Assembly: GCA_000004985.1 (NCBI GenBank)
Contig: GG739261.1
Strand: one strand, 5' to 3'
Length of the DNA: 2,443 bases
Origin: Naegleria gruberi
Lineage: Eukaryota
Within the stretch, counting starts at the first letter, position 1; the number at the start of each line of letters is the position of its first letter. The notes under the pieces were generated by a model. The model did not search any database. It worked only from the letters and a program-made list of their open reading frames with translations, and had not been told where the DNA came from. Positions 1 to 2,443 of the stretch are shown one piece after another. The translations under genes were made by a program, and so were the position numbers.

Positions 1-525
1 AGCTCTTTTGGTGATTAAAAAAGGATCTTCAGAAAATCGTACTGCCTCAATCAAGGTTTCATCCGAAAACATTGATAAATCTACAAATCTCAAGTAATAA
101 TAAGGAACTACTTTAACCGCCTGATTCAATATTTCTGGATCATGTTTGAAAGGAGAAAATTCAATAACTCTTCCATTATTTAAAATAGCTGCCAAATTAA
201 TGGCCCTGTCATTCATTAGTGTTTCTGGTAGAAATTTCAATATCATTCCTCTTGTTGATACTATATCCATCACAAATTCATAATCATTTTTCAAACTTTC
301 AGATGCAAGATTGAAAAAATTCGAATCTCTCTGCACAGCCAATGAGATAATTTCCTTATCTGAAGAGAAATGAGGAGCTACATAATTGTAAGCAGTACCA
401 TCCTGCTTAACTGCCTCCAAAACTGTTTCCCTATCTCGTTTCAATTCTTCAGAGGCATAGTAAATGGCAAGGCCTGAATTTTTCACAGCTTGCAAAACTA
501 ATTCCTTATCATTTTTCAGTTCCAT
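1..525 (-). CDS. DUF4116-like tandem-repeat protein, N-terminal 175 codons, ORF continues past window position 1 (3'-partial)
   Basis: The reverse strand reads with no stop from ATG (plus 525-523) down to position 1. The translation is MELKNDKELVLQAVKNSGLAIYYASEELKRDRETVLEAVKQDGTAYNYVAPHFSSDKEIISLAVQRDSNFFNLASESLKNDYEFVMDIVSTRGMILKFLPETLMNDRAINLAAILNNGRVIEFSPFKHDPEILNQAVKVVPYYYLRFVDLSMFSDETLIEAVRFSEDPFLITKRA. It contains about seven repeats of roughly 26 aa with the pattern L-K-x-D-x-E-x-V-L-x-A-V-K-x-x-G-x-A-L-x-Y-A-S, matching my memory of Pfam DUF4116. The six-frame track does not list it because there is no stop inside the window. The true start is uncertain (see findings). Confidence 0.8.
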   Translation of the reverse strand, partial: MELKNDKELVLQAVKNSGLAIYYASEELKRDRETVLEAVKQDGTAYNYVAPHFSSDKEIISLAVQRDSNFFNLASESLKNDYEFVMDIVSTRGMILKFLPETLMNDRAINLAAILNNGRVIEFSPFKHDPEILNQAVKVVPYYYLRFVDLSMFSDETLIEAVRFSEDPFLITKRA

Positions 526-565
526 AGAAACGAATTTCAAATAATCTCCATTCTGAGATGGTACT

Positions 566-663
566 AAGTGACGGTGAAACGGGGGACGGATGAGACGGAG
601 AACACTCAGTTTCTTACTACAGACGGGAGAAGAGCATCCGCTTAATACTGTTGACGGTAAACC
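566..663. repeat. GC-rich (about 50% GC) GACGG island, left arm of a degenerate inverted repeat pair
   Basis: Five same-strand GACGG pentamers lie at 570-574, 585-589, 594-598, 622-626 and 653-657. The terminal direct repeats TGACGGTGAAAC (569-580) and TGACGGTAAACC (652-663) bound them. The surrounding sequence is about 30% GC. The reverse complement of 559-606 aligns block by block with 2008-2100. Confidence 0.6.
617..636 (-). promoter_or_regulatory. Polypyrimidine tract followed by AG on the coding strand upstream of gene 1, candidate splice-acceptor-like signal (cis 3' splice site or trans-splice site)
   Basis: The minus strand reads GATGCTCTTCTCCCGTCTGTAG (plus 638-617). It is followed by a second C/T-rich stretch, TTCTCCGTCTCATCCGTCCCCCGTTTCACCGTCACTTAG (plus 604-566). 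The next AGs on that strand are at plus 566-565 and 556-555, just before the ATG at 525. Plus-strand purine richness makes the whole left island pyrimidine-rich on the gene strand. Confidence 0.25.
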
Positions 664-697
664 AAAATGGAAAATGCACAACCTTAGTAACACCGAT

Positions 698-730
698 AAA
701 TTGAATGATACATTTAATAAAATTGAATTT
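698..730 (+). promoter_or_regulatory. Two same-strand AAATTGAAT motifs 21 bp apart (698-706 and 720-728, the second extending to AAAATTGAATTT at 719-730)
   Basis: The 9-mer is exact and is repeated a third time at 1629-1637. It contains the octamer AAAATTGA, which is known as a Mimiviridae early-promoter element. This orientation would drive plus-strand transcription into the spacer. Confidence 0.3.
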
Positions 731-941
731 TCCTATTATATTAAATAGATTCTCTTGTGTTGTTTGGCTTGAATTGTTGGAACGAAAACCAAGCAAGGTA
801 TTACGAGAGTTTGGTTGATTTTTTGAAGCAAGGTTTGTTTGTTAAGTTAAGAATATGTGAAAAAATATTTCAACATCTAGTACGTGATGTACTTTGATGA
901 TTCTTCGAGTGGTTTCACATCCGTAAGCTGCCAAACTTTCA

Positions 942-984
942 CATCATCATCTCAACATCATCTAAATAGTAGTAATAGTAGTAA
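942..984. repeat. Microsatellite-like block: (CAT)3 CATCATC plus a tandem (TAGTAGTAA)x2
   Basis: CATCATCATC lies at 942-951 and CATCATC at 956-962. TAGTAGTAATAGTAGTAA at 967-984 is two exact 9-bp units. Confidence 0.7.
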
Positions 985-1130
985 TTTTTATTATTGGACT
1001 TTCATCATAAAATAGTAAATCAATTTTTGGATTATAATTTTTCAAGTTGGTAAACCATCATCGGAACACTCACCAACCGTCATCATAGATATATTTAATA
1101 TAGTAGAATAGTATGGGTGATTTCTATGTC

Positions 1131-1361
1131 TTGGAAATATCTTTATTTTGGTGAAACTCAACATTTTACTAAAATCATCATCACTGTTGAATCCATTGGA
1201 AAGATTGGAAAACTATTAATGTAGGATTGTTGGAAATGGTCAATAGTAGCATAGTAAATTTTGAACGGTGGATTTTCATCAAGTTTTGATAGGGATAGGT
1301 ACATGTGAATTTTAAAAAGTACATGTACCATTACTCAACATGTACTTCACCAACTTGGAAA
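1131..1361. repeat. Cluster of five TTGGAAA heptamers, including an adjacent tandem pair ATTGGAAAGATTGGAAAA
   Basis: TTGGAAA occurs at 1131-1137, 1196-1202, 1205-1211, 1230-1236 and 1355-1361, all on the plus strand. Base composition predicts well under one copy. Confidence 0.45.
1299..1345. promoter_or_regulatory. Three spaced copies of the palindromic core GTACATGT(AC), candidate binding-site array
   Basis: GTACATGTG lies at 1299-1307. GTACATGTAC at 1319-1328 is a perfect 10-bp palindrome. ACATGTAC lies at 1338-1345. Centre-to-centre spacing is about 20 bp, roughly two helical turns. AAGTACATGT (1317-1326) and ACATGTACTT (1339-1348) form a larger inverted pair around a 12-nt spacer. Confidence 0.35.
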
Positions 1362-1628
1362 CTTTCTTCTAGTACTGTTGTTTAAATCACTAATAAACAC
1401 CATATTTAATATCAGTTTTTCATTATTTTGTGTTTTGGCTTGGAGAGAGATTTCTAGCCAAACCTTTTATGATTCACTCCTTCAAGAGTGATTCAAAAAT
1501 TATCAAACTCATTGTGAACATTACACAATGATATTAAAATAATAAAATTCTTGTTTTTTCTTTTAATTTCATTTCTTTCACCTTAAATCGAACAATTAAC
1601 CTTATTTCCTTAAACATCATTAAGATCA

Positions 1629-1639
1629 AATTGAATTTC
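1629..1639 (+). promoter_or_regulatory. Third copy of AAATTGAATTT, an 11-mer identical to 720-730
   Basis: The 11-mer match with 720-730 is exact. It sits at the 5' edge of the weak plus-strand ORF 1631-1855, whose TTG start lies inside the motif. Confidence 0.3.
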
Positions 1640-2004
1640 AAAGATGACCAACTTTTTCAACATCTACACCTTATAGGGATCACACTCATATCAATTAATC
1701 CATATTTTTCATTTTCAGTAAAAAATCAAAATTTGAACTTTCCAAAGTTTACTATTTACCTGAATTGTTTGAGAAGGAAACTTCTCAAAAAAAGAAGGGT
1801 AGTTTCACAACAGTGTTTTAATCAACTAAGTCAAATTATTTCATGTCATTCTTAAATTTGAGACAGAAAGAGAGAAATCTTTGATTTTAGTGAATATTCC
1901 ACAACAGAGGTGTTGTGTTTGTTTGTGAATTTATTTCCATTTTAAATTTTTCCATTTTGGATTTATTATAGAATGATACATTAGTATTTCCCTTAATTCC
2001 ATTC

Positions 2005-2102
2005 TTGCTCCGTCTCTTACTGCTGACTGTCCCGTTTGACAGCTTATTACATCTGACGGATCCCGTTAGACGGGATTTACCGTCACACCGTCAATTAGTA
2101 TC
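2005..2102. repeat. GC-rich (about 48% GC) GACGG/CCGTC island, right arm of the inverted repeat pair
   Basis: It contains CTCCGTCTC (2008-2016), CCCGTTTGAC (2031-2040), GACGG (2055-2059, 2069-2073), CCGTCAC (2080-2086) and CCGTCAATTAGTA (2088-2100). The first island, read in reverse complement, has the same blocks in the same order: CTCCGTCTC, CCGTCCCCCGTTTCAC, CGTCAC, TTAGTA. Confidence 0.6.
2054..2085 (-). terminator. Interrupted GC-rich hairpin in the 3' flank of gene 2, candidate 3'-end formation or termination signal
   Basis: The outer stem pairs TGACGG (2054-2059) with CCGTCA (2080-2085), 6 bp. The inner stem pairs ATCCCGT (2060-2066) with ACGGGAT (2070-2076), 7 bp. The loop is TAG and there is a TTA bulge on the 3' side. 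It starts 47 nt downstream of the gene 2 stop on the coding strand. Minus-strand AATAAA copies follow further downstream at plus 1962-1967 and 1930-1935. Confidence 0.35.
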
Positions 2103-2131
2103 TCCTCCTCCATTCTCTTTGATATATTCCA

Positions 2132-2443
2132 TCATGAGCTCTTTGTTATTCGAATATTTCCTGACCATGTTCTTGGAATATTATTTATCCCAAAGAGTTT
2201 CAAATAGGTCCGTAACCATACAATATCATCTGATAAATCCTCAAGGTTGATCTCATCACTATAATGATGAATAAATACTTGATTAATTAAATCTCTTTCG
2301 AATTTCAATTCATTTGGAATAAACTCAATGGCTGAAGGACAATTTTTCAGAGTTTCCAATATTATTTCTCTATCAAATCTCAATTTTGCATTGGCATATT
2401 GAATCACCATTCCGTTATGTTTACAAAGTTTCAGCACCACTTC
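2132..2443 (-). CDS. DUF4116-like repeat protein, C-terminal 103 codons plus TGA stop at 2134-2132, 5' end outside the window
   Basis: The ORF track gives a minus-strand ORF at 2132..2440. Its first M is really a GTG read as a start, and the upstream codon 2443-2441 (GAA) is also open, so the gene continues off the edge. The translation E-VVLKLCKHNGMVIQYANAKLRFDREIILETLKNCPSAIEFIPNELKFERDLINQV shows two DUF4116-type repeat units. It is followed by a tail of about 45 aa without repeats and then TGA. Confidence 0.8.
   Translation of the reverse strand, partial: EVVLKLCKHNGMVIQYANAKLRFDREIILETLKNCPSAIEFIPNELKFERDLINQVFIHHYSDEINLEDLSDDIVWLRTYLKLFGINNIPRTWSGNIRITKSS

What the first reader, a model, noticed from the sequence alone, without database searches (positions are those of the whole stretch)
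559..2104. ORF-free 1.5-kb AT-rich spacer bounded by GC-rich GACGG islands in inverted orientation
About 1.6 kb between two same-strand repeat-protein genes carries no credible ORF. Its two edges are islands of about 95 bp and about 50% GC in a background of about 30% GC. The reverse complement of the left island (559-606) aligns with the right island (2008-2100) through four ordered blocks: CTCCGTCTC, CCCGTTT(C/G)AC, CCGTCAC and (A/C)(A/T)TTAGTA. The extended outer ends GGTACTAAGTGACGGTG and GATACTAATTGACGGTG match at 15 of 17 positions. TGACGGT(G/A) occurs four times, twice on the plus strand in the left island and twice on the minus strand in the right island. This architecture fits terminal inverted repeats of a non-autonomous DNA element (MITE-like) about 1.5 kb long that lacks its own transposase. 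A second possibility is paired gene-boundary elements, a 5' leader and a 3' hairpin, that share a protein- or RNA-binding motif. I cannot find a clean target-site duplication because the repeat similarity fades gradually into gene 1 sequence.
Basis: seen in the sequence. Interest (0 to 1): 0.75.

Follow-up and report, generated by a model that had tools for sequence, protein, structure and literature searches.

The report
Transposon insertion splitting a DUF4116 gene
The 1.5-kb "spacer" is a non-coding mobile DNA element with inverted-repeat ends that inserted into the start of a repeat-protein gene and duplicated 9 bases of it; this is an ordinary kind of event, though the element's family is not identified.

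Summary

- **Ends:** The element spans 555-2107 (1553 bp). Its 28-nt terminal inverted repeats match at 22 of 28 positions.
- **Target-site duplication:** A perfect 9-bp direct repeat, CTCCATTCT, lies directly outside both ends (546-554 and 2108-2116). None of 2000 dinucleotide shuffles reproduced this arrangement.
- **Gene restored:** Deleting the element and one repeat copy joins the flanks in frame on the minus strand. The product, MMEYIKENGDYLKFVSMELKNDKE..., is a clean DUF4116 repeat unit. Its ATG overlaps the TGA stop of the upstream gene.
- **Consequence:** The region is therefore not intergenic. The element interrupts codons 7-10 of the downstream gene.
- **Interior:** It has no ORF under five genetic codes and no Pfam, NCBIfam, PHROG or Rfam match.
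- **Binding-site-like arrays:** Both ends carry RACGG motifs at mirrored distances from the tips, as expected for transposase binding sites.
- **No relatives:** I found no other copies and no autonomous partner in the viral, genome or metagenome collections. Family and host remain unassigned.

It is a new member of a known kind, of modest interest.

The parts
1..545 (-). 3' part of the interrupted DUF4116 gene ('gene 1'). It runs off the left edge of the window. The first ATG left after the insertion is at 525-523.
   Evidence: Translation is open over 1-699 on the minus strand. DUF4116 match: E = 4e-74, six stretches.
546..554 (.). Target-site duplication, left copy: CTCCATTCT (AGAATGGAG on the coding strand, codons (E/Q)-N-G).
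   Evidence: Identical 9 of 9 to 2108-2116, not extendable on either side, and directly abuts the inverted-repeat arm.
555..582 (+). Left terminal inverted repeat: GAGATGGTACTAAGTGACGGTGAAACGG.
   Evidence: 22 of 28 positions complementary to 2080-2107; longest inverted repeat in the window.
555..663 (+). Left subterminal region, about 49% GC, with six RACGG motifs all on the + strand at 570, 578, 585, 594, 622 and 653 (15, 23, 30, 39, 67 and 98 nt from the tip).
664..2004 (.). AT-rich interior (28% GC), non-coding, no recognisable cargo.
   Evidence: 29-47 stops per frame, and the longest open stretch is 105 codons under the standard code. No long ORF under codes 4, 6, 10 or 15 either. No significant Pfam, NCBIfam or PHROG match in six frames. 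No Rfam match near any gathering score. Weak period-3 signal.
2005..2107 (-). Right subterminal region, about 47% GC. Five RACGG motifs on the - strand lie 15, 23, 40, 71 and 93 nt from the tip, mirroring the left end. Two more on the + strand (2055, 2069) help form a local hairpin at about 2050-2081.
   Evidence: Fold of 2005-2107: -25 to -27.6 kcal/mol, z about -2.
2080..2107 (-). Right terminal inverted repeat. On the minus strand it reads GAGGAGATACTAATTGACGGTGTGACGG.
2108..2116 (.). Target-site duplication, right copy: CTCCATTCT.
2091..2135 (-). Severed 5' stub of gene 1. ATG at 2135-2133, then MMEYIKENG, followed by GGDTN and a TGA stop (2093-2091) read from the right inverted repeat. 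Another in-frame ATG lies upstream at 2168-2166.
   Evidence: The stub covers unit-profile positions 3-10.
2132..2443 (-). Upstream DUF4116 gene ('gene 2'). It runs off the right edge of the window. Its TGA stop (2134-2132) overlaps the ATG of gene 1, giving ATGA at 2135-2132.

Best explanation
Positions 555-2107 are one copy of a non-autonomous, ORF-less DNA transposon of the cut-and-paste type, with terminal inverted repeats. It inserted into the 5' end of a DUF4116 gene.

Shown directly:
- It has 28-nt imperfect inverted termini.
- A perfect 9-bp duplication of the target lies immediately outside them.
- Removing the element and one duplicate restores an uninterrupted ORF whose first repeat unit spans the junction.
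- The interior encodes nothing recognisable.

Inferred:
- A transposase encoded elsewhere in the genome recognises the termini and the mirrored RACGG arrays in the first 100 nt or so of each end.
- It pairs the two ends and integrates the element through cuts staggered by 9 nt in the target.
- Repair of the gaps produced the CTCCATTCT duplication.

Consequence for the host: gene 1 is cut after codon 9-10. A 14-codon stub remains, ending at a TGA inside the right inverted repeat. The remaining 186 or more codons are still open. Either the insertion is recent, or the truncated gene is still expressed from an internal or element-borne start. The 9-bp duplication and the GAG termini fit Mutator/IS256-type or IS903/IS4/IS1-type transposases best, but the family is not established.
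For: - **Termini:** 22 of 28 positions match.
- **Duplication:** CTCCATTCT is identical at 546-554 and 2108-2116, abuts the arms with zero offset and cannot be extended.
- **Chance test:** Among all direct repeats of 7 nt or more in the window, this is the only one with more than 14 of 28 inverted matches just inside it. None of 2000 dinucleotide shuffles gave a repeat of 9 nt or more abutting 22 or more of 28 inverted matches.
- **Restored ORF:** Excision gives MMEYIKENGDYLKFVSMELKNDKELV... in frame.
- **Repeat-unit profile:** I built a profile from the window's other repeat units. The restored unit scores 23.2 bits over profile positions 3-25. The two severed halves cover only positions 3-10 and 7-25, and they overlap exactly at the duplicated codons.
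- **Pfam:** The DUF4116 score is 244.4 bits for the unrestored 233-aa reading (1-699, minus strand) and 253.3 bits for the restored 191-aa protein.
- **Homologues:** The restored unit aligns with the first repeat unit of ten homologues, consensus K-x-N-G-x-x-L-x-x-A-S.
- **Empty-site-like arrangement:** The restored gene's start overlaps the upstream stop (ATGA). In homologue loci, tandem DUF4116 genes lie only 12-56 nt apart.
- **RACGG arrays:** 16 observed against 2.0 expected. They lie at mirrored distances from the two tips, 15/15, 23/23, 39/40, 67/71 and 98/93 nt, and face inward at both ends.
- **No coding capacity:**
- **Literature:** 9-bp duplications with short imperfect inverted repeats are documented for Mutator-like elements (PMC2725143, PMC6446971). 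IS903-group elements give 9-bp and IS256 elements 8-bp direct repeats (PMC3281130). Non-autonomous IS derivatives mobilised in trans are documented (PMC3129680).
Against: - Only one copy is seen. No second copy, related element or autonomous partner turned up in the viral, genome or metagenome collections. Neither mobility nor family is shown.
- The duplicated 9-mer encodes the conserved (E/Q)-N-G of the repeat unit. Some similarity between two repeat units would therefore arise without transposition. However, other units in the window share far fewer bases at this position.
- The termini differ at 6 of 28 positions.
- If the host is prokaryotic, 1.5 kb is long for a cargo-less non-autonomous element.
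- A TSD-like motif, TCCATTYT, also recurs inside the element. This is unexplained.
Confidence: 0.85

Rival explanations
1. It is a decayed autonomous insertion sequence or transposon. The element once encoded its own transposase in the 1.3-kb interior, and that ORF has since eroded beyond recognition.
For: A length of 1553 bp with 28-nt inverted repeats and a 9-bp direct repeat is the typical size and layout of a complete bacterial insertion sequence. Examples are the IS256-family ISPaes3 (1393 bp) and IS903-group elements (about 1050 bp, 9-bp direct repeat) in PMC3281130. GC skew changes sign across the interior.
Against: The six-frame translations give no Pfam or NCBIfam hit even at E up to 5, and only one PHROG hit of unknown function at E = 0.042. 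Each frame carries 29-47 stops. Yet the 9-bp duplication is still perfect, and the interrupted host gene keeps 186 open codons in 31%-GC DNA. Complete erasure of a transposase gene is hard to reconcile with such well-preserved flanks.
Confidence: 0.08
2. It is an intervening sequence removed at the RNA or DNA level: a self-splicing or spliceosomal intron, a transposon-derived 'introner', or a ciliate-type eliminated sequence that uses the 9-bp repeat as a pointer. The gene would then remain functional.
For: The segment interrupts an ORF. Precise removal between the 9-bp repeats restores the frame. The host ORF is undamaged.
Against: No group I or group II intron or other Rfam family matches at E up to 10. 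No position within the 9-bp repeat gives GT...AG or AT...AC borders. The stub meets an in-frame TGA 15 nt into the element. All six Gln codons are CAA or CAG, and no in-frame TAA or TAG occurs in 295 codons, so nothing points to a ciliate genetic code. The ATGA start/stop overlap and the bacterial contexts of homologues point to a compact prokaryote- or virus-like genome.
Confidence: 0.04
3. The islands are paired gene-boundary signals, a 3' hairpin of gene 2 and a 5' leader of gene 1 sharing a protein- or RNA-binding motif. Alternatively, the whole arrangement is a chance similarity.
For: The right island folds into a local hairpin just downstream of gene 2. RACGG motifs cluster at both islands.
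Against: Gene 1 does not begin at the left island. Its start codon and first nine codons lie to the right of the right island, and the ORF is rebuilt only when everything between the 9-bp repeats is removed. Chance is excluded at p < 5e-4 for the direct-repeat-plus-inverted-repeat arrangement alone.
Confidence: 0.02

Closest known systems
Non-autonomous Mutator-like elements (eukaryotic MULEs) and their prokaryotic relatives of the IS256 family
   Same: The 9-bp target-site duplication fits: MULEs give 8-11 bp and maize Mu gives 9 bp (PMC6446971, PMC2725143, PMC2774946), while the IS256-family ISPaes3 gives 8 bp (PMC3281130). Short imperfect inverted repeats occur in some members, for example 20-38 bp in TvMULEs and 22 bp in Mutyl (PMC2725143). 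Non-autonomous copies are mobilised in trans. These elements often insert in or near genes. The termini start with G-A-G, which from memory resembles Mu termini; that is a lead, not a test.
   Different: There is no transposase to classify and no sequence similarity to any known member. Most MULE inverted repeats are hundreds of bp long. The arrays of 5-nt RACGG motifs are not a described MULE feature.
Bacterial IS derivatives without a transposase: MITEs and mobile insertion cassettes (MICs)
   Same: They are bounded by IS-type inverted repeats, flanked by direct repeats, lack a transposase and depend on a cognate IS elsewhere in the genome (PMC3129680, PMC3281130). The compact gene arrangement around the insertion is prokaryote-like.
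   Different: MITEs are much shorter than 1553 bp. MICs carry passenger genes, whereas this interior has no ORF and no recognisable RNA gene.
Ac/Ds-type (hAT) and other eukaryotic elements with subterminal transposase-binding repeats
   Same: Many copies of a short CG-containing motif (here RACGG, including AAACGG) fill the first 100 nt or so of both ends in inverted arrangement. From my own knowledge, the Ac transposase binds AAACGG-type subterminal motifs.
   Different: hAT elements make 8-bp duplications and have short termini of the type YARNG. Here the duplication is 9 bp and the termini start with GAG.
IS903 group (IS5 family), IS10/IS50 (IS4 family) and IS1
   Same: The 9-bp direct repeat matches the IS903 group (PMC3281130). 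That IS10, IS50 and IS1 also give about 9 bp rests on my own knowledge. The inverted repeats are of similar length, 15-30 bp.
   Different: There is no transposase. The terminal sequences were not compared with ISfinder, which these tools do not include. Those families are not known for multiple subterminal repeats.

Membership tests
Class II DNA transposon with terminal inverted repeats, non-autonomous copy | Terminal inverted repeats at both ends | tested here: met
   Arms 555-582 and 2080-2107 match at 22 of 28 positions and form the longest inverted repeat in the window.
Class II DNA transposon with terminal inverted repeats, non-autonomous copy | Target-site duplication of fixed length directly outside the inverted repeats, with the uninterrupted target restored on removal | tested here: met
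   9 of 9 identical: CTCCATTCT at 546-554 and 2108-2116. None of 2000 shuffles reproduce the arrangement. The in-frame DUF4116 unit is restored.
Class II DNA transposon with terminal inverted repeats, non-autonomous copy | No transposase gene inside the element | tested here: met
   No ORF longer than 74 aa and no long open frame under five genetic codes. No Pfam or NCBIfam hit, and only one PHROG hit of unknown function at E = 0.042.
Class II DNA transposon with terminal inverted repeats, non-autonomous copy | Several copies with different flanks, and an autonomous partner with the same ends in the same genome | not testable with these tools
   The source genome is not in any searchable collection. 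The terminal patterns gave no hits or only chance hits.
MITE (strict sense) | Miniature size, a few hundred bp at most | tested here: not met
   The element is 1553 bp.
Mutator / MULE / IS256 superfamily | Target-site duplication of 8-11 bp, typically 9 | tested here: met
   The duplication is 9 bp. Ranges are taken from PMC6446971 and PMC2725143.
Mutator / MULE / IS256 superfamily | MURA- or IS256-type DDE transposase, or inverted-repeat similarity to a member that has one | tested here: not met
   There is no transposase relic: the Pfam library, which includes the Transposase_mut and MULE models, gave no hit, and NCBIfam gave none. Similarity of the termini to known members could not be tested because no TE or IS reference library is available.
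hAT superfamily (Ac/Ds-like) | 8-bp target-site duplication | tested here: not met
   The direct repeat is exactly 9 bp and cannot be shortened without breaking its contact with the inverted repeats.
Group I / group II self-splicing intron | Conserved catalytic RNA core | tested here: not met
   No intron family appears among Rfam matches at E up to 10 on either strand.
Spliceosomal intron / introner | GT-AG (or AT-AC) borders and an open reading frame across the splice | tested here: not met
   No such border is available within the 9-bp repeat. An in-frame TGA lies 15 nt into the element.
Ciliate internal eliminated sequence | Germline-limited segment removed between short direct-repeat pointers, in a ciliate genome | tested here: inconclusive
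   A pointer-like 9-bp repeat is present. But no in-frame TAA or TAG occurs in 295 codons, and all six Gln codons are CAA or CAG. Homologue contexts are bacterial. Somatic versus germline status cannot be tested.

The most novel reading that the evidence does not exclude
The host may be a compact prokaryotic or viral genome, as the ATGA gene overlap and the bacterial contexts of homologues suggest. In that case this would be the first seen member of an undescribed family of unusually long (1.5-kb) mobile elements with no ORFs. Both ends carry arrays of RACGG sites. The conserved interior might carry a non-coding RNA or a regulatory cargo rather than being filler.
Probability: 0.1. Interest if true: 0.55.

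Novelty: new member of a known kind. Interest (0 to 1): 0.27.

Why it matters
It corrects the annotation of this locus. There is no 1.6-kb intergenic region and no pair of gene-boundary signals. Two abutting DUF4116 genes are present, and the second is knocked out or truncated by a mobile element.

The exact boundaries, the 9-bp duplication and the RACGG arrays give a precise probe for finding further copies, empty sites and the responsible transposase once the source genome is available. Beyond that, it is a routine example of insertional gene disruption.

Tried and rejected
- **Other copies, first scan.** The 15-mer TACTAAKTGACGGTG gave 110 hits in viral contigs. All are chance. None resembles the window by blastn. 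The only locus with an inverted partner, L094, has unrelated flanks.
- **Other copies, stricter patterns.** A 23-mer covering both ends gave no hits in the viral, genome or metagenome collections. The relaxed TACTAANTGACGGTGNNACGG gave one genome hit and two metagenome hits, with no partner, unrelated flanks and 42-47% GC. It gave none in viral contigs.
- **Source and orthologous empty site.** The best homologue of gene 1 is only 38-45% identical. The C-terminal part of gene 2 has no homologue at all. A protein-based scan of viral contigs found nothing. An empty-site comparison was therefore impossible.
- **DNA similarity.** The window has no match to phage records and the element has none to plasmid records.
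- **Longer inverted repeats.** A gapped alignment of 260 nt from each end was not significant beyond the first 28 nt.
- **Hidden coding capacity.** I tried alternative genetic codes 4, 6, 10 and 15 and six-frame searches against Pfam, NCBIfam and PHROGs. Nothing significant emerged.
- **Structured RNA.** Rfam at E up to 10 gave only sub-threshold chance hits, the best being mir-5365 at 24.8 bits against a gathering score of 70. A sliding-window fold scan gave a best z of -3.6 among 80 windows. Promoter and terminator scans were at shuffle level.
- **Right island as a separate small insertion.** I asked whether 2006-2107 is its own insertion flanked by TTCCATTCT and CTCCATTCT. Its two ends are not inverted repeats, and the tip-like similarity at 1980-1991 is marginal: score 19 against a background maximum of 17.
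Full report
**Anatomy of the window.** Both protein-coding stretches lie on the minus strand. Positions 1-558 translate without a stop into six DUF4116 repeat stretches (E = 4e-74). Positions 2132-2443 give the end of another DUF4116 protein, which stops at TGA 2134-2132. Between them no ORF exceeds 74 aa. GC content is 21-35% except in two islands: 49% at 551-650 and 47% at 2001-2100.

**The inverted ends.** The longest inverted repeat in the window joins 555-582 to 2080-2107, with 28 nt at 79% complementarity. A gapped alignment of 260 nt from each end is not significant beyond these 28 nt: score 38 against 28.9 +/- 4.7 for block shuffles. What the islands share instead is a short motif. RACGG occurs 16 times in the window against 2.0 expected (0 of 200 shuffles reach 16), and 13 copies lie in the two islands. 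At the left end six copies are on the + strand, 15, 23, 30, 39, 67 and 98 nt from the tip. At the right end five copies are on the - strand, 15, 23, 40, 71 and 93 nt from the tip. The layout is mirrored. Two more copies in the opposite orientation at the right end help form a local hairpin. TGACGGT occurs five times, not four; the extra copy is at 1076-1082.

Directly outside both arms lies the same 9-mer, CTCCATTCT, at 546-554 and 2108-2116. It is identical at 9 of 9 positions. It cannot be extended on either side and sits at zero distance from the arms. The window contains 393 direct repeats of 7 nt or more. This is the only one with more than 14 of 28 inverted matches just inside it. None of 2000 dinucleotide-preserving shuffles gave a direct repeat of 9 nt or more abutting 22 or more of 28 inverted matches.

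**What excision restores.** On the coding strand, the sequence upstream of the right end reads ATG ATG GAA TAT ATC AAA GAG AAT GGA G. It is in a different frame from gene 2. Removing 555-2116, which is the element plus one copy of the 9-mer, joins this in frame to ATTATTTGAAATTCGTTTCT... The product is MMEYIKENGDYLKFVSMELKNDKELVLQAVK..., continuing into the long ORF.

- I built a profile from six other repeat units in the window. It aligns the restored unit over positions 3-25 at 23.2 bits.
- The two severed halves align only over positions 3-10 and 7-25. They overlap at the duplicated (E/Q)-N-G codons.
- The Pfam DUF4116 score is 244.4 bits for the unrestored 233-aa reading (1-699, minus strand) and 253.3 bits for the restored 191-aa protein.
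- In an alignment with nine homologues, the restored unit matches their repeat unit, consensus K-x-N-G-x-x-L-x-x-A-S, across the junction.

The ATG of the restored gene (2135-2133) overlaps the TGA of gene 2 (2134-2132). The two genes originally abutted. In bacterial contigs that carry homologues, tandem DUF4116 genes lie 12-56 nt apart. The "1.6-kb spacer" is therefore an insertion into codons 7-10 of the downstream gene, not an intergenic region.

**What the element carries.** I could recognise nothing.

- Each of the six frames has 29-47 stops. No long ORF appears under codes 4, 6, 10 or 15.
- Six-frame translations have no Pfam or NCBIfam hit at E up to 5, and only one PHROG hit at E = 0.042.
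- Rfam at E up to 10 returns only sub-threshold hits.
- A fold scan found one modest hairpin cluster at 1441-1560 (z of -2.9 to -3.6).
- Promoter-like and terminator-like sites are at shuffle level.
- The period-3 signal is weak inside the element compared with gene 1.

**Mechanism.** Three things are shown: the inverted termini, the 9-bp duplication and the restoration of the target. From them I infer the standard DDE cut-and-paste pathway. A transposase supplied in trans binds the termini and, probably, the mirrored RACGG arrays. It pairs the ends and joins them to target strands cut 9 nt apart. Repair of the gaps duplicates the 9 nt.

The perfect duplication and the intact 186-codon remainder of gene 1 in 31%-GC DNA argue for a recent insertion. 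They also argue against the idea that the interior is a long-decayed transposase gene. The severed stub ends at a TGA inside the right inverted repeat. The remainder could still be translated from ATG 525-523. It could also start from GTG 693-691 or TTG 681-679, in a frame that stays open through the left end. That is speculation.

**Comparison with known families.**

- *Mutator-like elements and IS256:* a 9-bp duplication is characteristic of Mutator-like elements (8-11 bp; maize Mu 9 bp). Some of them have short imperfect inverted repeats, 20-38 bp in TvMULEs and 22 bp in Mutyl (PMC6446971, PMC2725143, PMC2774946). The related prokaryotic IS256 family gives 8 bp in ISPaes3 (PMC3281130).
- *IS903 group:* these elements give 9 bp (PMC3281130).
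- *Non-autonomous IS derivatives:* MITEs and MICs mobilised in trans are known (PMC3129680).
- *hAT elements:* arrays of subterminal motifs recall Ac/Ds-type elements (my own knowledge), but hAT elements make 8-bp duplications, so membership fails.

With no transposase and no reference library of termini, the family stays open. At 1553 bp the element is not a MITE in the strict sense.

**Rivals.** An intron or an eliminated sequence is unlikely.

- There is no intron RNA core and no GT-AG border within the repeat.
- An in-frame TGA lies 15 nt into the element.
- No codon reassignment is visible in 295 codons.

Gene-boundary signals are contradicted by the restored ORF. Chance is excluded.

**Limits.** The source sequence is absent from the viral, genome and metagenome collections, and its proteins are absent from the protein collection. 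Looser terminal patterns return only chance matches. I could not test copy number, empty sites or the autonomous partner.

**Verdict.** This is an ordinary class of event: a non-autonomous DNA transposon disrupting a gene. The element family is so far unmatched. I rate it a new member of a known kind, with modest interest.

Noticed in passing
window 547-554, 664-671 (-), 1936-1943, 1951-1958, 1998-2005, 2109-2116: TCCATTYT occurs six times against 0.75 expected (0 of 200 shuffles reach six). Two copies are the target-site duplication. The other four lie just inside the GC-rich islands in mirrored orientation. TTCCATTCT at 1997-2005 matches the duplication at 8 of 9 positions. The duplicated target therefore resembles a second subterminal motif of the element, ARAATGGA. 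This could reflect target choice or chance in AT-rich DNA; I could not decide.
   Followed up: partly
window 2132-2168 (minus strand): The TGA stop of gene 2 and the ATG of the restored gene 1 overlap as ATGA (2135-2132). The gene 1 frame is already open and repeat-like upstream (YSKNMVRKYSNNKELMMEY), with another in-frame ATG at 2168-2166. The true start may therefore overlap gene 2 by about 35 nt. This compact arrangement looks prokaryote- or virus-like.
   Followed up: partly
window 546-717 (minus strand): The gene 1 reading frame stays open for about 61 codons upstream of the insertion point, through the left end of the element. Possible GTG (693-691) and TTG (681-679) starts lie in it. 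An element-host fusion protein or read-out expression is conceivable.
   Followed up: no
window 1441-1560 (+): Three neat hairpins, including a 9-bp stem (TGATTCACTC...GAGTGATTCA) and an 8-bp stem (TCATTGTG...CACAATGA). Folding z-score is -2.9 to -3.6, the best of 80 windows tested, with no Rfam match. This is marginal after multiple testing.
   Followed up: partly
window 2135-2300 (minus strand), the C-terminal ~55 aa of gene 2: After its last DUF4116 unit, gene 2 ends in a non-repeat tail (…HHYSDEINLEDLSDDIVWLRTYLKLFGINNIPRTWSGNIRITKSS). The 103-aa query had no homologue in the 5.8-billion-protein collection.
   Followed up: partly
L111 87-3017 and 4694-8914; L112 3-1456: The nearest homologues (about 40% identity) sit as tandem DUF4116 gene pairs in bacterial contigs. 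One of them (33% GC) lies next to conjugation genes: a TraG-like coupling protein, DUF4133 and P-loop_TraG. DUF4116 genes may travel with mobile elements.
   Followed up: no
window 965-985: A small perfect tandem repeat, AATAGTAGT x 2.3, lies inside the element, flanked by CATCATC-rich direct repeats at 942-968.
   Followed up: no

Follow-up and report, generated by a model that had tools for sequence, protein, structure and literature searches.

Probable insertion of a non-autonomous TIR transposon in the first repeat of a DUF4116 gene

Where does a repeat gene begin when its homology and its reading frame both continue above the first ATG? The question is raised by gene 1, which lies on the minus strand of the 2,443-nt stretch of DNA analysed herein (the window) and whose open reading frame matches DUF4116 (Pfam PF13475; 244.1 bits, 4.9e-74) in 6 stretches with a strict 25-residue period. 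The part of the gene defined by Pfam and translation occupies positions 1-554 and exits the window at position 1. The initial annotation left the start of gene 1 undecided and offered three options: an island of high GC content and a spacer interrupting a longer ancestral gene, a splice or spliced-leader acceptor with the true 5' exon elsewhere, and non-ATG initiation. In the present study, several lines of evidence converge on the first of these. Gene 1 has very probably received a 1553-bp non-autonomous cut-and-paste transposon with terminal inverted repeats (TIRs) at 555-2107, inserted in its first DUF4116 repeat at the E-N-G-D codons. On this account, the apparent start of gene 1 in mid-repeat arises from the landing of the element in the first repeat, which separated the gene from its true start.

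The open frame above ATG 525

The frame of gene 1 (minus strand) is free of stops from TAG 735-733 to ATG 525-523, a run of 207 nt (69 codons) with no in-frame ATG, just as the initial annotation had described, and the only near-cognate starts within it are GTG 693, TTG 681 and CTG 609. The ATG was also correctly placed in mid-repeat, since it occupies position 24 of the 25-aa unit YSNNKELMMEYIKENGDYLKFVSME. The extent of the upstream homology is another matter. Thirteen codons above the ATG had been assigned to the repeat register, and this assignment stands for ten of them (QNGDYLKFVS, 555-526) and fails for the other three, VPS (564-556), which belong to the inserted element together with the first base of the Q codon (555). 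The DUF4116 homology ends exactly at 554/555, where the TIR begins; the abrupt switch had been placed at about 565, and the repeat had been thought to run straight into the GC island, at the edge of which it halts. In a Pfam comparison, the present upstream peptide aligns with DUF4116 from the same Q, whose codon straddles 555, and covers profile positions 10-26 with 17.3 bits, the gathering cut-off of the model being 24.9 bits.

The remaining 59 open codons (ENSILL...HRHLVPS; 556-732, minus strand) are not coding sequence of gene 1; they are the left end of the element, read in phase with gene 1. No Pfam family matches them, they show no similarity to DUF4116 and they hold no ATG, which agrees with the earlier remark that the translated island lacks both repeat character and a start codon. 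Shuffling left 556-732 free of stops in 4.6-7.8% of cases, and in its six frames the element has 5 runs of 59 or more codons without a stop. The open frame over 556-732 is a coincidence, a 5-8% chance event helped by the locally raised GC content, and not evidence of coding. In other words, the frame of the 3' body of gene 1 stays open by chance through the left end of the element, and ATG 525-523, the first in-frame ATG downstream of the insertion, is simply the first one left in the body of the gene.

A non-ATG start inside this element-derived frame, at GTG 693, TTG 681 or CTG 609, would produce a chimeric protein in which an element-encoded N-terminus of 28-56 residues precedes the DUF4116 body. 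A bacterial-type gene finder would call such a frame, which is open from 732 to 526 with GTG, TTG and CTG codons in phase. We nevertheless regard this outcome as improbable, given that the extension has no protein family match, that its openness is within chance (5-8%) and that no promoter-like or ribosome-binding signal stands out (15 promoter-like sites vs 12.6 expected); promoter and terminator scans stayed at background level. Moreover, a chimeric open reading frame is a consequence of the insertion and not an alternative to it. Non-ATG initiation, the third option of the initial annotation, is unneeded as an explanation of the upstream homology and survives only as a possible secondary consequence, from GTG 693 or TTG 681, provided that the host makes use of such start codons.

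Ends, islands and interior of the probable transposon

The element at 555-2107 is non-coding, with an AT-rich interior, and is bounded by TIRs and by a target-site duplication (TSD). The left TIR core, GAGATGGTACTAAGTGACGGTGAAACGG (555-582, plus strand), is the inverted partner of the right core at 2080-2107 (minus strand; reverse complement GAGGAGATACTAATTGACGGTGTGACGG), and this pair is the longest inverted repeat in the window, spanning 28 nt, imperfectly, with 22/28 positions (79%) complementary. Immediately outside the two arms, CTCCATTCT is present at 546-554 and again at 2108-2116 as a perfect 9/9 direct repeat. Both copies touch the TIR arms directly, and there is no ambiguity about the ninth base on either side. 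On the minus strand, the left copy encodes part of the E/Q-N-G-D of the first DUF4116 unit. The combination of TIR and TSD was assessed by taking every 9-mer direct repeat in the window and scoring the adjacent 28 nt for complementarity, with 1000 first-order Markov resamples for comparison; the real value was 22/28, and the simulated values had a mode of 13 and a maximum of 19 in 1000. The termini of the element (GAGATGGTACTAAGTGACGG...; GAGATGGTACTAAGTGACGGTG...) are flanked by the 9-bp TSDs. Two features of class II elements are thus present, namely TIRs at both ends and a TSD directly abutting them; the 79% identity between the TIR arms counts against a transposon.

The GACGG island had been singled out by the initial annotation, and the enrichment is real. 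In the window, 11 GACGG sites were found vs 0.74 expected, and 0/200 shuffles reach 11. Ten of the 11 lie inside the element, at most about 105 bp from its two ends and mostly in mirrored orientation. The left subterminal region, which is the GC island next to gene 1 (555-674, plus strand), carries the motif at 570, 585, 594, 622 and 653 and, at 659-674, the first of two inner inverted blocks. In the right subterminal region, which forms a second GC island (1948-2107, minus strand), GACGG is found at 2010, 2080 and 2088 on the minus strand and at 2055 and 2069 on the plus strand, together with the partner block at 1948-1963 and a hairpin. The inner blocks are 94% complementary and lie about 105-145 nt inside either end, and the similarity between the left and right ends persists patchily to about 120-160 nt beyond the 28-nt core. 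The GC content of the islands rises to 0.49 vs about 0.30 elsewhere. The two GC islands are the two ends of one element, and the GACGG subterminal repeats are presumed, by analogy, to be transposase-binding repeats. The hairpin (2054-2085) has 13 pairs with opposed GACGG/CCGTC motifs, a folding energy of -11.9 kcal/mol and z = -4.76; it is confined to the right subterminal region, where it corresponds to a 37-nt gap in the alignment of the left and right ends.

The coding capacity of the element was examined with translation tables 11, 6, 4, 10, 15, 30 and 31, and, among the eleven stretches of 45 or more codons without a stop, the ten longest were compared with Pfam. No open reading frame of the element matched a family under these seven tables, and the element contains no tRNA and no Rfam family. 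A sub-threshold Rfam match to mir-5365 at 1822-1894 (24.8 bits vs a gathering score of 70, E = 0.036) is almost certainly due to chance. Some short repeats were also observed in the interior. At the centre of the element (1298-1345), the motif GTACATGT/ACATGTAC is clustered, with 4 matches vs 0.07 expected, and this cluster contains the back-to-back palindrome GGTACATGTGAATTTT/AAAAAGTACATGTACC. At 965-985, a short tandem repeat, (AATAGTAGT) x 2.3, adjoins CATCATC-rich direct repeats at 942-968.

The probable 5' end of gene 1 beyond the element, and competing explanations

The missing N-terminal sequence of gene 1 lies directly across the element. Deleting 555-2116 in silico, that is, the element and one TSD copy, joins 2117 and the sequence beyond it to 554 in the frame of gene 1. 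The joined sequence reads ...MVRKYSNNKELMMEYIKENGDYLKFVSMELKNDKELVLQAVKNSG... and, directly after a stop, YSKNMVRKYSNNKELMMEYIKENGDYLKFVSMELKNDKELVLQAVKNSG...; ...NNKELMMEYIKENGDYLKFVS... and ...ATCAAAGAGAATGGAGATTATTTG... are the sequences predicted across the junction in an uninterrupted close relative and at an empty site, respectively. The repeat is rebuilt across the junction as ...NNKELMMEYIKENGDYLKFVSME..., so that the spanning unit is a complete one of 25 residues, and a conserved G read at residues 20, 45 and 70 of the restored protein gives an exact 25-aa period. The gain is also apparent with the Pfam model. The junction peptide, which has 17.3 bits at present, reaches 32.9 bits when restored (E = 4.8e-8, profile 1-26), and nine or so residues from the far flank add 15.6 bits. 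The best DUF4116 stretch of the restored protein (residues 8-56) covers profile positions 1-49 of 49, and restored gene 1 as a whole scores 259.9 bits vs 244.1 unrestored. A third feature of class II elements is found in this result, as the removal of the element and one TSD copy restores both the frame and a complete DUF4116 unit.

The insertion has left gene 1 in two pieces, a 5' fragment of 17 codons (2168-2117 together with the right TSD copy) and a 3' body (554-1). The severed 5' end, MVRKYSNNKELMMEYIKE(NG), at 2117-2168 on the minus strand, belongs to a frame that becomes continuous after the in-silico excision, and the in-frame ATGs of the restored gene stand at 2168-2166, 2135-2133 and 2132-2130. 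Today the fragment reads MVRKYSNNKELMMEYIKENGGGDTN and ends at TGA 2093-2091 inside the right TIR. The first option of the initial annotation, in which island and spacer interrupt a longer ancestral gene, is thereby supported, with the left island, the spacer and the second GC island at 2000-2107 as parts of one TIR element (555-2107), a perfect 9-bp TSD around it and the missing 5' end at 2117-2168. The perfect TSD, and the fact that both gene fragments are still open and repeat-like, suggest that the insertion is recent. The body of gene 1 may be expressed from ATG 525, with a loss of about 27 residues (one repeat unit), or it may be a young pseudogene.

Herein, we propose a course of events modelled on characterised elements. 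A transposase encoded by an autonomous copy at another site and acting in trans would bind the 28-nt TIRs and the GACGG-bearing subterminal repeats, the target would be cut with a 9-bp stagger, and repair of the gaps would leave the duplicated CTCCATTCT on both sides. We infer the mobilisation in trans and the function of the GACGG motif by analogy.

The 5' fragment of gene 1 overlaps the end of gene 2, a second DUF4116 gene on the minus strand (2132-2443; Pfam 59.3 bits, 2.7e-16), whose N-terminus is outside the window. The coding sequence of gene 2 runs from 2443 to 2135 with the stop TGA at 2134-2132, in a frame that differs from that of restored gene 1, and this stop overlaps the ATGATG (2135-2130) of restored gene 1, the third ATG lying at 2168. 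Such a stop/start overlap (2130-2168) is compact and typical of prokaryotic or viral gene arrays. The C-terminal part of gene 2 aligns to residues 110-185 of gene 1 with 28% identity over 78 residues; this alignment includes the tail that follows the repeats and suggests that genes 1 and 2 are tandem DUF4116 paralogues rather than one gene. Alternatively, gene 2 and gene 1 could be linked by a frameshift or by a GT-AG intron, several of which can be drawn, and the main conclusion would be unaffected.

Tandem paralogy bears on another explanation, in which gene 1 has its original start at ATG 525, no insertion took place, and the upstream codons and 2117-2168 are decayed remnants of a tandem duplication. 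Degenerate fragments between tandem paralogues would be unsurprising. However, it is only after the TIR-bounded segment and one TSD copy are removed that these fragments join in frame with the 25-aa register exactly kept, and that removal adds 15.6 bits to the Pfam score and completes profile 1-49. The geometry of TIR plus TSD would be left unexplained, and we consider a native start at ATG 525 very unlikely.

Equally little credence can be given to an intron, or to a spliced leader or distant 5' exon joined at an acceptor site that the pyrimidine-rich island strand would supply, the second option of the initial annotation. The sequence TCTCAG/AATGG at 558-550 (minus strand; the slash marks the junction) does look like a 3' splice site, and hypothetical GT-AG introns can be drawn elsewhere, from gene 2 to restored gene 1. 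Nevertheless, reading of the sequence gave a GT, GC or AT intron start at 0/10 TSD offsets. With no GT-AG, GC-AG or AT-AC pair at any of these 10 offsets, precise canonical splicing-out of the element is impossible. The 5' fragment, moreover, meets TGA 2093-2091 before the sole donor-like site, G/GTAAAT (about 2081-2076). A distant 5' exon or spliced leader is also unnecessary, because the missing coding sequence is found on the other side of the element.

The segment might instead be one that is eliminated during development, in the manner of ciliate germline DNA, with the 9-bp repeats serving as "pointers" and the gene intact in the expressed genome. TGA, the stop codon of gene 2, is the sole stop in many ciliates; the DNA is rich in AT, and precise removal that keeps one repeat copy does restore the frame. 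The extended TIRs and the clustered subterminal motifs are, however, hallmarks of a transposon, and neither TAA nor TAG serves as an in-frame sense codon among the 347 codons of genes 1 and 2. Nothing else points to a ciliate either, and developmental elimination also appears highly improbable. The least credible explanation is that the inverted repeats bound a segment inverted by site-specific recombination: inverted repeats of ~28 nt do flank a non-coding segment beside genes, but inversion makes no flanking direct repeats, the frame is restored by deletion and not by inversion, and no recombinase gene is present in the window.

Possible relatives of the element and meaning of the proposed insertion

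The element at 555-2107 fits a non-autonomous TIR transposon and, going by the length of its TSD, a candidate member of the Mutator-like group ("MULE-like"). Members of the Mutator/MULE superfamily have long TIRs (about 100 bp or more), short or imperfect ones being known as well, and maize Mu termini also begin GAGAT. Like non-autonomous Mutator-like elements, the element has a 9-bp TSD, ends whose similarity is degenerate over more than 100 bp, a position within a gene, a length below 5 kb and a non-coding interior that would depend on transposase in trans. Duplications of 9 bp, a hallmark of the Mutator-like group, have been reported for maize Mu, Hop (Fusarium) and EMULE-Ei1 (Entamoeba invadens), and of 9-10 bp for Mutyl (Yarrowia), the TIRs of which are imperfect and 22 bp long (PMC2725143); the range for the Mutator superfamily is 7-12 bp (PMC10741241). 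Unlike MULEs, this copy contains no MURA-type transposase (no open reading frame with a Pfam match), and its conserved TIR core is 28 nt vs about 100-220 bp in classical MULEs.

Several other groups share some of these features. Short TIRs combined with many short subterminal repeats recall hAT Ac/Ds, in which the subterminal repeats, within 100-250 bp of either end, serve as transposase-binding sites, and non-autonomous hAT derivatives of 1-2 kb commonly disrupt exons. The ends of Ac are CAGGG/TAGGG, and the terminus of the element has no resemblance to them. The bacterial IS groups with 9-bp duplications include IS1, IS4/IS10/IS50, IS903 and IS256. The element is like IS derivatives in its 9-bp TSD and its imperfect TIRs (IS range 18-30 nt), and the compact layout of the window, in which the stop of gene 2 overlaps the ATGs of gene 1 (TGATG), would be in keeping with a prokaryote or a large virus. 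Unusually for an IS derivative, the element comprises 1.5 kb without an open reading frame and has subterminal motif arrays of about 100 bp. The TSD is 8 bp in hAT, 3 bp in CACTA and TA in Tc1/mariner (PMC10741241). These three were ruled out by the perfect 9-bp TSD. With MITEs, the element shares TIRs, a TSD, the lack of coding capacity and a presumed mobilisation in trans; MITEs are mostly shorter than 500 bp and have high copy numbers (PMC10741241), and the 1553 bp of the element exceed the usual MITE size.

Further copies were sought in sequence collections that do not include the source genome. A degenerate 28-nt TIR pattern had 0 matches in viral, prokaryotic-genome and metagenome contigs. 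A looser 21-nt pattern had 0 viral and 2 metagenome matches, which is at chance level, and the matched sequences have nothing in common with the element beyond the motif. With a 15-nt pattern, 110 viral stretches were retrieved, and blastn showed no similarity to the window in the loci compared. The window itself had no blastn match in 50,697 phages or 72,556 plasmids, nor was there a match in 185,579 prokaryotic species genomes. Altogether, the viral, prokaryotic, metagenome, phage and plasmid collections yielded no second copy, empty site or autonomous partner. One match to the 21-nt pattern, in the soil-metagenome contig Ga0137405_1387995, places the motif inside a long inverted repeat of more than 300 bp near both contig ends (400-700 and 7020-7320), which encloses about 6.3 kb with short open reading frames only; this contig is unrelated to the window apart from the short motif.

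Protein searches also concerned the interrupted gene. The closest proteins are DUF4116 proteins from metagenomes, 39-55% identical (39% for the top match), and other matches come from a giant-virus MAG (41%) and a Clostridia MAG (34%). Among the protein matches, no uninterrupted orthologue of gene 1 was close enough to reveal an empty site, and their N-termini are heterogeneous. The literature on DUF4116 contained nothing that bears on its function or host. In addition, a 63-kb contig of JGI 3300042114 (region 13715-14314) encodes a DUF4116 homologue (P0007) as well as a 1313-aa protein with a weak DUF4116 match, a PcfJ-like giant protein and a Cas12f1-like TNB (TnpB-type) gene, and is probably a phage or another mobile element carrying DUF4116 repeats.

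A more far-reaching reading, to which we give a small share of belief, is that the element is the first copy seen of an undescribed TIR family, characterised by a GAGATGG... terminus, GACGG subterminal repeats and a 9-bp TSD, in a type of genome where such elements are barely known (e.g. a giant virus or an unsampled AT-rich protist). In that event, the element might be recently or currently active, or it might be precisely removed like a germline-limited sequence, with gene 1 still expressed intact.

The conclusion that gene 1 was interrupted by a transposon has direct consequences for annotation. The start of gene 1 should not be modelled at ATG 525, nor should the gene be extended to 732; it is an interrupted gene whose 5' end is found at a distance of 1.56 kb, and what looks like 1.5 kb of intergenic DNA with two GC islands is one mobile element. 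The case is one of textbook insertional gene disruption, an ordinary kind of event. The defined termini and the 9-bp TSDs provide a direct handle for finding the remaining members of the family. Finally, the TSD without mismatch and the undamaged flanks point to recent mobility, and thus a transposase that is active, or was so until recently, is probably encoded in the host genome.

Follow-up and report, generated by a model that had tools for sequence, protein, structure and literature searches.

The locus analyzed here, a window of 2443 nucleotides with two DUF4116 genes on its minus strand, raises the question of why five copies of the pentamer GACGG are clustered on one strand at 569-663. 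The initial annotation described this island as a C/T-rich tract on the coding strand of gene 1 and proposed that it would suit a DNA- or RNA-binding factor, or a polypyrimidine splice signal with an embedded motif. In this work, we found that the island is the left end of an insertion with terminal inverted repeats (TIRs) and a target-site duplication (TSD), and that a second G+C-rich patch, the right island, is the other end of the same insertion.

The motif counts in that annotation were reproduced. GACGG occurs on the plus strand at 570, 585, 594, 622, and 653, with irregular spacings (15, 9, 28, and 31), and CCGTC is absent from 569-663. The window as a whole contains 11 GACGG on both strands compared with 0.74 expected, a number attained in none of 200 shuffles. 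The G+C content of the window is 32%, with two G+C-rich patches, and that of the left island is 49%. When 569-663 alone was subjected to dinucleotide-preserving shuffles (n = 5000), the mean GACGG total was 0.70 and none attained five. Because no local shuffle matched the observed count, the excess is not an effect of local G+C content. The placement of five out of five GACGG on one strand is by itself weakly significant (two-sided binomial 0.06); for the shorter core ACGG, the left end has six forward and no reverse copies. The right island mixes both orientations, as had been noted (minus strand at 2010, 2080, and 2088; plus strand at 2055 and 2069). The left island was also described as bracketed by direct repeats. 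The two 12-mers, TGACGGTGAAAC (569-580) and TGACGGTAAACC (652-663), are indeed near-identical (10/12, ungapped), but the proposed consensus TGACGGT(G/A)AAC matches only the second; TGACGGTGAAAC holds one additional A.

The insertion occupies 555-2107 (1553 bp). The features of the element and of the genes on both sides of it are as follows:

1-554, minus strand: gene 1, 3' piece (DYLKFVSMELKNDKE...), with DUF4116 repeats, continuing past the left edge of the window
546-554: target-site duplication, left copy (9 bp, CTCCATTCT), an identical 9-mer adjoining the inverted-repeat arm
555-582, plus strand: left terminal inverted repeat, GAGATGGTACTAAGTGACGGTGAAACGG (28 nt, 79% complementary to 2080-2107)
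569-663, plus strand: left subterminal motif array, with ACGG cores at 571, 579, 586, 595, 623, and 654, five of which are GACGG
662-674, plus strand: CCAAAATGGAAAA module, left copy, a 13-mer with an inverted match to 1948-1960; inner limit of the end symmetry
675-1947: A+T-rich interior "filler" without a detectable gene
1948-1960, minus strand: CCAAAATGGAAAA module, right copy
2005-2092, minus strand: right subterminal motif array (the right island), with inward ACGG cores at 2010, 2032, 2063, 2080, and 2088 on the minus strand
2054-2085: hairpin or palindrome, found at the right end only (-11.9 kcal/mol, z = -4.4), built from two inverted copies of the motif together with their neighbours
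2056 and 2070, plus strand: inverted ACGG cores of the right array
2080-2107, minus strand: right terminal inverted repeat, inward reading GAGGAGATACTAATTGACGGTGTGACGG
2108-2116: target-site duplication, right copy (CTCCATTCT, 9/9), abutting the right arm
2108-2168, minus strand: gene 1, 5' piece (MVRKYSNNKELMMEYIKENG), with ATG at 2168-2166 and an alternative ATG at 2135-2133
2132-2443, minus strand: gene 2, 3' end, a second DUF4116 gene, with stop TGA at 2134-2132

The TIRs are 28 nt long and imperfect (22/28, 79%), with a conserved block TACTAA-N-TGACGGTG, and the 9-bp TSD is perfect. Both termini begin with 5'-GAG (GAGAT... and GAGGA...). The window has 66 pairs of exact 9-mer direct repeats, of which only the CTCCATTCT pair flanks an inverted repeat of more than 14/28. 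In 2000 dinucleotide shuffles, the best inverted repeat beside 9-mer direct repeats reached 19/28, compared with 22/28 in the real sequence. The TSD length is also well defined: taken as 8 bp, it leaves arms with unequal ends, and taken as 10 bp, it includes a mismatch.

Gene 1 is interrupted at codon 20/21, within its first DUF4116 repeat. The two gene-1 pieces sit in different minus-strand frames on either side of the element, and deletion of 555-2116 (the element plus one TSD copy) fuses 2168-2108 to 554-1 into a single minus-strand open reading frame (ORF). This fused ORF encodes MVRKYSNNKELMMEYIKENG followed by DYLKFVSMELKNDKE..., and from the junction sequence onward it reads DYLKFVSMELKNDKELVLQAVKNSG... 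In a Pfam search, the joined protein matched DUF4116 with E = 6e-79 in six stretches, the best of which (residues 8-56) covers the whole profile (1-49 of 49) across junction 20/21. The 25-residue DUF4116 period, which is half of the 49-residue Pfam unit, is unbroken there, and the first unit, NNKELMMEYIKENGDYLKFVSMELK, has the same length and pattern as the next, NDKELVLQAVKNSGLAIYYASEELK. Homologues aligned over the junction were gap-free in all seven cases, and the best homologue of the restored protein has 39-45% identity over most of the length. Direct DNA repeats spaced 75 and 225 nt (in 1-554 and 2341-2385) mirror the same 25-residue half-repeat period.

Eight codons inside the element, translation of the 5' gene-1 piece would stop at an in-frame TGA (2093-2091). 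On the other side, the frame of the 3' piece (525-732, minus strand) continues without a stop for 59 codons into the element's left end and has no ATG there; in this frame, an ATG first occurs at 525-523 (MELKNDKE...). If the element end supplies a promoter, a shortened gene-1 product could still be made. For annotation of the locus, these findings mean that gene 1 starts at 2168 or 2135 and not beside the island, which lies inside the 1553-bp insertion and not in the gene-1 upstream region. The 1.5-kb "intergenic" stretch would be transposon filler.

The two DUF4116 genes are closely packed. The TGA of gene 2 (2134-2132) overlaps the ATG of gene 1 (2135-2133) as ATGA, and a gene-1 start at 2168-2166 would give a 37-nt overlap between the two genes. 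Such tight gene packing is usual for prokaryotic and viral genomes. Two tandem DUF4116 genes this closely packed suggest a prokaryotic or (giant-)viral genome rather than a typical eukaryotic one, and a compact viral or prokaryotic genome may here be host to an element of eukaryotic style, with motif arrays in its subterminal regions.

At both ends of the element, the ACGG-core sites form an ordered set. Counted inward from the terminus, the left-end sites have offsets of 17, 25, 32, 41, 69, and 100, all forward, and the right-end sites have offsets of 17, 25, 42, 73, and 95 (forward) and of 35 and 49 (reversed). The first two sites (offsets 17 and 25) are placed identically at both termini, and 11 of the 13 end sites have the same inward orientation. 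These 13, out of 18 ACGG in the window, fall within ~105 nt of the element termini, with six at the left end and seven at the right end (~100 nt). Five motif subtypes, TGACGGT(G/A), AAACGGG, GAGACGGAG, GACGGTAAA, and AGACGGGA, are common to both ends, and the 13-mer CCAAAATGGAAAA is found ~110-160 nt inward in both. Past the first 28 nt, collinear alignment is lost, and what the ends have in common is short modules that face inward alike but follow a differing order. A long degenerate inverted repeat was considered and rejected, as collinear similarity ends at 28 nt. Shared modules without collinearity are the pattern of subterminal binding-site arrays and not that of a long inverted repeat.

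The reversed right-end sites pair with their neighbours to form the hairpin at 2054-2085, and the two ends are therefore structurally unlike. The strand asymmetry of the left island is the polarity of one transposon end, and the right island is of mixed orientation because it combines the mirror-image end with one palindromic pair. At the inner edges of the two subterminal regions, we also found ATTGAATGATACATT (700-714) and ATAGAATGATACATT (1968-1982); this pair is direct, and all other shared modules are inverted.

We found no gene within the element. The interior has no long ORF under eight genetic codes, with stops throughout in every code, and its six-frame translations had no match in Pfam or NCBIfam even at E <= 1. 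These six-frame searches also revealed neither a functional transposase gene nor a remnant of a Mutator/IS256 transposase within the element. A search of the interior against Rfam found no family at gathering score (the sole weak match, mir-5365, had 24.8 bits compared with a gathering score of 70), and a tRNA search found none. Promoter and terminator scans and a scan for the mimivirus-type AAAATTGA motif gave results not above chance. With no ORF, protein family, or RNA family in its interior, the element is classified as non-autonomous. Other features of the interior include a short tandem repeat at 965-985 (2.3 copies of AATAGTAGT) and, mid-interior, a near-perfect palindrome at 1298-1346 (GGTACATGTGAATTTT and AAAAAGTACATGTACC, with no spacer), with a third copy, ACATGTAC, at 1339-1346.

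The heptamer GTGAAAC, for which a recurrence at 1151-1157 (plus strand) had been pointed out, is indeed found there. The window contains four copies in total, the others being at 574 (plus strand), 912, and 1802 (both minus strand); all are within the element, two per strand. A count of four was attained in 3 of 200 shuffles. The reverse complement of 909-924, ACGGATGTGAAACCAC, is similar to the end motifs. The internal GTGAAAC copies may be internal copies of a binding motif or may be due to chance.

The insertion anatomy, namely, TIRs, a TSD, a restorable target, and no gene inside, points to a non-autonomous TIR transposon. With good confidence, we thus consider it likely that a non-autonomous cut-and-paste DNA transposon, 1553 bp long, inserted at codon 20/21 of a minus-strand DUF4116 gene and that the island is its left subterminal region. 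Some observations count against this reading: a single copy is known, the TIRs are imperfect (79%), and the collinear repeat is far below the 100-500 bp usual in Mutator-like elements (MULEs). The initial proposal of a factor-binding array can be retained in part. An irregularly spaced, oriented motif suits a sequence-specific DNA-binding protein, but a role for RNA structure is unsupported, as the predicted folding of the left island is no more stable than that of shuffles (z = -0.37). Given the location of the island inside the insertion, the binding protein is most likely a transposase and not a regulator of DUF4116 genes, and the ACGG-core motif is most likely the predicted transposase binding site, by analogy with known subterminal arrays.

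Transposition of such an element could proceed as follows. A DDE-type transposase encoded elsewhere in the genome would act in trans, and it would recognize the terminal block TACTAA-N-TGACGGTG together with the ACGG-core array in the first ~105 nt of each end. Cooperative binding to both arrays would bring the ends into a paired-end complex, in which the two may be told apart by arrangement: all sites direct at the left, and an inverted pair forming a hairpin at the right. Excision would be followed by reinsertion with a 9-bp staggered cut of the target, which would generate the duplication. The empty site would join ...AATAATCTCCATTCT to CTTTGATAT..., with a single CTCCATTCT.

Several known systems share parts of this organization. 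In the maize Ac/Ds system, the transposase binds cooperatively to multiple subterminal AAACGG hexamers, which confer reaction specificity, and non-autonomous Ds elements of ~1 kb carry unrelated filler DNA (PMC3260210). The element found here is similar in having short TIRs followed by subterminal regions of ~100-200 bp, in which a short CGG-containing motif is irregularly spaced and the ends are non-identical. Like Ac/Ds, it has subterminal arrays of short motifs (six at the left and seven at the right, all putative binding sites), and AAACGG(G) is present once in each end. However, hAT elements produce 8-bp target-site duplications (PMC3260210, PMC2528002), whereas the TSD here is 9 bp. The termini are GAG... 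rather than CAGGGATGAAA (CAGGG/YARNG type), the imperfect inverted repeat of 28 nt differs from the 11-bp one of Ac/Ds, and the dominant motif is (G)ACGG. The host genome is also different, being A+T-rich, compactly packed, and not that of a plant. TSD length and terminus type do not fit hAT, but the subterminal array does.

For Mu and MULEs, a 9-bp (9-11 bp) duplication is typical, the inverted repeats are usually 100-500 bp, and the transposase-binding sites are internal to the extreme terminus (PMC2528002, PMC3310237, PMC10401008). Non-autonomous MULEs have diverse interiors (PMC10401008). The 9-bp TSD, G-purine termini, and putative binding sites internal to the tip of the element are all MULE- or IS256-like. 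Its collinear repeat is only 28 nt, unlike the collinear TIRs of 100-500 bp in MULEs, but such a short TIR does not exclude this family because non-TIR and short-TIR MULEs exist (PMC2528002). Merlin/IS1595 (IS1016) elements have an 8- or 9-bp duplication, inverted repeats of at least 24 bp, and a conserved 5'-GG (PMC8101967). The element resembles them in TSD length and inverted-repeat length, but both of its termini are 5'-GA, which does not fit this group. As the 9-bp duplication and 5'-GAG termini fit a Mutator/IS256-type element better than hAT, our best guess is that the autonomous partner is Mutator/MULE or prokaryotic IS256-like, although assignment to a superfamily would require the transposase.

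Four other explanations were weighed against a non-autonomous transposon. One is that the insertion, although derived from a transposon, acts as an intervening sequence and is precisely removed by the host, from RNA (introner-like) or from DNA (ciliate-type), such that gene 1 is functional. In the introner version, the inverted repeats would pair the intron ends in the absence of canonical splice sites. In the DNA-elimination version, the 9-bp repeats would serve as pointers, as in a ciliate-type internal eliminated sequence. With either route, the oriented ACGG arrays would be recognition sites of the excision machinery. The site is within a coding repeat, both flanking coding pieces are intact, and loss of the element with one repeat copy restores the frame, all of which would be expected from precise removal; however, a recent insertion accounts equally well for the intact flanks. 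DUF4116 proteins are known from dinoflagellates (Amphidinium match), and in Amoebophrya, introners have been described that have non-canonical ends as well as inverted and direct repeats (PMC7789003). The element is introner-like in having inverted repeats and a duplication inside a coding exon. Yet Amoebophrya introners measure 40-1000 bp, their direct repeats are 3-5 nt, and the genome has ~55% G+C (PMC7789003), whereas the element is 1553 bp, with a 9-bp repeat in DNA of 32% G+C, and has no frame-restoring splice-site pair. Ten equivalent 1562-nt deletions restore the frame (ends AG..TC, GA..CA, AA..AG, AT..GA, TG..AA, GG..AT, GA..TG, AG..GG, GG..GA, and GA..AG), and none of these has GT-AG, GC-AG, or AT-AC ends. 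This result led us to reject a canonical intron and, with it, the suggested polypyrimidine splice signal. A wider enumeration of splice-site pairs gave arbitrary fusions only, in which the DUF4116 repeat was not rebuilt. The overlap between the gene 2 stop and the gene 1 ATG also suggests a compact, prokaryote- or virus-like genome in which introns are unlikely. Taken together, we consider precise removal improbable.

An explanation closer to the one preferred here is that the element is an autonomous IS256-like insertion sequence of ~1.5 kb that decayed and lost its transposase gene by mutation. Its 1553-bp length, 9-bp duplication, and G-starting termini fit prokaryotic IS256-type elements (ISfinder descriptions). 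We nevertheless regard this as very improbable, given the lack of any Pfam or NCBIfam match at E <= 1 and the stops throughout the interior in every code tried; a perfect TSD and an intact target ORF are also hard to reconcile with such heavy decay. A cis-regulatory or RNA-binding array of gene 1 or of DUF4116 genes in general (promoter, 5' UTR, or polypyrimidine splice signal), which follows the initial proposal, would account for a motif that is clustered, oriented, and directly 5' of the remaining gene-1 ORF, the frame of which extends 59 codons into the island region. However, the true 5' end of gene 1 is 1.5 kb away, beyond the insertion, and a mirror-image array is present at the other terminus. 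The lack of canonical frame-restoring splice sites and of RNA structure and, weakly, the lack of GACGG clusters at seven distant DUF4116 homologue loci also argue against this reading, which we hold to be extremely improbable. Finally, the 49% G+C of the island in a window of 32% might suggest chance or local G+C-rich composition, but none of the 5000 local shuffles reached the GACGG count and none of 2000 gave the arrangement of inverted repeat plus duplication; the probability of this explanation is close to nil.

With a non-autonomous transposon as the preferred reading, the regulatory and splice-signal speculation is replaced by a concrete and testable one, in which both islands are the ends of one element. 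For transposon biology, the locus is a clean case in which the duplication is unambiguous and the target can be restored, and its ordered ACGG-core sites are a candidate binding code for the transposase. It is an ordinary kind of mobile element, and its family has no detectable relative in the collections searched. A second copy, an autonomous partner, and an empty site were all absent from the viral, metagenome, prokaryote-genome, plasmid, and phage collections, which do not include the sequence of the window itself. A search with TACTAANTGACGGTG gave more than 120 matches in viral contigs, all attributable to chance and without extended similarity. The stricter TACTAANTGACGGTGNNACGG gave none in viral contigs, two in metagenome contigs, and one in prokaryote genomes, again all chance. 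Nine matches to GAGNNGNTACTAANTGACGG in viral contigs were all unrelated and lacked motif arrays, and the plasmid and phage records had no blastn match to the whole window.

Homologues of the DUF4116 protein occur in diverse contexts, for example in a bacterial conjugative element, on a metagenome contig of 2.2 Mb, and in a giant-virus metagenome-assembled genome. Around seven such homologues (L124-L130), we found zero to two scattered GACGG per locus and no cluster, a weak test because the homologues are distant (<= 45% identity). No similarity to the element was found at these distant loci. In L124-L127 (ENA metagenome contigs, genes ~650-1360), the distant DUF4116 homologue P0010 lies at the edge of a conjugative-element-like gene set, and its neighbours encode a relaxase/MobL, DarT, a 1257-residue DEAD helicase, and a TraG/TrwB coupling protein. 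The DNA around P0010 has a G+C content of 22-23% and recurs in at least 16 contigs. PcfJ-domain genes lie within ~4-8 kb of two other DUF4116 homologues, on the JGI metagenome contigs L128 and L129. L128 has a G+C content of 19%, and L129, from the 2.2-Mb contig, which is rich in ankyrin and DUF285 genes, has one of 26%. That DUF4116 and PcfJ occur together may merit attention.

Follow-up and report, generated by a model that had tools for sequence, protein, structure and literature searches.

Organization of the locus

The window, by which we mean the whole stretch of 2,443 nt that was analysed, is AT-rich (~30% GC) and showed DUF4116-type repeats in three minus-strand reading frames around an insert of 1553 bp (555-2107), which is bounded by terminal inverted repeats (TIRs) and by a target site duplication (TSD). 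A sequence-only reading of this DNA had described a hairpin at 2054-2085 and had proposed it as a possible mRNA 3'-end signal of an open reading frame (ORF) named 'gene 2'. The features of the locus are listed in order of position:

1-554, minus strand: downstream part of the interrupted DUF4116 gene (DYLKFVSMELKNDKE...), frame 2, E=6e-79, 6 repeats, running off the window
546-554: left copy of the TSD (CTCCATTCT), exact direct repeat of 2108-2116
555-582, plus strand: left TIR with tip GAGAT, 28-nt inverted repeat of 2080-2107
555-680, plus strand: left GC/CpG-rich arm with six ACGG-core units in one orientation and no stable hairpin
681-1989: AT-rich non-coding interior with stop codons and no family or protein match
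1990-2107, minus strand: GC/CpG-rich arm of the right end; of its seven ACGG-core units, five are TIR-consistent and two flipped
2054-2085: the reported hairpin, with the flipped units at 2056 and 2070 paired with the units at 2080 and 2063
2080-2107, minus strand: right TIR, inverted repeat of 555-582, overlapping the hairpin half-stem 2080-2085
2108-2116: right copy of the TSD (CTCCATTCT), exact direct repeat of 546-554
2108-2178, minus strand: upstream part of the interrupted DUF4116 repeat (YSKNMVRKYSNNKELMMEYIKENG), frame 3, from ~2178 to the insert
2132-2443, minus strand: 'gene 2', a DUF4116 ORF in frame 1, entering at the right edge of the window and closed by the TGA at 2132-2134, E=2.7e-16

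Boundaries and composition of the insert

The longest inverted repeat in the window was found between 555-582 and 2080-2107, with a length of 28 nt and 79% complementarity. Both of its tips are directly abutted by the exact 9-bp direct repeat CTCCATTCT, which could not be extended on either side. Among 66 pairs of 9-mer direct repeats in the window this was the only one with inverted-repeat inner flanks (18/22), the next-best pair reaching 13 and the best of 300 shuffles 15. Reading the duplication as 8 bp would need a chance 1-nt extension and would throw the TIR tips out of register. The tips themselves read GAGATGG and GAGGAGA, and the ends of the insert are of the form GAG...CTC. A second inverted block (657-674 / 1948-1966, 17/18) extends the similarity of the two arms to ~120-160 nt from the tips. 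Past the first 28 nt the arms have their motif content and one 18-nt block in common, and a gapped alignment between them was weak and showed no collinear long TIR.

The insert lacked coding capacity. Each of its six frames contains 29-47 stop codons, the longest open stretch comprising 105 codons, and a screen against Rfam at E<=1 returned no family at threshold. A match to the mir-5365 precursor at 1822-1894 (plus strand) stayed at 24.8 bits (E = 0.036), where the gathering score is 70, and was regarded as chance. Several smaller structures were also observed in the insert interior. A near-perfect AT-rich palindrome (GGTACATGTGAATTTT/AAAAAGTACATGTACC) is located at 1298-1329 with ~-12.8 kcal/mol, ranking third among the plus-strand structures when all 40-nt windows were scanned, and another copy of ACATGTAC is found just downstream of it at 1339-1346. 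Second and fourth in the same plus-strand scan were hairpins at 1759-1798 (-13.8 kcal/mol) and 1424-1463 (-12.1 kcal/mol). A short tandem repeat of AATAGTAGT (x 2.3) lies at 965-985.

The insert interrupts a gene encoding DUF4116 repeats

When the insert is taken out along with a single 9-mer (1562 nt in total), frame 3 runs on into frame 2, and ...NNKELMMEYIKENG is continued by DYLKFVSMELKNDKELVLQAVK.... The rejoined product aligned with the entire Pfam DUF4116 profile (1-49/49) over residues 8-56 with 74.0 bits and without an indel, the two halves alone scoring 13.3 and 60.8 bits. The BLASTP alignment to a metagenomic homologue (P0004) likewise crosses the insert junction uninterrupted. The insert thus split one DUF4116 repeat. 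Because the deletion rejoins a single repeat, the 25 nt which separate the 'gene 2' TGA from the insert belonged to a coding sequence, rather than to a 3' UTR, until the insertion took place. When both 9-mers were kept the product carried a 3-residue insertion and scored 73.1 bits. As this costs just 0.9 bit, the 9-bp duplication is backed mainly by the spacing of the repeat and by its position beside the TIRs.

The best homologues of the host gene were metagenomic DUF4116 proteins with 39-45% identity. A DUF4116 protein encoded on a giant-virus MAG contig of 16-25% GC (IMGVR_UViG_GVMAG-M-3300023179-82_000001, 3001-3867) was 41% identical to the interrupted gene and was its nearest viral relative; judging by these similarities the gene family is shared by giant viruses and cellular metagenome contigs.

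A change of frame was also seen upstream of the insertion site. The DUF4116 signal switches from frame 1 to frame 3 on the minus strand at 2132-2190 with an overlap of ~12 codons, and the frame-1 TGA (2132-2134) overlaps an in-frame ATG of frame 3 (2133-2135) as ATGA (2132-2135). This switch reflects either two overlapping ORFs or a 1-nt indel near 2183-2190, in which case the gene would be a pseudogene or the sequence in error. No extra DUF4116 repeat was gained when the presumed 1-nt frameshift between frames 1 and 3 was repaired, with 7 stretches found either way.

An interrupted coding repeat might also be explained by an intron, spliceosomal or of the transposon-derived 'introner' type, within a gene that is still functional. 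On the coding strand the left end of the insert together with the duplication (...CCATCTCAG followed by AAT) would provide a plausible phase-0 3' splice site. At the other junction no suitable donor was found: from the start of the frame-3 ORF to its in-frame TGA the only GT lies in ATGGTC, the putative start, and the only GC in GAGCTC, neither of them near the junction. A canonical intron was ruled out because no frame-preserving GT or GC donor occurs at or near the upstream junction before this TGA, which is reached eight codons into the insert. The Rfam screen of the insert also returned no group I or group II intron, and we consider the intron reading as a whole extremely unlikely.

Repeat units in the terminal arms

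Both ends of the insert are packed with short units sharing an ACGG core (consensus NRACGGRN). We found 13 such units, 6 in the left arm and 7 in the right arm, located within 126 and 118 bp of the respective ends. The left-arm units (at 571, 579, 586, 595, 623 and 654) are uniform in orientation. In the right arm five units lie on the minus strand (2010, 2032, 2063, 2080 and 2088) and the two flipped ones on the plus strand (2056 and 2070). Two units, at 579 and 2032, contain the exact hexamer AAACGG.

The pentamer GACGG/CCGTC, which the sequence-only reading had recognized as common to the hairpin and the left island, occurred 11 times in the window compared to 0.74 expected, a count reached in 0/200 shuffles, and 10 of these sites are located within the two arms (555-680 and 1990-2107). 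The hairpin is part of this repeat system, as had been suggested, its halves being copies of the GACGG-type unit. The arms further stood out by composition. GC content was 0.47 in the left and 0.475 in the right arm compared to 0.28 in the interior, and the CpG observed/expected ratio of the left and right arms (1.08 and 1.17) exceeded that of the interior (0.38) and of the flanking genes (0.40-0.52). Both arms can be described as CpG islands on a CpG-poor background formed by the host genes and the insert interior.

Structure and origin of the hairpin

The sequence of 2054-2085 reads TGACGG-ATCCCGT-tag-ACGGGAT-tta-CCGTCA and forms a hairpin of 13 bp, 8 of them G:C, with a loop of 3 nt and a bulge of 3 nt, exactly as originally described. 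The 32-mer folded with -17.0 kcal/mol on either strand (ViennaRNA). A scan of all 40-nt windows bore out that no local structure elsewhere in the window is as stable, the lowest energies on the two strands being found at 2047-2086 (plus, -17.7 kcal/mol) and 2050-2089 (minus, -19.9 kcal/mol), followed by runners-up of -13.8 and -12.2 kcal/mol. The significance of the fold was assessed with 200 dinucleotide-preserving shuffles of 2040-2110. As DNA this region folded with z = -4.25 and none of the 200 shuffles was as good. The fold of the minus-strand RNA, which had been suggested as a check, was not exceptional, with a z-score of just -1.72 and 10/200 shuffles as good.

With regard to the insert, the hairpin is located 22 nt inside the right tip, and the intact right TIR includes its outer 3' half-stem (2080-2085). 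To ask whether it represents a functional unit or a degraded inverted-repeat arm, as had been done, therefore poses a false choice. Its stem is made of ACGG-core units: TGACGG (2054-2059) pairs with CCGTCA (2080-2085), and ATCCCGT (2061-2067) pairs with the ACGGGAT unit (2069-2075). Unit identity accounts for 12 of the 13 pairs. In a motif-aware null the seven right-arm units were fixed in place and all 128 assignments of orientation were enumerated. A local hairpin of at least the observed stability arose in 16 of these 128 assignments (12.5%), and the mean best hairpin had -13.6 kcal/mol. The folding energy of the right arm as a whole was ordinary, 93/128 assignments being as low or lower. 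The hairpin is more stable than base composition would give, yet not clearly more so than expected from the repeat cluster itself, since 16 of the 128 orientation assignments are equally stable. It is most economically explained as a side effect of repeats that resemble binding sites and are densely clustered in both orientations. Being built from flipped units within the right-end cluster, it would therefore be a structural by-product or at most a local inverted duplication, and a small duplication of this kind is possibly how it originated.

We also weighed whether the hairpin could be a functional cis-element of a transposon, i.e. a cruciform or stem-loop marking the asymmetry of the ends, a recognition site for transposase or a host factor, or a stop for read-in transcription. 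Asymmetric ends are common in DNA transposons, and here the strongest local structure of the window, placed 22 nt from the tip and overlapping the TIR, is found at one end only, with the best 40-nt folds of the left arm reaching just -8.0 and -8.8 kcal/mol. One flipped unit would give a less orderly structure than the nested symmetry seen here (6 bp + 7 bp), and the stability of the hairpin is matched in just 12.5% of the orientation assignments, a proportion that is compatible with selection for it. The ordinary folding energy of the whole arm, the absence of a T-run after the stem and the fact that the unit sequences alone account for nearly all of the pairs speak against a dedicated function, and we regard this explanation as unlikely. 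A more far-reaching version would make the right-end-specific stem-loop of flipped transposase-binding units a required and conserved recognition structure in an uncatalogued transposon lineage of an unsampled AT-rich protist or giant virus. Such a lineage would combine TIR/TSD cut-and-paste transposition with hairpin-guided recognition of one end, and the structure would incidentally end the transcription of interrupted genes. This we consider improbable.

The hairpin as a putative mRNA 3'-end signal

The sequence-only reading had favoured a role of the hairpin in 3'-end formation, polyadenylation or stability of the 'gene 2' mRNA, comparable to the 'hairpin rule' of Mimiviridae. Giant viruses are gene-dense and do not typically contain a 1.3-kb stretch that has 29-47 stops in each frame, which speaks against this comparison. 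In Mimiviridae, transcripts end and are polyadenylated at hairpin-forming palindromes downstream of the ORF that have no conserved sequence (PMC4402537). The locus shows some likeness to this arrangement, with a palindrome tens of nt past a stop codon on the coding strand of AT-rich DNA. The distance to the minus-strand TGA of 'gene 2' was given as about 50 nt and measured 46 nt, the hairpin is stable as minus-strand RNA, two minus-strand AATAAA hexamers (1930-1935 and 1962-1967) follow 87-150 nt further on, and the gene has its DUF4116 relative in a giant-virus MAG.

The surroundings of the hairpin do not agree with this role. Unlike those of Mimiviridae, this palindrome is rich in GC, its repeat unit recurs at the other end of the insert, and the mobile element around it, bounded by TIRs and TSD, interrupts coding sequence. 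It is not located in a 3' intergenic region after a genuine ORF end; the DNA following the TGA and the sequence past the insert form a single DUF4116 repeat. The 3'-end reading fails because the hairpin arrived with the insert, within former coding sequence. The modest z-score of the minus-strand RNA also argues against it. Furthermore, the Mimiviridae early-promoter octamer AAAATTGA occurred 3 times in the window versus 1.09 expected, a non-significant count which was reached in 23/200 shuffles, and in viral contigs neither the exact hairpin nor the TIR pattern found a match. The three octamers are located at 719-726 (plus), 1020-1027 (minus) and 2380-2387 (minus). Nothing positive supports a viral origin of the window, and a 3'-end signal for 'gene 2' appears very improbable to us. 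Given the AATAAA hexamers, transcription that enters from the host gene may well terminate within the insert, as an incidental effect of the insertion.

A scan for rho-independent (intrinsic) terminators passed over 2054-2085 on both strands. The hairpin does not qualify as such a terminator because the stem is not followed by a T/U run, the next bases being CACCGTCA on the plus and GATGTAAT on the minus strand.

A probable non-autonomous DNA transposon

Inverted repeats at both ends, a flanking duplication, arms packed with repeats, a non-coding interior and a reading frame that is restored upon removal were found together in this insert. We therefore interpret 555-2107 as a non-autonomous cut-and-paste DNA transposon resembling Mutator-like elements (MULEs), and the hairpin as a by-product of the unit cluster at its right end and not as a 3'-end signal of 'gene 2', with a probability of roughly 70%. 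The transposon would have inserted into the minus-strand coding sequence of a DUF4116-repeat gene and duplicated 9 bp of its target. At each end the TIR would be followed by an arm of ~120 bp, rich in GC and CpG, whose ACGG-core repeats (NRACGGRN) are likely to be the putative binding sites of a transposase, by analogy with Ac/Ds and Mu. The transposase of the family would presumably be supplied in trans. Flipping of two of the seven right-arm units, followed by pairing with two neighbours, would have given rise to the 13-bp interrupted hairpin, which probably came into the former coding sequence with the mobile element. We infer the binding of transposase by the ACGG units, the superfamily, and a hairpin that has no function of its own. 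Likewise, we infer mobility and multi-copy status of the element from the anatomy of its single known copy.

Alternatively, the insert might resemble the germline-limited internal eliminated sequences of ciliates. It would then be removed precisely during development at a 9-bp 'pointer', leaving an intact somatic gene, and the hairpin would belong to the excision signal. Many internal eliminated sequences derive from transposons, a direct repeat does flank an AT-rich non-coding insert here, and removal of the insert with one copy of this repeat restores the ORF. Opposed to this, no in-frame TAA or TAG was seen across ~300 codons of the host, and a ciliate code is not indicated. The ends are not bounded by TA, unlike those in Paramecium and Euplotes, and a plain transposon explains the TIRs and subterminal repeats. 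The chances of an eliminated sequence seem minimal.

Relatives of the element were sought in several collections. The exact hairpin and a degenerate TIR pattern each gave 0 matches in viral contigs, a collection that does not include the window itself. The TIR core pattern found two matches in JGI metagenomes (L003 and L004), both of them single sites on contigs of ~42% GC without further similarity and regarded as chance. One of these, at 5093-5113 on a 174-kb contig of 42% GC (L003, WJXF01000009.1), matched 21/23 bases of the left TIR core (TACTAATTGACGGTGGAACGGGG). The GAGAT tip was absent from this site and no second site was present in the 10 kb covered, and we consider it a chance match. 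Among 185,579 prokaryote genomes the same pattern occurred at 1 single site in an Arenicellales MAG, again taken as chance. A blastn search of the insert against phages and plasmids gave no match. The stop-to-stop translations of the insert were concatenated, with the intention of catching spurious ORFs called on sister copies, and found no match at E<=1 among 5.8 billion proteins. Look-ups for the exact products of the 'gene 2' fragment and three ORFs of the insert recorded none. Neither a second copy nor an empty site or an autonomous partner was found in the viral, metagenome and prokaryote contigs, the phages, the plasmids or the proteins; as none of these collections includes the window, this absence says little.

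What appeared to be two genes, a 1.5-kb spacer and a terminator hairpin would thus be a DUF4116-repeat gene that a mobile element has disrupted, and the annotation calls for correction. Rules of transcription termination in the source genome should accordingly be derived neither from the stop of 'gene 2' nor from the spacer or the hairpin. The hairpin is an ordinary component of a mobile element that is otherwise unrepresented in the collections searched. The termini (GAGAT..ACTAAKTGACGGTG) combined with the ACGG-core units provide a search handle for this transposon family, which had no relatives in these collections, and an empty site, i.e. a paralogue or allele without the insert, would read ...AAAGAGAATGGAGATTATTTG.... 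The one-sided hairpin offers a simple feature for a comparison of conservation among sister copies.

Comparison with known mobile elements

Helitrons and IS200/IS605 elements have neither TIRs nor TSDs, and Helitrons end in 5'-TC...CTRR-3'. The GC-rich hairpin near one end only (22 nt from it) is a feature the insert has in common with these groups. Both were nevertheless ruled out by its TIR, its 9-bp TSD and its GAG...CTC ends.

A closer likeness was found to the Ac/Ds elements of the hAT superfamily. The tips of hAT elements follow a CAGGG/TAGGG-type consensus. The Ac transposase binds AAACGG hexamers cooperatively, which are clustered in the terminal 200 bp, and the TIR of Ac is 11 bp long (PMC3260210). 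The insert shares the clustering of short CGG-containing units at both ends within the terminal 100-200 bp (NRACGGRN compared to AAACGG in Ac), and resembles a Ds-like non-autonomous derivative with unrelated filler. It differs in its TSD (9 bp vs 8), in its tips (GAGAT/GAGGA instead of the CAGGG/TAGGG type) and in the length of its inverted repeat (28 nt vs 11). Membership in hAT was rejected on the length of the duplication and the tip sequence, even though the insert does possess subterminal repeats.

MULEs are characterized by TSDs of 9-11 bp and by TIRs of 100-500 bp that contain the transposase sites (PMC3310237), and the TIR of MuDR starts with GAGAT (GAGATAATTGCC, PMC2563033). An octamer of the left TIR, GACGGTGA (570-577), is also present in the MuDR TIR primer TIRAR (AGGAGAGACGGTGACAAGAGGAGTA, PMC2563033), probably by coincidence. 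The insert departs from MULEs in that its clear inverted repeat spans just 28 nt (79%) and is not a collinear TIR of 100-500 bp, and in that neither a MURA-type transposase nor an autonomous copy was found for it in the collections searched. It agrees with them in its TSD of 9 bp, which falls in the 9-11 bp range (PMC3310237), in its left tip GAGAT, identical to the first 5 nt of the MuDR TIR (PMC2563033), and in the GC-richer terminal arms of ~120-160 bp, which bear the presumed transposase sites on either side of a non-coding filler. By the 9-bp duplication and the GAGAT tip, a Mutator-like element is the best fit, an assignment that we make with moderate confidence. The classification as a TIR-transposon with subterminal transposase sites is a much firmer claim.
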